Assembly (NCBI GenBank): GCA_045546975.1
Contig: JAZQDV010000007.1
Span: forward strand, 73,176-137,175
Direction: 5' to 3'
Origin: Eubacteriales bacterium
GTDB taxonomy: Bacteria > Bacillota > Clostridia > Oscillospirales > JAAYXM01
Length of the DNA: 64,000 nt
In this document: positions 1 through 64,000 of the stretch, in pieces
Layout: the number at the start of each line of letters is the position of its first letter
Numbering within the stretch: position 1 is the first letter of the stretch
Program-made: the position numbers and the translations under genes
The notes under the pieces: generated by a model
What the model saw: only the letters and a program-made list of their open reading frames with translations
The model's database searches: none
What the model was told of the DNA's origin: nothing

Positions 1-1
1 C

Positions 2-550
2 GTTGACCGAAAGCTTCTTCTTATCGCTGGTGCGGCAATACTCGGCATAATCTTCTGTGTGCCTGAGATTTCAAACAGAATTATGTTCCTCTTCACCGCA
101 GACTTTGCAGCAGCAAACTCAACGGGCGGCAGAGGTGAGCGTTGGGCAATAGGCCTTGAGCTCTGGCAGACAAATCCCTTCTGGGGCTTTGGTCTAGGTC
201 GCTACGGCGGTGCGATAGCCATGCAAAACAAGGAGATAGATGACATCGTCTACTACTATATGGACAACTACTATCTGAAAACTCTCACCGAGATGGGAAT
301 TTTAGGCCTTGTTTCATACGTCTGGCTTCTTCTCAAGAATCTGCTTTGGTCGTGCAGATCACTTTTCAGATCTCAAAAAAACAGAATGTCCGTTCTTTCC
401 GCAGGTCTTCTTTCCGGAGAGATTGGCGTGCTTGCACATTCGTTTTTTGAAAACATATTTGAGGTGCCGTATATGAACTCCTATTTCTGGGGTTTTGCCG
501 CCCTCATCATGTATCTCGGATTTTTAAGACGCCGCAAAAACGATAAATAA
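2..550 (+). CDS. O-antigen ligase/polymerase-family membrane protein, C-terminal part (5' end lies outside the window)
   Basis: The frame is open from nt 2 with no stop. The product is hydrophobic and has a Wzy_C-like stretch, RGERWAIGLELWQTNPFWGFGLGRYGG. A hairpin terminator follows. Confidence 0.6.
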   Translation, partial: VDRKLLLIAGAAILGIIFCVPEISNRIMFLFTADFAAANSTGGRGERWAIGLELWQTNPFWGFGLGRYGGAIAMQNKEIDDIVYYYMDNYYLKTLTEMGILGLVSYVWLLLKNLLWSCRSLFRSQKNRMSVLSAGLLSGEIGVLAHSFFENIFEVPYMNSYFWGFAALIMYLGFLRRRKNDK

Positions 551-556
551 AAAGAT

Positions 557-596
557 AAAGCTTCTGCATAATAAATTATGCAGAAGCTTTTATTTT
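557..596. terminator. Bidirectional intrinsic terminator between convergent genes
   Basis: AAAGCTTCTGCATA / TATGCAGAAGCTTT stem flanked by an A-run and a T-run. Confidence 0.65.
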
Positions 597-608
597 GCAA
601 GCCTTTAA

Positions 609-791
609 CTACTTGCTTAAGTTCTGTTCATAAGACATGATCATCTTCTTAACCATCTGTCCACCGATAGAACCTGCCTGACGAGAAGTAAGGTCACCGT
701 TGTAACCCTGCTTGAGGTTAACACCTACCTCTGATGCAGCCTCCATCTTGAACTTATCAAGAGCCTCCTGTGCGTTCGGTACGATTGCCAT
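609..791 (-). CDS. Small acid-soluble spore protein, alpha/beta type
   Basis: 60 aa. Has the SASP signature KMEAASEVGV...LTSRQAGSIGGQMVKKMI. GGAGGTG RBS upstream. Confidence 0.85.
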   Translation of the reverse strand: MAIVPNAQEALDKFKMEAASEVGVNLKQGYNGDLTSRQAGSIGGQMVKKMIMSYEQNLSK

Positions 792-920
792 TTCAAATTC
801 ACCTCCCTGAAATTGACTTCAATAGTATTTTGTTCGCTTTGAAAGTTAATATGAGATGTAATTTTTGTATGTCAAAAAATGTACCAAAAAAGAATTTGAA
901 TTTTTTTGAGCAGAAAAGTC

Positions 921-949
921 TTGACAAAATGCCCTTTCATTCGTATAAT
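921..949 (+). promoter_or_regulatory. Sigma-A-type promoter for tRNA-Pro
   Basis: TTGACA (921-926), 17-nt spacer, TATAAT (944-949), about 25 nt upstream of the tRNA. Confidence 0.7.
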
Positions 950-973
950 TAAGTAGTTCGTTTGACGAATCAT

Positions 974-1050
974 CGAGATGTGGCTCAGTTTGGTAGAGCG
1001 CTGCGTTCGGGACGCAGAGGCCGCAGGTTCGAATCCTGTCATCTCGACCA
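974..1050 (+). tRNA. tRNA-Pro (anticodon CGG), CCA encoded
   Basis: Acceptor stem CGAGATG/CATCTCG, discriminator A plus CCA. D-arm GCTC..GAGC. Anticodon stem CTGCG/CGCAG with loop TTCGGGA. T-arm with GTTCGAATC. Confidence 0.9.
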
Positions 1051-1051
1051 T

Positions 1052-1090
1052 AAAAGCAGTACACTCAACAGAGTGTGCTGCTTTTATCTT
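1052..1090 (+). terminator. Intrinsic terminator after tRNA-Pro
   Basis: AAAAGCAGTACACTC-AACA-GAGTGTGCTGCTTTT hairpin with a T tract. Confidence 0.7.
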
Positions 1091-1236
1091 TTTGACATGA
1101 GAGGATTCGAAGCTCGAGGAGGCAACGAGCGTTAAAAAAACGATTGATAATCGTTTTTAGCGAAGTTGGTGCGAGACGGGTACTGCAAACAAAGTGCAGC
1201 GGTCGTCGAGCAGTGCGGATTGCTTTGCAATACGCC

Positions 1237-1254
1237 ATCCTGTCATCTCGACCA
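1237..1254 (+). repeat. 18-nt direct repeat of the tRNA-Pro 3' end (ATCCTGTCATCTCGACCA; the other copy is 1033-1050)
   Basis: Exact 18/18 match read directly from the sequence. It is not part of a foldable tRNA (no D- or T-loop). Confidence 0.85.
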
Positions 1255-1500
1255 AAGGGAAAGTCCTGTCGACTTTTGTCGATGGGATTTTTACTTTGTA
1301 TTATTCATTTTTCATTATTCAATATTCATCATTCATTTGACAGGATTTTCAATGAATAATGAAGTCGCTTCGCTGATGAATAATGAGTATTTTTCATTGT
1401 AGTTTTGCTCTGCAAAACACTTATTTTATAAAACACAAGGCTTAAAACCTTTACTGTTACTGCATTTACGCACAAATCCTATAAGAACATCCGCACCATA

Positions 1501-1540
1501 AAAACGGTAAACCCGTTCGGGTTTGCCGTTTTTATTTTTA
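1501..1540. terminator. Hairpin terminator (bidirectional architecture)
   Basis: ACGGTAAACCC-GTTC-GGGTTTGCCGT with flanking A and T runs. Confidence 0.6.
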
Positions 1541-1569
1541 ATACAGGGAGGAAAGAAACCTCGACAAAC

Positions 1570-1604
1570 AAAAAGTCCGTGGAGGTTTCTCCACGGACTT
1601 TTTA
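1570..1604. terminator. Terminator downstream of the uxu operon (minus strand)
   Basis: AGTCCGTGGAG-GTTT-CTCCACGGACT with flanking A and T runs, 10 nt from the stop of the SDR gene. Confidence 0.7.
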
Positions 1605-1613
1605 ATTTCTTTT

Positions 1614-2465
1614 TTATACGCCGCTATATGCTGAGAAGCCGCCGTCAACGGGAATTACAACACCGTTGACAAAGCTTGATGCGTCATTGCAGAGAAGGAA
1701 GAGGAGTGTGCCGATAAGCTCATCCTGGTCACCGAATCTTCCCATCGGAGTCTGCGAAAGAATCTTCTTTGAGCGCTCGGTGTACTCACCCTTTTCATCA
1801 ATCAAAAGATTTCTGTTCTGATTTGTGAGGAAGAAGCCCGGAGCGATTGCATTTACGCGGATACCGACCTTTGAAAAGTGTACCGCAAGCCACTGTGTAA
1901 AGTTTGATACAGCAGCTTTTGCACCTGAATATGCAGGGATTCTTGTGAGCGGAGTAAATGCATTCATTGAAGAAATGTTGATTATTGTTGCGTCCTTTTT
2001 GCCTATCAAATCAGTTGCAAAAACCTGTGTCGGAAGAAGTGTTCCGATAAAGTTTAAGTTAAACACAAACTGAACGCCATCGGGGTCAAGGTCAAAGAAG
2101 GTCTTTATCCCCTCAATGTTCTCATCGCCCATTTCGTAATAATCCTTTGTTGTTGTGCCCTTGGGGTTATTTCCGCCCGCACCGTTAATGAGGATATCAA
2201 CACTTCCGAGAGTGTCATTGATTATCTTTTTTGCAGTCTCAAGACTTGCCTTTTCAAGCACGTTTGCAGCTACTGCAATTGCCTTGCCGCCATCGGCAAC
2301 TATGTCATCGGCAACTACCTTTGCTGCAGCCTCGTTAAGGTCAAGCACTGCAACTGCAGCGCCGGTTTTTGCAATAGCCTTTGCAAACGATGCACAGAGT
2401 ATTCCGCCACCGCCTGTAACAGCAACAACTTTGTCCTTCAAATCTATTTCAAAAGGTAATTTCAT
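1614..2465 (-). CDS. SDR-family oxidoreductase, probably D-mannonate/fructuronate oxidoreductase
   Basis: TGGGGILC Rossmann motif and YSGAK catalytic motif. Ends 3 nt from uxuA (operon context). Confidence 0.8.
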   Translation of the reverse strand: MKLPFEIDLKDKVVAVTGGGGILCASFAKAIAKTGAAVAVLDLNEAAAKVVADDIVADGGKAIAVAANVLEKASLETAKKIINDTLGSVDILINGAGGNNPKGTTTKDYYEMGDENIEGIKTFFDLDPDGVQFVFNLNFIGTLLPTQVFATDLIGKKDATIINISSMNAFTPLTRIPAYSGAKAAVSNFTQWLAVHFSKVGIRVNAIAPGFFLTNQNRNLLIDEKGEYTERSKKILSQTPMGRFGDQDELIGTLLFLLCNDASSFVNGVVIPVDGGFSAYSGV

Positions 2466-2467
2466 TT

Positions 2468-3505
2468 TTATTCTCCTTTCTCAAGGGTTTCCCAGATGCC
2501 CGCCATATACATAGCACCGAGTGCTCTGTCATAAAGGCCGTAGCCGGGTTTACCCGTTTCGCCCCAGATCATTCTGCCGTGGTCAGGGCGAAGATATCCC
2601 TTAAAGCCAACCTCGTGGTACGCCTTAAGTATTTCAACAACATCGAGTGAACCACATTTTGAGTAGTGTCCGCTCTCTTCAAATGAGCCGTCTTCGAAAA
2701 TCTTTATATTGCGAACGTGGGCAAAATGGATTCTACCCATTGCACCGTACTTTCTTACCATTGCGGTGTAGTCATTAAACTTTGCACAGCCAAGACTTCC
2801 GCTGCAAAGCGTGAGGCCGTGGTGAACGTCATCATAAAGCGCGAGGAAACGGTCGATATTCTTCTCGTTTGTGATGATTCTCGGAATACCGAAAATGTTC
2901 CATGGCGGATCGTCCGGATGTATAGCCATGTTGACGTCGCACTCCACTGCAACAGGCATAATCTCGTTTATGAAGTACTTGAGATTTTCCCAGAGTCCTT
3001 CCTCGCCGATCTTTTTATATTCGTCGATAAGACCTGTCATCTCATCAACCGTGTATGATGCGTCCCAACCGGGAAGCGTCATCTTTGTCGGGTCCATCTT
3101 ATCGACATCAGGCTTATAATATGCAAGAGCGTTTGAACCGTCATAGAGCGGCTGGTCAAGGCGTGACCTTGTCCAGTCAAAAACGGGCATAAAGTTATAG
3201 CAAATGCACTTTACGCCGGCACGGGCAAGTCGGCGGATGTTCTCTTTGTAATTATCTATGTATTCCTGATACTTTCCGCGACGGAGCTTTATGTCCTCGT
3301 GGACGGGAACACTTTCAATAACCTCCATTTCAAGACCCTTTGCGTTTACGTCTGCACGCATTTTGTCAATCTCTTCCTGCGGCCATACCTCACCTACGGG
3401 TACGGAATAAACCGCGGTAACGACGCCCGTCATGCACGGAATCTGACGTATGTAGTCAAGGCTTATGCTATCATCAGGACCGTACCATCTGAATGTCATT
3501 TTCAT
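2468..3505 (-). CDS. uxuA: Mannonate dehydratase
   Basis: 345 aa. The N-terminus MKMTFRWYGPDD and the overall length are typical of UxuA. Confidence 0.88.
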   Translation of the reverse strand: MKMTFRWYGPDDSISLDYIRQIPCMTGVVTAVYSVPVGEVWPQEEIDKMRADVNAKGLEMEVIESVPVHEDIKLRRGKYQEYIDNYKENIRRLARAGVKCICYNFMPVFDWTRSRLDQPLYDGSNALAYYKPDVDKMDPTKMTLPGWDASYTVDEMTGLIDEYKKIGEEGLWENLKYFINEIMPVAVECDVNMAIHPDDPPWNIFGIPRIITNEKNIDRFLALYDDVHHGLTLCSGSLGCAKFNDYTAMVRKYGAMGRIHFAHVRNIKIFEDGSFEESGHYSKCGSLDVVEILKAYHEVGFKGYLRPDHGRMIWGETGKPGYGLYDRALGAMYMAGIWETLEKGE

Positions 3506-3520
3506 GATCTATACCACCTT

Positions 3521-4396
3521 TCAAAGTTTATAAACGCGAATTGCATTTTCACGGCAAATTTTCGCGTAGTTTTCTTCGCTTATAAGCTTCTCCGCCACAG
3601 CATTATCAAGCCATTCCGAGAGCGGGAGCTCCTGATTTGGAGCACAGATATCCGTTGCATACATTATCCTGTCGGCAAACTCATCAATGAACTTATATGC
3701 AAAATCGGGATCTCTTGAAAGCGCATTGAAGCCGCTTCCTGCAGAGAGGTCGCAGTAGAGATTCGGGTAAGCACGCATAAGCTTTGCAACCCTTCCCTCC
3801 TCGACCTTGCCCGTGGGATATCCGCTTCTTGTTTCCTCTGTGACGTCACTTCCGATTTCCGACCAGAAGCACTGAGAATGACCTATTATTTTAAGATTCG
3901 GGTGCTTTCGTAGCATTTTTTCAAGGCGCGGAAGATGAAGGTCATCTATAAGGCCATAGGTATCGTACTTTTTATGCGCAAGATGTATAGTCACCGGCAT
4001 ATCGCACAGCTCACAATGGTGGAAGAGGTTATCTACCATAGGGTCGTCGATATACAGATTTGAAACCAATTCACCAACTCCGACAGCGCCATGCTCCTTG
4101 CAGCGGTTGAGGTACGGCGAAAAGTCCGCACTCACGCTGTTTCCACCCATTCTTGGGTCAAGCCCTGCACACCACAGAAAAGTTTCGGGGTGCTCTTTTG
4201 CAATATACTCCGCCTCTTCGCTTGACTGAGGCAAAAAACCGCATTCAGCGCTCACAAGAGGCATAATGATTCCCTTTTCTACACCAAGAGAATCGTAGCT
4301 TTCCCTGACCTCTTCCGGAGTCACGCAAATGCCCTTTTTCTCTATCTGAGCCTTGCCCCACATTCTCGCGTGGACGTGAACGTCTATCTTTTTCAT
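3521..4396 (-). CDS. Amidohydrolase-family (TIM-barrel metal-dependent hydrolase) protein
   Basis: N-terminal IDVHVH metal-binding motif. 291 aa. First gene of the uxu cluster. Confidence 0.7.
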   Translation of the reverse strand: MKKIDVHVHARMWGKAQIEKKGICVTPEEVRESYDSLGVEKGIIMPLVSAECGFLPQSSEEAEYIAKEHPETFLWCAGLDPRMGGNSVSADFSPYLNRCKEHGAVGVGELVSNLYIDDPMVDNLFHHCELCDMPVTIHLAHKKYDTYGLIDDLHLPRLEKMLRKHPNLKIIGHSQCFWSEIGSDVTEETRSGYPTGKVEEGRVAKLMRAYPNLYCDLSAGSGFNALSRDPDFAYKFIDEFADRIMYATDICAPNQELPLSEWLDNAVAEKLISEENYAKICRENAIRVYKL

Positions 4397-4488
4397 ATAA
4401 TCACCACCGCGGGAAATATTCTTTTTTAATTATACCCTACGCAAGAAATTAAGTCCACCCTTTTTTGTAAAAAACAAATCTTTTTTCC

Positions 4489-4517
4489 TTGACCAAAACG
4501 CTTCAATATATTAGAAT
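4489..4517 (+). promoter_or_regulatory. Sigma-A-type promoter of the pnuC leader
   Basis: TTGACC (4489-4494), 17-nt spacer, TAGAAT (4512-4517). Confidence 0.55.
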
Positions 4518-4524
4518 ATAATCA

Positions 4525-4635
4525 TAAGTTATATATTTCTGCCACCGGGTAGAGAATGCAATGGCATTCACCATGCATATCGTTAGGTCTTTGAAGATAT
4601 GCACAGTGAATGCTTTTTGATTTCGGGAGGTTTTC
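4525..4635 (+). promoter_or_regulatory. Candidate riboswitch/attenuator leader upstream of pnuC
   Basis: Terminator: GCATTCAC-CA-TGCATATC...GATATGCA-CA-GTGAATGC plus TTTTT (4564-4618). A competing hairpin GAATGC-AATG-GCATTC (4554-4569) uses the 5' arm of the terminator. Confidence 0.45.
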
Positions 4636-5322
4636 ATGAATTTCATCAGAAGCATCAGGTCGCTCACAAAATTTGAGCTTTTATTATGGATATCATCTCT
4701 GATAATTGTGACGCTGTCTTTTCTGTTAGCACCGAACAAGGATTTCCTATCCCTGTCCGCATCGCTCATCGGTGTCACCGCCCTCATCTTTCTTGCCAAA
4801 GGATATATTCTGGGACAGCTTCTTTCCGTTGTATTTGCGATTTTTTACGGAATTATATCCTTTTTCTTTGCATACTACGGTGAGATGATAACTTATCTTC
4901 TTATGACAGCGCCCATGGCTGTTATGGCAGCTATTGAATGGTACAAGAATCCATACAACAACTCCGGCGAGGTCAAAATCAGCAGAGTCACAAAAACTCA
5001 GCTCATCGTGATGCTTGTTCTGACCGCAACCGTCACCTTTATCTTTTATTTTATCCTGAAGGCACTTGACACCACAAATCTCATGTTCAGCACCGTCTCA
5101 ATAGCAACGAGCTTTCTTGCATCATACCTCACATATCTGAGAAGCCCTTACTATGCTCTTGCCTATGCCGCAAACGACGTTGTTCTCATTATTTTGTGGA
5201 TACTTGCAAGCATCAGGGACACGGGATATATCCCGATGATACTCTGTTTTGTGATGTTCTTTTTCAATGATATCTACGGATATGTAAACTGGAAGAAAAT
5301 GATGGCAAGACAGTCGTCCTGA
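4636..5322 (+). CDS. pnuC: Nicotinamide riboside (PnuC-family) transporter
   Basis: 228 aa, multi-TM. The C-terminal FFFNDIYGYVNWKK and the IEWYKNP motif are typical of PnuC. Confidence 0.8.
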   Translation: MNFIRSIRSLTKFELLLWISSLIIVTLSFLLAPNKDFLSLSASLIGVTALIFLAKGYILGQLLSVVFAIFYGIISFFFAYYGEMITYLLMTAPMAVMAAIEWYKNPYNNSGEVKISRVTKTQLIVMLVLTATVTFIFYFILKALDTTNLMFSTVSIATSFLASYLTYLRSPYYALAYAANDVVLIILWILASIRDTGYIPMILCFVMFFFNDIYGYVNWKKMMARQSS

Positions 5323-5374
5323 CTGCGAAAGTGTATCTTTTTACTGTATCATCGCAGTTTTTTGGTTAGATATT

Positions 5375-5416
5375 AAAAAACAGGTGACTTCAAAGGAAGT
5401 CACCTGTCTGTTTTTT
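5375..5416. terminator. Bidirectional terminator between pnuC and hup
   Basis: ACAGGTGACTTC-AAAG-GAAGTCACCTGT flanked by A6 and T6. Confidence 0.75.
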
Positions 5417-5419
5417 GAT

Positions 5420-5692
5420 TTACTTTACTAAATCCTTGAATGCCTTACCAGCCTTGAATGCAGGCACCTTGCAAGCTGCGATCTTGATCTTAGCTCCTGT
5501 CTGCGGGTTCTTACCCTCACGAGCTGATCTTGCGCGGCTCTCGAAAGTACCGAAGCCAACAAGCTGAACCTTGTCTCCAGCCTTAACTGCACCCTGAACT
5601 GCCTCGATGAAAGCGTTAAGCATTGCTTCAGAATCCTTCTTGGAAGTTCCTGCCTTTGCTGCGATTGCTGCTACTAATTCTGTTTTATTCAT
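5420..5692 (-). CDS. hup: HU-family DNA-binding protein
   Basis: [11 protein letters not shown]...GFGTFE...RNPQTG signature. Start moved to the ATG behind the GGAGGAGG RBS. Confidence 0.9.
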
Positions 5693-5806
5693 TAAAAACA
5701 CCTCCTCCATATTTTGCTGTTTGAGTAATTATAACACATTTTTCGACATTGCACAATAGATTTTATGCAATTTTCTCAATTTTTGTAAATTTTTTCTTTT
5801 TTCTTA

Positions 5807-6568
5807 CTACCCTAAAAGAAAATCCAGAGCAAGCATAAACACAAAACCGACGAGTAAGAAGTATGTTGATTCGCGCGCATATCCGTGTGAGTGTGTCTCA
5901 GGTATCATCTCATCGCTCACCACATAAAGCATTGTTCCCCCTGCAAAAGCGAGTGCAAAAGGAAGAATGAACGAGGCTATATTGACCGCAAAATATCCGA
6001 TAAGCGTACCGATAACCTCAACCACACCTGTTGAAAATGCGATGAGAACAGTCCTTCTCCTGCTTATCCCCGCCGCGAGCATCGGCGCGATTATAACCAT
6101 TCCTTCAGGGATGTTCTGAAGCGCAATACCGCCCGCAACAGTGAGCGCACGCGATACGTTACCGTCTCCGAAGCTTACGCCTGCCGCAATTCCCTCGGGC
6201 AGGTTATGGATTGCAATTGCTATTACAAAAAGAAGAACGCGGTTTAGCTGTTTCTGCCTTGACGGGTGTGCTTCTGAATCCGCTCCGCTTATTCTATGCA
6301 GGTGCGGAACAAGCTTATCTATTAAATTCAGGCACACAGCACCAATGAAGATTCCTGCAACTGTTACAAGAACCGCTGTTATCCCGTTTCCGTACTCAAG
6401 GGACTGAAGTATAAGTCCGATAATTGCTGCAGATAGCATAACTCCCGCCGCGAAGGACATAATTATATCACTGAATTTATGCGATGGGTTTTTTATGAGA
6501 AATCCGAGCAGCGCACCGATGATTGTGGCACCGCCTATACCCACCGCTGTAAGTAACACCATTTGCAT
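5807..6568 (-). CDS. zupT: ZIP-family metal (zinc) transporter
   Basis: Multi-TM with the HNLPEG motif. Start set at MQMVLL (the upstream extension lacks an RBS). Confidence 0.8.
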   Translation of the reverse strand: MQMVLLTAVGIGGATIIGALLGFLIKNPSHKFSDIIMSFAAGVMLSAAIIGLILQSLEYGNGITAVLVTVAGIFIGAVCLNLIDKLVPHLHRISGADSEAHPSRQKQLNRVLLFVIAIAIHNLPEGIAAGVSFGDGNVSRALTVAGGIALQNIPEGMVIIAPMLAAGISRRRTVLIAFSTGVVEVIGTLIGYFAVNIASFILPFALAFAGGTMLYVVSDEMIPETHSHGYARESTYFLLVGFVFMLALDFLLG

Positions 6569-6677
6569 ATAATCACCGCCTTTTTCTCTATTATACTCCT
6601 TTTGATAAATAATACAATATTGAATATTTTTCTTGCCTGGTGTATAATTACGATAACAAAACAAAAGGAGAACTCTT

Positions 6678-7832
6678 ATGATTATTACAAATGATATCAA
6701 ATATATAGGCGTAAACGACCGCGAGATAGACCTCTTTGAGGGCTATTATACCGTTCCTGAGGGTATGGCATATAACTCCTATGTTATTCTCGACGAAAAG
6801 ATTGCGGTTATGGACACCGTAAGCTCAGGCTTTGGTGATGAGTGGCTTTCAAAGCTTCGCGCAGAGATTGGCGACAGAAAGCCCGATTACCTCGTGATCC
6901 AGCACATGGAGCCTGACCATTCTGCAAATATCAAAAACTTTGTAGATGCTTTCCCGGAGGCAAAAATCGTTTCTTCCGCAAAGGCATTTACAATGATGAA
7001 AAACTTTTTCGGTACCGATTTCGCTGAGCATCAGGTAGTTGTCGGCGAGGGCGCAACTCTCTCGCTCGGCCGTCACGAGCTTAACTTTGTGACCGCACCT
7101 ATGGTGCATTGGCCCGAGGTTATTCTCACCTATGACAGCACGGACAAGGTTCTCTTCTCTGCAGATGCATTCGGAAAATTCGGTGCGCTTGATGCAGACG
7201 AGGACTGGGCATGCGAGGCACGTCGCTACTACTTTGGAATAGTCGGAAAATTCGGTGTACAGGTACAGGCCGTCCTCAAGAAAGCAGCGGCGCTTGATAT
7301 TGCAATCATCTGCCCGCTCCACGGACCCGTACTTTCTGAAAACCTCGGATATTATCTTGATCTTTACAACAAGTGGTCAGCCTATGAGCCTGAGGAGGAA
7401 GGAATCCTCATCGCCTACACCTCGGTTTACGGCAACACAAAGCGTGCAGTTGAGCTTCTCGCCGAAAAACTTCGCGAGCTTGGGGCAAAAAAGGTTGAGG
7501 TATGCGACCTTGCAAGAAGCGATATGGCAGAAAATGTCGAGGACGCCTTCCGCTACAGTAAGCTTGTTCTTGCAACAACTACCTACAATTCCGAAATCTT
7601 CCCGTTTATGCGCGAGTTTATATCGCACCTTACCGAGCGCAACTTCAAAAACCGTACTGTTGCCCTTGTCGAAAACGGCAGCTGGGCACCGACGGCGGCA
7701 AACGTTATGCGCAAGATGTTTGAAAAGAGTAAGGATATAAAATTTACCGAGACTACCGTAAGGATTCTTTCGTCGATCAACAGCGAAAGTGAAGCAGCAC
7801 TCAATGCTCTTGCAAAAGAGCTTGTAGAATAA
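6678..7832 (+). CDS. FprA-family A-type flavoprotein (flavodiiron protein)
   Basis: Metallo-beta-lactamase-like HMEPDH motif plus a C-terminal flavodoxin-like domain. 384 aa. Confidence 0.85.
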   Translation: MIITNDIKYIGVNDREIDLFEGYYTVPEGMAYNSYVILDEKIAVMDTVSSGFGDEWLSKLRAEIGDRKPDYLVIQHMEPDHSANIKNFVDAFPEAKIVSSAKAFTMMKNFFGTDFAEHQVVVGEGATLSLGRHELNFVTAPMVHWPEVILTYDSTDKVLFSADAFGKFGALDADEDWACEARRYYFGIVGKFGVQVQAVLKKAAALDIAIICPLHGPVLSENLGYYLDLYNKWSAYEPEEEGILIAYTSVYGNTKRAVELLAEKLRELGAKKVEVCDLARSDMAENVEDAFRYSKLVLATTTYNSEIFPFMREFISHLTERNFKNRTVALVENGSWAPTAANVMRKMFEKSKDIKFTETTVRILSSINSESEAALNALAKELVE

Positions 7833-7847
7833 AAGGAGGAATTTTTT

Positions 7848-8006
7848 ATGAAAAAGTATGTATGTGACCTTTGCGGTTGGGAGTATGACGAAGCCATCGG
7901 CGATCCCGACAACGGAATAGAAGCAGGAACAAAATTCGAGGATCTCCCCGATGATTTTGCTTGCCCCCTCTGTGGCGCAGGCAAGGAAAATTTCGTTGAG
8001 GCTTAA
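7848..8006 (+). CDS. Rubredoxin (52 aa; too short for the supplied ORF track)
   Basis: Translation [52 protein letters not shown] has two CxxC pairs. AAGGAGG RBS upstream. Confidence 0.9.
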
Positions 8007-8024
8007 AGGGCAGGTTTCTGCTAC

Positions 8025-8058
8025 GCAGCGCAACCGTAACGGTTGCGCTGCTCTTTTA
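8025..8058 (+). terminator. Intrinsic terminator after rubredoxin; left edge of the accessory island
   Basis: GCAGCGCAACCG-TAA-CGGTTGCGCTGC followed by TCTTTT. Confidence 0.8.
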
Positions 8059-8196
8059 TTTGAAAAAGTGTTTGTTTTTTAACATTTTCATTATATAATG
8101 TGTGTTTTAATATGTGGAATCATTGACAACTTTTGTGGAATATTATTATTTTTATGGTAAAATAATAATATAATATGAAGAAAGGAAGTTGTTTCA

Positions 8197-9039
8197 ATGA
8201 CAAAAGCAATAACACAAGATTTAATTGAAAATTTCAAAAACCATTTAATCGACGAAGAAAAAGCTTCTGCCACTCTGGAAAAATACATCCGCGACATCAA
8301 GGCTTTTTATGTGTGGGTTTCAGGACTTGAAATCAGCAAGCGAACTGTCCTTGACTATAAGGAGTATTTAATTGGTACTTTTGCACCGGCTTCAGTCAAT
8401 TCCATGCTGTCATCTCTCAATGCTTTTTTTCAGTTTAATGACTGGCATGAACTGAAGGTGAAAATGCTGAAAATCCAAAAGCGGATTTTTGTGCAAAAGG
8501 ACAGAGAACTCACAAAGGCAGAATATGTGAGGTTACTCAAAGCCGCAAAAGAAAAAAACAACGAACGACTTTATTTGTTGATGCAAACTATATGCTCAAG
8601 CGGAATACGGGTATCCGAACTAAAATATGTAACGGTTGAATCCTTAAAGTCAAGAAGCGCGACTATTAACAACAAAGGCAAAATGAGAATTGTCCTTTTG
8701 CCCGCAAAGCTTTGCAGTACCCTAATGGAATATGCAAAGAGGCAAAAAATATCAAGCGGGTCCGTCTTTGTTACAAAAACAGGTAACCCGCTTGACAGAA
8801 GCACTATCTGGAAAATGATGAAGGCGCTTTGCATGAGAGCTCAGGTTTCTGAGCGGAAGGTGTTTCCGCATAACCTGAGACACCTTTTCGCGCGTACCTT
8901 TTACACACTCGAAAAAGATATTGTAAGACTTGCAGACATTCTCGGACATTCAAGCGTAAACACTTCACGGATATACACAATGGAAACGGGTGAAATACAC
9001 CGAAAGAAACTTCAAAAACTTGGGCTCTTGCAATTATAA
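8197..9039 (+). CDS. Small tyrosine site-specific recombinase (candidate DNA invertase)
   Basis: 280 aa. N-terminal SAM-like core-binding region. Candidate catalytic residues: R in GIRVSEL, HNLRH, LGH, Y in SRIYT. No arm-binding domain. The stop codon is 2 nt from the left recombination site. Confidence 0.9.
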   Translation: MTKAITQDLIENFKNHLIDEEKASATLEKYIRDIKAFYVWVSGLEISKRTVLDYKEYLIGTFAPASVNSMLSSLNAFFQFNDWHELKVKMLKIQKRIFVQKDRELTKAEYVRLLKAAKEKNNERLYLLMQTICSSGIRVSELKYVTVESLKSRSATINNKGKMRIVLLPAKLCSTLMEYAKRQKISSGSVFVTKTGNPLDRSTIWKMMKALCMRAQVSERKVFPHNLRHLFARTFYTLEKDIVRLADILGHSSVNTSRIYTMETGEIHRKKLQKLGLLQL

Positions 9040-9040
9040 A

Positions 9041-9071
9041 AAGCACCACATAATTGAAATTATGTGGTAAG
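9041..9071. repeat. Left recombination site of the invertible segment (AAGCACCACATAATTGAAATTATGTGGTAAG)
   Basis: Palindromic arms ACCACATAA/TTATGTGGT around the asymmetric core TTGAAA. Its partner at 9304-9334 carries TTTCAA. Confidence 0.8.
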
Positions 9072-9303
9072 ACATAACAAATCAGGCATCAAAGGGAACT
9101 AAATTACCGTATGGCAAACGCAAATTTTTTCAAAAAACGACACAGTATTTAGACCGGTCTTGTTGATTTTGTAAAACCGGTCTGCTCCGTTGTGCCATTT
9201 TTAATGCACATTGATGATTTTTTCATAAAATAATTGCGAATCATTGACAAACCCCCTTCGAGCATATTATAATACGTATGCTCGAATATTATTTTGAAAC
9301 AGA
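9072..9303. other. Invertible DNA segment (inverton) carrying a promoter
   Basis: Bounded by the two 31-bp sites, adjacent to the recombinase gene, and contains the 9244-9273 promoter. Confidence 0.7.
9244..9273 (+). promoter_or_regulatory. Near-consensus sigma-A promoter inside the invertible segment, currently facing tetR and the giant gene
   Basis: TTGACA (9244-9249), 18-nt spacer, TATAAT (9268-9273). The -10 element sits in the loop of the CGAGCATA...TATGCTCG hairpin. Confidence 0.7.
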
Positions 9304-9334
9304 AAGCACCACATAATTTCAATTATGTGGTAAG
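9304..9334. repeat. Right recombination site (AAGCACCACATAATTTCAATTATGTGGTAAG)
   Basis: 29/31 identical to 9041-9071. The only differences turn the central TTGAAA into its reverse complement TTTCAA. Confidence 0.8.
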
Positions 9335-9418
9335 GCTCTTTTTTTTACTTTACACCTGTAACGAGCATTACATAGTATTTATCCGCAGAGATGTGTTGTA
9401 TGAAAGGACTGAATTGAA

Positions 9419-9976
9419 ATGGACAGTTTTGATGAGTTCGACAAAAAGAAAGCAATCATTGCAAAGACCTGGGATTATCTTTTGAAAACCGGCCTCGCGA
9501 ATGCTTCAATAGGAGATTTGTGCAGAGAGACAAAGCTTGCTCAAAGCAGCTTGTATTATTGGTTTGAAAACAAGGACGATATATGGATAAGCGCCGGAAA
9601 GTACGGCACCTCAAAGGTAGTTGACGCACTCCTGGATTTTACTATGAACCACACAAACGATGTCAGCAAGTACTTCGACACTCTTTTAGACGAGGTCGAA
9701 AAGTACAAGTACGAGTTGCGCCTGGCTGTTCAGATTACCACAAGTCCCGTGTTCGGTAATCGTATGCGTGATAAGGCAAAGGATTTCAGGCTGTGGTATG
9801 AGCGCTATGCCGAAAAATTGATGAACATATTTGGCTGTTCCTATCTACAAGCAGAAACCTTTATTTATTCTATCATCGCCTATGTAATTGACTACGCTAT
9901 ATGGGATGATAGAGACAAAACACAAATGCTGCTTGATAATCTTCGCACGAGACTAAGCGACAAGCTCGGCATTTAG
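9419..9976 (+). CDS. TetR/AcrR-family transcriptional regulator
   Basis: 185 aa. N-terminal HTH ASIGDLCRETKLAQSSLYYWFENKDDI. Confidence 0.8.
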   Translation: MDSFDEFDKKKAIIAKTWDYLLKTGLANASIGDLCRETKLAQSSLYYWFENKDDIWISAGKYGTSKVVDALLDFTMNHTNDVSKYFDTLLDEVEKYKYELRLAVQITTSPVFGNRMRDKAKDFRLWYERYAEKLMNIFGCSYLQAETFIYSIIAYVIDYAIWDDRDKTQMLLDNLRTRLSDKLGI

Positions 9977-10003
9977 CAGACTTTTGAGAAAGGACGAAAA
10001 GGA

Positions 10004-10252
10004 TTGATAGAAAATACCTATGGAAGCTGGGAGCTCTTGGCAATAATTTTCGCAGTTCCCCTGCTATTGCTTATATTGCTTGCTTTTGTTGTGAATGTCT
10101 GGCTGCCCTTCATAAGAAACAGACATTACATAAAAAAAGAAATGCACAGATCAGACGGCGGTGAATACAGATACTGGAAGCGAGAGCTTAAACTGCTGTA
10201 TCTGAGGCACATTCCGATAGTCGGATGGTTTTTCCGTGAAAAATACAGATAA
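10004..10252 (+). CDS. Small single-pass membrane protein (TTG start)
   Basis: 82 aa. One clear TM helix (LLAIIFAVPLLLLILLAFVVNVWLPF) and a basic C-terminus. No family recognised. Confidence 0.45.
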   Translation: MIENTYGSWELLAIIFAVPLLLLILLAFVVNVWLPFIRNRHYIKKEMHRSDGGEYRYWKRELKLLYLRHIPIVGWFFREKYR

Positions 10253-10513
10253 ATATTCAGCTTCGGCTGTTTGTTTATATATTAAGGCGGCGAGCAATTT
10301 CCTTACTTTGACAGATGTTGGCAGTAGTTTGAATAAGTACATGCCGCCCGTAAAAAATTGACAACTGCCGCAAGACATCTTGGAGGTGAGGTCATTTATC
10401 CGCACATTATTTTGCAAAAAGAGCAGAGTCAGCAAAATAATATATCCCAGAAACTCTGCCCGAATGCGAAAACGGAATTTTCGCAAAAATCTATTTAAGG
10501 AGGCGTTTTTAAG

Positions 10514-13500
10514 TTGAGACTTAAAAGAATTATGGCTATGTTCCTTTGCTTTGCAATGGTACTTAGCACAATGGGAACAACAGTATTTGCAGAAAATACT
10601 GCTGTTGTTTCAGCCGAGGCAACCGCCGTTTCGGACAATAATCTGTATGTAAATACAGATTACAATTCCGAGACAGAAGGCTACGGCGTAACAAGATTTG
10701 CCAACTATAATGCGGCATATGCATATGCTGTAGCAAACAACACATCTGCAACCATTGTTGTCGAGAAAAACAACAGTATTTCCGGGTTCTGTTTTGATAA
10801 TAACCACAAGAATTATACTAAACTTGCGGTTGTAATTAAAGATGGAGCCACAATGGGTGTATCGCTTTCAAAGTGGGATATGACCTATCCTGTTACTGTA
10901 GAAGCAGGTGGTACTCTCACATGTGCTCGCCCGAAAAATGCCAGTGTCAGCAACATTCACATTAAGAATAAGCTAATCATTGGTACTGAGGGTTCTGATA
11001 AACAAGCATACTGCTATTTCCTAAGCGACAGCTACCAGGATTGTGATATTAGTATCCGTTACAACGGTTCTATTACTGCATACAATGCCGTTATGACCGT
11101 TCAGGATCTTGATGCACAAGGCAGCTTCACTGCAACCGATAGCAATATCACAGTTGACGGTGCATTCGCATCTGCCACTTGGTATGCTACAACGCTTACT
11201 GATTCGGATATGCAGATCAATGGTAACCAGATCAGCGGTGGCCTATCTGATTTTTCCGGTGGAGATAATAATCAACTCGGAAAAGTAACGCTGAACGGTG
11301 ATTCTTCTATTTCGTTTGCTGAAGGCTCAGCAGTTGATGTAGCGGCTACTGTTACTGTAAACGGAAACTCCTACATTACAGCTGACACGCTGACTGTTGA
11401 GAAAAATAAGAAAATTAACGTCAACGGTACATCTTCTGTAAGTGCTCAGACACTTACAAATAACGGTACCATCGCAACTACAAGCGGATCCACGGTAACT
11501 GCCAAAACAGTGAGCGAGGAATCCACCGGCACCGTAACGATTGACGGTGAAGAAGCTGCGTTTGATGAGAGCGGAAACCTTGTTCTCCCCGCTGCACCTG
11601 TCGCAACTGTCGACGGTGTACCTTACACAGAGCTTCAGGCTGCACTCGATGCGGCTGCAGCAGGCGAAGGCAATGTAACAGTTGAGATCCTTGAAAATAT
11701 CAATCTCACAAATGTTGACTGGAATCCCGTAACCGTAAGCGCTCCCAAATATCCTGTTGTTACTGTTAATGGTAACGGCAAGATAATTACAGGTCTGAAT
11801 GATATGCTCTTTGCGGGCACATGGGCTGGTGGCTCCGGCCTTATCATCAACGACCTTACAATTGCGGACTCCGCTATTATTAATGATAAAGACGATACAA
11901 ACGGCAATGTTGGCGTTGGTGCGTTCATTGGATTCCCCCAGGCAAGTGCAACAGTTACTCTCAACAACTGTCATCTTGTTGACTCCCGTGTTGAAGGTGG
12001 TCACTGGACAGGCGGTCTCATAGGTTATGCAGCAGGTTACGCTGGCAATGACGGTCCTGTATTCATGAATTTGACAATCAACGAGTGCTCCGTTACCGGC
12101 TCCACCATTACCGGTAAGGGCTCTGCAGGCGGTATCATCGGTCATGCTACAGGTAATGCTTGGACACAGGTTACCATCACAGATACAACTGTTTCCGGCA
12201 ATACCGTTGCGTCTACAGGTTCTTCTACCAACAAAGCCGGTGCTGTAATCGGTACTATTGGTGCTGCCGGTCAGGCGACAACTGTTAACGGTGTAGAAAA
12301 AACCGGCGGTGTATCCGTTGCAGCAACAGTTAGCGGTAACACTGTAACATCCAGCAGTACAACAATTACAACAATCTACGGTCGTCAGGGCACCGACACA
12401 GGTATGCTCTATGTATCTGGCGGTGAATATGACAATTATCCGATAGAAGAAAATGTTGCTTACGCTGCTCCTATCGAAGGGTATGAAATTGCAGATAATG
12501 GCAATGGTACTTGGGGCATAGCAGAAGAAACTATTCTCTCCGGCGCAGGTACACAGGAAGATCCTTATCTCATTGAAGATATCGATGACTTGACCCTCTT
12601 TAGAGATAACGTAAACAACGGAACAGATTATGACGGTCAGTATGTAAAGTTGATGAGTGATATCGACCTTACAAGCGTCGAAAACTGGATCCCGATTGGT
12701 GCGTATGGTTCACACGCAAACGAGATGACATTCCGCGGTTATTTTGATGGTAACAACAAAACTATCAGCAATCTGACCGTCAATGACACAACAAGCACAG
12801 CTGATATACTTGGCTTGTTCGGTCATATTCATGGCGACGGTATGAAGAATACTTTGGAGCCGTCTGTCAAGAATCTGACATTGACCAATGTAAACATCTC
12901 AAGCACAGACAGCGCTTCAAGAATCGGCGGTCTTGCAGGTAATCCTTACACATGTTATCTCGAGAATGTACATGTCTCAGGAACTATTTCAGGCGGTAAG
13001 TGGACCGGCGGTATCGCAGGTAACTGTTACACAGTATTTGAAAACTGTTCATTTACCGGAACTGTTGACAGTAACAACCAGGCAGGTGGTATTGCCGGCG
13101 CAGGCGATGCTCGTGTATACAACAGCAAGGTCATCGGTGATATTACCGCTACATATTGGGCAGGCGGTATCATCGGTAACGGTCAGGAAGGCGCTTCTGC
13201 TGTAGGCTGTTATGCAAAGGGTACTGTTACTGCTGAAAGCAACTGGTACTTTGGTGTCGGTGGTATTGCCGGTGTTGGCGGACACGGCTACGAAGGCAGT
13301 GTTTATGAAGATAACTACTTCGACGGTGAAGTATATCTCGGAGAAACCAAGGTAAATGCAATCGTTGTCGGTTTTGTAAACGCAGACGGCAACGAAGCAA
13401 TGAATACAGTTGTAGATGGCAACTCATGGAATACTGAATACTATGCAGCAGATACCCCGGTCGTTGTTACAGCTGATGTAACATCAGATATTTCTCCTGA

Positions 13501-16500
13501 GGACTGGGCAGCGTCCGCATCTGAGGAAAAGAGCTCAGTTCGTAACAACAATCTCGTTATGTTGGAAAGCGACATTCAGTATGTAGATGCAACTTCTATG
13601 GATAATGTTACCATTATGAAGTTCTCTGAGGTAACTGAAGAAGAGGTTGAGGTCCAGATCGAGAAAAACAACCTTGTTGCAAAGATAGGTGAAACCGGAT
13701 TCGCATCTCTCGCAGAAGCTATCGTGGCTGCAAATGCTATGACAGGCGATGTCACTGTTGAAATTTACGCTAAGGTTGAATATAACGACGCAACAGCAAG
13801 CCTTACAGGTGCATATGATTCTATCAACTTTGTTGGTAAAACAGAAGATGCTGAAATTTCTATCACCAGAAATGGCTCTAATGGTTACATTTCAGGCGAG
13901 GGCAATGATTGTAAGGTAACATTTACAGACCTTATTCTTTCAAAGCCCGAAGGGCATTACGCAAATGATGCGGGCTTCATGAACATGGCGTTCAGTGTTT
14001 ACAGAGTTGCCTCTGTCAAATATACGAACTGTCAGTTCCCCAACGGTGCATGTGCGGCAGGATGCCCGACTACATATACAAACTGTACTTTTGAAAAATC
14101 TCACGAAAAGTATGCTTTATGGGCATATGGTACAGAGGTTGTAGTTGACGAGTGTACATTCGATGATGACAGAGGTATAAAGATGTATGCTGAGGGCTCT
14201 GCAAAAACAACCGAACTTACAGTTACGAACACGGACTTCTCTAAATTGACATCAAAGCCTGCTATCGTAGCTACACTCGGCCAGAGCATAACTCTTTCAG
14301 GCAATACATATTCTGCCAAGGGTGTTCTCGAGCTTGAGGATAACGGCAGCTCCAACGGTATTGAAATTACTTCCGAGGATGTTGTGACCTGTATCAGTGA
14401 CGCATATCCGGACGGATGCGGTGTTCTTGTTGACGGTGCCATCTATCGTACTGTTGCAGAAGCAGCAGAAGTTGCAGAGGAAGGCAGCACGGTAACACTT
14501 CTTCACAATTCAACAGAAACAGTTGAACTTTCAGAGGGCGTAACCCTTGACAAGAACGGCTTCACTGCTGACGGTGTAACTGTTAAAGTATCTGTTGCCG
14601 CAAAAATCGGTGAGACATATTACGAGACCGTTCAGGCGGCAATCAATGCGGCGCAGAGTGGCGACACCGTTGAAATTCTCCCCGGAGAATATGACCCTAT
14701 CAACATCAGCAGCAAGAATATCACCATTCAGGGTACCGTAGGTGATAACGGTGAATTGCTTACCACCATCAAGGGCGGCAATCCTGCAATTACCGGCCAC
14801 TCTTTTAACGGTACGATTAAGGATCTTAAGATCGTTGATGCATGGAAGGTTATGTATGCAGAACCGGCAGGAAATATAACCGTTGATAATGTTTATGTAA
14901 CCGGTGCTACATACGGTTTCCACCTTGTAGCTTATTCTGAAGGTCTGACATGGACTATCCAGAATAGCTATATGGATTTGCGTTGGGCAAACTCCTTAGG
15001 TGTATACAAAGACGGTGATGCAGAAATCATCATCAAGGGTAACGAATTTGTTTCAACAGATCCGTACTACTCTGATTACGGTGCTCTTCATGTGAATTCG
15101 TTCTTGCCGAATGTAACTGTTGAAGAGAACATTTTCCGTGAAAACGCAAAGATTTACATCGATGCTTCTGTAACGGACACTTCCAACATCAATATTTCCA
15201 AGAACTATCATGCTGACGGTGTTGAAAATGCATTCGCAGATGATACTGACGGCGTGACGGTAAAAATTGATTCGTACTATACCGTAATAGAAGAAGACGG
15301 TACTCTTTCAGGCCTTGTAGAAGTTGTTGATCCCGCCGCAAAAATCGGCGATACAACATACGAAACACTTGCAGCGGCTATCGCGGCTGTCAAGGAAGGC
15401 GAAACAATCACAATGCTTGCTGATACAACTGTTTCAGAGAATGTTACACTTCCTGCAGGCATTACATTTAACGGTAATGGAAAGAAGATCAGCAGAGAAA
15501 ACGGTGCAATTATTTATGCGGGCGGCGAATTGACATTTGAAGGATATACAACTATTGCTAATTTCAATGCCAACGGCAAAACAATTAACATTGGCGAGGG
15601 TGCAACCCTTGAAACAACTGACGGAAGAATGGTTATCGGTCACGGAGCTACATTTAACATTACAGGCTCGATTGCCGATGCGAAAACTGCAGATGTAACA
15701 AATATTACACCTTCCCTCATTGCCCCCGGAGTATCATTCACAGGTGCAGGTGTGAACTTTAATGTAACAAATGCATATGTTAAATTTACAGCTTACTGTT
15801 CTTCAAAAAACAGTAATGCGAGCGGCACATATAACATTAATGTAAATAACAGCATTTGGGAACAGACAGGTTCTTTGGTTTTCTCAGAGCCTACAAACGG
15901 AATGGACCCGACCTTTAACTTCAAAGTTAAAGACAGCGTACTTAACAGCACAAGCCACCTTGTTTTTGCTGTAACAAAGGGCGAAATCGTTTTTGACAAT
16001 TCTGTTGTAAACGAAGGCGTACACAGACAGCTTGAAAACCGCAGCAACCTGACAATTAAGAACGGTTCTGTTGTTTATGCTGCTCACGCAACAAGCTCCA
16101 ACGCAAAGAATCCCGGCACAACTATCGTTGAAAACGCAACTTACATAGCTACCGGTGATTTTAGTGGCTCGGATGTCGGCACAGGCACACTTATTGTTAA
16201 GAAGGGTGCAATTGTGAATATGGGTAAGATTACCAAGGCAAATATCGTTGTTGACGCAACCGATATGGCTGCCGGCGATGTTGTTGGTATCACAGCTAAC
16301 CTGTCCGCCCTTGAAGGTACAATAAGTGTTGTCAATAACAATCTGGACGCTGAAATTGTAGACGGAGCGATTGTTCTTGTTGAAAAACCAGTTGCACAGA
16401 TTGGTGATGAGAAGTTTGCATCGCTCGAAGAGGCATTCAAAGCAGCAACCGATGGATGTACCATCACTTTGATGAGCGACATTACCGTAAGCGAGCTTTG

Positions 16501-18346
16501 GGATTGCCGTTACAACGGTGCAAAGTTCACTGTTCCTGTAACAATCGACGGTAACAACAAGACACTTAAACTCACGGGCGCAGTTGATGACAAGAACTGG
16601 AACACAGTATTCAGATTTGAGGCTGATGCTACAGTCAAGAACCTTACAATCGACGCGAGTGAAGCAACAGGCATCCAGAGAGGTATCTCTGCTAAGTCAA
16701 GCATTACTGTTGAAAACTGCACATTCATAGGTAACGGAACATCAACAAAGCGCGGTGTTATCTTCGGTGAAGGCGCAGGCACAGCACTTTCCGATGTAGT
16801 TGCAACAATTACAAACTCCAAATTCACAAATTGGAGCTATGGCGTTTCTGATAACCAGAGCGGTAAGGATGCAAAGTCTGTTTCTGTTACAGGCTCTACC
16901 TTCATTAACGCAAGCGCACTCTTGAGTGCTTCCGACTCGGTAACATTTACAGGCAATACTGTATCAGACGGTTATGTAAATATCACTTCTTACACCGCAG
17001 CTGATACTGCTACTGTTGTTGCAACAGGCAACAATCTTGTAGGCACTGATGATGAAATTACTGTAAATCCCGAAAACATAACCTCAGATGATTCATTCAT
17101 TACTCCTGTTGCCAAGATTGGCTCTAAGTATTATGAGACCTTAGATAAAGCAATCAGCAAGGCAGCAGTTGGTGACACAGTTGTTCTTTTAACTGATGTT
17201 GAGCTTTCGGATACAATTACAATTCCTACTGACAAGAAGATTACTCTTGACTTAAGCAGCAAGACAATCACAGGTACAGATAATACTGAAAAGAATTTCA
17301 GTCTTATCGATAACCGCGGTGATCTTACCATTACAGGAAACGGTACTATGACTCTTACTGCTACCGTCAACTCCGGATGGAACCGTTACTCTGCAGTTCT
17401 TGCAAACAACCCCGGCGGTAAGCTTACCATTGAAAACGGTACGTTTGAGCACCTCGGTGGCACCGATATGGCTTACGGTATTGACAACCTTACAAACGGC
17501 AAGGGAACCTATGCTGAAACCATAATTAACGGCGGTACAATCAAGTCCACTTACCGTGGTATCCGTCAGTTCCTCAACGGTATTGAAGCACAGAACATTC
17601 TCACAGTTAACGGCGGTACTGTTGAAGGCACTAACAAGTCTATCTGGATGCAGGATCCGAACAAGAACGCAAACACAGGTACACTTACTGTTACTGATGG
17701 CGCTACCTTGAACGGCGACGTGTATCTGACTGTAACAGAAGGTTCTACCGAATGGCCTGTTGAAGTAAGCATTGCTAAATCAGCAGTAAACGGACAGGTT
17801 CTTACTAATGGAAACGAGCCTGCAGGATATGAGCTGGTTGAAGAAAACGGAACCTACGGCGTAATAGAAAAAGAAATAGTAACTCCGTTCAAGGACGCTC
17901 CGTTGTTCTTGGCAGGACTTCCGGATGAAGTTATTGACGGTGTAACATACCACCCCGTTTATATGGCAACCTCTATTGATTCATTGAATTATAGAAAGGT
18001 CGGATTTGATTACACCTTCTCAATTTTCGATACTGAAACAGGCGAGGTTACTTTCTCGGTACCGTATACAACCGAAACAAGTGAGGTATACTCTTCTATC
18101 AGCGATGCTAATACAACATATACAGTTGACAGCATTGGCGGAAACGGTGAATACTTGTTTATGAATAAGTTGCTGTTCCACGCAGAACATTATCACAACA
18201 ATAACACAAAGGTTACCATCACACCGTACGCTATTGATACGAACGGAAACAAAATCACCGGCTGGACAATTGATATGACAAATGAATTCTATAAGTCACT
18301 TCAGTCTGGTGATGTAAAACAGGATATGTTCAAGGAGGGAAACTAA
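10514..18346 (+). CDS. Giant secreted surface protein (2610 aa) with GLUG-like motif blocks and multiple parallel beta-helix-type modules
   Basis: AGGAGG RBS 10 nt before the TTG start. Signal peptide MRLKRIMAMFLCFAMVLSTMGTTVFA|ENT. Two blocks of GG[LI][IA]G motifs. At least 6 recurrences of the module cap V-A-[KQ]-I-G-x-x-x-[YF]-x-[ST]-L-x-x-A. No LPXTG, SLH or dockerin seen. Confidence 0.9.
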   Translation: MRLKRIMAMFLCFAMVLSTMGTTVFAENTAVVSAEATAVSDNNLYVNTDYNSETEGYGVTRFANYNAAYAYAVANNTSATIVVEKNNSISGFCFDNNHKNYTKLAVVIKDGATMGVSLSKWDMTYPVTVEAGGTLTCARPKNASVSNIHIKNKLIIGTEGSDKQAYCYFLSDSYQDCDISIRYNGSITAYNAVMTVQDLDAQGSFTATDSNITVDGAFASATWYATTLTDSDMQINGNQISGGLSDFSGGDNNQLGKVTLNGDSSISFAEGSAVDVAATVTVNGNSYITADTLTVEKNKKINVNGTSSVSAQTLTNNGTIATTSGSTVTAKTVSEESTGTVTIDGEEAAFDESGNLVLPAAPVATVDGVPYTELQAALDAAAAGEGNVTVEILENINLTNVDWNPVTVSAPKYPVVTVNGNGKIITGLNDMLFAGTWAGGSGLIINDLTIADSAIINDKDDTNGNVGVGAFIGFPQASATVTLNNCHLVDSRVEGGHWTGGLIGYAAGYAGNDGPVFMNLTINECSVTGSTITGKGSAGGIIGHATGNAWTQVTITDTTVSGNTVASTGSSTNKAGAVIGTIGAAGQATTVNGVEKTGGVSVAATVSGNTVTSSSTTITTIYGRQGTDTGMLYVSGGEYDNYPIEENVAYAAPIEGYEIADNGNGTWGIAEETILSGAGTQEDPYLIEDIDDLTLFRDNVNNGTDYDGQYVKLMSDIDLTSVENWIPIGAYGSHANEMTFRGYFDGNNKTISNLTVNDTTSTADILGLFGHIHGDGMKNTLEPSVKNLTLTNVNISSTDSASRIGGLAGNPYTCYLENVHVSGTISGGKWTGGIAGNCYTVFENCSFTGTVDSNNQAGGIAGAGDARVYNSKVIGDITATYWAGGIIGNGQEGASAVGCYAKGTVTAESNWYFGVGGIAGVGGHGYEGSVYEDNYFDGEVYLGETKVNAIVVGFVNADGNEAMNTVVDGNSWNTEYYAADTPVVVTADVTSDISPEDWAASASEEKSSVRNNNLVMLESDIQYVDATSMDNVTIMKFSEVTEEEVEVQIEKNNLVAKIGETGFASLAEAIVAANAMTGDVTVEIYAKVEYNDATASLTGAYDSINFVGKTEDAEISITRNGSNGYISGEGNDCKVTFTDLILSKPEGHYANDAGFMNMAFSVYRVASVKYTNCQFPNGACAAGCPTTYTNCTFEKSHEKYALWAYGTEVVVDECTFDDDRGIKMYAEGSAKTTELTVTNTDFSKLTSKPAIVATLGQSITLSGNTYSAKGVLELEDNGSSNGIEITSEDVVTCISDAYPDGCGVLVDGAIYRTVAEAAEVAEEGSTVTLLHNSTETVELSEGVTLDKNGFTADGVTVKVSVAAKIGETYYETVQAAINAAQSGDTVEILPGEYDPINISSKNITIQGTVGDNGELLTTIKGGNPAITGHSFNGTIKDLKIVDAWKVMYAEPAGNITVDNVYVTGATYGFHLVAYSEGLTWTIQNSYMDLRWANSLGVYKDGDAEIIIKGNEFVSTDPYYSDYGALHVNSFLPNVTVEENIFRENAKIYIDASVTDTSNINISKNYHADGVENAFADDTDGVTVKIDSYYTVIEEDGTLSGLVEVVDPAAKIGDTTYETLAAAIAAVKEGETITMLADTTVSENVTLPAGITFNGNGKKISRENGAIIYAGGELTFEGYTTIANFNANGKTINIGEGATLETTDGRMVIGHGATFNITGSIADAKTADVTNITPSLIAPGVSFTGAGVNFNVTNAYVKFTAYCSSKNSNASGTYNINVNNSIWEQTGSLVFSEPTNGMDPTFNFKVKDSVLNSTSHLVFAVTKGEIVFDNSVVNEGVHRQLENRSNLTIKNGSVVYAAHATSSNAKNPGTTIVENATYIATGDFSGSDVGTGTLIVKKGAIVNMGKITKANIVVDATDMAAGDVVGITANLSALEGTISVVNNNLDAEIVDGAIVLVEKPVAQIGDEKFASLEEAFKAATDGCTITLMSDITVSELWDCRYNGAKFTVPVTIDGNNKTLKLTGAVDDKNWNTVFRFEADATVKNLTIDASEATGIQRGISAKSSITVENCTFIGNGTSTKRGVIFGEGAGTALSDVVATITNSKFTNWSYGVSDNQSGKDAKSVSVTGSTFINASALLSASDSVTFTGNTVSDGYVNITSYTAADTATVVATGNNLVGTDDEITVNPENITSDDSFITPVAKIGSKYYETLDKAISKAAVGDTVVLLTDVELSDTITIPTDKKITLDLSSKTITGTDNTEKNFSLIDNRGDLTITGNGTMTLTATVNSGWNRYSAVLANNPGGKLTIENGTFEHLGGTDMAYGIDNLTNGKGTYAETIINGGTIKSTYRGIRQFLNGIEAQNILTVNGGTVEGTNKSIWMQDPNKNANTGTLTVTDGATLNGDVYLTVTEGSTEWPVEVSIAKSAVNGQVLTNGNEPAGYELVEENGTYGVIEKEIVTPFKDAPLFLAGLPDEVIDGVTYHPVYMATSIDSLNYRKVGFDYTFSIFDTETGEVTFSVPYTTETSEVYSSISDANTTYTVDSIGGNGEYLFMNKLLFHAEHYHNNNTKVTITPYAIDTNGNKITGWTIDMTNEFYKSLQSGDVKQDMFKEGN

Positions 18347-18347
18347 G

Positions 18348-18509
18348 ATGAGAAATTACGAAGAACCAAGACTTGATATTATTGAGCTTGAAGCAAAGGA
18401 TATCATTCAGACAAGCGGCATCTTAACTCCGGGTGGAGATGCCCAGATTCCGGGAACGGGAGTAATCGTACCTATTCCGGGAGCTTCCGCCTTAGATAGC
18501 ACGTATTAA
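18348..18509 (+). CDS. 53-aa ORF starting 1 nt after the giant gene's stop codon
   Basis: The ATG starts 1 nt after the TAA of the giant gene. Translation: MRNYEEPRLDIIELEAKDIIQTSGILTPGGDAQIPGTGVIVPIPGASALDSTY. No signal peptide and no Cys. It shares TGVIVP[IL]P with the next gene. Confidence 0.5.
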   Translation: MRNYEEPRLDIIELEAKDIIQTSGILTPGGDAQIPGTGVIVPIPGASALDSTY

Positions 18510-18524
18510 GAAATAAATATCTCG

Positions 18525-18560
18525 AATAACGGGCAGGTAAACAGCCTGCCCGTTATTTGC
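18525..18560 (+). terminator. Hairpin (probably a partial terminator) after the 53-aa ORF
   Basis: AATAACGGGCAGG-TAAACAG-CCTGCCCGTTATT, followed by a weak T tract. Confidence 0.5.
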
Positions 18561-18589
18561 AGATACAAACAGCAAAGGAATGATAAACA

Positions 18590-19459
18590 GTGAGAAATTT
18601 CATTAAAACTATATGTTTGTTGTTAGCAACACTTAATTTGTTTTCCATTACTGCTTTTGCAGAGCTGGAGGTAGGCAATAATTTTGACCTTGGCAATTCA
18701 ACCGGCGTTATTGTTCCGCTTCCGAGCGATGATAAAGATGACGGACAGCAGGGTTCTTCATCCAATAGTAACAACAACGGAAATGGCAACGGCGGCAATA
18801 ACAGCGTTGGTGGCGGTGGCGGTTCTTACATACCGGCTACAAAACCGGACAAGGAGACCGAAACACAACAAGAATCAACGCAAACAGAAAATAATATCAA
18901 AACTTTTTCCGATATAAAACAAAACGATTGGTTTTACAGTGATGTAATGTTTGTTTCTAATAATAAGATTATGACAGGTACGAGCGAGAGTGAATTTTCA
19001 CCGAACACCACACTTAATCGTGCCATGATGATTACAATTTTACATAGGATTGACGGAGACAGTTCCACTTATAAAAAAGATATATTTAATGATGTTGAAA
19101 AAAACAGCTGGTACGAAAATGCTGTAAATTGGGGATATGAAAATAAAATCGTTACAGGCACAAGTGCGAATACCTTTGCTCCCAAAAACAATTTAACCCG
19201 TGAGCAGCTTTGCGTCATGCTTTACAATTATACAAAACATATTGGAGTTAAAACTGAATTTGCCGACACATCCTCTTTCTCTGACAACAACACAGTTTCA
19301 GATTGGGCAAAAGATGCCGTTTCCTGGGCAGTGCAGGAGAAGATTGTGACAGGAAAAGGAAACAATACACTTGCTCCCAAGGACAGTGCCACAAGAGCGG
19401 AAGCAGCAGCGGTTATAAGACGGTACACAGAAAAATTTGTAGAAATCGAGGAAAAATAA
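18590..19459 (+). CDS. Secreted protein with three C-terminal SLH (S-layer homology) domains
   Basis: GTG start. Signal peptide ...LFSITAFA|ELEV. Low-complexity N/G/S linker. Three SLH repeats (FSDI..DWFYSDV, FNDV..SWYENAVNW, FSDN..SDWAKDAVSW). Confidence 0.88.
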   Translation: MRNFIKTICLLLATLNLFSITAFAELEVGNNFDLGNSTGVIVPLPSDDKDDGQQGSSSNSNNNGNGNGGNNSVGGGGGSYIPATKPDKETETQQESTQTENNIKTFSDIKQNDWFYSDVMFVSNNKIMTGTSESEFSPNTTLNRAMMITILHRIDGDSSTYKKDIFNDVEKNSWYENAVNWGYENKIVTGTSANTFAPKNNLTREQLCVMLYNYTKHIGVKTEFADTSSFSDNNTVSDWAKDAVSWAVQEKIVTGKGNNTLAPKDSATRAEAAAVIRRYTEKFVEIEEK

Positions 19460-19460
19460 A

Positions 19461-19886
19461 TTGCCACCATCATTGATTTCCAGATCATTAAGGTTTTTTA
19501 TTACAAGCATAATTTGTTCTTTGCCCATATTTATCGGACAGTTGCTGTCAATCACAGATAACGGTATATTGTTTTTTTCTTTTATAGTTTTTGCTATTGA
19601 GATAGGCATTGACTCATACCATTTTTCTTTTGTTTTCTTAGGAATAGAAAATTATTGTTTTTATCAGCTTTTGCCACTCGTTATATATCTTATTACCGGT
19701 TTTTTTACTTGTTTGTTATTTCCGCCTTTTATATTCAACAGAATTTTTCTGCCTCTAAGATTTGCAGGAATCTTCGGAATGAGTACTATTGCATCAATAG
19801 CCATCACTTCGATAATCTTTATAGTAATAGTGACCGTTCTGAGGTTTTTCGGAGCAAGAGCAGGTCGTTTATTTGCAAATATGTAA
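19461..19886 (+). CDS. Possible polytopic membrane protein (TTG start)
   Basis: 141 aa, very hydrophobic, AT-rich DNA, no clear RBS. It could be an artefact of composition. Confidence 0.3.
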   Translation: MPPSLISRSLRFFITSIICSLPIFIGQLLSITDNGILFFSFIVFAIEIGIDSYHFSFVFLGIENYCFYQLLPLVIYLITGFFTCLLFPPFIFNRIFLPLRFAGIFGMSTIASIAITSIIFIVIVTVLRFFGARAGRLFANM

Positions 19887-19956
19887 ATGTTCACTGTGAC
19901 CTTGCGAAGTTTTTGTATGGTGACGGCATCGTGGATTTAAGCAAAGGAGAAAGTAT

Positions 19957-20148
19957 ATGTTTGGAAAGAATAAAATATGTACAAAATGCAAGATAGGAAA
20001 AGAAAGTTACGAACTTGATAAACTTTCTCATGTATGTCCGTACATTGTGTGTTGGAAACACGGCAAATGCAAATACTTTTTACCACTTGAAAAGCCAGAA
20101 CGAACAGATTTCTTTAAGAGACTCAAAAATTATGTGTTGCATAAATAG
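19957..20148 (+). CDS. Small Cys-rich protein (63 aa), family unknown
   Basis: AAAGGAGA RBS 6 nt upstream. CTKC...CPYIVC...C pattern suggests metal binding. Confidence 0.5.
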   Translation: MFGKNKICTKCKIGKESYELDKLSHVCPYIVCWKHGKCKYFLPLEKPERTDFFKRLKNYVLHK

Positions 20149-20185
20149 GCTCGGAAAACTTCTTGAGGCTTAATCTTCAAAAAAT

Positions 20186-20226
20186 AAAACTCACAAGGGA
20201 TGAAATTCCTTGTGAGTTTTTCTTTT
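20186..20226. terminator. Bidirectional terminator; right edge of the accessory island
   Basis: AAAACTCACAAGG-GATGAAATT-CCTTGTGAGTTTT. Confidence 0.75.
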
Positions 20227-20231
20227 CTCTA

Positions 20232-20603
20232 TTATGCTTTCCAGAGGCTGTGGAGGTTGCAGTATTCATAAACTCCTACTACTTTGCGTCCGCCTGTTGC
20301 AAATGCCGCACGGGGCGCCTCACCCGGCTTTAAGTACTTTATATCAAAGCCATCTGCATACTCAACGCAAATCCACTCGATGTAGTGCTCCTCCGCCATC
20401 GGGTGCTCTACCGAGCCAACCGTAACGCTGAGAGTATCACCCGATACCTCATATACGGGGATGTGCTTTTCAGTTGCAGCATCTGTTGTTCCGGGGACTA
20501 TCTCCTGCATCTTTTCACCGCAGCATACTACGGGGACCTTGCGGTCACGAACCTTAGTTACGATGTTTCCGCAATGTGAACAGATAAAAAACTTCATTTT
20601 CAT
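20232..20603 (-). CDS. Desulfoferrodoxin (superoxide reductase)
   Basis: 123 aa. N-terminal desulforedoxin-like CSHCGN...CCGEKM. C-terminal SOR domain with EKHIPV and HPM..EHYIEW. Confidence 0.85.
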   Translation of the reverse strand: MKMKFFICSHCGNIVTKVRDRKVPVVCCGEKMQEIVPGTTDAATEKHIPVYEVSGDTLSVTVGSVEHPMAEEHYIEWICVEYADGFDIKYLKPGEAPRAAFATGGRKVVGVYEYCNLHSLWKA

Positions 20604-20618
20604 TCTCCTTTTTTGAAA

Positions 20619-21416
20619 TTATATTTCGCCGCGTGCCATTCTGACGATATCACCTACACCGTCGAGAACAATCGACGGACGATATGCGTATGTTTTAAGC
20701 GTTTCCCGTGTCGAAACTCCCGAGAGAACAAGAACGGTTGACATACCGCTTTCAAGTCCCGAAATAATATCAGTGTCCATTCTGTCTCCTACCATTACCG
20801 CATCCGCGGAATGGCAATCAAGAAGCTTGAGTCCCGTTCTCATCATAAGCGGATTTGGTTTTCCGCAAAAGTATGCGCGCGTTCCCGTGGCAATCTCAAT
20901 CGGAGCAACAAGCGCACCGCACGCAGGTGCGATTCCGCTGTCAATCGGCCCTGACACGTCAGAGTTTGCACCGATAAGCTTTGCTCCACCAAGGACGAGG
21001 TTCGTTGCCTTTGTGAGTGTATCAAGTGAATATGACTTTGCCTCACCGACTACAACATAGTCAGGATTTACATCATTCATCATAATACCCGCATCATAAA
21101 GCGCGTTGGTAAGACCTGCCTCACCGATAGCATACACCGAACAACCGGGTGCCTGCTCCTTTAAGAACGCTGCAGTAGCAAGAGCGCTTGTGTAGAAATG
21201 CTCCTCGCCGACCTCAAGGCCAAGGCGGTGAAGCTTCTGCTGAAGCTCGCGTCTCGTATAACCGCTGTTGTTGGTTAAGAAAAGATATTCCTTCTTTTCG
21301 TCGTGCAGCCATTTTATGAACTCGGCAACGCCGGGAAGAACCGTATTGCCGTGATAGATAACACCGTCCATATCACATATAAAGCCGCATTTTGAATTAA
21401 ACTCTATTTTGCTCAA
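20619..21416 (-). CDS. HAD-IIA family sugar phosphatase (NagD-like)
   Basis: DMDGVIY motif I, LTNNS motif II, GDRMDTDI motif IV. 265 aa. Confidence 0.8.
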   Translation of the reverse strand: MSKIEFNSKCGFICDMDGVIYHGNTVLPGVAEFIKWLHDEKKEYLFLTNNSGYTRRELQQKLHRLGLEVGEEHFYTSALATAAFLKEQAPGCSVYAIGEAGLTNALYDAGIMMNDVNPDYVVVGEAKSYSLDTLTKATNLVLGGAKLIGANSDVSGPIDSGIAPACGALVAPIEIATGTRAYFCGKPNPLMMRTGLKLLDCHSADAVMVGDRMDTDIISGLESGMSTVLVLSGVSTRETLKTYAYRPSIVLDGVGDIVRMARGEI

Positions 21417-21563
21417 TGTTTTTCTCCTTATACATATATTACTCTATAATTTTAACATTATTTTCCTTATGCCGTCAACTTAAATCTTTTTTTGTTTACA
21501 TTATGATGTGATTTTGATATAATGATACACGGATTTTTAAGCTGAAGCCTCAAGGAGAAAGTT

Positions 21564-23150
21564 ATGATTCTTATAGGAAATCTCAAGCTCGCGCTTTCCG
21601 AGAGCGAGGAAAAACTTAATATGAAAGCTGCGCGCGTTCTCGGTATACACCCGCGAGAGATATCCTCTCTCCGAATAACGAAGAAGGCGGTTGATGCGCG
21701 TGATAAATCCGACGTGCATTTTGTCTTTTCGGTAGAGGTTTCCCTCTCCTGCAATGAGGAGAGGACCGTTGCGCGTCTTAAGCGACGCGACATTACGTTA
21801 AAACCTCACGAGGACAAGCTCCCATATATTAACCCAACCCTTCCCACACTTCGCCCTGTTGTTGCAGGAGCAGGTCCGGCAGGACTCTTTGCCGCGCTCA
21901 CACTTGCAAGAGCAGGCGCCGCGCCCGTTCTCATCGAACGCGGAGAGTGTGTAGAAAAAAGAGCTGAGACTGTTCGGCGTTTCTGGGAAAAAGGTGAGCT
22001 CCGAGAATCCTCAAACGTACAGTTTGGCGAAGGCGGTGCGGGTGCGTTTTCCGACGGAAAACTAAACTCCGGCACCCACGACAGACGACGCTTTGAGGTA
22101 TACCGCACCTTTGTTTCTCACGGCGCGCCGAGTGAGATTATGTATATCAAAAATCCTCACATCGGCTCAGACAAGCTTCCAAAGGTTGTCTCCGGAATAC
22201 GCGAGGAGATAAAATCACTTGGCGGTGACGTCCTGTTCTCTCATAAGCTCACAAAAATTCACGAAAAGAACGGTTCTCTTTCCGCCGTCACCTGTGAAAC
22301 ACCAAACGGAGAGGTAACATTTGAGACAAATCATTTAATTCTTGCGGTCGGTCACTCCGCGCGCGATGTTTTTGCACTTCTTCGCAACATGGGTGTAACC
22401 CTCGCGCAAAAGCCGTTTTCAATGGGTGTCAGAGTTGAACACCTGCAGAGCGATATCGACAGATGCCGCTTTGGAGAATTTGCAGGACACCCTGCCCTCG
22501 GTGCGGCGGACTACAAGCTTTCAAACAAACTCACAAACGGAAGATGCGTGTACACCTTCTGCATGTGCCCCGGTGGTCTCGTTATAAATGCATCGAGCGA
22601 AGAGGGCGGACTTGTGACAAACGGTATGAGTCTCTTTGCGAGAAACGAAAAAAACGCAAACAGCGCCCTTCTCGTAAATGTCACCCCCGAGGACTTCGGC
22701 GGCAACGATTCCCTTGCCGGCGTGGACCTGCAGAGAAAAATTGAAAAGGCAGCATTTTCGCTCGGTGGCGGAAATTACTTTGCACCTGTGCAGACGGTCG
22801 AAGGTTTTATAAAGAACAAGCTCACGGGATTTGGCAGAGTTTCACCGTCATTCTTGCCCGGTGTTTCGGAAGCAAACATCGCAGAGCTTTTCCCTGAATA
22901 TATAACTGAATCGCTGAAAGCCGGACTTTCAGGTTTTTCGCGACTCATCCCTGCCTTTTCCGACGGTGAGGCGGTGCTGACCGCACCTGAAACGCGCTCA
23001 TCCTCACCCGTAAGGATTTGCAGGAATGAAAAAATGATATCCTCGCTCCCGGGGCTCTTCCCCTGTGGCGAGGGAGCAGGCTATGCAGGAGGGATTCTTT
23101 CCTCCGCGGTTGACGGCATAAAGGTTGCCGAGGCAGTACTTGGAATTTAG
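21564..23150 (+). CDS. FAD-dependent oxidoreductase of unknown specificity (COG2509-like)
   Basis: GAGPAGLFAAL dinucleotide-binding motif. 528 aa. AAGGAGA RBS. Confidence 0.7.
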   Translation: MILIGNLKLALSESEEKLNMKAARVLGIHPREISSLRITKKAVDARDKSDVHFVFSVEVSLSCNEERTVARLKRRDITLKPHEDKLPYINPTLPTLRPVVAGAGPAGLFAALTLARAGAAPVLIERGECVEKRAETVRRFWEKGELRESSNVQFGEGGAGAFSDGKLNSGTHDRRRFEVYRTFVSHGAPSEIMYIKNPHIGSDKLPKVVSGIREEIKSLGGDVLFSHKLTKIHEKNGSLSAVTCETPNGEVTFETNHLILAVGHSARDVFALLRNMGVTLAQKPFSMGVRVEHLQSDIDRCRFGEFAGHPALGAADYKLSNKLTNGRCVYTFCMCPGGLVINASSEEGGLVTNGMSLFARNEKNANSALLVNVTPEDFGGNDSLAGVDLQRKIEKAAFSLGGGNYFAPVQTVEGFIKNKLTGFGRVSPSFLPGVSEANIAELFPEYITESLKAGLSGFSRLIPAFSDGEAVLTAPETRSSSPVRICRNEKMISSLPGLFPCGEGAGYAGGILSSAVDGIKVAEAVLGI

Positions 23151-23167
23151 CACAAAGGAAGTTTAGG

Positions 23168-24304
23168 ATGACAAAACGAGATATCTTAAAAACAAAGCTC
23201 CGCCCCGTTGACGCTTTCATAAAAGAGAATGTCGTTACGGTCATTGCTTTTTTTGCAGCAATTATAACAAGTATTTTCGTACCTGTTGACCGCGAGTATC
23301 TCGGCTATTTTGACTTCAAGACCTTAACCTGCCTTTTCTGCGTGCTTGCGGTTGTATGCGCGCTTCGCAACATAAACTTCTTTTACGTTCTCGCAAAGAA
23401 GATAGTCCGACTTTTTGCAAACGCAAGGCTTTCCATTCTGGCACTTGTGTATATAACCTTTATCGGGTCAATGCTTATCGCAAACGATATGGCACTTCTG
23501 ACCTTCCTCCCGCTCGGGTACTTTGTTCTTACCACAACGGGTAAGGAAAAGTATATGGCGTTCACCTTTATTATGCAGAATATCGCGGCAAACCTCGGCG
23601 GTATGCTGACTCCCTTCGGCAATCCGCAAAACCTGTATCTCTACACAAAATTCAACATCCCGACAGGCGAGTTTTGTTCGATTATGCTCGCACCGTTTGT
23701 TTTGTCTGTCGTCTTAATCACCGTTTGCTGCGTCTTTATTGTAAAGCCCGAACCACTCGAAATCGAGGATGAGAAGGTTTATCTTGAGCCGAAAAGAACA
23801 GTTTTGTATCTCCTTCTTTTTGCGCTTTCCATCGCGATAGTTTTCCGCACAGTACCGTATCTCATCGGACTTGTTATTATCCCGGCGGTACTCTTTTTCG
23901 CTGACCGGAAGGCACTGCGCGATGTCGACTACCCGCTTCTTCTGACCTTTGTTTTCTTCTTCATATTTGCAGGCAATATGGCGCGGATAGACGCAGTTAA
24001 CAACATTTTTTCCTATCTTCTCGACAAGAGCACACTCCTTTTCAGCGTTGCCTCGTGCCAGGTCATAAGCAACGTTCCCTCATCCATTCTCCTTTCGCAG
24101 TTTGCCACAAACTATAGGGACCTGCTTGTGGGTGTAAACATCGGCGGCGTCGGGACAATTATCTCTTCCCTTGCAAGCCTTATAACAATGCGTGAATACT
24201 CAAAGCACAATCCGGGAAAACTCGGACAGTACATATTTGTCTTTTCAATATATAACTTCGGTTTTCTCTTTATTCTCACAGCGTTTATGATGATTATACG
24301 CTAA
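23168..24304 (+). CDS. Anion permease (ArsB/NhaD / citrate-transporter-like superfamily)
   Basis: 378 aa with about 10 TM helices. Contains LTPFGNPQNL, typical of this superfamily. Confidence 0.65.
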   Translation: MTKRDILKTKLRPVDAFIKENVVTVIAFFAAIITSIFVPVDREYLGYFDFKTLTCLFCVLAVVCALRNINFFYVLAKKIVRLFANARLSILALVYITFIGSMLIANDMALLTFLPLGYFVLTTTGKEKYMAFTFIMQNIAANLGGMLTPFGNPQNLYLYTKFNIPTGEFCSIMLAPFVLSVVLITVCCVFIVKPEPLEIEDEKVYLEPKRTVLYLLLFALSIAIVFRTVPYLIGLVIIPAVLFFADRKALRDVDYPLLLTFVFFFIFAGNMARIDAVNNIFSYLLDKSTLLFSVASCQVISNVPSSILLSQFATNYRDLLVGVNIGGVGTIISSLASLITMREYSKHNPGKLGQYIFVFSIYNFGFLFILTAFMMIIR

Positions 24305-24338
24305 AAGCAGTCTGATTTATAAATCAGACTGCTTTTTT
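24303..24338. terminator. Bidirectional terminator overlapping both stop codons
   Basis: AAAAGCAGTCTGATTT-AT-AAATCAGACTGCTTTT. Confidence 0.75.
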
Positions 24339-24845
24339 GTTCGCTATTTTTAAGATTATCGGGATTAAGACGAGCTGGAGAATTATTCCCGGGAGCGCAT
24401 CGGCAAAGCCCTCTGCAAAGAACATCCCTAAAGCAAATGTTTTTCCTGCCGCTCCTAAAAGTGCTGCCTTTGTAATACCCCAGACTATTCTGCCGAGAAG
24501 CATAGTTATAAGAAGAGCGGGAAAAATTAGCTTAAAGCGTCTTTTGAATATTTTTTCAAAAAAGATTGAGATGAATACTCCGTATGTTGCAAGCTCTGCC
24601 GCCATCCACACAGCATTCGGGTAAATCGGCGGCATGCCGAAAATAGCCGAGCGCAAAAACGGGAGAAGCAATCCACAGGCAAGACCGTATTTCCACCCGC
24701 AGAAAAGTCCGCATAGCATTATGCAAAGATGCATGGGAAGTAATGAGTCGCCTATCTCCTTTATCTGAAAGGTGAGAAGCGGAAGCACCATTCCGAGTGC
24801 AACGAACACGGCCGCATATATAAGTTTTTTTAGCGATTTCTCCAT
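24324..24845 (-). CDS. ECF-transporter S (substrate-capture) component, substrate unknown
   Basis: 173 aa with 5-6 TM helices. Architecture typical of small ECF S components. Confidence 0.55.
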   Translation of the reverse strand: MEKSLKKLIYAAVFVALGMVLPLLTFQIKEIGDSLLPMHLCIMLCGLFCGWKYGLACGLLLPFLRSAIFGMPPIYPNAVWMAAELATYGVFISIFFEKIFKRRFKLIFPALLITMLLGRIVWGITKAALLGAAGKTFALGMFFAEGFADALPGIILQLVLIPIILKIANKKAV

Positions 24846-24956
24846 ATTTTCTCCCTCGCTTTTCTGTTATGAGATATTATACCATTTGCCGAGGTTTATT
24901 ACAAGTTTACAAATCGGTTTGGCGGTGGTAAAATATATATTGAAGTATTATGCAAG

Positions 24957-26927
24957 GTGGTGAGACGAAGTTTGGGCAAGTTTGTTATACATTCCGACTA
25001 CAAACCGACAGGCGACCAGCCGCGAGCTATAGACGAGCTTTCGCGCGGTATTCGGCTTGGTATGAGCGAACAGACACTTCTTGGCGTTACGGGTTCAGGT
25101 AAGACCTTTACCATGGCAAACATCATCGAGCGCGTGCAGAAACCCACTCTCGTTCTTGCCCATAACAAAACTCTTGCCGCCCAGCTCTGCTCTGAGCTAA
25201 AGGCATTTTTCCCCGAAAATGCGGTGGAATATTTTGTTTCCTACTTTGACTATTATCAGCCAGAGGCATACATTCCCCACACTGATACCTATATAGAGAA
25301 GGATTCCTCAACAAACGAGGAGATTGACCGTCTCCGCCACAGCGCAACGGCGTCACTCGGAGAGCGGCGCGATGTTATCATTGTCGCAAGCGTTTCGTGT
25401 ATATACGGCCTCGGTGACCCTATTGACTATTCAAGCATGGTAGTCTCGCTTCGTCCCGGTATGACGCGCGAACGCGACGAGGTTATCAGGAAGCTTATCG
25501 AAATAAGATACGAGCGCAATGACGTTGCCTTTGAACGAAACAAGTTCCGTGTACGCGGAGACACGATAGAAATTTTCCCCGTATACTCAACCGATACGGG
25601 TATCCGCGTGGAGTTTTTTGGTGATGAGGTTGATAAAATCTCTGAAATTAACATAGTTACTGGCTCGGTAAAGTGTGAGCTCTCACACGTTGCAATATAT
25701 CCTGCATCTCACTACGTCTCAACACCCGAAAAAATGGCAAAAGCATGCAATGAAATCATTGACGAGATGGAGCATTGTGTAAAGATATTTGAAGATGACG
25801 GGAAGCTTCTGGAGGCACAACGTCTCCGTCAGAGAACGGAATACGACGTTGAAATGATAGAGGAGCTCGGGTACTGCACGGGTATCGAAAACTACTCGCG
25901 TATTATAAGCGGCCGTGAGCCTGGCTCTGCCCCGTTCACACTTATGGACTACTTCCCCGACGATTTTCTCCTTATAGTTGACGAGTCGCACGTCACGCTT
26001 CCGCAGGTGCGCGGAATGTATGCAGGTGACCGTGCGCGAAAGGAAACTCTTGTTAAATACGGCTTCAGGCTCCCCTCGGCGTTTGACAACCGTCCTCTCA
26101 ATTTCGAGGAGTTTGAAAATCACATAAACCAGGTAATCTACGTTTCTGCAACCCCGGGTGAGTATGAAAGAACACGCTCAGCTCAGATAACCGAGCAGCT
26201 CATCCGCCCGACAGGGCTTTTAGATCCCGAGGTTATCATACGCCCCACCGAAGGCCAGATTGACGACCTTATCGGTGAGATAAATGCACGCGTGGAAAAG
26301 AAGGAACGCGTCCTTGTGACGACGCTCACGAAAAAGATGGCAGAAAACCTAACCACGTACCTTGAGGGTGCAGGAATAAGAGTAAAGTATCTCCACCACA
26401 ACGTCGAAACAATTGAACGCATGGAGATTATACGCGACCTCCGTCTCGGTACATTTGATGTGCTTGTGGGAATCAACCTTCTGCGTGAGGGTCTTGATAT
26501 CCCGGAGGTTTCGCTCGTTGCAATACTTGATGCCGATAAGGAGGGCTTTCTCCGAAGCGAGACCTCGCTTATTCAGACGATGGGCCGAGCTGCAAGAAAC
26601 GAAAACGGAAAGGTCATTATGTACGCCGATACCGTAACCGGCTCAATGCAGCGCGCAATGGATGAAACAAAGCGTAGGAGAAGTCTTCAGCAATCTTACA
26701 ACACCGAGCACGGAATTGTTCCGAAGACGATAAAGAAGGATGTTGCGGCACTCCTTGAAATTTCAAAGGGCGCAGAGAGAGGAAAGGCGGACAAGCTTTC
26801 AAAACAGGAACGCGAAGAGCTTATCCGCAAGCTCGAAAAGGATATGAGGGAAGCGGCAAAGCTTCTTGAGTTTGAATACGCGGCACTTCTCCGCGACAGA
26901 ATAATGGAACTACGCTCCGAAAAATAA
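24957..26927 (+). CDS. uvrB: Excinuclease ABC subunit B
   Basis: [16 protein letters not shown] Walker A and the C-terminal UVR motif [12 protein letters not shown]. The true start may be the TTG at 24972. Confidence 0.95.
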
Positions 26928-26945
26928 TCTGTAGGATTTGAGAAT

Positions 26946-29774
26946 ATGAGTAAAGAAATTTTTATTAAAGGTGCAAGAGAGCACAACTTAAAAAACATAG
27001 ATGTTAAAATCCCGCGCGACAGCCTTGTTGTCGTTACTGGGCTTTCAGGCTCGGGTAAGTCAAGCCTTGCCTTTGATACTGTCTATGCAGAGGGCCAGAG
27101 GCGGTATGTGGAGTCTCTCTCATCATACGCAAGAATGTTCCTCGGCAGGATGGAAAAGCCGGATGTCGACTACATTGAGGGGCTCTCTCCCGCTATATCC
27201 ATTGACCAGAAAACGACATCAAAAAACCCGCGTTCTACAGTAGGAACGGTTACGGAAATTTACGACTATCTCCGTCTTTTGTGGGCGAGAGTAGGCACTC
27301 CCCACTGCCCCGTATGCGGAAAGGTCATTGAGCAGCAGACGGTTGACCAGATTTGCGACAGGATAATGGAGCTTGCTGAGGGTACCAAGTTCCAGATTCT
27401 CGCACCCGTTGTGCGCGGTCGCAAGGGTGAGCACGAAAAGGTTTTTGAGAACGCGAAGAAGTCTGGCTTTGTGCGCGCAAGGGTAGATGGCAATCTGTAT
27501 GACCTTTCAGAGACAATAAAGCTTGAAAAGAATAAAAAGCACAATATTGAGATTATAATCGACCGCCTCGTTATAAAGAGCGGCATTGAGATGCGCCTTG
27601 CAGACTCTATCGAGACTGCGACAAACCTTGCAGGCGGACTTGTTCTTGTCGATGTTATCGGTGGAGAGGAACTTTCATTCTCTCAGAACTATGCCTGCGA
27701 TGATTGCGGAATAAGCATAGAGGAGCTCACTCCGCGCATGTTCTCCTTCAACAACCCCCACGGCGCATGCCCTGAGTGTGCAGGTCTCGGCTCACTTTTG
27801 CGTGTTGATCCCGATTCGATAATCCCCGATAAGTCGAAGTCAATTCTTGACGGTGCGATACACGCATCGGGCTGGGGAAACCCTATACCCGGCTCAATTT
27901 CGCGTATGTACTACGACGGTCTTGCAAAGGTCTATAGCTTTGACCTTTCTACCCCCGTGTGCGATATTCCGGAAGCGGCATATAACGCTCTCCTCTACGG
28001 TACGGGTGGCGAAAAAATCCCCCTGCATTACGACAAATCGTACGGAAAGGGCGATTATACTCAGGCTTTTGAAGGCCTCGTTGCAAACCTTGAGCGCAGA
28101 TACCACGAGACTGCAAGTGAATACTCAAAGGCAGAGATTGAGGAGTGTATGATAAATACACCCTGCCCTAAATGTAACGGAAAAAGGCTTCGAGCAGAGG
28201 CACTTGCAGTTACCGTTGGCGGTATAAATATCGCCGAAATGTGCGAAAAGTCAGTTGTTGACGCACTCAAATTTATATGCGAGGTTGAAGATACCCTTAC
28301 GCAAAGGCAGAAAAAAATAGCTGAGCTTATTCTCCGCGAGATTAAGGCAAGACTCGGCTTTCTCGAGAGTGTTGGACTTTCATACCTCACACTTTCAAGA
28401 AGTGCCGGCACTCTTTCGGGCGGCGAGAGTCAGAGAATACGCCTTGCAACTCAGATAGGTTCTTCTCTTATGGGTGTTTTATATATCCTTGACGAGCCGT
28501 CAATCGGTCTTCATCAGAAGGACAACGCGAAGCTTCTCACGACTCTTGAAAGACTTCGCGACCTCGGAAACACGCTTATCGTTGTTGAACACGACGAGGA
28601 CACTATGCGCGCAGCTGACCACATTATTGATGTCGGACCGGGCGCAGGTGTTCACGGCGGTGAGATTGTAGCAAGCGGTACAATCTCCGATATAATCGCG
28701 CAGCCACGCTCAATCACAGGCCAGTACCTCTCAGGCAAAAAGACCATCCCCGTCCCCGAGGTACGCCGCAGCGGAAACGGAAAGTTTATTGAAATCCGAG
28801 GCGCAAAGGAAAACAACCTCAAAAACATAGACGTTAAAATCCCGCTTGGAAAACTCACCTGCATCACGGGTGTTTCCGGCTCAGGAAAGAGCTCACTCAC
28901 AAACGAAATCCTCTATAAACATCTTGCAGCGTGTCTCAACGGTGCAAAAACGCATCCTGGAAAGTTTGATGAGTTTCGCGGCATAGAGCACCTTGATAAG
29001 ATTATAGACATCGACCAGTCACCTATCGGGCGCACTCCGCGTTCAAACCCGGCAACATACACGGGCGTTTTCGGAGATATACGAAGTCTCTTTGCGATGA
29101 CGCCCGATGCAAAAATGCGCGGATACACAAGCGGTCGCTTCTCATTTAACGTAAAGGGCGGAAGGTGTGAGGCATGCGCAGGTGACGGCGTAAACAAAAT
29201 TGAGATGCATTTTCTCCCCGATATTTATGTCACCTGTGATGTGTGCCACGGTATGAGATACAACCGTGAAACGCTCGAGGTAAAATATAAGGGCAAGAAT
29301 ATAGCAGAGGTTCTTGATATGACGTGTGAAGAGGCATATGAGTTCTTCCGCCATGTTCCAAAAATTGCAAGCAAGCTCAAAACACTCAACGACGTTGGTC
29401 TTGGATATATAAAGCTCGGCCAGTCCTCCACCACCTTGTCCGGAGGCGAGGCACAGCGAGTAAAGCTTGCAACAGAGCTCTCTCGTCGCAGTACGGGAAA
29501 AACCATATACATCCTTGACGAGCCGACAACAGGTCTTCACGTTGCAGACGTACACAGGCTCATCGATATGCTCTCGCTCCTTACCGATGCCGGCAATACG
29601 GTAGTTGTCATCGAGCACAATCTTGATGTTATAAAGACCGCAGACCATATCATCGACCTCGGTCCCGACGGCGGTGACGGTGGCGGCAGAATTGTCTGCG
29701 AAGGAACACCCGAGGAAGTCGCAAAGTGTAAAAAATCATACACCGGCGAATATCTTAAAAATATATTGAAGTAG
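26946..29774 (+). CDS. uvrA: Excinuclease ABC subunit A
   Basis: 942 aa. Two ABC modules ([12 protein letters not shown] and [10 protein letters not shown]), zinc-finger cysteines, LSGGE signatures. Confidence 0.95.
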
Positions 29775-29782
29775 GTGGAAGT

Positions 29783-30535
29783 ATGTTAAAAACAAAAAGC
29801 GGAATAGGACTTTCTGCATTTGCTCTTAAAATTATCGCGATTGCCTCTATGCTTTCCTCTCATATCTCGATAATGTTCCCAGACAACATTCCAAAAAAGT
29901 TTTTGCTCCCCATGGTTCTTTTCGGAAGACTCGCTTTCCCCATTTTTGCCTTCTTTGTGGCAAATGGCTGGGAAAAGACAAGAAGCAGGTGGAAATATGC
30001 ATTCAGGCTTTTTGTCATGGCAGTTTTTTCGCAAATTCCATTTCTTGTAGGACTTCACGGAATTGCATGGCAGGGGCTTTCAACTGTAACAAGCTTTCCG
30101 ACGCTCAATATAGGTTTCACCTTTCTTCTTGCAATGCTCTCACTCCTTGTCTATGACTTTTTGAGAGATATGAAGCTTCCAAAACCACTTTCCCTTATTA
30201 TTGCACTTATCCCCGCCCTCGCTTTTGAGTTTCTTACCCCTCTGCATGTGGAATACGGATATGTGGGCATTTTTCTCGTTCTTGTTATGTATATAACAAA
30301 AAACGACGCTCTCACCTTTGCGCTTTCAACAATCGCCACCCTTGCATTTATGATCGGAAGAATTGACCTACCGGTATTCTCGGTCAATCTCTACCTTCTC
30401 GCTACATATATCGTTTCAATCGCCCTGCTCCTTCTCTATAACGGAAGACGCGGTGCGAGTGCCAAGTATCTCTTCTATGTATTCTATCCGTTGCACATAA
30501 TAGTTCTTCTGCTTATAAAGAACATTGTATTTTAG
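29783..30535 (+). CDS. TraX-family membrane protein
   Basis: 250 aa, polytopic. N-terminal LSAFALKIIAIASMLSSHI is typical of TraX. Confidence 0.75.
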   Translation: MLKTKSGIGLSAFALKIIAIASMLSSHISIMFPDNIPKKFLLPMVLFGRLAFPIFAFFVANGWEKTRSRWKYAFRLFVMAVFSQIPFLVGLHGIAWQGLSTVTSFPTLNIGFTFLLAMLSLLVYDFLRDMKLPKPLSLIIALIPALAFEFLTPLHVEYGYVGIFLVLVMYITKNDALTFALSTIATLAFMIGRIDLPVFSVNLYLLATYIVSIALLLLYNGRRGASAKYLFYVFYPLHIIVLLLIKNIVF

Positions 30536-30543
30536 TTCAAAAC

Positions 30544-30586
30544 AAAAAACCGATTTGAGACTTCCTGTCTCAAATCGGTTTTTTTA
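30544..30586. terminator. Bidirectional terminator between traX-like and ftsH
   Basis: AAAAAACCGATTTGAGAC-TTCCT-GTCTCAAATCGGTTTTTT. Confidence 0.8.
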
Positions 30587-30588
30587 TT

Positions 30589-32493
30589 TTATTCTTCTGT
30601 TTTGTCGTCCTGTACTTCAGGAGTTTCCTCTTCGCTTTTCTCCTCACGCTCGGGAACTGATTCACCAAAGAGTGCGTAGAAGTCCTCCGCCTCCATGGTT
30701 TCCTTTTCGAGAAGGAAGCTTGCAACGCTGTGGAGCTTATCCATGTTTTCATTCAGGATAGCTTCGCACTTCTTGTACGCATCATCGACGATTGAACGAA
30801 CCTCGCTGTCGATGATTCCTGCGACTTCTTCAGAATAGGCGCGTTTTTCAGCAAAGTCACGACCGAGGAATACCTCGTTGTGATCAGACGCAAAGCTTAT
30901 CGGACCGAGGCGGTCGCTCATGCCGTATTTTGTTACCATATCGCGTGCAATTGCGGATGCACGCTGAAGGTCGTTTGAAGCACCTGTGGAAATATCGTCA
31001 AGCACAAGCTTTTCTGCAACACGTCCGCCAAGGAGAGATATGATGTCCTCGTTCATAGCAGTTTTGGACTTTGTGTATACATCCTCACGCGGAAGTGAGA
31101 TTGTATATCCGTTTGCCATACCGCGCGGTATAATTGAGATGTGATGAACGGGGTCCTGCGTCGGAAGGAACTTCATTGCTATCGCGTGGCCTGCCTCGTG
31201 GTATGCGACAAGCTTGTTTTCCTGCTCGCTTCTTACACGGTTTTTCTTTGCTGGACCTGCGATAATCTTGAGCATTGATTTTTCAATATCGTCCTGCTCT
31301 ATTTCCTTGACTCCGCGACGTGCAGCAAGGAGAGCCGCTTCGTTGAGGAGGTTTTCAAGATCTGCAGGAGTGAAACCGCTGGTGGTTTTTGCAACTGTGC
31401 GAAGGCTTACATCTTTTCCGACTTTTTTGTTGCGCGCGTGAATTTCAAGCACCTTTTCACGGTCACGAAGGTCGGGAACTCCCACATAAACCTGGCGGTC
31501 AAATCTTCCCGGACGCATAAGCGCAGGGTCGAGAATGTCCGGGCGGTTTGTAGCCGCGATGATTATTACACCCTCGTTATTTCCAAAGCCGTCCATCTCA
31601 ACAAGGAGCTGGTTGAGGGTCTGCTCACGCTCATCGTGTCCACCGCCGTAACCCGCACCACGGTGACGGCCAACAGCATCAATTTCGTCTATAAAGATAA
31701 TAGCGGGCGCTACCTTTTTTGCCTGTTCAAAGAGGTCGCGGACGCGAGATGCACCTACACCTACATAGAGCTCGACAAAGTCAGAGCCTGATATCGAAAG
31801 GAATGGCACCCCCGCCTCTCCTGCAACCGCCTTTGCAATATATGTTTTACCTGTTCCCGGAGGTCCGACAAGAAGCACGCCTTTCGGGATTCTTGCGCCG
31901 ATTTCGGTAAACTTTTTGGGGTCTTTGAGGAAGTCTACTATCTCTGCAAGCTCCTGCTTTTCTTCCTCAGCACCTGCAACATCTGCAAAGGTGACTTTCT
32001 TCTTTTCATCGCTTCCAAGCTTTGTTCTCGCCTTGCCAAAGCGCATTGCCTTGCCTGCACCGCCGTCTGCTTTGTTGAACATAAAGAACCACATAAGACC
32101 GATTACAACAAAGACGAGAAGATACGGAAGGATTACCATCCACCACGGAGTTCCCTCTTCGGGCATTCTATCGTCATTTTCGATAATACCTTCACTTCTC
32201 TGAACACGGAGAAGCTCACCGAGGTCGTTTCTGAAGTCTGCTCTTACCTGTGGGTCGGTAAGGTCAAAGGTTATTATGTCCTGACCGTTTTCATAGGGTT
32301 TTTTCAGCTTTGCGGTCAGCATTCCGCCGTCTATAACATATTCCTTGACATTCTCCGCCTCGAACTGACGGACAACCTCGGCATAAGTTATCTTCTCCTG
32401 CGGAGTGCCGTCAAACAGGTATGTTGCAAACGACACAAGTATGGATATTATGAGAATAAATATCAAAATATCTCTGGTGTTGTTTTTCTTCAC
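30589..32493 (-). CDS. ftsH: ATP-dependent zinc metalloprotease FtsH
   Basis: GPPGTGKT Walker A, the AAA second region of homology, and the HEAGH zinc motif. Confidence 0.95.
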
Positions 32494-32510
32494 AATGTCA
32501 CTTCCTTAGG

Positions 32511-33065
32511 TTATTTTTCGTAAACTTCGCGCTTGAGTATTCCTACATACGGTAGGTTTCTGTATTTTTCTGCATAATCGAGTCCGTAACCGACCACGAA
32601 CTCATTTTCTATATCAAAGCCGATGTAATCAGCTTTTACCTCAACAGTTCTGCGCTCGGGCTTGTTAAGAAGTACACAGAGAGCGACAGAACGTGCACCG
32701 CGCCCCATAAGAATCGGGAAAAGTCTTGAGAGGGTGACTCCCGTATCAAGAATATCCTCGACGACGATAACATCGCGATCCTTTATGTCTGTCGACAAAT
32801 CCTGCTTTATATTAAGCTCGCCGGATGTTACGGTACCCTCACCGTAGCTTGATACCTTCATAAAATCGATATCACACGGAAAATCGAGTGCACGTACAAG
32901 GTCCGCCGTGAATATGAGCGAGCCTTTCAATATACATAATATAAGCGGATTTTTCCCCTCGTATTCGCATTTTATTTCATTTGCAAGTTTTTTTACTTTT
33001 TCGGCAATTTCCTCTTCTGTAATAAGGATTCTCTCAATGTCTTTTTGCAAGTCCCCACACCTCAA
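32511..33065 (-). CDS. hpt: Hypoxanthine phosphoribosyltransferase
   Basis: VVVEDILDTGVTL PRPP-binding motif. Lies between tilS and ftsH. The exact start is uncertain. Confidence 0.9.
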   Translation of the reverse strand: MRCGDLQKDIERILITEEEIAEKVKKLANEIKCEYEGKNPLILCILKGSLIFTADLVRALDFPCDIDFMKVSSYGEGTVTSGELNIKQDLSTDIKDRDVIVVEDILDTGVTLSRLFPILMGRGARSVALCVLLNKPERRTVEVKADYIGFDIENEFVVGYGLDYAEKYRNLPYVGILKREVYEK

Positions 33066-34411
33066 ATTCTTTCTGTCTCTATTTTTAACGCTGTTTCCCC
33101 TTCAGAAACCGCTGTCCTTTCGTCGGCACCAAAACCGTATACGAAAAGCACATTGTCCCCGTCTGTAATTACAGGGATTTTTTCTCTTTCATTTTTCGGG
33201 ATTTTCCCGTCGATAAAAAGCTTTTTGAGTGTCCTTCGCGGACGCTTTTTTAGCTTTAGTTCATCTCCCGTTTTCCGTGTGCGGACCGCAAGACCGTCCT
33301 CTATTCTACCACAGGAAATATGGAAAATATTTAATGAATTATGAATTTTTTCATTTTCATCCAATTTTTTTACGGTTATTTTATATCCGCCCCAGAAGTT
33401 CTCACCAAGATCGAGCTTTTGTGGTTTTAGTGTTTCTTCCTCTGCCCTTTTCTCAAAAACGAGCTTTTCATACTCTCTGCGACAGAAAAGTCCCATTGGT
33501 AACGTAATCTCACCTGACGGTGAGCGGCTTGAGAGGAGCTTTTCGATATCCGATATATGGCACGCGGAGAGCGTGTACGAACCGTCCTCCATCGCGTTTT
33601 TTGAAAGGATAGCACATACACCTGCAAAAAGCACGGGCTCACATCCAAGCAGGTCCTCACACCTGCACGAAGTGTGGGTCAGCGCGATTTCGCGAAACTT
33701 CTCCTTTGCCGCGGCAGAAATAAAATCTGCTGCACGACCGACAATGCGCGAGGTCCTGTATGCATTTGCAACAGCGCCGGAATTCACCTTCAGAAGCGCC
33801 GGAATCGCGTTGTGTCGAATCATATTGCGAGAGTATACTGTATCGTCGTTTGACTTATCAACGCAGTAATCAATACCGTTTTTCTTCGCATACTCCTCAA
33901 TTTCCTCACGGCTTACGGAAATAAGCGGACGGATTATATTGTCACGGGTGACAGGTATACCTGAAAGGCCGTCAATTCCGCTTCCGCGCGCAAGATTCAA
34001 GAGAATCGTTTCAAGGTTATCGTTTGCGTTATGCGCTGTTGCAATCTTTGTTGCCAAAAGCTTTTCCTTTGCCCGCATGAGAAACTCATAACGCACATTT
34101 CGCGCAGAAAGCTCTATTGACTCGCGAGTGTCTTTTGCGATTGCCGCGACATCTGCCCTCTCGGATATAAAATCAATGCCGTATTTCTCGCACTTTGCTC
34201 TTGCAAACTCCTCATCACTCAAAGAATCCTCACCGCGGAGCATGTGGTTTAAGTGCGCCGCACAAACGGAGATTCCAAGCTCGTCTGAGAGTGCTATCAG
34301 TGCATCAAGCATAACGGAAGAATCCATACCGCCCGAAAGTGCGCACAAAACCCGGTCACCACGGGATAAGAGATTATTCTGTTTTACTGTATCTGTAATC
34401 TTAGTAAGCAT
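33062..34411 (-). CDS. tilS: tRNA(Ile)-lysidine synthetase
   Basis: SGGMDS PP-loop. Start trimmed to MLTKITD (the longer ORF overlaps dnaB). Confidence 0.85.
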   Translation of the reverse strand: MLTKITDTVKQNNLLSRGDRVLCALSGGMDSSVMLDALIALSDELGISVCAAHLNHMLRGEDSLSDEEFARAKCEKYGIDFISERADVAAIAKDTRESIELSARNVRYEFLMRAKEKLLATKIATAHNANDNLETILLNLARGSGIDGLSGIPVTRDNIIRPLISVSREEIEEYAKKNGIDYCVDKSNDDTVYSRNMIRHNAIPALLKVNSGAVANAYRTSRIVGRAADFISAAAKEKFREIALTHTSCRCEDLLGCEPVLFAGVCAILSKNAMEDGSYTLSACHISDIEKLLSSRSPSGEITLPMGLFCRREYEKLVFEKRAEEETLKPQKLDLGENFWGGYKITVKKLDENEKIHNSLNIFHISCGRIEDGLAVRTRKTGDELKLKKRPRRTLKKLFIDGKIPKNEREKIPVITDGDNVLFVYGFGADERTAVSEGETALKIETERI

Positions 34412-35714
34412 GTGAGTTGTCAATTGAAGTAAACTTCGTATACTTTCCGTCCCAATGCAGGTCAATATCGCCTGTGCTTCCGTGGCGGTTTTTCTCTATA
34501 AGGAGCTTTACCGTCTCAGGAGTTTCGGGGTTTTCGCGATAAAGAATCATTACAACGTCAGCATCCTGCTCAATTGCGCCCGATTCACGAAGGTCGGAAA
34601 GGCGCGGACGGCGTTCCTGCTTATCACTACTTCGAGAAAGCTGTGAAAGGCAGAGAATCGGTACATTCAAATCCTTTGCCATAATCTTGAGTGCTCTGGA
34701 AATTGCCGCAACCTCGTTTGCGCGGCTGTCCGAACGGATACCTGACGACACAAGCTGGAGATAGTCGACTATTACAAGGCCGATTTCTTCACCGAGGCGA
34801 CGGCACTTTGCCTTCATTTCGCTTACTGTTATTCCCGTTGCATCGGCGAGATAAATTTTTGTCTTTGCAAGGGTTTCGGATGCATGGGCGATAGACACCC
34901 ACTCATCCTCACTCAGAAGTCCTGTTCTGAGCTTTTTGGAATCAACAAGCGCCTCTCCTGAAATAAGACGGAGAGCAAGCTGTTCGTTTGACATTTCAAG
35001 AGAGAAAACAACTACTGCCTTACCGCTCTGCTTTGCAGCATTTGTGCAGATATTGAGCGCAAAGCTCGTTTTACCGACACCGGTATTAGCCGCAAGGATA
35101 ACAAGGTCTGAGTTATTAAGACCCGTCAGGAATGAGTCTACGGTAGAAAAGCCCGTGGGTGTTCCCGGGAGCTTTCCTGCGTTCTTTGCAAGGTTTCCTA
35201 GATGCGTGTATGTACTCTCCAGAACGTCACGGATAGGCGCGATTGCACGGCTCTTCTTCTCGCTTCGGATTTCATATATCTTCTGCTCTGCAAGCTCGAC
35301 AACATCGTCCGCCTCACCCTCGCCCGATGCGATTATATTGTGAATCTCAGCGGCGGTTTCGTCCAGATTACGAAGAAGGGATTTGTCCCTGACTATCCTT
35401 ATATACTGCGCGACATTTGCAGCTGTCGGAGTTATGTCGAGCAGCTTTAAGATATACGAACGTCCGCCCGCGGCATCCAAAGTGCCGCTGACGGTGAGTT
35501 TGTTTATGACGGTGACGGGGTCTACCGTTTCATTTAGCGTGAACATGCTCTGGATTGCCTCGAAAATAGCTCTGTTCTGTGAAACATAAAAGTCGTCTGC
35601 GCGGAGATGCTCAAGTACCTCAGGCACACAGCCTGCGTCCAGAAGCATTGAGCCGAGAACTGACTGTTCTGCCTCTACATTATGCGGAAGCTTTGCACCG
35701 ATAAGCTCGTCCAT
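34401..35714 (-). CDS. dnaB: Replicative DNA helicase
   Basis: N-terminal PHNVEAEQSVLGSML, Walker A ANTGVGKTSFAL, and IVDYLQL. Confidence 0.95.
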   Translation of the reverse strand: MDELIGAKLPHNVEAEQSVLGSMLLDAGCVPEVLEHLRADDFYVSQNRAIFEAIQSMFTLNETVDPVTVINKLTVSGTLDAAGGRSYILKLLDITPTAANVAQYIRIVRDKSLLRNLDETAAEIHNIIASGEGEADDVVELAEQKIYEIRSEKKSRAIAPIRDVLESTYTHLGNLAKNAGKLPGTPTGFSTVDSFLTGLNNSDLVILAANTGVGKTSFALNICTNAAKQSGKAVVVFSLEMSNEQLALRLISGEALVDSKKLRTGLLSEDEWVSIAHASETLAKTKIYLADATGITVSEMKAKCRRLGEEIGLVIVDYLQLVSSGIRSDSRANEVAAISRALKIMAKDLNVPILCLSQLSRSSDKQERRPRLSDLRESGAIEQDADVVMILYRENPETPETVKLLIEKNRHGSTGDIDLHWDGKYTKFTSIDNSHAY

Positions 35715-35747
35715 TGCTTTCCCCTCCCTTAAAGCCGATTTTTCGGC

Positions 35748-36194
35748 TTATGCTTCTTTTACAACTACGGAAAGCTTTCCGCTTACCTCATTATAAAGCT
35801 TTACTTTTACCTCGTATGTTCCAAACTGCTTTATGTTCTCTTCAAGAACAATCTTGTGACGGTCAATTTCAATCTTGTGCTGGGATTTCAGCGCATCTGC
35901 AATGTCACTTGCGGTTACCGAGCCGAAAAGACGTCCGTTTGAACCTGCCTTTGCTTTAACCTCTGCCTTTATTGTGGCAAGCTTCTTTGCAAGGTCCTCT
36001 GCTGCCGCCTTCTCACGCGCGATTCTCGCAATTTCAGCCTCTTCCTTAAGCTTTGCAACATTCAAGTTGTCTGCCGTTGCCTCTTTTGCAAGATTTTTGG
36101 GGAAAAGGAAGTTTCTTGCGTATCCGTCTGATACGTTTACTATCTGTCCCTTCTTGCCCTGACCTTTAACGTCTGCATTCAAAATTACCTTCAT
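35748..36194 (-). CDS. rplI: 50S ribosomal protein L9
   Basis: [32 protein letters not shown]. Confidence 0.95.
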
Positions 36195-36204
36195 TTTATT
36201 TCTC

Positions 36205-38187
36205 CTATCCTAAAACATCGTCTATAACATTTTTGAGCTCTGCTGTTGCCTCTTCGAGCGTCTTGTCGCGAAGCTGGACTCCTGCAGTGTCAAAGTGACC
36301 TCCGCCGCCAAGCTTCTCTAAAATCACCTGTACGTTTATCTCGCCGAGTGAACGCGCGGAAATATTTATAACATCCTGCTCACGGTAGAGCACAAACGAT
36401 GCCTTGACACCACGGATTGACAGAAGCTCATCTGCCGCCTGTGCCGAAATCTTTCGCGTGCTTAACCCGTTATATGAAACGATTGCAACATCGTCGTGAT
36501 ACATCTCGGCAAGCTTGACCATCTCTGCACGCTTGACATAGGTATCAATATCGTCCTGCAATATGCGTTTGAGCTCTGTTGTATCCGCACCTGCGCGACG
36601 AAGATATGCCGCCGCCTCAAATGTCCTTACACCGGTTTTCATTGTGAAGCGTTTAGTGTCGATAACTATACCTGACAGTATCGCCTCTGCCTCAGAACTC
36701 AATATATCACGCGCCTCAACTATATACTGCAAAAGCTCTGAAACAAGCTCGCAGGTAGAAGATGCATACGGCTCGTGGAAATTGAGTACCGCGCCGTCGA
36801 TATAGTCCGTTCCGCGTCTGTGGTGGTCGATGACTGCGACCTTGTTCGCGGACTCCAGAAGGGCCTCCGACTCTACCATTGAAGTTCTGTTGGTGTCCAC
36901 TATTACAAGAAGTGTGTTGCTGTCAGCGTCAAGAAGCGCATCCTCTGCAGTTATAAACACACCCTCGTATTCCTTCTCCGACTTTATCCTTGCAAGGAGA
37001 GAATCTGCACTCGTTTTGGAGCCTACGACGATTGAAACAGGTTTACCCTGCTTTCTTGCAATACACGCAATGCCGACTGCCGCTCCGATACTGTCATTAT
37101 CCGCGCTCTTGTGTCCCATTATCATAACACCGGAGCTATCCTGTATAAGACCGACAAGCGCGTTTGCCATAACACGGGATTTTACCTTTGTGCGTTTTTC
37201 TACCTCTTGTGAGCGACCGCCGAAAAACTCAAAGTTGAAACGGTTTCTTATGACTGCCTGGTCGCCGCCACGGGAGAGCGCCATATCTATCGCCAGACGC
37301 GCATTGTTGTGGTTTTCTCTGAAATCCTGACCGTCTTTTCCAACACCTATGCTGAGCGTAACACGTATTCCGTTCTTGCTTTCTATCTCGCGGACAGAGT
37401 CAAGAATCGAAAACCTCTCTTCCGTGTACTGATCAAGGTATCTTTTCTCAAAAATGTAGAGGTATTTATCGCGCTCGTACTTCATAAAAATACCCTTTGA
37501 GAAGTCAGTCCACTCATAAAGACGTTTGTCGACCTCTGCAATTATCGCTGAGCGCTCAGAGTCATTAAGGCCGTTCATGAGCTCCTCGTAGTTATCAATC
37601 ATAATGACTGAAACTGTCTGGAGTGAGCGGTTGAACTCATTAATACTGTCAGAATACTCGGAGACATCGAGCCAGTAGAGTGTTAAGAGTGCGCCACCGT
37701 CCTCATTTTCGTCTCTTCTGAAAATACTTCCGTAAATGCGGTAGGTTTTGTCGTCTATCTTGATTTCTGTCGGGCATTCGTTTTTGCCCTCTGCCGCCCA
37801 GAGAATATCAAACTCAGGGATTATCTCAAAAAGACGCTTTTCAAAAATATGATCGAGATTTCCTGTCATATTTTCAAATGCGGGGTTTGCCCAGATGATG
37901 CTGTTGGAGTCAAGCTCCACTACGGCTGTCGGCATGGGAAAATTGAGTGTTGATTCCTTACTCGCCCGGTTTATCTCCGACATCGTTGCATCAATATATT
38001 TACGCATTTTAAGTGCGCGTGAGTTTTCGCCTATTATAAAGACGATAAGAACTATCAAAGAGATGGCGGTTTCCGCAATGGCGATTTTTATGTCAGTAAA
38101 AAAGAATGCCACTACAGAGAAAAGAAACAGCATAATAAAGCCGAGGCTGTATCTCGGTTCTTTATTTTTGCCGGACTGCTTTCCCAT
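36205..38187 (-). CDS. gdpP: Membrane-anchored DHH/DHHA1 phosphodiesterase (GdpP-type cyclic-di-AMP phosphodiesterase)
   Basis: Two N-terminal TM helices, a PAS-like region, a degenerate GGDEF region, a DHH motif (DHHRR) and GGGH. Canonical position upstream of rplI-dnaB. Confidence 0.85.
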
Positions 38188-38354
38188 ACCTTGAACCTTC
38201 CTTCCCTGAAAATGTAAAAATGGATGTATAGTATAGTATAGCACAAACTTTTCCTGTTGTCCATTTAATAAGTAGAGAATATTATAAAAAGTTTTGACCT
38301 TTTATACAAATAGTGGTAATATATAGGTGACTACCTGAAAAGGAGGTGCGAAAA

Positions 38355-39482
38355 TTGTCCGATTTTATGAAACATCTTAAAAACTTTTTCCGGCAGATAG
38401 ACGCAAAGCTTCTCATCGCTGCAATTATCGCATCTATCTTTGGTCTTATACTTATTTCAAGCGCGACGCAAAGTCTTGGCAGCGGCAGTTTTCTCAAAGT
38501 GCAGATTGCCTCGACCGTTCTCGGAATTTGCCTTTATCTTGTAATTTCGTGGCTTGACCTTGACTCTGTAAGTTCCTGGTGGAAATACGTTTACGCTGTG
38601 CTTTTTCTCCTCATTCTCTCCCTCGTCCTCTTTGGTACGGGAAGCGAGGAAACGGGTAACCGCGCATGGATTCGCTTTGGCGGTATCGGCATTCAGCCGG
38701 CGGAGCTTGGAAAGGTGCTCTTTATCGTAGCCTTTGCAGGCGAGATAAACGCTCTTGAGGACAGGCTCAACTCCCCTCTTGCAATCATTGCTCTCGCGCT
38801 GTCTGCTCTCGTACCCATCGGTCTTTTGTATGTTATTTCATCCGACCTTGGTTCCGTGCTTGTTTATCTCTTGATTTTTATTGTTATGATGTTCTGTGCA
38901 GGGATTCGTCTACGTTGGTTTGCGGGTGCTGCAGTTGCGCTCGGCGCGCTCTCTCCGCTTATCTGGAAGTTTTTCCTGCGCGAGGACCAGAAGATGCGAA
39001 TCCGCGTCGTTTTTAATCCTGAGCTTGACCCGTTGGGACGCGGATACCATGCTATCCAGAGCAAAATAGCAATCGGTTCGGGACAGTTTTTCGGAAGAGG
39101 CCTTGGTGAGGGCACACAAACACAGCTCGGATACCTTCCCGCAAAACAAACGGACTTCATCTTCTCTGTTGCGGGAGAGGAGCTCGGCCTCATCGGTTGC
39201 CTTCTCATAATCATAATCCTCGCTGTAATAATCGCAAGGTGCCTTGAAATTTCGATGCGCTCATCGTCATTCTCTTCGTACCTGATTTGCGCCGGAGTTT
39301 CTGCAATGCTCATTGCGCAAACCATAGAAAATATAGGTATGTGTATAGGCCTTATGCCCGTTATCGGACTTACCCTTCCGCTTTTTTCATACGGCGGCTC
39401 AAGTGTGCTTGCCGTATATATGGCACTCGGCCTTATAAGCTCGGCGCGTATGCGTGCGCGTCCGCCACGACTTTTACGATAG
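38355..39482 (+). CDS. FtsW/RodA/SpoVE-family peptidoglycan glycosyltransferase
   Basis: About 10 TM helices. Contains QPAELGK, TDFIFSVAGEELG and PLFSYGGSS motifs. TTG start 8 nt after AGGAGG. Confidence 0.85.
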   Translation: MSDFMKHLKNFFRQIDAKLLIAAIIASIFGLILISSATQSLGSGSFLKVQIASTVLGICLYLVISWLDLDSVSSWWKYVYAVLFLLILSLVLFGTGSEETGNRAWIRFGGIGIQPAELGKVLFIVAFAGEINALEDRLNSPLAIIALALSALVPIGLLYVISSDLGSVLVYLLIFIVMMFCAGIRLRWFAGAAVALGALSPLIWKFFLREDQKMRIRVVFNPELDPLGRGYHAIQSKIAIGSGQFFGRGLGEGTQTQLGYLPAKQTDFIFSVAGEELGLIGCLLIIIILAVIIARCLEISMRSSSFSSYLICAGVSAMLIAQTIENIGMCIGLMPVIGLTLPLFSYGGSSVLAVYMALGLISSARMRARPPRLLR

Positions 39483-39535
39483 GAAAAACCTGTATCATCC
39501 CTTTGAAATTGAAAACTTAAAACAGTTTTTATAAG

Positions 39536-39563
39536 AAAATCCGTGCTCAGCACGGATTTTTTG
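39536..39563. terminator. Bidirectional hairpin overlapping the stop codon of the AGCS gene
   Basis: AAAATCCGTGC-TCA-GCACGGATTTT. Confidence 0.65.
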
Positions 39564-40884
39564 CTTCTCTGATTACTGTCGGCGAGAGCAAAATAAGCGC
39601 TATGATATTCGGTATCATCATAAGTCCGTTCGCCATATCGGCGATCTCCCAGACCTCCTCCATACCTGCTATCGCACCAAGAAATACAGATGCGGCAAAT
39701 ATGATTCTGTATACCTTTTTTGAGCCTTCGCGCGGAATGAGATAAAAAACACACATCTCGCCATAATACGACCAGCCGAGTATTGTTGCAAGTGCAAAAA
39801 GAACTGTTGCTCCACCTACAAAAGCTCCGCCAAAGCTTCCGAAAAACTCAGAAAACGCAAGAGTTACAATGCCCGCTCCCGAAGAAATGCTGAGGTCTAT
39901 ACCCGAGGCAAGAATCGCAATCGCAGTTATTGAACAGACTAAGATTGTGTCCACAAAGACCTCAAACATCCCCCAAAAGCCTTGATTTACCGCACTTTTA
40001 ACGTTCGCAGAGGCGTGAATTATCGGTGCGCTCCCAAGCCCTGCCTCGTTTGAAAAGACGCCACGCGCCACACCGTATCTCACAGCGCGACGAAGCATCT
40101 CCCCCGCCGCGCCACCGTATACGGCGCGCGGAGTGATCGCCTCGCGGAAAATAGTGCAGATTGCATTATAGGAAGAGAGCGGGGAAATAAAAATTATTGC
40201 AACCCCGCCGATAAGATACAGCCCTGCCATTACAGGAACAAGAAACTCGGATATTTTTGAAATTTTTGCGATTCCTCCGCTTATTGCCGTAAAAGCAACA
40301 AGAGCGAGCGCTATACCGCTTACCGAGGTTGGAATATTCAATCCGTCCCGCATTACATACGATATTGTATTTGACTGGCTCATCGCACCCATACCTATAC
40401 ACGCAACAGCTCCTGCAAGAGAAAAGAACACCGCAAGCGGTCGATATCCCTTGCCAAGCCCTTTTTCAATATAGTACATAGGGCCACCGTAAAAACCGTT
40501 TCTTCCCTTTCTCCGAAATTTTATAGCAAGTACTATCTCGGCAAACTTTATTGCCATACCGAAGAATGCAGAAACCCACATCCAGAAAATCGCACCTGCA
40601 CCGCCTGCGGTAATTGCGGTCGCAACACCAACTATATTCCCCGTGCCGATAGACGAAGCAAGAGCCGCAAAAACTGCACGTCGCGGCGAGACCTCGCCTT
40701 TCTTGACCTTGTCCTTTTTAAGCAGCGTTCCAAACGTCGCGCCTGTCCATTCCTTAAAGCGCCCTATCTGCAAAAAACCAAGCCGTACCGTATAATAAAT
40801 TCCGGAGCCACACACAAGAATGAGCATCGGCACTCCCCAGACGGTTTTTGAAACTGCACTTATAATCTCCGACATTTCACACAC
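39547..40884 (-). CDS. Alanine/glycine:cation symporter (AGCS family)
   Basis: 445 aa, polytopic. Contains LASSIGTGNIVGVATAI and FSNEAGLGSAPI motifs. Confidence 0.88.
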   Translation of the reverse strand: MCEMSEIISAVSKTVWGVPMLILVCGSGIYYTVRLGFLQIGRFKEWTGATFGTLLKKDKVKKGEVSPRRAVFAALASSIGTGNIVGVATAITAGGAGAIFWMWVSAFFGMAIKFAEIVLAIKFRRKGRNGFYGGPMYYIEKGLGKGYRPLAVFFSLAGAVACIGMGAMSQSNTISYVMRDGLNIPTSVSGIALALVAFTAISGGIAKISKISEFLVPVMAGLYLIGGVAIIFISPLSSYNAICTIFREAITPRAVYGGAAGEMLRRAVRYGVARGVFSNEAGLGSAPIIHASANVKSAVNQGFWGMFEVFVDTILVCSITAIAILASGIDLSISSGAGIVTLAFSEFFGSFGGAFVGGATVLFALATILGWSYYGEMCVFYLIPREGSKKVYRIIFAASVFLGAIAGMEEVWEIADMANGLMMIPNIIALILLSPTVIREAKNPC

Positions 40885-41007
40885 TCCCCCCTTAAGTGCA
40901 ACCTATGAGAAATGTTTTGGAAATATTACAATTACGGCTTCCGTCTTGCAAAAAAGACAGCAAAACTGTATAATTATATTACCAATGATGACAAGGAGGT
41001 GTCTACT

Positions 41008-42099
41008 TTGAAAAAGATAGTCGCGCTTTCCCTCATTCTTGCTCTGTGCGTTGCCCTTTTTGCAGTACCCACGAGCGCAGAGGGTGAGATTTTTGTTGCA
41101 TCCGGAAATACCGTGATTCCACTTACCGACGCAATGCCGATAAGATCTAACGGAGTGTGGTATGTTGACTATCAGGTTTTTACAAAGGGAGACCACAAAG
41201 TAAACAGCTCTTATAGCTCCGTTGATAGAAAGCTTGTTCTGTATACTTGGGATACAACACTTATCTTTGACCTCAATAATACAACTGCCTATACCGCGGC
41301 AGAGAGAATTCCGTACAAAGCCGTTTCCTTCCTTTCAAACGGCACAGTTTATGTCCCCGTACAGTTTGCAGCCCAGATGCTCGGGTTTGAAGTATCCTAT
41401 ATATCCGAAGTTTCGCTTATCAGAATAAAGAAGTCGACCGACATCCCGGACAGTATGTTCAAATATATCGCCAAAGACGCAATTCCAAACATTCTCAAAG
41501 CATATAACGATAAGAAAAACACCCAACAAGCAGTGGAGGAAAACTCAAAAATCTCAATAAAACTTTCCTTTAACATAACAAATGCATCAACGCTTAAGAA
41601 GATTCTTGACGAGCTTTACCGCTACGGAACACGCGCCACCTTCTTTGTCTCCCCGTCGCAAATCACAGACTGCCAGAACGAGCTGCGGCGCGCGGTTGCG
41701 CTGGGACACACGCTCGGAATCCTCACATCAGACCCCGAATCCATTGATGAAACGAACGACCTTTTATTTGATATTGCGAAGGTCAAAACCCGTCTTGTAA
41801 GAATACCGAACGGTACTCAGAGTATATCATCTGACATCGTAAACTCCTTTATTTCAAAGGGGATGAGGCTTTGGGATCAGACCTTCTCTCCGTCGGGAAG
41901 CACCTCAAACGGTGTTTACAACTCTACGGTAAGCCAACTGAAAAAGGCTTCTAACGGCGCGGTGTTCACGTTCTCTGACGGAAGCGCCACAACGAGCGCA
42001 CTGTCCCGGATTCTGCGTTACTTCTCAACAAACAAGGTTACTGCGACAAGCCTCACAGTTCTCGACACACCGGTCAATAAAATTTCTGAGAAAAGATAA
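41008..42099 (+). CDS. Secreted protein: copper-amine-oxidase-N-like stalk domain plus polysaccharide-deacetylase-like domain
   Basis: TTG start behind AAGGAGG. Signal peptide ...AVPTSA|EGE. The TRATFFV...LGHTLG region resembles NodB-type deacetylases. Confidence 0.6.
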   Translation: MKKIVALSLILALCVALFAVPTSAEGEIFVASGNTVIPLTDAMPIRSNGVWYVDYQVFTKGDHKVNSSYSSVDRKLVLYTWDTTLIFDLNNTTAYTAAERIPYKAVSFLSNGTVYVPVQFAAQMLGFEVSYISEVSLIRIKKSTDIPDSMFKYIAKDAIPNILKAYNDKKNTQQAVEENSKISIKLSFNITNASTLKKILDELYRYGTRATFFVSPSQITDCQNELRRAVALGHTLGILTSDPESIDETNDLLFDIAKVKTRLVRIPNGTQSISSDIVNSFISKGMRLWDQTFSPSGSTSNGVYNSTVSQLKKASNGAVFTFSDGSATTSALSRILRYFSTNKVTATSLTVLDTPVNKISEKR

Positions 42100-42106
42100 G
42101 CACGAT

Positions 42107-42142
42107 AAAAAATGCTCTCTGTAATTACAGAGAGCATTTTTA
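42107..42142. terminator. Bidirectional terminator
   Basis: AAAAATGCTCTCTGTA-AT-TACAGAGAGCATTTTT. Confidence 0.8.
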
Positions 42143-42150
42143 TTGAATAT

Positions 42151-42381
42151 TTAATCATCCTCCAGCAATTTGGAAGGTGAAATGTTCAAAACTTGAGATA
42201 TTTTGAAGAGTGTTTCCAAAGATACACCACGGATAGTGCCTGTACCTTCAATTTGTCCAACGAAATTCACACTCTTTCCTATAAGCTCCGCAAAGGTTTC
42301 CTGCGTATATCCGCATTTCTTTCTATAGTAAGCAATTTTCAAGCCCAAAGTTATATACCGTTCCGGAAATTCAGTCTTCAT
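42151..42381 (-). CDS. XRE-family helix-turn-helix transcriptional regulator
   Basis: 76 aa. YYRKKCGYTQETFAELIGKSVNFVGQIE is a Cro/C1-type HTH. Confidence 0.85.
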   Translation of the reverse strand: MKTEFPERYITLGLKIAYYRKKCGYTQETFAELIGKSVNFVGQIEGTGTIRGVSLETLFKISQVLNISPSKLLEDD

Positions 42382-42454
42382 ATCACACCTCCTCCGTCTG
42401 TTTATATTCTATCAATAAAGAAGGTGGATTATAATTGATTACTATTCTATTTTT

Positions 42455-42484
42455 ATTTACTTTAAGTAAATAATATTGTATAAT
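42455..42484 (+). promoter_or_regulatory. Promoter of the SLOG/DUF1273-like gene with an overlapping 17-bp palindromic operator
   Basis: TTTACT, 17-nt spacer, TATAAT (42479-42484). The palindrome ATTTACTTTAAGTAAAT (42455-42471) covers the -35. A half-site ATTTACTT recurs at 42497-42504. Confidence 0.55.
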
Positions 42485-42521
42485 GATTAAAATATCATTT
42501 ACTTCAAGGAGAATGGGTGCG

Positions 42522-43031
42522 ATGAGGAATACCTGTTGCTTTTTCGGACACCGAAAAATCTATATAACGGATGAGCTGATATCAAAACTGCACAATGTCA
42601 TTGAAAAACTAATTATCGACAACGATGTTGATTGTTTTCTTTTTGGCAGCAAAAGTCAATTTAACGATTTATGCTACCAAATTGTCAGTGAAATAAGAGT
42701 TTGCTACCCCTATATAAAAAGAATTTATGTCAGAGCACATTTTCCTCACATTGACGACAGTTATAAATCCTATTTGCTTCAGGGATATGAGGAAACTTAT
42801 TACCCAAGAAATATAATAAAAGCGGGTAAGTTAGCTTATATTATGAGAAACCGTGAAATGATAGACAAAAGCGAGTTTTGCGTAGTATATTTAGACGAAA
42901 ACTATATACCGATCAAACGGAATAGAGAAGGCATGGATTTGACTGTTCATAGCCCTAAAAGCGGCACGAAACTCGCCTATGATTATGCACTAAAAAAGCA
43001 GAGGACTGTCATAAACATTTTCATAAAATAA
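42522..43031 (+). CDS. DUF1273/SLOG-like protein
   Basis: N-terminal CCFFGHRK matches the DUF1273 (YpsA/YoqJ) signature. Start set at the ATG 10 nt after AGGAG. Confidence 0.65.
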   Translation: MRNTCCFFGHRKIYITDELISKLHNVIEKLIIDNDVDCFLFGSKSQFNDLCYQIVSEIRVCYPYIKRIYVRAHFPHIDDSYKSYLLQGYEETYYPRNIIKAGKLAYIMRNREMIDKSEFCVVYLDENYIPIKRNREGMDLTVHSPKSGTKLAYDYALKKQRTVINIFIK

Positions 43032-43045
43032 AAGACTGAACGGAA

Positions 43046-43309
43046 GGGTGGCGCTTCATAGGGATAAAACGCCAAAAAACCACGATTTTGGCACATAACT
43101 GCATCAAAAAAGCTCCCAACCCGTCAGGGTTGCGAGCTTTTTAATCTTGTTCTGCACTCAAACTTATGATTTTTTGGTGCAAAGCAGTTTTGGGTTAGAT
43201 ATTTTTCGAATTAGAGAAATTAAAAAATGCGGACATACTGACGTATGTCTGTATTTTTTTGTGTACTATAAACGAAAAAGAGCAAGCCAAAACCGTATTC
43301 TCCCTATGA
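43046..43309 (+). mobile_element. 264-bp MITE-like non-autonomous element, copy A
   Basis: Terminal inverted repeats GGGTGGCGCTTCATAGGGA...TCCCTATGAAGCACCACCC. Two internal terminator-like hairpins. No credible ORF. Inserted in the loop of the hairpin AAAAGACTGAACGG/CCGTTCAGTCTTTT. A second copy lies at 61440-61713. Confidence 0.75.
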
Positions 43310-43345
43310 AGCACCACCCAAACCGTTCAGTCTTTTGTCTTTTTG

Positions 43346-43801
43346 TTAGTCTTCGCAGTGGCAGGAGCAACCCCCGTCGCACTCGTCATCAGCAAGGTCG
43401 TCAAGGTCAAACTCAAGCTCTTCACCGCAACCCGGGCAGGAGATGGTACCGAGGGCAAGAATGTCCTCATCAACCATAATGGAATCTCCGCAGGTCGGGC
43501 ATACAACTTCGTAGTGGAAGTCGTCGCAGTCGCAGTCGCAGTCGCAGTCATCGCCACAGTCGCAATCGTCACCGCAAGTGCCGTCATCAAATGCGCCCTC
43601 AAGCTCCAAAAGCTCTTCTGCAACTTCATCGAGCTCATCGCTCATTTCATCTGTGATATCTTCAAGATCTGCAACGGATGCTGCAAGCTCATCGATAACG
43701 TCTACAATAGCAAGGAGAAGCTTCCCTTCCTTTGTGTCAGAATCAATGTCAAGCCCGTCGCAAAGGCCACGAAGATATGCTGCTCTTTCAATTATATCCA
43801 T
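43346..43801 (-). CDS. Highly acidic zinc-ribbon protein with a Cys-Asp repeat (resembles the clostridial CD1247-type family found next to efp)
   Basis: GGAGGA RBS. 151 aa. CPTCG...CPGCG zinc ribbon. The CDCGDDCDCDCDCDD tract is encoded by (GTCGCA)4. Immediately upstream of efp. Confidence 0.7.
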   Translation of the reverse strand: MDIIERAAYLRGLCDGLDIDSDTKEGKLLLAIVDVIDELAASVADLEDITDEMSDELDEVAEELLELEGAFDDGTCGDDCDCGDDCDCDCDCDDFHYEVVCPTCGDSIMVDEDILALGTISCPGCGEELEFDLDDLADDECDGGCSCHCED

Positions 43802-43819
43802 TAAAATAATCCTCCGAAA

Positions 43820-44380
43820 CTACTTCGCACGCTCGAGGTATTCGCCTGTTCTTGTATCAATCTTGATCTTATCGCCAATATTGATAAAGAGCGGAACACG
43901 AACCTCAGCACCTGTTTCTACAACAGCAGGCTTTGTAACGTTTGTAGCTGTATCGCCCTTAAGGCCCGGCTCAGTTTCAGTAATCTCAAGCTCAACGAAG
44001 TTAGGCGGCTCGATACCGAAAACCTGGCCCTTGAAAGAAAGAATCTTAACAGGCATATTCTCTTTTACAAACTTAAAACTGTCTGTGAGAACATCTGCAT
44101 TGAGCGGAATCTGCTCATAACTCTCCATATCCATGAAGTAGTAAAGCTCGCCGTCGTTATAGAGGTACTCTGTGTCCTTGCGCTCTACGAATGCAGGCGG
44201 GAATTTATCGGTCGGGTTGAACGCACGCTCAACAACAGCACCTGTAACAACGTTACGGTACTTTGTGCGAACGAACGCCGCACCCTTACCCGGCTTAACA
44301 TGCTGGAACTCGATAATTTGCATTACCTGTCCGTCCATTTCAAAAGTCATACCATTTCTGAATTCACCAGCAGAAATCAT
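43820..44380 (-). CDS. efp: Elongation factor P
   Basis: [14 protein letters not shown]...[18 protein letters not shown]. Confidence 0.95.
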
Positions 44381-44466
44381 TTGTAAATCCTCCAATTTTT
44401 ATTGTATATCTTTATATATTTTACCCTATTTTGGTCTTTATTGCAAGAACAACTTTGCTTTTTCCC

Positions 44467-44898
44467 CTACTTTTCACAAAGTGCCTTTACGCCGAGCGGA
44501 TATACGCGCTTTCCAAGACCCATTATTACATCACAGCAAACGTCGGAGAGCACAGATTTATGCCTGAACTCTTCCCTTTCTCGGATGTTTGAAAGGTGCA
44601 CCTCAATGCAGGGTATTTTTGTTCCTGATATCGCATCGCGGATAGCAATGCTGTAGTGGGTATACGCGCCTGCATTCAGTACTATTCCGTCATATTTCTC
44701 AAAATATGCGCGGTGAATGAGGTCGCAAATCTCTCCCTCGCAGTTTGTCTGGTATGCAGAAATCTCCACACCAAGGTCTTTTGTTTCTTCCTTTGTGTAC
44801 TCGATTATATCCCCGAGTGTGTCATGCCCGTATATCTCGGGCTCACGCGTACCGAGGAGATTTAAGTTCGGGCCGTTTATTATCATTATCCTTTTCAT
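44467..44898 (-). CDS. aroQ: Type II 3-dehydroquinate dehydratase
   Basis: INGPNLNLLGTREPEIYG and HLSNI motifs. 143 aa. Confidence 0.9.
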   Translation of the reverse strand: MKRIMIINGPNLNLLGTREPEIYGHDTLGDIIEYTKEETKDLGVEISAYQTNCEGEICDLIHRAYFEKYDGIVLNAGAYTHYSIAIRDAISGTKIPCIEVHLSNIREREEFRHKSVLSDVCCDVIMGLGKRVYPLGVKALCEK

Positions 44899-45338
44899 TA
44901 TTCAAACATTCTCCTTTTCCCGAGCGGGGGCACCTTTATCGCAAGTATTCCAAATCGTCGTGCGCCGAAGATATCTGTTGTTATTTTATCGCCCATAAGC
45001 GCGGTAGTCTTTTTTGTTCCTCCGAGCTTTTCCATTGCAAGACGGAGTGTTCTCCTTCCCGGTTTCCCGCTCTTCCAGTAGAAATCAACACCGAGCGGAG
45101 TGCAAAACTTCTCCACTCTCTCGCGATCGTTGTTTGAAACGACAGCTATCCTGACCCCGTGACGCGAAAGCTCTTCTACCCACGCAATGGTTGCATCGTC
45201 CGGTACATCGTTTTCGTATTTTCCGAGAGTGTTGTCAAGGTCGCAGATAAGTACCTTTATCCCAAGCTTCCGTGCAAGGTCACCATCAAGCTCAAAGATG
45301 TTATGAAGTTTTAAGTTTGGCAATATGAGTCTTATCAT
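44898..45338 (-). CDS. YqeG-family HAD-IIIA phosphatase
   Basis: CDLDNTL motif I, VVSNN motif II, GDKITTDI motif. 146 aa. Confidence 0.8.
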   Translation of the reverse strand: MIRLILPNLKLHNIFELDGDLARKLGIKVLICDLDNTLGKYENDVPDDATIAWVEELSRHGVRIAVVSNNDRERVEKFCTPLGVDFYWKSGKPGRRTLRLAMEKLGGTKKTTALMGDKITTDIFGARRFGILAIKVPPLGKRRMFE

Positions 45339-45371
45339 ATCATGCCTCCCAAAACAGTGTTCTTGTTGTTT

Positions 45372-45926
45372 TTACGCTTTCCCGGTTTTTGCCTTTTTCG
45401 GCTCAAGGATATCGTATCTAACAATTCCGACGATGACGGAAATGAGTATGCCGATGTGGGTTACGAGATTTGCCCAGGCAACAGGTGCTGCCATAAAGTC
45501 ATAGGTTGTCCAGATAATCATATTGAAGAAGAAAATAATTCTTGTAAAACGCGGATTTGTTGAGCTTACTCCGACAAGGAAGAGGATTGAACCGAGAGTC
45601 GGTAGAAGGTCATACGGAACGCGGACGCTTCCTGCCATATAGAGAACGCCTGCGGAAACAAGTGCATAAATAAAGAAGAAAATAACGGCAATGTACTTTG
45701 GCGGATTTTTATCCTTGCGGAGGAAAAAGTAATTAATAAGAGTATGTATGCCACCAACAAGGCACATTGCACCGCCTGTGATTTTTGAAAGGTCAAGGAA
45801 CAGGTAGCTGAGCGCTACAAGAAGATTTGAAAGGCACTGCGAAATGATTATCTGCCACTGCTTCTTAAGCTGGAAGCCGACAATGGCAACCACAGTTCCG
45901 ATGTAACCTAAGATAAGAGATGTCAT
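45372..45926 (-). CDS. YgjV-like inner membrane protein
   Basis: About 185 aa with 5-6 TM helices. Start set at MTSLILG behind the AAAGGTGGG RBS. Confidence 0.5.
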   Translation of the reverse strand: MTSLILGYIGTVVAIVGFQLKKQWQIIISQCLSNLLVALSYLFLDLSKITGGAMCLVGGIHTLINYFFLRKDKNPPKYIAVIFFFIYALVSAGVLYMAGSVRVPYDLLPTLGSILFLVGVSSTNPRFTRIIFFFNMIIWTTYDFMAAPVAWANLVTHIGILISVIVGIVRYDILEPKKAKTGKA

Positions 45927-46089
45927 AATTAACCCACCTTTGAAATTTCTCTCTGCTTTGGGCCCGTGTTCTTCGGGCCTCATTTTTGTGTTTTTTCTGC
46001 ATATCTATTAAAAGACGGATATTCCGCTTTTTGCATGAGATTATTATACCATAAATTTGTTTTTTATCAATATTAAAAGGAGCAAAACC

Positions 46090-46815
46090 ATGAAAATATG
46101 TCTCAACTTCTCAGCAAGTGAACGGGAACGTGCAGAGCGTTTCAATTTTGACATCGGTTGTCTTTCATACGCAGCACACGGAAGTGCGCTCTATTCTGAA
46201 AAAAGTGAAACACCGCCATCGGGCGATGTTATGATAATATGTGTAAAAAGTGCGGATTCGCACGTTGCGGCGGCAATATACGACGAGTGTCGGAAGCGGA
46301 AGTTCCGTGCCGTGTTTCTTGACTCGGAAGTAACCTCCAATGAGCTCACACTGCTTTCAGAATCGCTCTCACGCCGCGGCATCCCTCTTTTCTCTCCGAT
46401 AGAGATATCCCACACTCTTCCCGGCTCCCGCCCCGTTGCGGAGCTTGCAGTTTCAGGTGGCAGCATCACGGAATATCTTGAAACTCTGCTCTCGCGCCAC
46501 AAGACTCTTGCGCTGTCACTTCCGAGAATTGCGCTTCGATTTGATATGGGAGAGGATACCTCAATCGGGGTTCCGATTTCGAAAAGAGAAGTCAGACGGC
46601 TCATGAACATACACGATGCAAAGGTTTTCTACTCTCCCGCAATGATGATAAATTACTTTATCTTTTCTCCCGCCCCGCACAATGCAAGTTATATCCTTTT
46701 TGACGATGCGCGCTCGCTTAGCGAAAAAATACGCCTTGCCAAAAAGCAAGGCGTATCTGACCTTTTTCTTACATACAGCGAAATTGCAGATATAATATCA
46801 GCTATTTCCTTTTAA
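46090..46815 (+). CDS. Hypothetical protein (no family recognised)
   Basis: Start set at MKICLNF behind a GGAG RBS. The 3' end overlaps convergent rqcH by 18 nt. Confidence 0.5.
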   Translation: MKICLNFSASERERAERFNFDIGCLSYAAHGSALYSEKSETPPSGDVMIICVKSADSHVAAAIYDECRKRKFRAVFLDSEVTSNELTLLSESLSRRGIPLFSPIEISHTLPGSRPVAELAVSGGSITEYLETLLSRHKTLALSLPRIALRFDMGEDTSIGVPISKREVRRLMNIHDAKVFYSPAMMINYFIFSPAPHNASYILFDDARSLSEKIRLAKKQGVSDLFLTYSEIADIISAISF

Positions 46816-48549
46816 TTTTGAGAGAAGTTCCTCGTCTGGATCAACGTATGCTGTATAGTAGTTTGTGTAAATTACTCTTCCGGGAGCTGCGCCCTGCGGT
46901 TTTTTCACATATCTTACCTCGGCATAGTCGACGGGCACATTTTTTGAATCCTTTGCGCGCGAGAGCGTTGCCGCGATAATTGCAGCTTCCGTATAAAGGC
47001 GTGCCGGCGGCTCGTCGTCAAATGCACGCTCGACTATTACGTGTGAGCCCGGAATATTCTTTGTGTGAAACCACAGGTCGTACTTCTCCGCGCTTTTTAA
47101 GGTAAGTGCATCGTTTTGCTTGTTGTTTCTTCCTGCATATATCGTATATCCGTCGCTTGAAATAAACCTGTACGGACGAAGTGCCGTCTGCTTTTTGTCG
47201 CGGCGGATATTTTTGTCAACATACCCCATTTCGCGAAGCTCCTCGCGGATTTCCGCAATATCAGCCGTGCTTTCGGCCTTCTCAATGCTCTCAAGCACGC
47301 TTTCAAGGTATATGAGCTCCTCCTCACCGGCACTTATCTGCTCGGTTATATACTTTTCCGCATTCTTCATTCTGCGATATGAACGAAAAAGCTTTTCCGA
47401 GTTTTCCTGCGGAGTAAGTCGCGGATCCAGCTCTATCTCAACCTCTTCGTTGTCGGCAAAGTAGTTTATAGCGCAAAAAGAGGACATACCCTTCTCTAAC
47501 CGGTAGATGTTTGCCGCAATAAGCTCACCCGTCTCGCGAAGACCCTCGCGATTTTCTGCGCGCAAAAGCTCCTCTTTCTGGAGTGCAAGTTTCTTTTCCG
47601 TTCTCGAAATCGAGTTTTTTACCACCTGCAAAATACCGTGGGCGTGTGAGCGAAGCCCCTCACGAAGCTCGCGAATTTCATAGAAATCAGAAAGCACCTC
47701 AGAGAGCGTTTCACGCTCCTCGCACCGCATAGTTTCCTCGTACTGCCGTATCGGGAAGTATGAGAATTCGTACGGATGCTTGCCGTCAAACACAATACAC
47801 GGGCATTTCTTTTCGTTTACCGTTTCAAAAATTGCCGCTGCAAGCTTTTCGCGCTCTGAGAGATCAAAATCTCGCATAAGAAAAGCGGTGTCTCCCGTCG
47901 CAAGATATGAAAGCTCGCGCGCGACAAGCGGAGAAAAGCCGAGAAATGTGGATATTATCCATTTATCGCACGGGATATCTCCCTTTTCGTTGCAGATAAT
48001 CTCAAACAGCTCTGCGCGCGAGTATCCTCGCGGATTGAGCTTTTCCTGCGCCGGAGGAAGCGTATAAAAGAGCCCCGGAAGTACCTGACGCTTTTCACTC
48101 ATTCCTATATCGACACGCTTTAAGCACTCTATGACCCTATCCTCGCCATCACGCAGGATTATATTTGAATGACGACCCATAAGCTCACATGTGAGCGTTC
48201 TTGTGGTCGCAACACCCATCTCGTCGTTTACTGAAAGCTTTATGTCGATAATCCTCTCCATCTCAGGAGATGAGACCGAGATAATCTTTCCGTTTGTGAG
48301 ATGCTTTCGCAAAAGCATACAGAACATCGGCGCATTTGCGGGGTTTTCCCTTGTACGCTCGGTTAAGTGAATGCGCGGAAATGACGCGTTTGCTGAAACG
48401 ATAAGGCGTTTTCCTTTTACAAACGGGCCGCGGAGCGCGATTACTATATCGTCGCGCTGAGGCTGATGTATCTTGTCTATCCTTGCATCTTTTAAGGTGT
48501 TATTCAGTTCTTCGGCAAGCGCACTTATAAATACTGCGTCAATTGCCAT
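46798..48549 (-). CDS. rqcH: Ribosome quality-control protein RqcH (NFACT / FbpA family)
   Basis: 583 aa. N-terminal NFACT-N (IDKIHQP...), a coiled-coil middle region, and C-terminal NFACT-R (DLWFHTKNIPGSHVI). Confidence 0.85.
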   Translation of the reverse strand: MAIDAVFISALAEELNNTLKDARIDKIHQPQRDDIVIALRGPFVKGKRLIVSANASFPRIHLTERTRENPANAPMFCMLLRKHLTNGKIISVSSPEMERIIDIKLSVNDEMGVATTRTLTCELMGRHSNIILRDGEDRVIECLKRVDIGMSEKRQVLPGLFYTLPPAQEKLNPRGYSRAELFEIICNEKGDIPCDKWIISTFLGFSPLVARELSYLATGDTAFLMRDFDLSEREKLAAAIFETVNEKKCPCIVFDGKHPYEFSYFPIRQYEETMRCEERETLSEVLSDFYEIRELREGLRSHAHGILQVVKNSISRTEKKLALQKEELLRAENREGLRETGELIAANIYRLEKGMSSFCAINYFADNEEVEIELDPRLTPQENSEKLFRSYRRMKNAEKYITEQISAGEEELIYLESVLESIEKAESTADIAEIREELREMGYVDKNIRRDKKQTALRPYRFISSDGYTIYAGRNNKQNDALTLKSAEKYDLWFHTKNIPGSHVIVERAFDDEPPARLYTEAAIIAATLSRAKDSKNVPVDYAEVRYVKKPQGAAPGRVIYTNYYTAYVDPDEELLSKLKGNS

Positions 48550-48561
48550 AAAAGCTCACCT

Positions 48562-49350
48562 CTATATCGTGAAAAAATCTGTACAGTCAAAATTCGATTT
48601 TGCAACAGAAACAGAAAGCGACGGGAATGCGCTTTTAATTATCTCCTCAATTTTCGGACAAACTATATTTTCCGTTGCAAAATGCCCTGCATCAATTGCG
48701 TTTATCCCAAGTTCACGCGCCTCTAAAAAGTGGTTGTGCTTTATGTCTGCAGTAACTATTGTATCAAAGCCGAGCTTTGTTGCATAGGCAACAAAATCAC
48801 CGCACGAGCCACCGCCCACCGCGACGCGATGTACAGGGCGATCTTCATCGTGATACTTTACTCCGGAAACGGAAAGTTTTTTGCACACAGTCTCCATAAA
48901 GTCTTGAAGCTTCATCTTGCTCTTTAAGTTTCCGCATCTGCCAAGGCCTGATTTACTATCATCTTTAGGTTCAATGACTTCGGTATCGGAAAGTCCGAGA
49001 GTTTCTGCAAGAATGTCGTTTACTCCACCGCGTGCGCTGTCAAGATTTGTGTGCATACAGATTCCTGCAATGTTTTTTTCTATCATCGAAAGGATGATGT
49101 TTCCCATAACGTCGCTGTCGCAGATATTGGTTCTCGGTGTGAAAATCACAGGGTGGTGCGATACTATAAGCTCTGCCCCGATTTCTTCAGCCTCGCGCAC
49201 AACATCGCTTGTTATATCAAGGGCGACGAGCACCTTTTTAACCTCACGCTCTCCTCTTCCAACGAGAAAGCCCGGGTTGTCAAAGCTCTCCGCAAGAGAG
49301 AGCGGGGCCACCTTTAACAGTGCGTCCAAAATTTTATTTACTGTCGGCAT
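48562..49350 (-). CDS. Nif3-like dinuclear metal-centre protein
   Basis: 262 aa. Contains LVSHHP and TADIKHH motifs. Lies next to trmK. Confidence 0.85.
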   Translation of the reverse strand: MPTVNKILDALLKVAPLSLAESFDNPGFLVGRGEREVKKVLVALDITSDVVREAEEIGAELIVSHHPVIFTPRTNICDSDVMGNIILSMIEKNIAGICMHTNLDSARGGVNDILAETLGLSDTEVIEPKDDSKSGLGRCGNLKSKMKLQDFMETVCKKLSVSGVKYHDEDRPVHRVAVGGGSCGDFVAYATKLGFDTIVTADIKHNHFLEARELGINAIDAGHFATENIVCPKIEEIIKSAFPSLSVSVAKSNFDCTDFFTI

Positions 49351-50012
49351 AGCTTTTCCATCTCCTCAATGTCGCGCATTTGCGCTTCTTCTTCGTCTTT
49401 TTTTAGGACTCCCGCCCTCTTCCTGTTTTCAAACTCATAAGAAAGGCGGTTTCGGACTTTTTGTATATACGCGTGAGCGTTTTCTTCCGAAAGCCCTGTT
49501 CGGCTTATATACTTTTCAAACGACTCAAATCCGTCTTTTCCGTCGAAGTGCGCGGTAATTACACAGTACATATGTCCGTTATGGGAAACAAACTTTTCTC
49601 TTTTTATCGAAAAGCCCTCGCGGTATAAAAACTCCCGCAGGATTTCCGAGCGCGTCATCGGTTGCAGCACGAGCGTGCATCTATCTTTGGTCCAATTTGC
49701 CCGTGAAATGATATCTGCTATCGTTTCACCGCCCATACCTGCAATTACAACACAATCGTGATGCTCTATTCCCGAAAGCCCGTCAGTCAGCACGGTTTCT
49801 ATCTTATCCCCCTGCCCTGACGCTTCTATTTCCCTCTTTGCATTTTTAAGCGGGCCCTCGTTTATATCACTTGCTGTTATTTTCTTCGCAAGGCCCCTCT
49901 CTGCCGCACATATCGAAACATAGCCGTGGTCACAGCCGACGTCAACAAGTGTTTCGCATACGGGGATCGACTCTAAAACCGCCGAGAGGCGCGCATCAAG
50001 TTTCTTGTCCAA
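49338..50012 (-). CDS. trmK: tRNA (adenine22-N1)-methyltransferase
   Basis: DVGCDHGY SAM-binding motif and IAGMGG. TTG start 7 nt after GGAGG. Confidence 0.8.
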   Translation of the reverse strand: MDKKLDARLSAVLESIPVCETLVDVGCDHGYVSICAAERGLAKKITASDINEGPLKNAKREIEASGQGDKIETVLTDGLSGIEHHDCVVIAGMGGETIADIISRANWTKDRCTLVLQPMTRSEILREFLYREGFSIKREKFVSHNGHMYCVITAHFDGKDGFESFEKYISRTGLSEENAHAYIQKVRNRLSYEFENRKRAGVLKKDEEEAQMRDIEEMEKLCRQ

Positions 50013-50077
50013 GCCTTTTCCTCCAAGTCCCTGTATAAAAATTGCGTGGCAGAAGGCCACGCAATTTTGGTTTTATA

Positions 50078-50281
50078 TTACTTGCCCTCGAGGTGGTTGT
50101 TGAGCTTCTCAAGAAGAGCGTCAACGTCTACACCGTGAACCATGCAAGCCTGCTCAAGTGTTTCGCCGCGGGAAGCAGGGCATCCAAGGCAGTGCATACC
50201 AATCTCAAAAAAGTAAGGTGCTGTAGTAACATCCATATCGAGAATATCGCCGATAATGGTATCTCTTGTAATCTGTGCCAT
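50078..50281 (-). CDS. DUF1858-domain protein (hybrid-cluster-protein-associated redox disulfide domain)
   Basis: 67 aa. Contains the GMHCLGCP motif. Confidence 0.75.
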   Translation of the reverse strand: MAQITRDTIIGDILDMDVTTAPYFFEIGMHCLGCPASRGETLEQACMVHGVDVDALLEKLNNHLEGK

Positions 50282-50418
50282 ATCAAAAACTCCTTTTACT
50301 TTGATACTTATATTATATACTCAAAACATGGTTTTTTCAAGAGCATTTTTATTTTTGGATATCATTTACTTTAACCCTCAAATTTGGTATAATTATATAA
50401 AATTACGCTATATGAGAG

Positions 50419-51120
50419 GTGTTAGTCTTGGCAGAAGGACACCGCGAAAGATTAAGGCGCCGTTTCCGAGAGGAAAACATCGATACCATTCCGGATTACG
50501 TCGTTCTTGAAATGATGCTTCAGGGGATTATCTCCCGTCGCGATACCAGAGAAATAGGCCGTGAGCTAATACGCGTTTTCGGCGGTCTCCCTCAGGTTCT
50601 GGATGCGCCTGAAAGTGAGCTCTGCAAAATCCCCGGTATGGGCGAGAGTGCGGCGCAGTTCATAAAGCTTATCCCGTCCTTTTATCGCAGATACTGTGCG
50701 GATAAGTGGAAGGAGCCAATCATCTTCTCAGGGGTTGAGGACGCCTGCAAATATCTCGAAACCCGTTTTATCGGCTATAAGTCAGAGGTTCTTATTGCGA
50801 TGTGTATGGACGCAAACAGTAAACTCATTGCCTGCCGTCCTGTCTTTGAAGGCTCTGTCAACGCCGTTGATGTGAGTGTCAGGGCCGTTTTGCAGTTTGC
50901 TCTTGCGTTTAACGCGAGTCGTGTTATCATCGGGCACAATCACCTGCACGGCGATGCTTTCCCGTCCTATGATGACCTTGAAACCACAAAGAAAATCTAT
51001 AACGCACTCTCTTATGTCAACATACACCTTGACGACCATATAATCGTTGTTGAAAACGACCACGTATCACTTGCACAAAGCGGATTTCTTCCGCAGGCAA
51101 AAACCAAGGAGGAAAAATAA
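50419..51120 (+). CDS. radC: RadC-like JAB-domain protein
   Basis: N-terminal GHRERLRRRF, HhH region, and C-terminal JAB motif HNHLHGDAFPSYDD. Confidence 0.85.
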   Translation: MLVLAEGHRERLRRRFREENIDTIPDYVVLEMMLQGIISRRDTREIGRELIRVFGGLPQVLDAPESELCKIPGMGESAAQFIKLIPSFYRRYCADKWKEPIIFSGVEDACKYLETRFIGYKSEVLIAMCMDANSKLIACRPVFEGSVNAVDVSVRAVLQFALAFNASRVIIGHNHLHGDAFPSYDDLETTKKIYNALSYVNIHLDDHIIVVENDHVSLAQSGFLPQAKTKEEK

Positions 51121-51122
51121 CG

Positions 51123-53270
51123 ATGTCTTATGCAGAAACTATCGCAAAGGAATTTTCCGTACGCGAGGATTATGTTTCAAATATAATTTCGCTTCTCGAT
51201 GAAGGAAATACGATTCCGTTTATCGCGCGTTACCGCAAGGAAATGCACGGTACTATGGACGACCAGCTCATCAGAAGTATTTCCGAAAAACTTGAATATC
51301 TCAGAAACCTCGATGCACGCCGTGAGGAAGTGCGCGCTCTTATCGACGGTCAGGGCAATCTCACAGATGAGATAAGCGCCTCTCTTAATGCAGCCGAAAC
51401 TCTTGCGGAAATCGACGATATTTACCGTCCCTTCCGTCCAAAGCGCAAAACAAGGGCTTCTGTTGCAAAGGAAAAGGGGCTTGAGCCTCTCGCAGAGCTC
51501 ATTTTCTCCTCTCAGGAGACAGACGCAAATCCCGAAGAGCTTGCACTTCCGTTTGTCGATGCGGAAAAGGGTGTAGAGGACGTTGCGGCAGCACTTGCAG
51601 GTGCATCTGACATTATTGCCGAAATGGTATCCGACGATGCAGAGGTCAGAAAAAGAGTCCGAAACCTTTGCAGAATCCACGGCATTGTCACCTCAACTGC
51701 CTCAAAGGATGCAGAGGACAGTGTTTATTCAATGTACTACGAATTCACCCAGCCCGTAGCAAAGCTTGCAGGACACAGAGTTCTTGCTCTTAACCGCGGT
51801 GAAAAAGAAGAGTTCTTAAAGGTCTCAATCGACCTTGACGAAACCCGTCCCTTAAACTCTATCCGTTCACTTTTTGTAAAAGGTGCTTCCGCTTGCGCAA
51901 GCCTTGTAAATGCGGCTTGTGAGGATGCATATTCCCGTCTTATCTTCCCCTCCATTGAGCGTGAAATCCGTTCAGAGCTTACCGATGCGGCAAACGAAGA
52001 TGCAATTAAGCTCTTTGCAACAAACCTCCGTCAGCTTCTTATGGCTCCGCCCGTAAAAGGCAAGGTCGCGCTCGGACTTGACCCCGGATACCGTACAGGC
52101 TGCAAGCTTGCGGTAGTTGACGCAACGGGAAAGGTTCTTGACACATCGGTTATATACGTCACCCACGGCGAGGCGCAGGAGAAAAAGTCCGCCGAGGTAT
52201 TAAAGCAGAAAATTGCAAAATGGGGCGTTGAGATAATTGCTATCGGCAACGGTACCGCATCAAAGGAAACTGAGCTTTTCTGCGCAAAGGTACTTCGCGA
52301 GATTCCACAGAAGGTCGCATATATGGTTGTATCTGAGGCGGGCGCCTCCGTCTATTCCGCTTCAAAAGCAGCAGCTCTTGAGATGCCCGAATTTGACCTT
52401 ACGCTCCGAAGTGCAGTCTCTATTGCAAGACGTCTTCAGGACCCTCTTGCAGAGCTTGTAAAAATCGAGCCGAAGGCAATCGGAGTCGGGCAGTATCAGC
52501 ACGATATGCCGCAAAAACAGCTTGAAGGCGCGCTCGACGGTGTAGTTGAGGACTGCGTAAACAGTGTGGGTGCTGACCTTAATACTGCATCAAGCGCACT
52601 TTTGGGACACATTTCAGGTCTTTCTCAGGCAGTTTGCAAAAACATCGTAGCATACCGCGAGGAAAATGGCAGCTTCAAATCCCGTTCAGAGCTTTTGAAG
52701 GTTTCAAAGCTCGGCGCAAAGGCATACGAGCAGTGCGCAGGATTTTTGCGCGTTCCCGGAAGCCGCAATCCGCTTGACAACACAGGTGTTCACCCCGAAT
52801 CCTACAAGGCTACGGAAGCGCTTCTGAAGCTTTTTGATATCGACATCAAAAACCTCTCACAAATGGGAGCAGTTATTTCAGAAAAGGCAAAATCCGAGGG
52901 GCTCCCCTCACTTGCTGAGAAGCTTGGAGTCGGCGTCCCCACGCTCTCCGACATTCTCCGCGAGCTCGGAAAACCGGGCCGTGACCCGCGCGACGAGCTT
53001 CCGCCTCCGCTTCTCCGCGAGGACGTACTTGATATGAAGGACTTAAAGGAAGGTATGACGCTCAAGGGTACAGTGCGAAACGTAATCGACTTTGGCGCGT
53101 TTGTCGATATTGGCGTTCATCAGGACGGACTTGTCCACATCTCCCAGATAAGCGACAGGTTTATAAAGCATCCGTCAGAAGCATTGAAGGTGGGCGATGT
53201 CGTCACCGTAAAGGTGCTCGGCGTTGACCTTGACAAAAAGAGAATAAGCCTCACAATGAAGGGCGTATAA
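51123..53270 (+). CDS. Tex-like transcription accessory protein with S1 RNA-binding domain
   Basis: 715 aa. N-terminal IPFIARYRKE, YqgF-like and HhH regions, C-terminal S1 domain (GTVRNVIDFGAFVDIG). Confidence 0.9.
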   Translation: MSYAETIAKEFSVREDYVSNIISLLDEGNTIPFIARYRKEMHGTMDDQLIRSISEKLEYLRNLDARREEVRALIDGQGNLTDEISASLNAAETLAEIDDIYRPFRPKRKTRASVAKEKGLEPLAELIFSSQETDANPEELALPFVDAEKGVEDVAAALAGASDIIAEMVSDDAEVRKRVRNLCRIHGIVTSTASKDAEDSVYSMYYEFTQPVAKLAGHRVLALNRGEKEEFLKVSIDLDETRPLNSIRSLFVKGASACASLVNAACEDAYSRLIFPSIEREIRSELTDAANEDAIKLFATNLRQLLMAPPVKGKVALGLDPGYRTGCKLAVVDATGKVLDTSVIYVTHGEAQEKKSAEVLKQKIAKWGVEIIAIGNGTASKETELFCAKVLREIPQKVAYMVVSEAGASVYSASKAAALEMPEFDLTLRSAVSIARRLQDPLAELVKIEPKAIGVGQYQHDMPQKQLEGALDGVVEDCVNSVGADLNTASSALLGHISGLSQAVCKNIVAYREENGSFKSRSELLKVSKLGAKAYEQCAGFLRVPGSRNPLDNTGVHPESYKATEALLKLFDIDIKNLSQMGAVISEKAKSEGLPSLAEKLGVGVPTLSDILRELGKPGRDPRDELPPPLLREDVLDMKDLKEGMTLKGTVRNVIDFGAFVDIGVHQDGLVHISQISDRFIKHPSEALKVGDVVTVKVLGVDLDKKRISLTMKGV

Positions 53271-53369
53271 TCGTTCTAAGCATGCCATGGTACAGGCGTG
53301 GTATGGTGCTTTTTCCGTATTCCGTCTATTATTATAGAGAGAAACACATTTCATAAGGAGGTAATTCGT

Positions 53370-53942
53370 TTGAAAAAAAACATGTCATTTATTTTAGTTT
53401 TGGTATTGGTCTGCGTGTTGGGTCTGGTCGGTTGTTCCAACCCGAGCAACGAGCAAAATGATTACGATATACCGGAAAATACAAAGTCAAACCTTTCTGA
53501 AATTGCAGTTGAAGAGCCCTTGGATTTAGAAACAAGTTCCGGAGTCGGTGTTGAAATCGCTTTTGAAAGTGAGAATATGCTTATTTTCTACGGCGAGTTT
53601 GGCTTGTTTGGTTATGACTTGAAATCAAGTGAATTAAAGTTCTCCGTTGATTTTGTAAAAGCAGTTGGTATTGAAGGAAGTGTTCAGGGCAGTTACGGTA
53701 CAGCTGTTGATGTGAGTGAGGATGGTAATACAATTATTATTTCCGAATACAATGTCGAAGGAGAAACAAGAGGAAAAACTTGTTATATTGATATACCCTC
53801 TATGACCTATGAACACAGTGAATATCAGCCTTTAGAAACTGCTTTCCTAAAGGAAAACATCAACGGCTCTATCTATCCGGGCTTAAAAATCAGTCAGATA
53901 AAATATATGCTTGGCGATAAAGAATGGAATTTGTTTGAATAA
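53370..53942 (+). CDS. Lipoprotein, unknown function
   Basis: TTG start behind AAGGAGG. Lipobox LGLVGC|S. Confidence 0.6.
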   Translation: MKKNMSFILVLVLVCVLGLVGCSNPSNEQNDYDIPENTKSNLSEIAVEEPLDLETSSGVGVEIAFESENMLIFYGEFGLFGYDLKSSELKFSVDFVKAVGIEGSVQGSYGTAVDVSEDGNTIIISEYNVEGETRGKTCYIDIPSMTYEHSEYQPLETAFLKENINGSIYPGLKISQIKYMLGDKEWNLFE

Positions 53943-53966
53943 AATAGCTTCCAATTAGTCGAAAAT

Positions 53967-54006
53967 AAAAAGAGGCTGTGATTATAAATAATCACAGCCT
54001 CTTTTT
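53967..54006. terminator. Bidirectional terminator
   Basis: AAAAAGAGGCTGTGATT-ATAAAT-AATCACAGCCTCTTTTT. Confidence 0.8.
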
Positions 54007-54007
54007 A

Positions 54008-55507
54008 CTATTTTGCAAAATCAAGAAGTGTTTTTGCGTCGAGCTTATCATAGTTTGCGATGAACTCTGAAAGCTCTCCGGCTATCTTTTTTGCGCCGCC
54101 TGTCTTTGCGCTCTCAATGTTGAGCGGAAGAAGCGGGTCGTGGAGAGAAAGGCGAAGTAAGAACCAACCGTCGCCGACGTTTACGCGAACGCCCTCGTAG
54201 TTGCTCGGAGCAAGGCTCCAGCCGTCTTTTTTCTCTGCATATTCCTTGAGATCCTCAATGACCTTCTGTCCGTATTCCTTAAAGTCGTCAAGCTTTATGT
54301 TCATGCGGAACTCAACGCTCTCTGCCGGCTCTTCAAGACTCTCAATGAGAGATTCAAGTGTGTAGCCGTTCTTTCTGCCGCGTGCAAGCTCAATTAAAAG
54401 CTTTGTTACAAGGTATGCACCGTCGTCGAGGAAGTAGTTTTCCTTAAGTGCGCCGTGACCTGATGTCTCGATTGCGAGCTGGCTGTCACGACCCTCATTA
54501 TTGAGGCGGATAGACTCGTTGATAACGTTTCTGTATCCGCGCTTAAAGCGGTGATGTACACCACCCTTTTCTGCGATGAACTTTGCAAGACCCTCTGATG
54601 TGATAGAGTCCGTAACAATAGTTGTGCCCGGATGCTCACGCAAAAGGATTGCTGCAAGCATTGCAATTATGCGGTTGCGGTTTAATTCACTTCCGTCAGA
54701 GAGAACTGCGCCTGCGCGGTCAACGTCAGTATCGAAGATAATACCGAGATCTGCTCCCGTCTCGCGCACTGCCTCTGTGATGCTCTCCATAGCCTCTTTG
54801 TTCTCGGGGTTCGGGATATGATTCGGGAAGCTTCCGTCAGGCTCGAGGAATCGGCTTCCTGCAGTTTCTGCACCAAGGGGTTTTAAGACCTTGTCTACAT
54901 AGAAGCCGCCGGCACCGTTACCTGCGTCCACGACCACCTTGAATCCTGCAAGGGGCTTTTCTTCGCCGCAAGCGGTACGGATTTTATCTGCAAGAATTTC
55001 GGAATACTTATCCATAAACTCGCCCGTAACGTATGTACCCTTGGGGAGATTTGTCTTCTCATTACTTTCTGCAAACGCGAGAATCTCCTTGATGTTTGAA
55101 GACTCAAGACCGCCATCCTTTGTAAAGAACTTAAAGCCGTTTCTGTTAAACGGGAGATGACTTGCGGTAATCATAACCGTACCGTCAAAGCTGTATCCTT
55201 CCGTAACAGTTGCCATAAACATTGCAGGAGTACTTGCCATGCCGAAATCTGTAACATCAATTCCCTCTTCAACAAGGGCGGATGCAAGCCAGCTTGCAAG
55301 GTTTTCACCCGAAAGTCGTGAATCACGACCTATAGCAACTCGGATGCCTGAGCCCTTGCCTGTCTTTTTCATAATCCAGAGAGCAAAACCGCGACCGATG
55401 TCCTTACATACGCTTTCTGTAAGATTTACGCTCTGCCCTTCTATTCCCTCAAGAGCAACACCGCGTATATCACTGCCGTTCTGAAGCTTCTTGTAATCCA
55501 TTTCCAT
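54008..55507 (-). CDS. Phosphoglucomutase/phosphomannomutase-family protein
   Basis: 499 aa. Active-site loop TASHLPFNRNG, metal loop DTDVDR, sugar loop ETSGH. Confidence 0.88.
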   Translation of the reverse strand: MEMDYKKLQNGSDIRGVALEGIEGQSVNLTESVCKDIGRGFALWIMKKTGKGSGIRVAIGRDSRLSGENLASWLASALVEEGIDVTDFGMASTPAMFMATVTEGYSFDGTVMITASHLPFNRNGFKFFTKDGGLESSNIKEILAFAESNEKTNLPKGTYVTGEFMDKYSEILADKIRTACGEEKPLAGFKVVVDAGNGAGGFYVDKVLKPLGAETAGSRFLEPDGSFPNHIPNPENKEAMESITEAVRETGADLGIIFDTDVDRAGAVLSDGSELNRNRIIAMLAAILLREHPGTTIVTDSITSEGLAKFIAEKGGVHHRFKRGYRNVINESIRLNNEGRDSQLAIETSGHGALKENYFLDDGAYLVTKLLIELARGRKNGYTLESLIESLEEPAESVEFRMNIKLDDFKEYGQKVIEDLKEYAEKKDGWSLAPSNYEGVRVNVGDGWFLLRLSLHDPLLPLNIESAKTGGAKKIAGELSEFIANYDKLDAKTLLDFAK

Positions 55508-55588
55508 TTCCTCCGTTTGTCTTATATTTACCTTTGCTGTTTACTTTTGTTCTATGCTATTGTATCATACATTTCAAATTTCTACAAC

Positions 55589-55617
55589 TTGAAAAGCATT
55601 TTTTATTCTGCTATAAT
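55589..55617 (+). promoter_or_regulatory. Sigma-A promoter for the small Cys-rich gene
   Basis: TTGAAA, 17-nt spacer, TATAAT (55612-55617). Confidence 0.6.
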
Positions 55618-55653
55618 TGTGAAGAATTGAGTCTTGGCGTCTGAGGTGATTTG

Positions 55654-55833
55654 ATGGAAAATACAATGTGTGAGTTCTGCCTCAATTACGAATACGATTA
55701 TGAGGTGGGCGAATATTACTGTATCATAGATATGGACGAGGATGAGATTGCAAACTTTGACATCTTCAGAAAGCGCGGATGTCCGTATTACCACCCCGGT
55801 GATGAATATACAATTGTCCGAAAACAGAACTAA
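55654..55833 (+). CDS. Small Cys-rich acidic protein (DUF6472-like)
   Basis: 59 aa. CEFC...C...CPYY pattern. GAGGTGA RBS. A hairpin follows at 55834-55863. Confidence 0.55.
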   Translation: MENTMCEFCLNYEYDYEVGEYYCIIDMDEDEIANFDIFRKRGCPYYHPGDEYTIVRKQN

Positions 55834-56005
55834 AGAATGCGACTTCAAAAGAAGTCGCATTCTGCGTATTTCAGGCTTTCTTTTTACGCCCCAACATATT
55901 AATGATAACACAACCACTACACCAAAGTCAATGATTTTTTCTATCCCTCAAGACATTTCTCCGTTTTTAATAAAAGAATTGCATAAATTTTGGCGTTTTT
56001 GCCTA

Positions 56006-56295
56006 TTGAATACCCTCTAAAAGTGTGTTAATATTTAGACAAAGAAAGGGTGATACCAATGTTCCAGAAGTAAATACGGAGCTTTGACGGGAGAAATAAA
56101 AACACAAACTCCAATCTCTTAAATGAGAAATTTTAATATAGATCATCTCCCCGAAAAGAAAACCGTAGGCATCATTCCGATATCAGGAAAGAGAGGTTAA
56201 ATTGATGTTAGATATCAAGAGTTCACAGAAATAACCCTCGGTCGTATGTAAGGTGAAAGATTACATCGGTCGAGGGTTATTTCTATTTTGTTCTC
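56006..56295 (+). ncRNA. Candidate orphan non-coding transcript (promoter to terminator, about 250 nt)
   Basis: TTGAAT, 17-nt spacer, TG-n-TAATAT (56006-56034). A 23-bp stem at 56228-56283 is followed by a T-rich tract. Only tiny ORFs lie inside (4, 9 and 25 codons). Confidence 0.3.
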
Positions 56296-56299
56296 TTTT

Positions 56300-56596
56300 T
56301 TACTTTTTGGGCAATATTATGGTTTTGTTCTTTTTCGATTCGCGATAGACAACAAACTTGTTTCCTATACACTGCACAGGACTTGCTCCCGTCGCATCGC
56401 AAACATCTCCGCACGCCTGCCTTACATCAAGGAAGGCGTTTTCTAAAATCTTAACCTTTATGATTTCATTTGCCTCAAGTGCAAGGTCTATCATTCTGAT
56501 TGTCTCATCATCAATACCGCCCTTGCCTATCTGGTGTTTTGCTTCAATTCCATTTGCGATTCCCCGCAAATATGCTCTTTGCTTTCCTGTCATCAT
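56300..56596 (-). CDS. yhbY: YhbY-like CRM-domain RNA-binding protein (ribosome assembly)
   Basis: 98 aa. Contains LTGKQRAYLRG...IGKGGI and KVKIL motifs. Confidence 0.85.
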   Translation of the reverse strand: MMTGKQRAYLRGIANGIEAKHQIGKGGIDDETIRMIDLALEANEIIKVKILENAFLDVRQACGDVCDATGASPVQCIGNKFVVYRESKKNKTIILPKK

Positions 56597-56781
56597 CTTC
56601 TCCTCTGTCTTTTATCCTGTTTTAAGGAATTTCCTGCATATAATCATATTCTTTATTCTATCATTTGTCGTATTCAAATTCAATACCACAGAGTAAAATC
56701 TTTCTTCATTATAAACTTGCTGTTTTTATTTGGTATGGTATATAATATCAATATAAGAACAATTAGAATCAGGAGGAAATA

Positions 56782-57630
56782 ATGAACAAGCTTACTGATA
56801 CATTTACACTTAAAAACGGGTACGAAATCCCATGTATAGGCTATGGCACTTGGCAGGTTGAGGACGGTGACGTCGCAGTTACGGCTATAAAGGAAGCGCT
56901 CAAATGCGGTTACCGCCACATTGATACTGCTGCGGTATACGGCAACGAGGTAAGTGTGGGCCGTGCCATAAAGGAGGGCGGAATCAATCGCGAGGAGCTT
57001 TTTATCACAAGCAAGGTGTGGAATACCGAGCGCGGTTATGAAAAGGCACTTGCAGCCTTTGAGGAAACACTTAAAAAACTTCAGCTCGATTATCTTGATT
57101 TATATCTCATACATTGGCCTGCATCGCCCTCGCGTTTTGAAAATGCGGATGAACTCAACCTCGGCACATGGAAGGCACTCACAGAGCTTTACAAGGCAGG
57201 AAAAATAAAGGCAATAGGTGTGTCAAACTTCTTGCCGCACCATCTTGAGCCACTTGTAAAGACGGAAATAGTTCCTATGGTAAACCAAATAGAGTTCCAC
57301 CCCGGATATATGCAGGCGGAAGCTGTAGAATACTGCAAGAAACACGACATCCTCATCGAGGCATGGAGCCCGCTCGGAAGGGGTGAAATGCTCGGCAACG
57401 AAACACTCATAAAAATCGCCGCAAAGTATAATAAATCCGTTGCACAGCTTTGCATACGCTGGTGCCTGCAGAACGGAGCTCTTCCACTTCCGAAATCCAT
57501 AACTCCTTTGAGAATCCTTGAAAACACAAAGGTGTTTGATTTTGAGATATCAAAAGAGGATATGGAAACTATAAACGCTATGGAATACTTCAGCGGCTCA
57601 GGAAGCCATCCGGATAAGATAAGCTTTTAA
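56782..57630 (+). CDS. Aldo/keto reductase
   Basis: 282 aa. Contains GYGTWQ, GYRHIDTAAVYGNE, LDYLDLYLIHWP and IPKS motifs. Confidence 0.9.
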   Translation: MNKLTDTFTLKNGYEIPCIGYGTWQVEDGDVAVTAIKEALKCGYRHIDTAAVYGNEVSVGRAIKEGGINREELFITSKVWNTERGYEKALAAFEETLKKLQLDYLDLYLIHWPASPSRFENADELNLGTWKALTELYKAGKIKAIGVSNFLPHHLEPLVKTEIVPMVNQIEFHPGYMQAEAVEYCKKHDILIEAWSPLGRGEMLGNETLIKIAAKYNKSVAQLCIRWCLQNGALPLPKSITPLRILENTKVFDFEISKEDMETINAMEYFSGSGSHPDKISF

Positions 57631-57691
57631 CCCGTAAAGTCCAAAGTCCGCTTTACGATAGATAAATAAATACAGATAAGGGGTTGATAGT

Positions 57692-58420
57692 ATGAAAAGG
57701 AACATTAAATGGACTGTTCTCTCGCTTGTGATTCTTTTTGCGCTTCCGCTTTTGGTCGCAAAGTTTGCAGGCACAAGCGGAATGGCACTTTGCTTTATAA
57801 TGTTCTTTGCCGTCAACCCTGTATTTTTTATTGCTGAGGGCATTTCCTCAGGTAAAGATATCAAACGGCATTGGTTTATGCCACTTGTTTCGGCGCTTAT
57901 ATATCTGCTGTCCACGTGGATAGTATTTGATATGGGCGAAACCGCTTTTGTGCTTTATTCCGGCATTTACCTTGCAATAGGTATTATTGTAATGTTAATC
58001 ACATCGGCAATATGCTATATCTCCGCAAAAAAAGAAATTCCAAAAGAGAGAATCACAATCTACGCAGTACTTACTTTATTCCTGATTGTATTTGTAGCCA
58101 TTATAACGGTTTTGGGAGTGTGGAAGCACAACAGAACCTTTACCGTTCACAGATGGATGGAAAATGTCGAGAACAGACACCACATAGTTAACAATATGCT
58201 TTCAAAGCACAAGCTTGTTGGTATGACCGAAAAGGAAATCATTGAACTTCTCGGCGAGGAAACTGAACACGCACCAGAGAGCTTCAAATATCCCCGAGGG
58301 GAGTTTCCGGACGAAAGCACGCTTACATATTATCTCGGTGTGGATTTTATGGATAATAATTGGCTTATTATTTCTATCGAAAATGGCAAAGCAACAAGTT
58401 ATAAAATAGGTCTTACATAA
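57692..58420 (+). CDS. Membrane protein with a C-terminal BamE/SmpA-like small domain
   Basis: Five predicted TM helices, then GMTEKEIIELLGEE, reminiscent of SmpA/OmlA-type folds. First gene of a tightly spaced 4-gene operon. Confidence 0.55.
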   Translation: MKRNIKWTVLSLVILFALPLLVAKFAGTSGMALCFIMFFAVNPVFFIAEGISSGKDIKRHWFMPLVSALIYLLSTWIVFDMGETAFVLYSGIYLAIGIIVMLITSAICYISAKKEIPKERITIYAVLTLFLIVFVAIITVLGVWKHNRTFTVHRWMENVENRHHIVNNMLSKHKLVGMTEKEIIELLGEETEHAPESFKYPRGEFPDESTLTYYLGVDFMDNNWLIISIENGKATSYKIGLT

Positions 58421-58433
58421 GGAGAAATGTAGT

Positions 58434-59378
58434 ATGAATAAAAAAGTATTGATAATAAGTTTAGTGATATGCTCTTTATTTCTTGCTGCCTGTCAGCATG
58501 ATTTGCCGCTGAATGAAACTGCCGAAATCGATGAGCAAGGCGTAATCAAAGGTCAGTTCGGTGAGCAGCTTGAAAAGAAGCCTATCAGAATGTTTAATGT
58601 TGACGGTGATTTGTATTACGATTCAGGACTTGTGAGCGAAAGCACTCCCCGTTGCGGAACGATGGATGGAGAGCTTACAAATACCGTTTCCGAAAACGAA
58701 ATACCTCTTAAATCAGGAGAAGCAAACTTCGATATTGACGGTTATCAGCACGCAACAAGTATTACAAAAGAAGTAAATATAGATGGCAAATGGCTTATTT
58801 TCAAGAAATATAACACCTATGAAAAAAACCTTGAAGATTTGAAATATTGCTATTACATAAAAGGTCATTTGAACAATGCTGCAGTAGATAGTGAATTTGT
58901 AGTTTTAACAGATAACATAAATGTTACTTTTAATGATGTCATTTCACCGATGTTAAGTTTTGTGAAAGAAAACGATAACAACGACTATCGTATATCCCAT
59001 AATATGATTGTATCCGGCGATAAATGGGGTATCACACTCTATACTGATAATGTAACTCCAAAAGGATTAACATTAAAAATTGAGCAGTTCGGTGGTAATC
59101 CTTCAGGAACCCTTGAATACGGAACACCATACACTCTTGAAACAACGGTTGATGATGAATGGCAAGAAGTGAAAACAATAACCGGTGAGCCTTTGGTTTG
59201 GACTCTGCCCGCTTATGGCATTAAGATGAACGACATTACGGAAATGAATATAAATTGGGAATATGGCTACGGAAAATTAAAGCCCGGTTTTTACCGTCTT
59301 AGGAAAGAAATCATGGACTTCAGAGAAAGCGGAGATTACGATAAGGAAACCTACGAGGTATATTTTACTATTGAGTAA
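58434..59378 (+). CDS. Lipoprotein, unknown function
   Basis: AAGGAGA RBS. Lipobox LFLAAC|Q. 314 aa. Confidence 0.6.
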   Translation: MNKKVLIISLVICSLFLAACQHDLPLNETAEIDEQGVIKGQFGEQLEKKPIRMFNVDGDLYYDSGLVSESTPRCGTMDGELTNTVSENEIPLKSGEANFDIDGYQHATSITKEVNIDGKWLIFKKYNTYEKNLEDLKYCYYIKGHLNNAAVDSEFVVLTDNINVTFNDVISPMLSFVKENDNNDYRISHNMIVSGDKWGITLYTDNVTPKGLTLKIEQFGGNPSGTLEYGTPYTLETTVDDEWQEVKTITGEPLVWTLPAYGIKMNDITEMNINWEYGYGKLKPGFYRLRKEIMDFRESGDYDKETYEVYFTIE

Positions 59379-59391
59379 GGAGGAATGACAA

Positions 59392-60894
59392 TTGAGAAAA
59401 TATGTAGGCTACATTCCGGCGGTACTCTTTACTGCATTTTATCTGTTTTCAGGACTTTCCGGAGTAAGTTTAACAATGCCAATGATCGTGTTTTGGCTTG
59501 TTTGCTTTTGGGTTTCTGCCTTTCTCCTGCACAAAGGTCTGTTCTGGGGCGGGGTGTTCGGTTTCGTTCCTGCGATAAATATGCTTTATATGGGCGGTGG
59601 ATATAGGGGACAAGTCATAAATATTGAAATCCCCTTAGGTGTTTTGTTATTGCTATTTTATGTACTCTTTGGCATATATCTTTGGAAGAAAAGGCGCGAC
59701 GCCGCTGCCCTCAAAGTAGAAACCAAGGAAATAGTCCTTTTGGCAGTCAAGTTTTTACTTACAATTGCGGTTATAATGATAAGCGCCTATATCGGTGTGC
59801 TGTCAAGTCTGATACTGACCTCAGAAGGCATACACAGTGCTATTGTTTTCGTTGGTGCATTGCTTCTCCCCTCTTTGCTATTTCCTCTGATATGGCTGAA
59901 GAAGAGAAAGCGCTTCTTCCTTATATGGCTTGCACCCGCCCTTGTTTATTTTATCGTCTTGGGCATTAACTACGGAATCGTCAGGTACGACAAGAGCATT
60001 ACCGTAGACACAGCACCAAACATTAATGTACATGAATATCTCCCGTTTAAGGAAGATTCAAAAATAGTAAAGCTCAATAGTAAAACGCTGAAGTTCACAG
60101 ATAATTTACCGATAATTGACGGTGCGGCGGCACTGTTTCCTGTTTACTCCGCATTTGTCAATGCGACATATCCTGACACAACGGAACTTCGTTATGACGG
60201 TCCTTTCCAGTATAACAACACTCCCGACGGTTACCGTCTTTTAGCGGAAAAGCAAACGGATATCTTCATCGGCGTTTACCCGTCTGAAGAGCAGCAGGCG
60301 TACGCAGAACATCGTAATACAACTTTCCGATACACACCTATCGGAGCGGAGGGCTTTGTGTTCTTTGTCCACAAGGATAACCCGATTGACAATCTCACAA
60401 CAGAGCAGCTTCGGGGTATTTATTCAGGTGAGATAACTAATTGGAGTGAGGTCGGCGGTAAAAACGAAAAGATTGAGGCCTTCCAACGAAACGAGGGTAG
60501 CGGAAGCCAGAGTATGCTGAAAAGGTTTATGGGCGACAAGCCCATAATGGATGCACCTAAAGAGCTCCGAAACGATTTGATGGTGGGTATTATTGAGAGA
60601 GTATCCAACTACAAGAGCAAAACCAATTCTATCGGCTTCTCGTTCAGATTTTATGTTGAGGGCATTATAAAGAATCCCGATATAAAAATGGTTTCCATCG
60701 ACGGTGTTGCACCTACGGCAGAGAACATCAAAAGCGGCAAATATCCCGTTGTGACGCCGATATATGCAGTAACGTATGAAGAACAACCAAGTGAAAATGT
60801 TTCTCGACTTCTTGATTGGATTCTTTCAGACGAAGGACAGTACATTATTGAAGAAACCGGCTATGTCGGTATAGTATCGGACTTTGCAGAATAA
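59392..60894 (+). CDS. Polytopic membrane domain fused to a PstS-family (phosphate-type) periplasmic binding domain
   Basis: About 200 aa with 6 TM helices, followed by a PBP domain. Contains IDGAAALFPVYSAF and NLTTEQLRGIYSGEITNWSEVGG. Confidence 0.65.
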   Translation: MRKYVGYIPAVLFTAFYLFSGLSGVSLTMPMIVFWLVCFWVSAFLLHKGLFWGGVFGFVPAINMLYMGGGYRGQVINIEIPLGVLLLLFYVLFGIYLWKKRRDAAALKVETKEIVLLAVKFLLTIAVIMISAYIGVLSSLILTSEGIHSAIVFVGALLLPSLLFPLIWLKKRKRFFLIWLAPALVYFIVLGINYGIVRYDKSITVDTAPNINVHEYLPFKEDSKIVKLNSKTLKFTDNLPIIDGAAALFPVYSAFVNATYPDTTELRYDGPFQYNNTPDGYRLLAEKQTDIFIGVYPSEEQQAYAEHRNTTFRYTPIGAEGFVFFVHKDNPIDNLTTEQLRGIYSGEITNWSEVGGKNEKIEAFQRNEGSGSQSMLKRFMGDKPIMDAPKELRNDLMVGIIERVSNYKSKTNSIGFSFRFYVEGIIKNPDIKMVSIDGVAPTAENIKSGKYPVVTPIYAVTYEEQPSENVSRLLDWILSDEGQYIIEETGYVGIVSDFAE

Positions 60895-60908
60895 GGAGTG
60901 TAAAATTA

Positions 60909-61421
60909 ATGAAGAAAATGGCATGGGTTTTATTGATAATAGTTCTCCTGGCTATTGGCGGATGCAAAGACAAAAAGGACCTCTATCTCCCCGAAGCGAA
61001 AAACGATAAAGTATTTACCACCATTGGCGGTGAAGATACGACACATCAGGGCGACGGTTATACCTTGACTGTGACTGCAAAGAATTACCGTTACGAAAAG
61101 GACTATGACGACGGTAATTTAGAAGAGGCGTGGGACTACACAAAAAAAGAAGATGTAGAAATCAGAGTCACAACATATAAAAACTCGGATGAGATCTCTG
61201 CAAGACGCAGATTCTTAAGGGAGAACGATGACTATATCTTTGAGGACTTAACCGGTTTTTCTGTTTGCGGAATCGAGCCCGACGGAGATACATTGTGGTT
61301 TAATATTCATGAAGCAAACGGAACAGTCTATATTGTTTCGTGGGAATATCCAAAAAACACAAAGGAAAATCTGAAAAATGAACTTGCCCAAATAGCGCAA
61401 ACTTTCAAGACAGTAAATTGA
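60909..61421 (+). CDS. Lipoprotein, unknown function
   Basis: AAGGAG RBS. Lipobox LAIGGC|K. 170 aa. Confidence 0.6.
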   Translation: MKKMAWVLLIIVLLAIGGCKDKKDLYLPEAKNDKVFTTIGGEDTTHQGDGYTLTVTAKNYRYEKDYDDGNLEEAWDYTKKEDVEIRVTTYKNSDEISARRRFLRENDDYIFEDLTGFSVCGIEPDGDTLWFNIHEANGTVYIVSWEYPKNTKENLKNELAQIAQTFKTVN

Positions 61422-61439
61422 GAAAATCCCGTACACATT

Positions 61440-61713
61440 GGGTGGTGCTTCATAGGGAGAATACGGTTTTTGATTGCTCTTTTTCGTTTATAGTGCACAA
61501 AAAAATACAGACATACGTCAGTATGTCCGCATTTTTTAATTTCTCTAATTCGAAAAATATCTAACCCAAAACTGCTTCGCACCAAAAAATCATAAGTTTG
61601 AGTGCAGAACAAGATAAAAAAGCTCGCAACCCTGACGGGTTGGGAGCTTTTTTGATGCAGTTATGTGCCAAAATCGTGGTTTTTTGGCGTTTTATCCCTA
61701 TGAAGCGCCACCC
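61440..61713 (-). mobile_element. 264-bp-class MITE-like element, copy B (inverted relative to copy A)
   Basis: The reverse complement matches 43046-43309 with about 5 substitutions (counted by eye). Inserted in the loop of a different hairpin, AAAATCCCGTACACA/TGTGTACGGGATTT. Confidence 0.75.
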
Positions 61714-61738
61714 TTTGTGTACGGGATTTATTTTCATT

Positions 61739-62413
61739 TTAACCGTTTGTTGCGTTACCGTCGCCGGAAACGGGGATTTTCTCCCCAAGGAAAGTTGGTT
61801 CGGGCTTATATATTGTCTTTAAGAAATCCTTGCACCTTGCAAGAATTTCGCGTGCTTCACGGTATGATTGCCCTCGATACGTCCGATAATCAGCGTCTAC
61901 GCCATATACTTCAATACCAAGCTTTTCGGCAATATACAAAGCTCGGTACAGGTGATACTTTTGCGTCACAACTATAATCTTATCGGCATCAAAAACTTCC
62001 TTTGCGCGGTACATACTCTCGTATGTTGAAAAGCCTGCGTGGTCCATGAAAATATCATCCGAGGGAATTTGCGAATCAAGAGCTACCTGCTTCATTGTAT
62101 TTACTTCGTCATACACCTTTCTTCCGTGGTCCCCGCTCATAATTATTTTGGGTGCCGCGCCCCCGTTGTAGAGTGCAATTCCTCTTTTCAGTCTGTCCGC
62201 AAGCATATCGCTCGGTTTTCCGTCGTCCTTGACCTGACATCCCAGCACCACGATACAGTCAATGTCGCGAAGTTCCATTGCTTCTTCGGGAGTAAGGATA
62301 TTTTCGCCGCCAACGTTCTTTACATGAGCGTTTATGGTAAAAACCGTTACTGCCCCCAAAATTACGAGGCCAAGAAGCGCAATTATAATTTTTTTAAGAA
62401 CTTTTTTCTTCAT
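61739..62413 (-). CDS. SanA/YdcF (DUF218) family protein
   Basis: N-terminal TM anchor. Contains IVVLGC...DRL and VTQKYHLYRALY motifs. Confidence 0.78.
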   Translation of the reverse strand: MKKKVLKKIIIALLGLVILGAVTVFTINAHVKNVGGENILTPEEAMELRDIDCIVVLGCQVKDDGKPSDMLADRLKRGIALYNGGAAPKIIMSGDHGRKVYDEVNTMKQVALDSQIPSDDIFMDHAGFSTYESMYRAKEVFDADKIIVVTQKYHLYRALYIAEKLGIEVYGVDADYRTYRGQSYREAREILARCKDFLKTIYKPEPTFLGEKIPVSGDGNATNG

Positions 62414-62565
62414 TTTTTCCTCTTTGTGAATTGGATTTGTTTTTTATATTATACCACAAATCCGTGGGTTTTCAATGTTGCGGTGGGAAATGACGATTTT
62501 AGAGAAGAGTGAAGAGAGCAGAATACCAAGAGAGACCCCGCATCTTTTCGATGTGGGGTCTCTCT

Positions 62566-62585
62566 TGGTGCGGGCGGTGGGACTT
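62566..62585 (-). repeat. 20-nt direct repeat of the tRNA-Leu 3' end (AAGTCCCACCGCCCGCACCA on the minus strand)
   Basis: Exact copy of 62709-62728. Followed by its own strong hairpin (62531-62563). Confidence 0.85.
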
Positions 62586-62708
62586 CTTTTCTGCAGAAAA
62601 GCCACGGCGGTTGCGGCGTGCCACCGGCACCCCGCCAAGAGCCGCCTTTCAAGTCCCTGCACATCCATATACCAAAAAAGAACACCGACTCTCGTCGGTG
62701 CTCTTTTT

Positions 62709-62791
62709 TGGTGCGGGCGGTGGGACTTGAACCCACACGTCGGGGACACTGGCTCCTAAGACCAGCGCGTCTGCCATTCCGCCACGCCCGC
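62709..62791 (-). tRNA. tRNA-Leu (anticodon TAG), CCA encoded
   Basis: Minus strand GCGGGCG...CTTAGGA anticodon loop, long variable arm, GGTTCAAGTCC T-arm, CGCCCGC-A-CCA. A hairpin terminator at 62679-62708 follows. Confidence 0.9.
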
Positions 62792-62843
62792 GGATATATA
62801 ATAATGCAGAATTATTCTTATCTTTTCATTAAATATGATTTTA

Positions 62844-63443
62844 TCACATTTCGCGTCTTCCTTCAAGTGCTCTTGTCAGAGTCATCTCGTCAGCATACTC
62901 AAGGTGACCGCCGACGGGGATACCGTATGCAAGGCGAGTTGAGACAACACCGAAAGGCTTTAAGAGACGTGCGATATACATCGCCGTTGCCTCACCCTCG
63001 GTATCAGGGTTTGTCGCAAGAATAACCTCGCGTATCTCGCCCTTTGAAACTCTTTCGCAGAGCTCCTTGATTCTTACATCGTCAGGGCCCACTCCGTTCA
63101 TAGGAGAGATGCACCCATGTAGTATATGATAAAGCCCGTTATACTCGCGCGTTTTTTCAATTGCCGCAACGTCTTTGGGGTCGGACACTACGCACACAAC
63201 ACTTTTATCACGCGCATCGTCTGAACAGATACTGCATATTTCCGTATCCGTGAGATTCTGACACACGCTACAGAACTTTACCGTTTTTTTTGCGGAGAGA
63301 ATTGCGTTTGCAAAGCCCTCTGCCTCGGCATCCGGGAGCGAAAGCATAAAAAATGCAAGTCTTTGCGCAGTCTTTCTTCCAACACCCGGCAGTTTCTGGA
63401 ACTGCTCTATTAAGTTTTCAACCGGTGCCGTAAAAAAGCGCAT
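62844..63443 (-). CDS. recR: Recombination protein RecR
   Basis: [14 protein letters not shown] HhH motif, CxxC zinc finger, Toprim domain. 199 aa. Confidence 0.95.
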
Positions 63444-63462
63444 AACTTCTCCCTCCGAAAAA

Positions 63463-63816
63463 TTAGAACATACCGGGGAGATTCATTCCTCCGGTGATTT
63501 TTTTCATCTCACTTGCTGCTGCATTTTCCGCCTTATTCATAGCCTCGCTGATTGCCGCAACAATGAGGTCTTCAAGCATCTCTACATCGTCAGGATCGCA
63601 TGCTTCGGGTGAAATTTTTATTGCAGTTACACGGTTTTTGCCGTTTACTGTCGCTTCTACAACTCCGCCGCCCGCACTTGCAGTATATGTCTTTTCCTGA
63701 AGCTCTTCCTGCATCTGCATCATATCCTGCTGCATCTTCTGAGCCTGCTTTATCATATTCATATTTATTCCGCCGCCACCGGGAAATCTGCCGCCCGGAA
63801 ATCCGCCTCTTGCCAT
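63463..63816 (-). CDS. ybaB: YbaB/EbfC-family nucleoid-associated protein
   Basis: 117 aa. Contains [12 protein letters not shown]-like and [11 protein letters not shown] motifs. Canonical dnaX-ybaB-recR order. Confidence 0.9.
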
Positions 63817-63828
63817 AATGTTTTCTCC

Positions 63829-64000
63829 TTACTTTACAGTTAATCCTTCCATGCCCTCAAGGCCTTCTAAAAGCTCATCAAGTCCACTTGTCACGGGAGC
63901 TTCTTTTTTTATTTCACGCACAACGGTTATGTTTATACCGGGTGCTACTTTTCCTGCCGCGCGCCTTAAGATATCCATATTTTCGCTTCTGGTAAGCATC
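63829..64000 (-). CDS. C-terminal end of a gene running off the window, probably DNA polymerase III gamma/tau (dnaX)
   Basis: The frame is open from the window edge to the TAA at 63829-63831 (...EAPVTSGLDELLEGLEGMEGLTVK). The call rests on synteny with ybaB-recR only. Confidence 0.5.
   Translation of the reverse strand, partial: MLTRSENMDILRRAAGKVAPGINITVVREIKKEAPVTSGLDELLEGLEGMEGLTVK

Follow-up and report, generated by a model that had tools for sequence, protein, structure and literature searches.

Within the window, by which we mean the whole stretch of 64 kb that was analysed, a gene for a tyrosine recombinase is followed by two palindromic sites which enclose a short segment with a predicted promoter. 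Beyond the second site lie genes for a TetR-like regulator, a small protein, a giant protein and a protein with cell-wall-anchoring domains (Table 1). The orientation of the segment found in the window, with the promoter pointing towards the TetR-like gene, is called ON in the following and the reverse orientation OFF.

Table 1. Coordinates of genes, sites and predicted regulatory elements at the locus (window numbering)
Feature	Position	Strand	Remarks
Regulatory leader of the recombinase gene, conserved	8117-8171	+	Extended -35, palindrome
Xer-like tyrosine recombinase, 280 aa	8197-9039	+	SAM-like core-binding domain and catalytic domain
Left recombination site AAGCACCACATAATTGAAATTATGTGGTAAG	9041-9071		Family-invariant core ACATAAT-TGAA-ATTATGT at 9048-9065
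Left site, dif-like layout	9045-9068		Arm ACCACATAA 9045-9053; centre TTGAAA 9054-9059; arm TTATGTGGT 9060-9068
Interior of the invertible segment	9072-9303		Window in ON orientation, promoter towards the TetR-like gene
Conserved inverted repeat AGACCGGTC...ACCGGTCT	9151-9183	+	T-rich stretch behind it; lies upstream of the promoter
Predicted sigma-70-type promoter TTGACA-18-TATAAT	9244-9273	+	Extended -35 AATCATTGACAAAC from 9239
Right recombination site AAGCACCACATAATTTCAATTATGTGGTAAG	9304-9334		Core ACATAAT-TTCA-ATTATGT at 9311-9328; centre TTTCAA 9317-9322
T8 run just past the right site	9339-9346	+	With the OFF palindrome, candidate intrinsic terminator before the operon
Operator-like palindrome TGTAACG-AG-CATTACA	9357-9372		Outside the segment; 62 nt before the TetR-like start codon
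TetR-like HTH regulator, 185 aa	9419-9976	+	First gene downstream of the switch
Small protein, 82 aa	10004-10252	+	Hydrophobic segment; conserved after the TetR-like gene in many loci
Giant protein, 2610 aa (main cargo)	10514-18346	+	N-terminal signal peptide, repetitive beta-helix-like GGxxG modules
SLH protein, with three S-layer homology domains for cell-wall anchoring	18590-19459	+	PF00395, E=1e-34, 3 stretches

An earlier note on this DNA had described the recombinase as a protein without an arm-binding domain, whose gene ends 2 nt before the left site. Both the Pfam domains (Phage_integrase PF00589, E=3e-24, and the SAM-like N-domain PF02899) and the coordinates agree with this, the left site beginning 2 nt past the final base of the stop codon. 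All residues of the catalytic R-K-H-R-H-Y set are kept (R138, K162, H225, R228, H251 and Y260), and the protein aligns over its full length with the archaeal XerA (4a8e, E=3e-19) and with XerD (1a0p). XerA and XerD are also its best NCBIfam matches, both of them under the cutoffs; the scores against the equivalog cutoffs are 131.4 vs 220 bits for XerA, 119.4 vs 329.6 bits for XerD and 104.9 vs 335 bits for XerC. Membership in FimB/FimE was not found, the NCBIfam models PRK09870 and PRK09871 giving 30.9 and 22.4 bits with cutoffs of 221 and 222. The close homologues number more than 8000, nearly all of them about 280 aa long. We read the protein as an Xer-derived single enzyme that would work on palindromic dif-like sites, and its gene as encoding the putative catalyst of inversion at these adjacent sites.

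The first gene downstream of the switch encodes a regulator with a sub-threshold match to Pfam TetR_N (21.3 bits with a cutoff of 24, E=2.4e-4) and weak NCBIfam matches to FadR, AcuR and MtrR. The small protein that follows has no Pfam or NCBIfam match and is probably membrane-bound because of its hydrophobic segment. The giant protein has no match in Pfam, NCBIfam or the PDB sequences, and the gene for the SLH protein runs in the same direction as the giant gene. A gap of 260 bp precedes the giant gene and could hold another promoter.

Recombination sites and related loci in Clostridia

The two sites are situated where the earlier note had placed them and are alike at 29 of 31 positions, the two differences turning the central TTGAAA of the left site into its reverse complement, TTTCAA, in the right one. 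As an inverted repeat they are 100% complementary over 24 nt (9045-9068 and 9308-9331), and the distance between the two inverted sites is 263 bp. If up to 3 mismatches are tolerated, the pattern ACCACATAATTNNAATTATGTGGT has exactly 2 matches in the 64 kb and 0 in 100 dinucleotide-preserving shuffles, i.e. none would be expected by chance. It had also been proposed that each site consists of perfect inverted arms around a short asymmetric overlap. The inverted arms stood, while their extent and that of the centre were refined: in the window the arms are 11 bp long (ACCACATAATT and AATTATGTGGT) and the asymmetric centre comprises 2 nt, GA vs TC. Family-wide the variable part of the centre is 4 nt, which lie within a 6-bp T-NNNN-A. 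As the centres TTGAAA and TTTCAA are asymmetric, the two sites are inversely oriented, and strand exchange between them would flip the DNA in between.

About 80 other species of Clostridia, mostly uncultured and from ruminant and human guts, share this layout. In these loci ACATAAT-NNNN-ATTATGT is found 5-24 nt past the stop codon of the recombinase gene with its partner usually about 262 bp off, and a sub-class shows a site spacing of 239-242 bp. The recombinase gene adjoins the switch in every family locus examined, and some MAGs contain two cassettes (L037 and L044; L050 and L054). The arms of the sites are almost invariant; the central 4 nt take 18 values, none of them palindromic. In 73 of 74 non-redundant loci the central 4 nt of the outer sites are exact reverse complements of each other, a covariation that is expected if a tyrosine recombinase requires identical, asymmetric overlap regions. 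When the species-level loci are oriented by the conserved promoter motif, 38 are ON and 38 are OFF; for 10 further loci at most one site was detected, mostly on contigs ending in or just after the first site.

Conservation extends to the region upstream of the recombinase gene. In the window the extended -35 motif of this leader, GAATCATTGACAA (8117-8129), is a 13-mer that recurs unchanged in the invertible promoter, and a palindrome, ATATTATTAT-N-ATAATAATAT, lies at 8140-8171; the promoter match is TTGACA-18-TATTTT (10/12). The sequence ATCATTGACAA, with at most one mismatch, precedes the recombinase gene in 59 of 94 loci, and the entire leader is conserved at the nucleotide level.

The near-consensus promoter which the earlier note had seen in the segment matches at 12 of 12 positions and is the sole 12/12 match within 7800-10700. 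The accompanying claim that nothing comparable lies between 9334 and 10514 is borne out by a best score of 9/12 in that interval. Across about 50 species (alignment of 52 sequences) the -35 and -10 of this promoter are the most conserved interior elements, the -35 region being at least 95% conserved, and the family layout comprises the extended -35 AAATCATTGACAAAC and a TATAAT-like -10 at a spacing of 17 nt, compared with 18 nt in the window. Its function as a promoter we infer from the sequence. That it faces the TetR-like gene and the giant-gene operon, as had been stated for the window, fits the other loci as well, where the downstream genes are always co-oriented with the ON promoter.

Upstream of the promoter, the stem bases of the inverted repeat at 9151-9183 are almost invariant among the 52 aligned sequences. 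The terminator scanner does not flag this repeat because its loop is longer than 8 nt, and it may either be bound by a protein or act as an insulating terminator against transcripts running on from the recombinase gene. Two other candidates in the interior were rejected. A small ORF on the minus strand (9149-9322), predicted as a gene of 60 aa in L001 and L004 and considered as a directionality factor, is spurious: only 12 of 76 segments have at least 60 open codons there, and the encoded sequences are not conserved. Likewise, a 10-bp palindrome around the -10 in the window (9257-9286) was considered as an operator of the family, and it is absent in 44 of the 54 relatives with a detectable -10.

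Downstream of the switch the usual order, found in most loci, is the TetR-like gene, a protein of about 80 aa and ORFs that are 650 to more than 1750 aa long. A homologue of the TetR-like protein with 70-82% identity directly follows the switch in most loci, and a few loci are without one. Between the last site and this gene, a palindrome of the form TGTAA[T/C]G-NN-C[A/G]TTACA is located 26-30 nt past the site, which leaves about 60 nt to the start codon of the TetR-like gene. Of the 64 loci with this gene 54 contain the palindrome; loci which lack the gene or have one that is only 31-43% identical do not. The window copy, at 9357-9372, is unique in the 64 kb (0.03 expected), and the candidate target sequence of the TetR-like protein in the window is TGTAACGAGCATTACA. 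The palindrome is thus placed outside the switch, where it is likely to be the operator of the TetR-like protein and to add a second layer of control. It overlaps a weak, fixed promoter-like site, TTTACA-N18-TAGTAT at 9349-9378 (9/12), and OFF may for this reason not mean silent.

Natural inversion and orientation-dependent palindromes

The earlier note had predicted inversion of the segment, not excision, and natural contigs are found in both orientations. Four contigs from four samples (L001-L004) encode one recombinase protein (P0002) that is 98% identical to that of the window; L001 and L004 have the orientation of the window, and L002 and L003 have the reverse one. When L001 and L002 are compared, the flanks are collinear with few SNPs, and the stretches at offsets 8-288 past the stop codon are reverse complements of each other with 2 mismatches, which places the crossover inside the 18-bp core ACATAATTGAAATTATGT (ACATAATT-GA-AATTATGT) common to both sites. 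A second species, with a recombinase 78% identical (P0075) and another genomic neighbourhood, has the same layout. Of its 10 contigs listed, 8 are OFF and 2 are ON, both of the latter ending inside the segment, and contigs with 0 differences over 2910 nt of upstream flank show opposite orientations. Identical flanks in opposite states indicate that inversion is much faster than point mutation. The segment thus inverts naturally, with breakpoints in the core.

The strain of the window itself is represented by the ON orientation only, and the evidence for inversion comes from the strain with the 98% identical recombinase and from other species. No indexed contigs encoding the exact recombinase of the window, or P0001, which is 100% identical to it, were found, and the left site of the window species, GCACCACATAATTGAAATTATGT, had no match in a scan of JGI metagenomes. 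Misassembly is an unlikely source of the two orientations because the shared repeat of 18-24 bp is shorter than the assembler k-mers (k=141 in the contig names). Assemblies of the Logan collection use k=31.

Inversion changes the sites themselves. In L002 (OFF) the left site is a perfect palindrome, AAAGCACCACATAATT-GA-AATTATGTGGTGCTTT, and so is the right site, GTCTTGCAACATAATT-TC-AATTATGTTGCAAGAC, while in L001 (ON) both sites are hybrids of the two L002 arm types. The sites of the window are hybrids as well, which makes their outer nucleotides (AAGC...TAAG) appear directly repeated; this arrangement, an oddity to the earlier note, is real and is explained by the hybrid-site state of the window. 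If the window is flipped in silico, the site arms lengthen to 15 and 13 bp. Among 45 two-site loci the perfect arms are longer in OFF in 36, equal in 8 and shorter in 1.

The predicted hairpins follow the same trend. At the right junction the median folding energy is -6.3 kcal/mol in ON vs -20.3 kcal/mol in OFF (n=41; p ~2e-7), and at the left junction, on the minus strand, -6.7 vs -12.6 kcal/mol (n=41; p ~3e-7), the p values being those of Wilcoxon tests in which related loci were treated as independent. Of 41 loci, 29 have at least 6 T in a row after the right core. In the window itself, the hairpin of the right junction has -12.9 kcal/mol in ON vs -20.4 kcal/mol in OFF; the ON-state hairpins are here not weak (-12.9 and -12.1 kcal/mol) and the contrast between ON and OFF is smaller than in most relatives. 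The terminator scanner flags both sites in the natural OFF contig L002 (an 18-bp stem with T7 and a 16-bp stem) and neither site in the natural ON contig L001; in the window both sites are terminator-like on the minus strand. These predictions suggest that in OFF the segment would have terminators at both of its borders, as has been proposed for cwpV.

Proposed mechanism and alternative explanations

Taken as a whole, the locus is very probably a phase-variation switch of the invertible-promoter type, in which an Xer-like recombinase would act on dif-like sites and the flip of a promoter would be combined with terminators. In its host, an uncultured Clostridium of the gut, it most likely controls whether or not a regulator and a giant protein of the cell surface are expressed. 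According to this model, the 280-aa recombinase would bind the two palindromic sites (arm ..ACATAA, 6-bp centre, arm TTATGT..), and strand exchange within the centre would flip the approximately 263 bp between them. In the ON state of the window, the promoter at 9244-9273 would transcribe outward through the right site, which would then form a weaker, hybrid hairpin, and past the operator-like palindrome into the genes for the TetR-like protein, the small membrane protein, the 2610-aa protein and the SLH anchor. In OFF the promoter would point at the 3' end of the recombinase gene, and each site would be rebuilt as a long perfect palindrome with a T-run. Of the resulting terminators, that on the right would keep transcripts from running into the operon, and that on the left would end the transcript of the outward-facing promoter. 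The TetR-like protein probably binds the operator, which would permit signal-dependent or autoregulatory control within ON cells.

A different division of labour is conceivable but improbable: the inversion would be real, and the operon would be driven by the fixed, TetR-controlled promoter at 9349-9378, so that the switch would mainly be a terminator toggle as in cwpV or an antisense control of the recombinase gene. The fixed promoter-like site holds the operator-like palindrome in its spacer, the classic TetR arrangement, the right site carries a strong orientation-dependent hairpin with a T-run, and cwpV is a precedent for control by a terminator only (PMC2784873). However, this site reaches only 9/12, compared with 12/12 for the promoter of the segment, whose conservation is the highest in the interior; moreover, a terminator upstream of a fixed promoter would not silence it, and at loci where the TetR-like gene or the operator is missing, the segment with its promoter is still found directly before the giant genes.

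Two further explanations would deny the locus its role as a switch. The palindromes might be ordinary terminators or repeated extragenic palindromes, and the differences in orientation might result from rare, fixed inversions by homologous recombination or from assembly errors instead of programmed site-specific recombination. Each site does fold as a hairpin, and both are flagged on the minus strand of the window, but we consider this very improbable in view of the opposite orientations found despite 0 SNPs in 2.9 kb of flank, the 38:38 ratio across species and the dedicated recombinase gene that is always adjacent. Covarying centres (73/74) between invariant arms are not demanded by terminator function alone either, and the length of the repeat relative to the assembler k-mers speaks against assembly errors. 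Less probable still, and close to negligible in our view, is that these are true dif-type sites for chromosome dimer resolution, or belong to a mobile element exploiting Xer, the promoter DNA being incidental. The dif-like arms and 6-bp centre and the best recombinase matches, XerA and XerD, would fit such a role; inverted sites 263 bp apart, however, give inversion instead of resolution or excision, and inversion is the outcome observed. The scores of the recombinase also lie far under the XerA, XerC and XerD equivalog cutoffs, and some genomes have two cassettes. The invertible-promoter switch remains our preferred reading.

Relation to known switches and implications

Among the known systems, fimS of E. 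coli, which is operated by FimB/FimE, resembles the locus in that a promoter lies on a short invertible segment (~300 bp) between short inverted repeats, a tyrosine recombinase gene is adjacent and the output is a structure of the cell surface. It differs in having two recombinases and 9-bp inverted repeats with flanking half-sites, compared with one recombinase and dif-like palindromes of 18-24 bp here; in addition, the recombinase gene is here upstream of, and co-oriented with, the cargo.

The RecV switches of C. difficile (cwpV, flgB, cmrRST) share with the locus the origin from Clostridia, a tyrosine recombinase from the XerC/XerD family and large cell-wall proteins, and their segments measure ~150-200 bp. 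The resemblance to them claimed in the earlier note holds for the function but not for the arrangement, since here the recombinase gene is adjacent and the promoter lies inside the segment, a comparison that covers 64 kb of this genome, in the rest of which the recombinase may have further targets in trans. In cwpV the promoter is outside the switch, and the OFF orientation forms an intrinsic terminator which involves the repeat (PMC2784873), a situation that parallels the orientation-dependent hairpin and T-run described here. The RecV gene is far from its switches and serves several of them whose repeats lack a consensus (PMC5386303), unlike in the present family, where the sites hardly vary and the first of them lies, at nearly all loci, 5-24 nt past the stop codon of the recombinase gene. 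Judged by its sequence features, the locus would work like the promoter flip of fimS combined with a cwpV-like terminator toggle.

The sites themselves recall dif, which in E. coli reads GGTGCGCATAA-TGTATA-TTATGTTAAAT (PMC2731167). The window site has the same inner arms, CATAA and TTATG, around a 6-bp centre in ACCACATAA-TTGAAA-TTATGTGGT, a likeness that was judged by eye. With regard to the single-recombinase Xer systems (XerA, XerH, XerS), both arms are alike here, which would fit one recombinase acting as a homotetramer. Unlike in Xer/dif, two inverted sites surround a promoter, giving inversion instead of dimer resolution, and some genomes contain several cassettes.

The Bacteroides invertible promoters, with Mpi serine and Tsr tyrosine invertases, are similar in belonging to gut commensals and controlling surface structures, some with an adjacent tyrosine recombinase gene. 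They differ in phylum, promoter consensus and repeat motifs, and no Bacteroides-type invertase model was found among the NCBIfam matches of the recombinase.

A survey of the hCom2 gut community has described an "inverton group 139" together with a tyrosine "invertase group 35", in which, according to the passages concerned, 32 of 33 invertons are from Clostridia (17 strains), the length is ~255-257 bp with repeats of 14-26 bp, nearly all members have a tyrosine recombinase gene at a distance of up to 5 kb and the orientation shifts across passages (PMC11892184, Microbiome 2025). The sizes given there match our sub-class with a spacing of 239-242 bp, and the cassette family may be identical with this group, the comparison being one of size, taxon and recombinase linkage. 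The main text of the survey contains 0 mentions of TetR, and its passages concerned give no mechanism, dif likeness or terminator toggling (PMC11892184). Apart from this survey, the cassette family was not found described in the literature on invertible promoters and invertons of Clostridia and Firmicutes, nor were the dif likeness, the palindrome toggling and the link between TetR and operator found in the literature on dif-like inversion switches and invertons.

What we describe is a widespread and so far uncharacterised family of a well-known kind of switch. More tentatively, and with a probability that falls somewhat short of even, we suggest that the locus is one copy of a self-contained phase-variation cassette, widespread in gut Clostridia, that derives from a domesticated Xer/dif module. 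Such a cassette may consist of several layers, beginning with a single Xer-derived recombinase and near-invariant dif-like palindromes whose 4-nt centre sets the polarity. The flanks may let one orientation build both sites into terminators and the other dissolve them, and next to the switch, on its outer side, a TetR-type repressor and its operator may act as a gate. In about 30 species a third site at a distance of 33 bp may give rise to four interconvertible states. The cassette may drive hypervariable giant surface proteins and may have spread over several families of Clostridia. Should experiments confirm these features of the family's design, the cassette would count as a distinct variant.

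The simplicity of the near-invariant sites and the small co-encoded recombinase should make heterologous testing easy and may offer a compact genetic switch, and the 4-nt centre suggests a simple route to orthogonal switch variants. The signature, i.e. a pair of ACATAAT-N4-ATTATGT after a 280-aa recombinase gene, permits such switches to be annotated in MAGs without the use of reads.

For Bacteroides, E. coli and C. difficile there is ample documentation of phase variation by promoter inversion; for the uncultured Clostridia that dominate the guts of ruminants and humans there is, to our knowledge, little. As members of the family adjoin giant secreted or S-layer-associated proteins, they probably shape surface heterogeneity, the evasion of phages and of the immune system, and adhesion in these bacteria.

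Variation in the number of recombination sites

In about 30 species related to the window strain, which itself has only two sites, a third recombination site, embedded in a conserved unit (..ATTATGTGGTAAGGCGATTTCCACATAAT..), was found near either the left or the right one, at a distance of 32-33 bp. The loci concerned are L005, L006, L008, L017, L019, L020, L022, L030, L033-L036, L040, L041, L044, L048, L050, L055-L059, L067, L069, L070, L073, L076, L081 and L084. The additional site lies on either side of the segment, regardless of whether the promoter faces the TetR-like gene (ON) or is reversed (OFF), which fits recombination of any inverted pair among the three sites. If any such pair can indeed recombine, four states would be expected from the site arrangement. 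The copy number of the unit varies between contigs of one species (0, 1 or 2); for some of these contigs, the assembly may have joined sequences from a mixed population into a chimera.

At another related locus, L049 (JAZNGA010000043.1), a single site follows the stop codon of the recombinase gene; it carries the right-hand type of the variable four-nucleotide centre (TTCG), and the TetR-like gene starts 117 nt past this stop codon. With one site and so short a distance, the promoter-bearing segment appears to have been deleted, and L049 may constitute a locked, promoter-less variant.

Two MAGs contain two cassettes each, namely JAZQVQ01 (L037 and L044) and JAZUCE01 (L050 and L054), in both cases with an identical CGAA centre. 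Unless it is prevented, cross-recombination between cassettes sharing a centre could lead to large rearrangements. The cassette was also found in MAGs placed in distant lineages, i.e. Faecalimonas (L050, L054), Aphodoplasma (L089) and one labelled Candidatus Gastranaerophilaceae (L086), which points to either horizontal transfer or binning errors.

Leader and promoter elements

Features of the window discussed in this part
Feature	Coordinates	Sequence or size
Recombinase leader	8090-8196	ATATTATTAT-N12-ATAATAATAT (palindrome)
Inverted repeat enclosing the -10 element	9257-9286	TTCGAGCATA...TATGCTCGAA (perfect, 10 bp)
Giant ORF	10514-18346	2610 aa
SLH-domain ORF	18590-19459	

The leader is conserved at the nucleotide level across species (same region, L001-L094) in which identity between the recombinase proteins reaches only about 75%. 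Like the invertible promoter, it carries the extended -35 element ATCATTGACAA. Together with the internal palindrome, this suggests that recombinase expression is regulated, possibly with the switch output feeding back on it. The inverted repeat around the -10 element is a peculiarity of the window strain's invertible promoter and is missing from most relatives.

The giant protein and strain divergence

The giant ORF has clear internal repeats and matches none of the Pfam, NCBIfam or PDB sequences. The SLH-domain ORF, which begins 244 nt past its end, could encode a detached anchoring partner of the giant protein or be a remnant of its former C-terminus.

Comparison of 7947-17512 with L002, an OFF locus encoding a 98%-identical recombinase, revealed mosaic divergence: nucleotide identity was 97% in the recombinase gene, 84% in the invertible segment, 67% in the TetR-like region (55% at the protein level) and 93-97% in parts of the giant gene, while no alignment to L002 was obtained for approximately 10600-13700 in the giant gene region. 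This pattern points to the switch as a place of recombination or cargo exchange and to diversifying selection acting on the surface protein.

Follow-up and report, generated by a model that had tools for sequence, protein, structure and literature searches.

In Clostridioides difficile, the large surface protein CwpV is phase-variable through the RecV-inverted cwpV switch and is anchored in cis by its CWB2 repeats. In the cellulosome of Clostridium thermocellum, the type-II dockerin of CipA binds type-II cohesins on the SLH proteins SdbA, OlpB and Orf2p. T9SS cargo, too, is normally attached to the surface. Gut and rumen metagenomes commonly contain giant mosaic beta-helix proteins, which are uncharacterised. 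Here we describe a cassette built around one such giant, found in a window of 64,000 nucleotides (the whole stretch of DNA that was analysed), which gives a concrete idea of how a beta-helix giant of a Gram-positive organism mounts on its cell. Our leading reading, in which we place about as much belief as doubt, is that this modular protein is docked through its C-terminal domain (CTD) to a peptide of a separate SLH adaptor, the operon being phase-switched. The giant belongs to a known type; attachment through a partner of this sort looks as if it has not yet been described, and the docking cassette appears new.

The giant gene lies at 10514-18346 on the forward strand and is, as the initial annotation held, a real ORF of 2610 aa. 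Its product, of about 280 kDa, ends in ..DMFKEGN; the source is a gut or rumen Clostridia bacterium. Translation starts at a TTG codon with AAGGAGG 9 nt upstream, a start that is supported because the homologues open with the same MKLKRILAMFLCFAMVLSTMG..VFA as the giant. The first 26 residues (10514-10591) form a signal peptide of the Sec type, judged by eye and conserved in relatives, which reads MRLKRIMAMFLCFAMVLSTMGTTVFA before EN and is the sole hydrophobic stretch of the giant; cleavage is expected after VFA, as was proposed earlier. It is followed by a T-, N- and G-rich N-terminal region (aa 27-355, 10592-11578) that is common to about 20 homologues, has no Pfam match in a segment scan and reaches at most 26% against the modules in hhalign. 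The remainder consists of six modules of cap plus beta-helix, one GLUG block, one orphan cap and the CTD. The giant is predicted to be a Sec-exported, non-enzymatic-looking surface fibre or adhesin.

The module structure emerges when the protein is taken apart. Scanned whole, the giant has no match in Pfam or NCBIfam, and a PDB sequence search with the whole protein likewise gave none. The whole-protein family scan is misleading, and segment scans were therefore needed for both GLUG and Beta_helix. Scanned alone, aa 672-1050 match GLUG (PF07581) in four stretches at 28.0 bits (E 2.5e-6), membership being defined by the repeated ~28-aa motif scoring above the Pfam gathering cut-off of 20.5 bits, and aa 1048-1362 match PF13229 at 37.1 bits against a cut-off of 25.9 (E 3e-9), so that the GLUG likeness and the beta-helix reading put forward for this protein both hold. 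All eight of the G-G-[LIV]-[IA]-G motifs reported before are present, at aa 500, 539 and 576 and at aa 805, 832, 858, 884 and 916, and composition shuffles contain 0.18 on average. The proposed cap motifs, whose nucleotide positions had been given correctly to within a few bases, fared less uniformly. Four match the exact expression (aa 1055, 1362, 1960 and 2199), which occurs 0 times in 20000 shuffles, while those at aa ~362 and ~1608 each depart from it at a single position. A looser cap, said to lie near nt 14436, is found at aa 1304 and brings the total to seven, but it is an orphan cap (aa 1301-1358, 14414-14587) with no helix body behind it, and its only hhalign matches (92-97%) are the caps that open modules 5, 6 and 7.

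Modules 1, 3, 4, 5, 6 and 7, each a cap plus a beta-helix, are mutually homologous in profile-profile comparison (hhalign 92-99%), which bears out the idea of serial modules. Module 1 (aa 356-672, 11579-12529), whose helix carries GGLIG/GGIIG/GAVIG turns, is the most conserved, with at least 65% identity in 54 of 119 homologues and 61-75% identity to proteins of Bacteroidota and Kiritimatiellae. Module 2 (aa 673-1045, 12530-13648) is the GLUG block, with five GG[LI][AI]G motifs and an hhalign value of 97.8% to module 1. Module 3 (aa 1050-1300, 13661-14413) is the sole direct match to PF13229, to which the other modules are linked through their 92-99% hhalign homology to it; Beta_helix also matches the aligned region of one homologue (P0009), and GLUG that of another (P0013) at 35.3 bits. 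Module 4 (aa 1359-1603, 14588-15322) is related to module 3 at 97.6% and to module 7 at 97.7%, module 5 (aa 1604-1955, 15323-16378) to modules 6 and 7 at 98.7%, module 6 (aa 1956-2194, 16379-17095) to module 3 at 98% and to module 7 at 98.8%, and module 7 (aa 2195-2452, 17096-17869), which has 120 homologous segments among relatives, to modules 1, 3, 4, 5 and 6 at 96.7-98.8%, all in hhalign. An AF2 model of module 1 (pLDDT 85.3, pTM 0.88) agrees with the suggested cap and fold, with a cap made of a hairpin and one helix and, behind it, about 30 short strands. Its top 50 Foldseek matches in the PDB are right-handed beta-helices, bar two or three of low probability; the best are the IgA1-protease beta-helix domains 3n6z, 6xja and 7uvk and pectin methylesterases, with modest TM-scores of at most 0.44.

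The likeness to M26 IgA1 proteases (S. pneumoniae ZmpA, 6xja; G. haemolysans, 7uvk; B. ovatus BACOVA_03286, 3n6z) consists of these best matches of the module 1 model and of the GLUG motifs in module 2; both are also large Gram-positive surface proteins, in the case of the giant by prediction. In contrast to these enzymes, the giant has no M26 catalytic domain and no LPXTG, and its helix is repeated many times, forming the whole body of the protein. Peptidase_M26_N stays sub-threshold in the module 2 region (16.2 bits against a cut-off of 27.7), there is no match to Peptidase_M26_C and HExxH occurs nowhere in the giant. We rejected an identity as an IgA protease, as there is no catalytic motif.

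Bacteroidales and Lentimicrobiaceae encode giant T9SS cargo proteins that are true homologues of the giant with the same mosaic construction, and its modules are 40-75% identical to theirs. In NCBI they are named 'T9SS type A sorting domain-containing protein' and 'right-handed parallel beta-helix repeat-containing protein'. Homologues contain the same modules in differing orders, and their extreme C-terminus varies with lineage, being a T9SS sorting domain in Bacteroidota; T9SS-type tails terminate 74 of 120 homologues. Whereas the T9SS cargo homologues have Por_Secre_tail (PF18962) or a tail akin to it at their end, the giant ends in the orphan CTD and sits in a Gram-positive cassette with an SLH adaptor. 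By sequence comparison, then, its modules are part of a pool shuffled among giants of gut and rumen Clostridia, Bacteroidota and Kiritimatiellae.

The claim that the giant lacks an anchor of its own was examined in nine segments, none of which contains a conventional anchor domain at E<=10. SLH (PF00395) is absent from all nine at this threshold, Por_Secre_tail is missing from the Pfam segment scans though present in many homologues, and neither these scans (E<=10) nor NCBIfam revealed CWB2, choline-binding repeats, LysM, SH3b or GW. The giant contains no LPxTG, NPxTG or LPx[TSA][GAN] and no hydrophobic 19-mer besides the signal peptide. No match to Dockerin_1 or Cohesin came up for the giant, its CTD or the small ORF behind the giant gene (Pfam E<=10), nor for the adaptor (E<=0.01).

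What the giant does have at its end is the CTD. The distinct C-terminal region had been put at ~190 aa; the actual unit is smaller, about 158 aa (aa ~2453-2610, 17870-18343), and is an orphan beta-sandwich marked by the motif GIDSLxYxxVGF and the tail LF[KR]E. Its AF2 model is a confident beta-sandwich (pLDDT 90.9) that appears complete. No Pfam (E<=10) or NCBIfam family matches the CTD, and comparison of the model with the PDB and BFVD gave no specific match and no similarity to a known peptide-binding or anchoring fold, cohesins being absent among the top 50 PDB matches and CBMs among the top ones. An exhaustive HMMER search of 1.84 billion (1.84e9) representatives found the CTD in 52 proteins, always secreted ones, either at the extreme C-terminus or right behind the signal peptide; in at least eight it is N-terminal, directly after a Sec signal peptide, with no small ORF adjacent. 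A word-indexed search, a method too insensitive here, returned one fragment, and a contig scan with the CTD returned no locus. Across loci whose other modules differ, the CTD is 78-88% identical. A second CTD protein was sought within the window, and none was found.

The cassette recurs in related loci (designated by L numbers) with a recombinase, an inverton, a TetR regulator, a small membrane protein, the giant, an ORF of 50-65 aa, often an SLH protein, and a membrane protein. Upstream of the giant, a single-pass membrane protein of 82 aa (10004-10252, forward strand, like all the cassette genes) has the conserved tail ..YWKRELK.LYL..IPI.G.F.R, and L015, L018, L022 and L025 carry homologues of it in the corresponding place. 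The last gene (19461-19886) encodes a conserved polytopic membrane protein of 141 aa with orthologues in L001 and L015, and membrane proteins of similar size occupy its position in L018, L022, L025 and L026; neither the 82-aa nor the 141-aa protein was assigned to a family. The small ORF (53 aa, 18348-18509) begins 1 nt past the stop codon of the giant (TAAgATG). It comes directly after the giant gene in each of the 13 related loci that cover the 3' end of the latter, and was found nowhere else; a word-indexed search with it, again too insensitive, gave three close relatives. Its N-terminal half, 24 aa in the window, is conserved and leader-like, its tail is variable, and it has no export signal.

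The SLH adaptor (289 aa, 18590-19459) consists of a signal peptide, a conserved N-terminal peptide of about 25 aa (ELEVGNNFDLGNSTGVIVPLP), a linker rich in G, N and S, and three SLH domains (Pfam SLH, E 1e-34, three stretches). In the orthologues of L001, L002 and L015 the peptide is unchanged from that in the window, but the linker diverges, and in L021 an adaptor of the same architecture lies behind a CTD of just ~30-35% identity. In related Oscillospiraceae, SLH domains are normally carried in cis on large proteins, and a contig scan with the adaptor returned such ordinary proteins together with two close adaptors at contig ends. The tail of the small ORF resembles the adaptor peptide, with scores of 30-50 within its own clade and 13-22 against the other clade, a co-variation seen in only two independent clades. 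TGVIVP is common to both, with differing synonymous codons; we considered recent gene conversion as the source of the similarity and rejected it, as the synonymous sites differ.

As the giant has no anchor of its own and a gene for a bare SLH adaptor lies beside it, it is probably hooked to the wall through a partner, and anchoring in trans is, on these sequence grounds, well motivated. The CTD would be the docking module at the C-terminus of the giant and, after export, would bind the N-terminal peptide of the adaptor encoded two genes downstream. The three SLH domains of the adaptor would in turn hold the secondary cell-wall polymer, so that the giant would come to sit on the wall non-covalently. 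By mimicking the adaptor peptide, the tail of the small ORF may fill that binding site itself or contend for it, in the role of a placeholder, chaperone or release factor. Some observations sit less easily with this scheme. No adaptor is found in what has been sequenced of L018, L019/L020, L022, L025 and L026, whereas nearly all the related loci have the small ORF and a membrane protein; the primary partner of the CTD may therefore not be the adaptor. Moreover, the missing export signal makes the small ORF a poor fit with an extracellular role. A further point against the adaptor model is a GC-rich hairpin (18529-18553, ACGGGCAGG..CCTGCCCGT and then TATTTG, read from the sequence) that divides the small ORF from the SLH gene; it was not called by the terminator scan because its T-run is too short.

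The proposed attachment follows the same logic as the cellulosome, in which a huge secreted modular protein with a C-terminal docking module is held non-covalently by an SLH anchor encoded nearby. However, the giant cassette has no dockerin or cohesin signature and its polarity is reversed, with the ~158-aa sandwich on the cargo and just a ~25-aa peptide offered by the anchor, and the small ORF that mimics this peptide has no cellulosomal counterpart. Chaperone-usher pili, with their donor-strand complementation and exchange, offer an analogy only: an Ig-like sandwich, a short N-terminal peptide of the partner with alternating hydrophobics (GVIVPLP) and a second look-alike strand. Unlike such pili, the cassette is Gram-positive and has no chaperone or usher, the CTD model looks complete and the small ORF lacks a signal peptide.

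Other readings place the function of the CTD, or the fate of the giant, elsewhere. The CTD could itself be the anchoring or targeting module, a CBM-like sandwich that binds the wall polymer of the cell itself or a glycan from the host or the diet, with the SLH protein unrelated to it. This we regard as unlikely, although a beta-sandwich of ~150 aa at either end of secreted proteins is just how CBMs occur and many CTD loci have no SLH adaptor in their sequenced part; the absence of any CBM from the family matches (E<=10) and the top structure matches of the CTD speaks against it, and it leaves unexplained both why a peptide-only SLH protein recurs beside CTD genes of 30-88% identity and why the small ORF carries a copy of the adaptor peptide. 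We are more sceptical still of a dedicated pathway for sorting or maturation, which would do in a Gram-positive cell what the T9SS C-terminal signal does, made up of the CTD, the small ORF and the two membrane proteins, with the N-terminus of the small ORF as a leader, an S24-like peptidase and an HprK-like 'ScmC' in some loci and the SLH adaptor optional. The constancy of the small ORF behind the giant and its leader-like design, the membrane proteins in most loci, the recurrence of ScmC-like and S24-like genes in L001, L019, L021 and L022 and the position of the CTD where Bacteroidota homologues have their T9SS domain would all suit such a pathway. Yet the giant already has a Sec signal peptide, there is no ScmC or S24 gene near the window cassette, and the CTD is also found N-terminally in proteins without an adjacent small ORF, which argues against a position-dependent sorting signal. 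A literature search on 'ScmC' and on combinations of GLUG, beta-helix and SLH found nothing relevant.

It is improbable, in our judgement, that the giant leaves the cell unanchored, to act as a soluble enzyme on polysaccharides or as a factor in matrix formation or aggregation. Such a role could be read from the lack of an anchor in cis and from the resemblance of the beta-helix modules to pectin methylesterases, PL6 lyases and phage depolymerases. But the best structural matches are non-catalytic beta-helix domains of IgA1 proteases, the one carbohydrate-enzyme match, to Pectate_lyase, lies in module 6 and stays below threshold (E 0.0013; 18.8 bits, cut-off 25), HExxH is lacking, the Bacteroidota relatives are T9SS cargo and the adaptor gene is conserved beside the giant gene.

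Returning to docking on the adaptor, we could speculate further, and this wider proposal seems to us possible though doubtful, that the CTD, the adaptor peptide and the peptide-mimicking ORF make up a docking system of modular design in gut and rumen Clostridia that has so far gone unrecognised. Here a portable sandwich, set at one end or the other of varied secreted proteins, would catch the short peptide of a bare SLH anchor with locus-specific pairing, while a co-translated small peptide with a look-alike strand would serve as placeholder or release factor in the manner of donor-strand exchange. In this way horizontally shared giant beta-helix adhesins would be mounted under phase-variable control. 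Such a system would be a functional counterpart of cohesin-dockerin pairs and of the T9SS tail. If the pairing of CTD and peptide is true, it would constitute a new non-covalent module for surface display, in which the tag is a small peptide and the receptor a compact domain, and would explain how adhesin modules move between phyla by swapping the attachment end. The display of a 280-kDa protein would then be tied to an invertible promoter, a link that bears on how uncultured Clostridia interact with hosts and phages. If the pairing is false, the giant is one more hypothetical beta-helix surface protein.

The phase switch under which the giant had been placed is borne out as a prediction. A tyrosine recombinase of 280 aa, the presumed invertase (8197-9039, forward strand; Pfam Phage_integrase, E 3e-24), has an orthologue of 75% identity in L001, where it takes the same place, and is also present in L015. 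It adjoins an inverton (9045-9331) in which a perfect inverted repeat of 24 nt (arms 9045-9068 and 9308-9331, 100% complementary) encloses 239 bp; the arms, ACATAATTTCAATTATGT, recur ~245 nt apart in both L001 and L015, so that the switch is conserved in two related loci. A consensus-matching promoter within the segment (9244-9273, forward strand; TTGACA-18-TATAAT, 12/12) faces the TetR and giant genes, that is, in the ON orientation, and the segment was seen in a single orientation in the window, L001 and L015. By inverting it, the recombinase would turn the whole operon ON and OFF. As in CwpV, a large clostridial surface protein thus has a segment inverted by a tyrosine recombinase just upstream of its gene; however, the CwpV switch works through a terminator in the leader, while that of the giant is a predicted invertible promoter, and CwpV carries its anchor in cis where the giant has none.

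Further control may be added by a structured leader and by the TetR regulator. The conserved 5' leader of the giant gene (10253-10513, forward strand) contains a GCAGAG/CTCTGC helix as well as an upstream UUCCUU able to pair with the Shine-Dalgarno sequence; the structure comes from an alignment of 4-5 loci with RNAalifold, a weak basis with so few sequences, and the leader has no match in Rfam. The TetR-family regulator (185 aa, 9419-9976, forward strand) is the first gene of the cassette, with a sub-threshold match to Pfam TetR_N (21.3 bits); it is 82% identical in L001 and present in L015, L016, L018, L024 and L025.

The reading frame at 10514-18346 (+), the only long one of its stretch, encodes a secreted giant protein of 2610 aa, which starts at a TTG 9 nt downstream of AAGGAGG and opens with a signal peptide nearly identical in sequence to that of its relatives. 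Its GC content (~0.44) is like that of the remainder of the window, which is ordinary chromosome carrying UvrAB, FtsH, GdpP and Tex. A motif search of the full protein found no LPXTG-like motif, there is no hydrophobic segment besides the signal peptide, and the protein ends in a domain without a known family; the initial annotation was thus right to describe a giant with no anchor of its own. The eight G-G-[LIV]-[IA]-G motifs it had listed are all present, in clusters at aa 500-576 and 805-916, against a mean of 0.18 in shuffled sequences, and the cap pattern that it saw recurring does so in four exact and three near copies, with no exact match in 20000 shuffles.

Scanning the full-length protein against Pfam and NCBIfam reported nothing. 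When the scans were redone on segments of ~300 aa each, Pfam GLUG was found in four stretches of aa 672-1050 (28.0 bits, cut-off 20.5) and Beta_helix in aa 1048-1362 (37.1 bits, cut-off 25.9). Both domains are therefore missed by full-length hmmscan yet exceed the curated cut-offs in segments, and large, compositionally biased mosaics of this type are probably under-annotated for that reason. Per-module alignments built from 119 homologues and compared pairwise by hhalign gave mutual probabilities of 92-99% for modules 1, 3, 4, 5, 6 and 7, aligned from the cap onward, and 97.8% for the GLUG block against module 1; aa 1301-1358 form a cap without a body, and the N-terminal 330 aa are not related to any of the modules. 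In the AlphaFold model of module 1 (pLDDT 85.3, pTM 0.88), the cap motif forms a hairpin and a helix, and ~30 short strands come after it. Its top Foldseek match in the PDB is 3n6z, a Bacteroides ovatus 'putative IgA1 protease', followed by the IgA1 proteases of S. pneumoniae and G. haemolysans and, lower down, by pectin methylesterases, PL6 lyases, phage tailspikes and the L. reuteri SRRP adhesin. Each of these matches is a right-handed beta-helix; with modest TM-scores (<=0.44), they establish the fold class of module 1 and not close kinship. The beta-helix and GLUG readings of the initial annotation are borne out by these results, and the giant belongs among the beta-helix/GLUG giant surface proteins, an already known kind. 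It is not an IgA protease, because the full protein has no HExxH motif.

The giant has at least 225 relatives of 1600-4500 aa, with the same modules in different orders. Most are unannotated, the few exceptions being named 'right-handed parallel beta-helix repeat-containing protein' or 'T9SS type A sorting domain-containing protein'. Module 1 (~317 aa, 11579-12529) is by far the most conserved, with at least 65% identity in 54 of 119 homologues; it is 61-75% identical to giants from Bacteroidaceae, Bacteroidales, Lentimicrobiaceae and Kiritimatiellae MAGs, as high as to Clostridia homologues. The modules flanking it are far more diverged between these proteins. As read from the sequences, this pattern suggests either an exchange of modules between phyla or a constraint of unusual strength. 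Clustering of 120 extreme C-termini gave T9SS-like tails in 74 and another unnamed domain in 22, while the tail type of the giant was common only to the window protein and its homologue P0002. Cargo modules are common to several phyla, and the C-terminal end is lineage-specific.

This C-terminal domain (CTD) spans the last ~158 aa, which are 78-85% identical between the window protein and P0002, the remainder of the two being different mosaics. HMMER, run exhaustively on 1.84 billion representative proteins, found it in only 52. All complete matches have a signal peptide, and the CTD lies either at the extreme C-terminus or, in at least eight proteins, straight after the signal peptide, closing in every case with a conserved LF[KR]E tail. 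Neither the CTD nor ten of its host proteins have a Pfam or NCBIfam family. Modelled with AlphaFold from a 39-sequence alignment, it forms a confident beta-sandwich (pLDDT 90.9, pTM 0.82), for which the PDB and viral libraries gave only generic Ig-like sandwiches (TM <0.45) and no specific match. The distinct C-terminal region of the initial annotation is hence a separate domain, but of ~158 aa and not ~190 aa; with no family and only generic structural matches, it is not a conventional anchor. The proteins with an N-terminal CTD in L021 (2703-6341, P0132) and L023 (1250-5650 and 5783-6241), two related loci, have no adjoining small ORF; L023 carries two such genes in tandem, and L021 combines an N-terminal-CTD protein, a C-terminal-CTD protein and an SLH adaptor.

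Downstream of the giant gene, the adaptor (18590-19459) has no parts other than a signal peptide, an N-terminal peptide of ~25 aa, a linker of low complexity and three SLH domains. Such a bare adaptor is unusual, since the SLH triplets of related Oscillospiraceae as a rule form the C-terminal part of the large proteins themselves, in cis. The adaptor peptide, GNNFDLGNSTGVIVPLP, does not vary between the window, L001 and L002 and differs in L015 by two conservative N-to-S changes, while the linker diverges. In L021, a CTD ~30-35% identical is followed by an adaptor of the same build with a related but distinct peptide, DLTVGESGKIDSSIIFDGVPVVPE. Between the giant and the adaptor lies a small ORF of 53 aa (18348-18509) whose tail mimics the peptide at the mature N-terminus of its own locus's adaptor (18662-18724 in the window). 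Across the window, L001, L015, L019 and L021, the pairs are ..PGTGVIVPIPG.. and ..STGVIVPLP.. in the window clade and GTVGSGGTGDSSIWS and LTVGESGKIDSSIIF in L021; local-alignment scores are 30-50 for cognate and 13-22 for non-cognate pairs, and tail and peptide co-vary between clades, of which there are only two. The codons of the common hexapeptide TGVIVP differ at every synonymous site in the window, so the likeness is maintained at the protein level; this rules out recent gene conversion as its source. A 68% identical SLH adaptor from another Clostridia MAG (L003, 74-952), cut off from its upstream gene by the end of the contig, has a different N-terminal peptide, ..ENETPFLPLNEE.., which could be a second docking specificity.

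The same cassette order is repeated in loci of close and distant CTD proteins: a tyrosine recombinase with inverted repeats (in the window, L001 and L015), a TetR regulator, an ~80-aa membrane protein, the giant gene, a small ORF of 44-65 aa, the SLH protein (in the window, L001, L015 and L021) and a polytopic membrane protein of ~141-172 aa, joined in some loci only by an HprK-like 'ScmC' protein and an S24-like peptidase. The small ORF lies directly 3' of the giant gene in every locus, 1-2 nt past its stop codon except in L024 and L026 (~20-25-nt gap), and in L024 it is present though the giant ends in another domain. A motif search found this family neither in the rest of the window nor in 13 unrelated SLH loci. 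The HprK-like P-loop protein (precomputed Pfam 'ScmC', weak) lies at L001 12287-13395, L019 2425-3542, L021 2006-2719 and L022 7247-8524, with the S24/signal-peptidase-like protein beside it in L001, L019 and L022; both genes are absent near the window's cassette, and we found no literature on either.

We propose that the adaptor peptide is the docking partner of the CTD, so that the giant would be displayed on the wall through the SLH domains, and that the small-ORF peptide would bind at this site too, acting there as placeholder or as competitor, in a cassette whose expression would be phase-variable. A position at either end of the host protein, as the CTD has, is expected for docking or binding modules. 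The CTD could instead bind a glycan or the wall. It could also be the sorting signal of a dedicated pathway, or the giant could be released and not anchored. One weak point of docking lies in five related loci that have no adaptor in their sequenced part, where only the small ORF and a membrane protein follow the giant gene; another, for the role of the small ORF, is its lack of an export signal, and the co-variation of tail and peptide covers two clades only. Docking onto the adaptor, which we prefer, is consistent with the conservation of the adaptor peptide and with the small ORF's imitation of it.

With the proposed docking, the closest functional parallel to the giant would be a cellulosomal scaffoldin on its SLH anchor. 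However, the giant fails every dockerin and cohesin test, and the roles would be swapped: here the cargo carries the sandwich and the anchor the peptide. Its phase-variable control would be similar to that of C. difficile CwpV, which, unlike the giant, is anchored in cis. Of the orphan CTD, the bare SLH adaptor with its peptide, and the peptide-mimic ORF, we found no earlier account in the libraries and papers searched.

The anatomy of the putative switch is visible in the sequence: the inverted-repeat arms (9045-9068 and 9308-9331) are each a near-palindrome, ACCACATAATT-nn-AATTATGTGGT, and enclose a predicted promoter that matches the sigma-70 consensus at 12 of 12 positions and faces the operon. 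The ~260-nt leader 5' of the giant gene (10253-10513) has no Rfam match and is kept in L001, L015 and L018, with an invariant GCAGAG...CTCTGC helix and a GCGAAAA..TTTTCGC hairpin; its upstream UUCCUU is predicted to be able to pair with the Shine-Dalgarno sequence, from sequences too few for real covariation. Between the small ORF and the adaptor gene, a GC-rich hairpin followed by TATTTG (18529-18553), not called by the terminator scan, is possibly a partial terminator and would then set the ratio of cargo to anchor.

What the first reader, a model, noticed from the sequence alone, without database searches (positions are those of the whole stretch)
18348..18509. Unannotated 53-aa ORF starting 1 nt after the stop codon of the giant gene
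The giant gene ends with TAA at 18344-18346 and an ATG follows at 18348. An arrangement this tight is consistent with translational coupling. The ORF encodes MRNYEEPRLDIIELEAKDIIQTSGILTPGGDAQIPGTGVIVPIPGASALDSTY.

It is too short for the supplied ORF track. It has no signal peptide, no Cys, an acidic amphipathic N-half and a Pro/Gly-rich C-half. A hairpin (18525-18557) follows it.

The N-terminal pattern (Y-E-E-P-x-L-x-I-I-E-L-E-x-x-D-I-I-Q-T-S-G) reminds me of small ORFs seen next to large surface-protein genes in Clostridia, but I cannot name a family. It is unlikely to be a RiPP precursor, because there are no modifiable Cys residues and no maturase nearby.
Basis: partly seen in the sequence, partly recalled or inferred. 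Interest (0 to 1): 0.55.

Follow-up and report, generated by a model that had tools for sequence, protein, structure and literature searches.

The report
Leader-core peptide mimicking a surface-stalk tip
The 53-codon ORF is a real, conserved gene for a leader-plus-core precursor peptide from a large undescribed family in gut and rumen Clostridia; family members usually sit directly behind genes for large secreted proteins, and in this cassette and several other loci the variable end copies the free tip of a neighbouring cell-envelope 'stalk' protein.

Summary
The ORF 18348-18509 has a strong Shine-Dalgarno. Relatives at 66-75% identity keep the same synteny and frame, with dN/dS 0.17-0.42. The following hairpin is invariant.

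It belongs to a large family: 106 representatives in a 1.84-billion-protein search, and at least 120 stretches of DNA in reference genomes. Members have a conserved ~23-aa leader (M-K-x-Y-E-x-P-x-h-E-h-h-E-F-x-x-x-D-V-I-x-T-S) and a short hypervariable acidic, Gly/Pro-rich core.

Of 99 family peptides with an upstream ORF, 85 follow a same-strand gene. 59 follow within 70 nt, and 48 of those genes are at least 500 aa or cut by a contig end.

Twenty-one of the 120 loci also carry an HprK-like protein. Many carry PqqD, a Sec11/SipW-like peptidase, an ABC exporter and NTP_transf_5. This is the paeninodin/pseudomycoidin lasso toolkit without a cyclase or B2. None of these genes lies in this window.

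The core motif GTGVIVPIPG copies the mature N-terminal tip (STGVIVPLP) of the adjacent SLH protein. Core and tip covary across lineages (NETPFNP/NETPFLP; EDKLPFLPA/EDKMPFLPA).

My best reading is a leader-guided, exported peptide that mimics the stalk tip on which the giant protein docks. Its recollection of small ORFs beside large surface-protein genes was right.

The parts
10514..18346 (+). Giant secreted protein (2610 aa; TTG start 10 nt after the SD AAGGAGG at 10497-10503). It has an N-terminal signal-like segment and no recognised cell-wall anchor. It is the inferred docking partner of the stalk tip and of the peptide core.
   Evidence: no Pfam domain passes threshold; region ~675-880 resembles GLUG-type regions of other upstream proteins; orthologous giants (1892-2443 aa) occur in the same cassette; its C-terminal domain is not the cluster-1 module found in L114, L126 and L127.
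18332..18339 (+). Shine-Dalgarno (AAGGAGGG) of the peptide gene, embedded in the last codons (K-E-G) of the giant gene.
   Evidence: Conserved in all four aligned lineages.
18348..18509 (+). The 53-aa precursor peptide gene (the finding).
   Evidence: Family HMM E = 1e-21. 106 family representatives.
18348..18416 (+). Leader region (residues 1-23, MRNYEEPRLDIIELEAKDIIQTS). Y4, P7, D18, I20 and T22 are at least 90% conserved in the family, and S23 is invariant. It is the inferred handle for a PqqD-type recognition element. The inferred cleavage site is after T22-S23.
   Evidence: conservation. (PqqD in family loci). (Sec11/SipW-type peptidase). The cleavage site is inferred, not shown.
18417..18506 (+). 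Core region (residues 24-53, GILTPGGDAQIPGTGVIVPIPGASALDSTY).
   Evidence: Hypervariable across the family but under purifying selection within this subfamily.
18453..18482 (+). Core motif GTGVIVPIPG (residues 36-45). It is invariant apart from an I/V change at residue 43 in four lineages, and it copies the tip of the SLH stalk protein.
   Evidence: Covariation across cassettes.
18518..18565 (+). Very stable hairpin, probably an intrinsic and possibly leaky terminator that closes the giant-peptide transcription unit.
   Evidence: dG -31.9, z -9.9. Invariant stem in four lineages. The same stem with a canonical U-tract occurs in L114, L126, L127 and L129. The simple scan did not call it here because the U-tract is weak.
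18590..19459 (+). Stalk protein: signal peptide, short conserved tip, low-complexity Gly/Ser/Asn linker, then three SLH cell-wall-binding domains.
   Evidence: SLH, E = 1e-34, 3 stretches..
18662..18724 (+). Predicted mature N-terminal tip of the stalk (ELEVGNNFDLGNSTGVIVPLP). It is almost invariant across lineages while the linker after it varies. It contains STGVIVPLP, the motif echoed by the peptide core.
   Evidence: Covariation with the peptide core. The signal-peptide cleavage after AFA is inferred.
19461..19886 (+). Conserved 141-aa four-helix membrane protein of unknown function. It is specific to this cassette subfamily.
   Evidence: 29 homologues, no Pfam domain; it always follows the SLH gene or the peptide; pLDDT 88.9 with no PDB fold match.
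19957..20148 (+). 63-aa Cys-rich small protein ('zn64'), conserved at the end of the cassette. In relatives it is followed by the HprK-like and signal-peptidase-like genes, which are missing here.
20186..20220 (+). Strong intrinsic-terminator-like hairpin with a T-run, closing the SLH-membrane-zn64 unit.

Best explanation
The ORF encodes a leader-core precursor peptide of a large, uncharacterised family found in gut and rumen Clostridia.

Shown:
- The gene is real and under purifying selection.
- Its first 23 residues are the family's conserved leader, and the remaining 30 are a lineage-specific core.
- Family genes usually lie directly behind genes for large secreted proteins.
- Many family loci also encode an HprK-like P-loop protein, a PqqD-type RiPP recognition element, a soluble Sec11/SipW-type serine peptidase, an ABC exporter and an NTP_transf_5 nucleotidyltransferase.
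- The core of this peptide (GTGVIVPIPG) repeats the free N-terminal tip (STGVIVPLP) of the SLH-anchored stalk protein encoded next to it. Core and tip change together between lineages.

Inferred:
1. The giant gene and the peptide gene are co-transcribed, and translation is probably coupled, giving roughly matched amounts of each product.
2. The leader is bound by a PqqD-type protein and cut after the invariant Thr-Ser by the signal-peptidase-like enzyme. The core may be phosphorylated or hexosylated, and it is exported by the ABC transporter. In this genome these genes must lie outside the 64-kb window.
3. The Sec-exported giant protein has no wall anchor of its own. It is held on the cell by non-covalent docking of its C-terminal domain onto the tip of the SLH stalk.
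4. The exported core is a soluble copy of that tip and occupies the same site. It acts either as a placeholder until the stalk takes over, or as a competitor that tunes retention against release.
For: Real gene.

Family and architecture:
- 106 significant small-peptide hits sharing the N-terminal 25-35 residues (sequences).
115 peptide ORFs of 28-57 aa were recovered.

Position behind large secreted proteins:
-.
- Pfam hits are Flg_new, BspA-type LRR, GLUG and DUF285.
- 32 of 38 full-length upstream proteins have a signal-like N-terminus, and 0 of 59 has a C-terminal TM.
- 37 of 78 carry one shared module that ends within 15 aa of the C-terminus in 35 cases.

Enzyme module:
- HprK-like protein in 23 fetched loci, 21 of them among the 120 pattern-derived loci; peptidase in 16 loci.
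- Conserved gene order.
- PqqD E = 3.5e-15, ABC_membrane plus ABC_tran, and NTP_transf_5 E = 3e-41.
- The peptidase profile matches Sec11/SPase I at E = 7e-4, with invariant Ser, His and Asp.
- Hpr_kinase_C hits in 9 of 19 members.
- The same K/B1/N/D set is characterised in the pseudomycoidin and paeninodin clusters (PMC6993621; PMC5067487).

Tip mimicry:
- for the window.
- Covariation: GTGVIVPIPG~STGVIVPLP; ENETPFNP~ENETPFLP (L126, L129); EDKLPFLPA~EDKMPFLPA (L127).
- Independent cases with TM-, lipoprotein- or SLH-anchored stalks: L006, L029, L056, L069, L116, L060 and L118.
- Exact 6-mer echo: 4 observed against 0.29 expected, with 0 of 3000 permutations reaching it.

Domain and motif specificity: giants whose tip and core are of the [ED][TLM]PF[LN]P type end in the cluster-1 module (L114, L126, L127). 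The window-type giants have a different C-terminus and the GVIVPxP motif.

Transcription units.
Against: - None of the maturation or export genes is in this window, nor in the orthologous locus L001. Processing and export of this particular peptide are therefore extrapolated from relatives.
- No binding between the giant C-terminus and tip or core has been shown.
- The echo is detectable in only a minority of family loci. A single shared 5-mer is not significant (4 against 3). The fuzzy test gives 8 against 2.7.
- Across the whole family, core motif class does not correlate significantly with the upstream C-terminal module (Fisher p = 0.21).
- The HprK-like label rests on sub-threshold hits.
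- The cleavage site and any modification are unknown.
- A competitor made 1:1 with its target seems wasteful, so the direction of the effect (placeholder or release factor) is open.
Confidence: 0.5

Rival explanations
1. An ordinary secreted RiPP-like natural product, either antimicrobial or a signal. The peptide is processed and exported as above, but it acts on other cells or on a sensor. Its place behind the giant gene only secures co-expression, and the resemblance to the stalk tip has no binding meaning.
For: - The leader/core layout with hypervariable cores is the hallmark of bioactive RiPPs.
- The toolkit is shared with characterised lasso peptides.
- Two members have rSAM/SPASM maturase homologues.
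- The four tandem peptides of L009 lie beside a LytTR response regulator and a GHKL histidine kinase, as pheromone loci do.
Against: - It does not explain why most family members sit within about 40 nt of a large secreted-protein gene.
- It does not explain why core and stalk tip covary, or why echoes fall at the free termini of envelope-anchored stalks.
- There is no immunity gene or sensor in this window.
Confidence: 0.2
2. A cytoplasmic partner of the giant protein. The peptide is not exported. It is made by coupled translation right after the giant protein's C-terminal domain and binds it before or during Sec export, for example to keep it export-competent. The leader is simply part of a small folded or binding unit.
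For: - The stop-1 nt-ATG junction is conserved in five lineages, and the peptide shares a transcription unit with the giant gene.
- There is no signal peptide.
- There are no export genes in the window.
Against: - The leader is conserved across hundreds of peptides whose upstream proteins have unrelated C-termini. It therefore addresses common machinery rather than the individual neighbour.
- That machinery (PqqD, peptidase, ABC exporter) is found beside many members.
- The tip the core mimics is extracellular.
Confidence: 0.12
3. Core and stalk tip are both substrates of one extracellular or envelope enzyme or sorting step (for example a protease, a transpeptidase or a glycosylation step). 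On this view they are not ligands of the giant protein.
For: The shared element is a short terminal linear motif rich in Pro ([LTM]PF[VIL]P, GVIVPxP), as enzyme recognition sites often are. A conserved membrane protein of unknown function sits in the cassette.
Against: - No candidate enzyme is conserved with the motif across loci.
- The motifs are highly diverse between loci (PNQTPWG, NMTEKG, PEGEEI and others). That suits locus-specific partner pairs better than one enzyme.
- The membrane protein has no catalytic signature or fold match.
Confidence: 0.1
4. A non-functional or purely regulatory ORF. Its translation only serves ribosome traffic, for example by exposing or masking the downstream hairpin, and the amino-acid sequence is irrelevant.
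For: It is short, lies directly before a conserved hairpin and has no database name.
Against: - There is purifying selection on the protein (dN/dS 0.17-0.42), and indels occur only in multiples of 3.
- Family-wide conservation of specific residues spans distant taxa.
- The core covaries with another protein.
Confidence: 0.02

Closest known systems
Paeninodin/pseudomycoidin-type Firmicutes lasso peptide clusters (precursor A, HprK-like kinase K, PqqD-like B1, protease B2, cyclase C, NTP transferase N, ABC exporter D)
   Same: - The accessory set is the same: HprK-like, PqqD, NTP_transf_5 and an ABC exporter (cluster content per PMC6993621).
- The leader has the same register: M-K-x-[WY]-x-x-P-x-h-E-x-h ... 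T at -2, then a small residue, then often Gly (published leaders in PMC7533575 Table 3).
- The cores are acidic and rich in Gly and Pro.
   Different: - No lasso cyclase and no transglutaminase-type B2 occur in any inspected locus. A soluble Sec11/SipW-like serine peptidase stands in B2's place.
- The acidic ring-forming residue (D31, core position 8) is Asn in all three close relatives.
- The leader is about 4 residues longer, and the family HMM gives published lasso precursors only 1-5 bits.
- The precursors sit behind giant surface-protein genes and mimic stalk tips, which is not reported for lasso peptides.
Cohesin-dockerin display on SLH-anchored scaffoldins (cellulosomal anchoring proteins of Clostridia; from general knowledge)
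   Same: A secreted protein without its own wall anchor is held non-covalently on a separate SLH-bearing wall-bound protein through a C-terminal module. In both, the anchor protein is a linker plus SLH domains.
   Different: Here the element on the anchor is a short linear tip of about 7-10 residues, not a folded cohesin. The C-terminal modules match no Pfam or PDB entry. A soluble peptide copy of the tip is encoded with the cargo. The docking itself is inferred, not shown.
Peptide-mimic competition in Gram-positive signalling, for example enterococcal pheromone and inhibitor peptide pairs (from general knowledge)
   Same: A small exported peptide resembles another locally encoded sequence and would act by occupying the same binding site.
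   Different: Those peptides derive from signal sequences or short ORFs with Sec-type leaders and act on cytoplasmic receptors. Here there is an RRE-type leader and an extracellular structural target. No receptor or regulator is linked in this window.
rSAM/SPASM-modified RiPP precursors (ranthipeptide/sactipeptide-like)
   Same: Two Cys-containing members of the same leader family (L092, L046) are directly followed by rSAM/SPASM maturase homologues. The leader is therefore used as a RiPP leader in that sense.
   Different: The window peptide has no Cys, and no rSAM/SPASM gene lies in the window. Scores of the L092 and L046 enzymes are far below every curated family cut-off.

Membership tests
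Lasso peptide precursor | Leader with the Y/WxxPxL motif and Thr at position -2 of the cleavage site | tested here: inconclusive
   Y4-x-x-P7-x-L9 and T22-S23|G24 are present, and these positions are conserved in the family. However, the spacing is about 4 residues longer than in published Firmicutes leaders, and the family HMM scores those leaders only 1-5 bits.
Lasso peptide precursor | Core starts with Gly/Ala/Ser/Cys and has a conserved Asp/Glu at core position 7-9 for the macrolactam | tested here: not met
   The window has G24 and D31 (position 8), but all three close relatives have Asn there and no acid at positions 7-9. L129 and L127 also lack it.
Lasso peptide precursor | Asn-synthetase-like lasso cyclase (C) in the cluster | tested here: not met
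   None in the window and none among the ORFs of the 27 clustered family loci.
Lasso peptide precursor | Transglutaminase-type leader protease (B2) | tested here: not met
   No Transglut_core3 was found. A Sec11/SipW-like Ser-His-Asp peptidase occupies the place after PqqD.
RRE-dependent RiPP-like precursor (broad sense) | Conserved leader plus variable core | tested here: met
RRE-dependent RiPP-like precursor (broad sense) | PqqD-type recognition element and dedicated peptidase and exporter encoded with the precursor | tested here: inconclusive
   Met for many family loci: PqqD in 10, the peptidase in 16, and ABC exporters. Not met in this window or in L001. The close relative L044 has the HprK-like gene just after zn64. 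The rest of the genome could not be examined.
RRE-dependent RiPP-like precursor (broad sense) | Post-translational modification of the core | not testable with these tools
   This needs mass spectrometry. Only candidate enzymes (HprK-like, NTP_transf_5) are seen in relatives.
Double-glycine leader peptide / PCAT substrate | GG/GA/GS cleavage motif with hydrophobic residues at -4, -7, -12 and -15, plus a C39 peptidase domain on the exporter | tested here: not met
   The leader ends in T-S(-G) and the hydrophobic register does not fit (inspection). The ABC exporters show ABC_membrane plus ABC_tran only, with no C39 domain.
AgrD-type autoinducing peptide | Amphipathic membrane-binding N-terminus, Cys/Ser for a (thio)lactone, and an AgrB partner | tested here: not met
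   The leader is acidic and strand-like and there is no Cys. No AgrB is present. The 141-aa membrane protein has no Pfam domain or fold match.
Sortase substrate | N-terminal signal peptide, LPXTG-like motif, then a C-terminal TM segment and a positive tail | tested here: not met
   The peptide contains IPGTG, but the Pro is not conserved (VSGTG in P0002; VGGTG in P0008). The peptide has neither a signal peptide nor a TM tail.

The most novel reading that the evidence does not exclude
Gut and rumen Clostridia may have an undescribed surface-display system. In it, giant secreted proteins plug a dedicated C-terminal 'socket' domain onto the short terminal tip of a wall-, lipid- or membrane-anchored stalk protein. 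A leader-guided, ABC-exported peptide, made by a lasso-derived toolkit that has lost the cyclase, carries a locus-specific copy of that tip. The peptide then acts as placeholder or competitor and controls whether the giant protein stays on the cell or is released. The hypervariable tip/core pairs would form a specificity code.
Probability: 0.3. Interest if true: 0.9.

Novelty: new variant of a known kind. Interest (0 to 1): 0.78.

Why it matters
Large surface proteins of gut and rumen Clostridia mediate adhesion and substrate capture. For many of them, including this 2610-aa protein, no anchoring mechanism can be recognised.

The analysis ties a widespread, unnamed small-peptide family to these proteins.

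The analysis also links the family to a set of stalk proteins and to a cyclase-less relative of the lasso-peptide toolkit. If the tip-mimicry model holds, three things follow:
- It explains how anchorless giant proteins are displayed.
- It reveals a peptide-based way of regulating display.
- It gives RiPP-type machinery a structural or regulatory role rather than an antibiotic one.

The model also produces directly testable pairs: a socket domain, a tip and a core peptide for each locus. Even on the conservative reading, it defines a new precursor family and a new leader peptidase type for genome mining.

Tried and rejected
**Families tested and rejected**
- Pfam and NCBIfam scans of the peptide and of 93 family members found no family.
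- Lasso peptide was rejected. The ring acid is not conserved, there is no cyclase or B2, and the HMM gives only 1-5 bits to published precursors.
- Double-glycine/PCAT, AgrD and sortase-substrate readings were rejected (see the membership tests).
- P0005 and P0015, two large Bacteroidota repeat proteins in the profile search, are summed weak repeat matches and not relatives.

**Tests that weakened or failed to support a claim**
- The exact 5-mer echo test was not significant (4 against 3). It was replaced by the 6-mer test and a BLOSUM rank test.
- The family-wide association between the cluster-1 C-terminal module and the [DE][TL]P-type core motif was not significant (p = 0.21). I therefore claim domain-motif specificity only within the giant/SLH cassette.
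- My first parse of the domain table was wrong. It is corrected.

**Searches that led nowhere**
- Literature searches for motif strings, TIGR04463, PF14907/PsmN and combinations of PqqD, HprK, S24 and SLH found no description of this family or system.
- The automatic back-translation of the family alignment failed and was replaced by a hand-made DNA pattern.
- The metagenome scan added only three leader-only matches.
- The last protein search, on the giant C-terminus, gave one partial hit.
- The Rfam scan of 9000-21500 found nothing.
- No accession or organism name was retrievable for the window.

**Structure attempts**
- The single-sequence model of the giant C-terminus has pLDDT 48 and was not used.
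- The membrane-protein model is confident but has no PDB match.
Full report
**1. The observation**

The 2610-codon ORF (10514-18346) ends with TAA at 18344-18346. One base follows, and an ATG at 18348 opens a 53-codon ORF ending at 18509, with the quoted translation. A strong Shine-Dalgarno (AAGGAGGG, 18332-18339) lies inside the last codons of the giant gene.

The downstream hairpin is real and very stable: 18518-18565, -31.9 kcal/mol, z = -9.9. ORFs of this size are common by chance, with 215 of at least 40 aa in 30 kb, so the case rests on conservation.

**2. It is a real gene**

A search of 5.8 billion proteins found the ORF itself and three relatives at 66-75% identity. All lie in the same context: the end of a very large gene, 1 nt, the small ORF, an SLH gene, then a 141-aa gene.
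- The frame is kept and all indels are multiples of three.
- dN/dS is 0.17-0.42, similar to the giant gene's end (0.14-0.25), the SLH gene (0.14) and the 141-aa gene (0.34).
- The hairpin stem is invariant in the four lineages.

**3. It belongs to a large, unnamed family**

A profile of the four peptides, run against 1.84 billion representative proteins, gave 106 hits at E <= 1e-3. Nearly all are 32-69-aa peptides that share the N-terminal 25-35 residues. The consensus is M-[KR]-x-Y-E-x-P-x-h-E-h-h-E-F-E-x-E-D-V-I-[TQ]-T-S-G, followed by a short, variable tail that is acidic and rich in Gly and Pro. In the family alignment Y4, P7, D18, I20 and T22 are at least 90% conserved and S23 is invariant. 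Two large Bacteroidota proteins in the hit list are summed weak repeat matches and were discarded.

Most are Lachnospiraceae, Oscillospiraceae, Ruminococcus and other Clostridia from gut and rumen. They yielded 115 peptide ORFs of 28-57 aa. No Pfam or NCBIfam model recognises the family, and motif strings do not occur in the searchable literature.

**4. Where family genes sit**
- Of 99 peptides with an upstream ORF, 85 follow a same-strand ORF. 59 follow within 70 nt, and 48 of those ORFs are at least 500 aa or cut by a contig end. The median size of the uncut ones is 738 aa.
- These proteins carry Flg_new, BspA-type LRR, GLUG, DUF285 and similar extracellular domains.
- 32 of 38 full-length ones have a signal-like N-terminus, and none of 59 has a C-terminal TM anchor.
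- Their C-termini fall into a few types. 37 of 78 carry one ~150-aa module that ends in a helix ...ALYxYxxAAxxY. In 35 of these 37 it ends within 15 residues of the stop codon, directly before the peptide gene. This module has no Pfam or PDB match.
- The window's giant protein has a different C-terminus, shared with L048 and L054.

**5. The enzyme module**

Following the cassette into more divergent genomes revealed two further genes behind it. tblastn then found them in many family loci. An HprK-like P-loop protein (~248 aa) occurs in 23 fetched loci, 21 of them among the 120 pattern-derived loci, even though those are 8-kb windows not centred on the peptide. A ~145-aa peptidase occurs in 16 loci.

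Clustering all ORFs of 27 loci gave a recurrent gene order:
1. a large secreted protein
2. the peptide
3. a small anchored protein
4. the HprK-like protein
5. an ~86-aa protein
6. the peptidase
7. a ~560-aa protein
8. a ~385-aa protein

The identifications are:
- The ~86-aa protein is PqqD (E = 3.5e-15).
- The ~560-aa protein is an ABC exporter.
- The ~385-aa protein is NTP_transf_5 (E = 3e-41).
- The peptidase profile matches Sec11 and signal peptidase I (E = 7e-4), with invariant Ser, His and Asp.
- The kinase-like protein hits Hpr_kinase_C in 9 of 19 members, below Pfam's threshold.

No Asn-synthetase-like cyclase or transglutaminase-like protease was found among the other ORFs. Two Cys-containing members are followed by rSAM/SPASM maturase homologues.

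According to PMC6993621, the pseudomycoidin lasso cluster comprises a cyclase, the precursor, an HprK-like kinase, B1 (PqqD-like), B2, an NTP transferase and an ABC exporter. The kinase phosphorylates the C-terminal Ser and the transferase is needed for hexosylation. PadeB1 binds its leader at about 5 nM (PMC5067487). Published Firmicutes lasso leaders (PMC7533575 Table 3) share the register [WY]xxPxhExh...T-x|G with this family, but the family HMM gives them only 1-5 bits.

The family therefore looks like the precursor of a cyclase-less relative of that pathway. It works like an RRE-dependent RiPP precursor, but it is not a lasso peptide.

None of these genes, and no second family copy, is in the 64-kb window. 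Its flanks are housekeeping genes. The close relative L044 has the HprK-like gene just after the cassette.

**6. The core copies the tip of a stalk protein**

The gene after the hairpin encodes a signal peptide, a 21-residue segment (ELEVGNNFDLGNSTGVIVPLP), a low-complexity linker and three SLH domains. That segment is almost invariant in four lineages while the linker drifts. It contains STGVIVPLP, and the peptide core contains GTGVIVPIPG, which is equally conserved.

In sister cassettes both change together:

| Locus | Peptide core | Stalk tip |
|---|---|---|
| window, L001, L044 | GTGVIVPIPG | STGVIVPLP |
| L126 | ...ENETPFNPA | ...IENETPFLPL |
| L129 | ...QNETPFNPV | ...IENETPFLPA |
| L127 | ...EEDKLPFLPA | ...GEDKMPFLPA |

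The giants of L114, L126 and L127 end in the cluster-1 module, while the window-type giants do not.

The design recurs elsewhere in the family. Many loci encode a TM-, lipoprotein- or SLH-anchored protein with a long low-complexity linker and a free terminal tip, and that tip often resembles the local peptide core:
- L116: ...GPNQTPWG against ...KPNQTPWG.
- L029: ...DNMTEKG against ...ENMTDKG.
- L056: ...LPEDSFF against ...LPDDLF.
- L069: PEGEEID against PEGEEIE.
- L006: ...AIELPFVPAK against AIELPFVPYVP...
- L060: IDLPFVPYE against NELPFEKV.
- L118: AELPFVPDG against IDTPFEPAY.
- L017, L038 and L085: ELPF[VI]P tips.

Exact 6-mer echoes in a peptide's own locus number 4 against 0.29 expected, and 0 of 3000 permutations reach that count. 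A BLOSUM rank test gives 8 against 2.7. Single 5-mers are not significant. Across the whole family, core motif class does not track the upstream module (p = 0.21).

**7. Mechanism**

Shown: points 2 to 6 above.

Inferred:
- The giant and peptide genes form one transcription unit closed by the hairpin. The hairpin's U-tract is weak here and canonical in L114, L126, L127 and L129.
- The leader is bound by a PqqD-type protein and removed after Thr-Ser by the signal-peptidase-like enzyme. Signal peptidases prefer small residues at -1 and -3 (general knowledge).
- The core may be modified, and it is exported by the ABC transporter.
- Outside the cell, the anchorless giant protein docks through its C-terminal domain on the stalk tip.
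- The exported core, a soluble copy of the tip, occupies the same site as a placeholder or competitor.

I could not test binding. The 141-aa membrane protein (confident four-helix model, no fold match) and the 63-aa Cys-rich protein are conserved cassette members with no assigned role.

**8. Verdict**

The ORF is real and far from ordinary. It is a member of a widespread, undescribed leader-core peptide family tied to large surface proteins, to envelope stalks and to a lasso-derived toolkit.

My confidence by claim:
- Gene and family membership: above 0.95.
- RRE-type leader function in the family: about 0.7.
- A shared partner for core and stalk tip: about 0.55.
- The full docking and mimicry mechanism: about 0.3-0.35.

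Within the library I could search, I found no description of the family or of this arrangement.

Noticed in passing
window 9045-9068 and 9308-9331: Two perfect copies of a 24-nt sequence that is itself palindromic (ACCACATAATT-GA/TC-AATTATGTGGT) lie 239 nt apart. They sit between a XerC/D-like tyrosine recombinase gene (8197-9039) and a TetR gene (9419-9976), upstream of the giant gene. The same recombinase-TetR-small ORF-giant order occurs in L127. They could be TetR operators or recombination sites of a phase-variable switch.
   Followed up: partly
window 19957-20148 (+): A 63-aa Cys-rich ORF (MFGKNKICTKCKIGKESYELDKLSHVCPYIVCWKHGKCKYF...) is conserved at the end of the cassette in L001-L003, L044, L127, L129 and L130 (47-61% identity). 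It looks like a zinc ribbon. In L044, L127 and L128 the HprK-like gene follows it directly, while here a terminator (20186-20220) and a convergent HAD hydrolase gene follow.
   Followed up: partly
window 19461-19886 (+): The 141-aa membrane protein has a confident AlphaFold model (pLDDT 88.9, four long helices). It has an invariant FNRIFLPLRF motif, no Pfam family and no PDB fold match. It belongs to a narrow family of 29 proteins that always follows the SLH gene or the peptide gene in this cassette.
   Followed up: yes
window 10004-10252 (+): An 82-aa ORF with one hydrophobic segment lies between the TetR gene and the giant gene. Genes of 81-82 aa occupy the same position in L126 and L127.
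   Followed up: no
window 10514-18346 (+): The 2610-aa secreted protein has no Pfam or NCBIfam domain above threshold over its whole length. It contains repeated 'PVAKIG.x.Y.TL..A' segment starts and a GLUG-like region (~675-880) that is shared with other proteins upstream of family peptides.
   Followed up: partly
L009 2481-3049 and 66-2140: Four tandem family peptide genes (31-33 aa) lie beside a divergent LytTR response regulator and a GHKL (HATPase_c_5) histidine kinase. That is the arrangement of peptide-pheromone loci. They are followed by the HprK-like, peptidase and NTP_transf_5 genes.
   Followed up: partly
L092 5279-6779; L046 5587-7120: Family members whose cores contain Cys are directly followed by radical SAM/SPASM RiPP-maturase homologues (best match TIGR04463-like, far below its cut-off). 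L092 also has the PqqD and HprK-like genes.
   Followed up: partly
L065 3080-4572; L118 6332-7821: An AbiEi/AbiEii toxin-antitoxin pair is inserted between the HprK-like gene and the PqqD gene of the peptide cluster in two unrelated loci.
   Followed up: no
L098 1745-2830: A ThiF/E1-like adenylyltransferase homologue with a ~108-aa N-terminal extension overlaps the end of a family peptide gene by 25 nt. It may be another tailoring enzyme class used with this leader.
   Followed up: no
L031, L074, L095 (downstream of the peptide): Where the upstream protein ends in the second C-terminal type (...YLVYTDxxGNxxTIYG), the gene after the peptide is not a low-complexity stalk. It encodes a 316-362-aa protein with a signal peptide, a weak sub-threshold BspA-type LRR match (tested only in L095) and a C-terminal TM anchor.
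   Followed up: no
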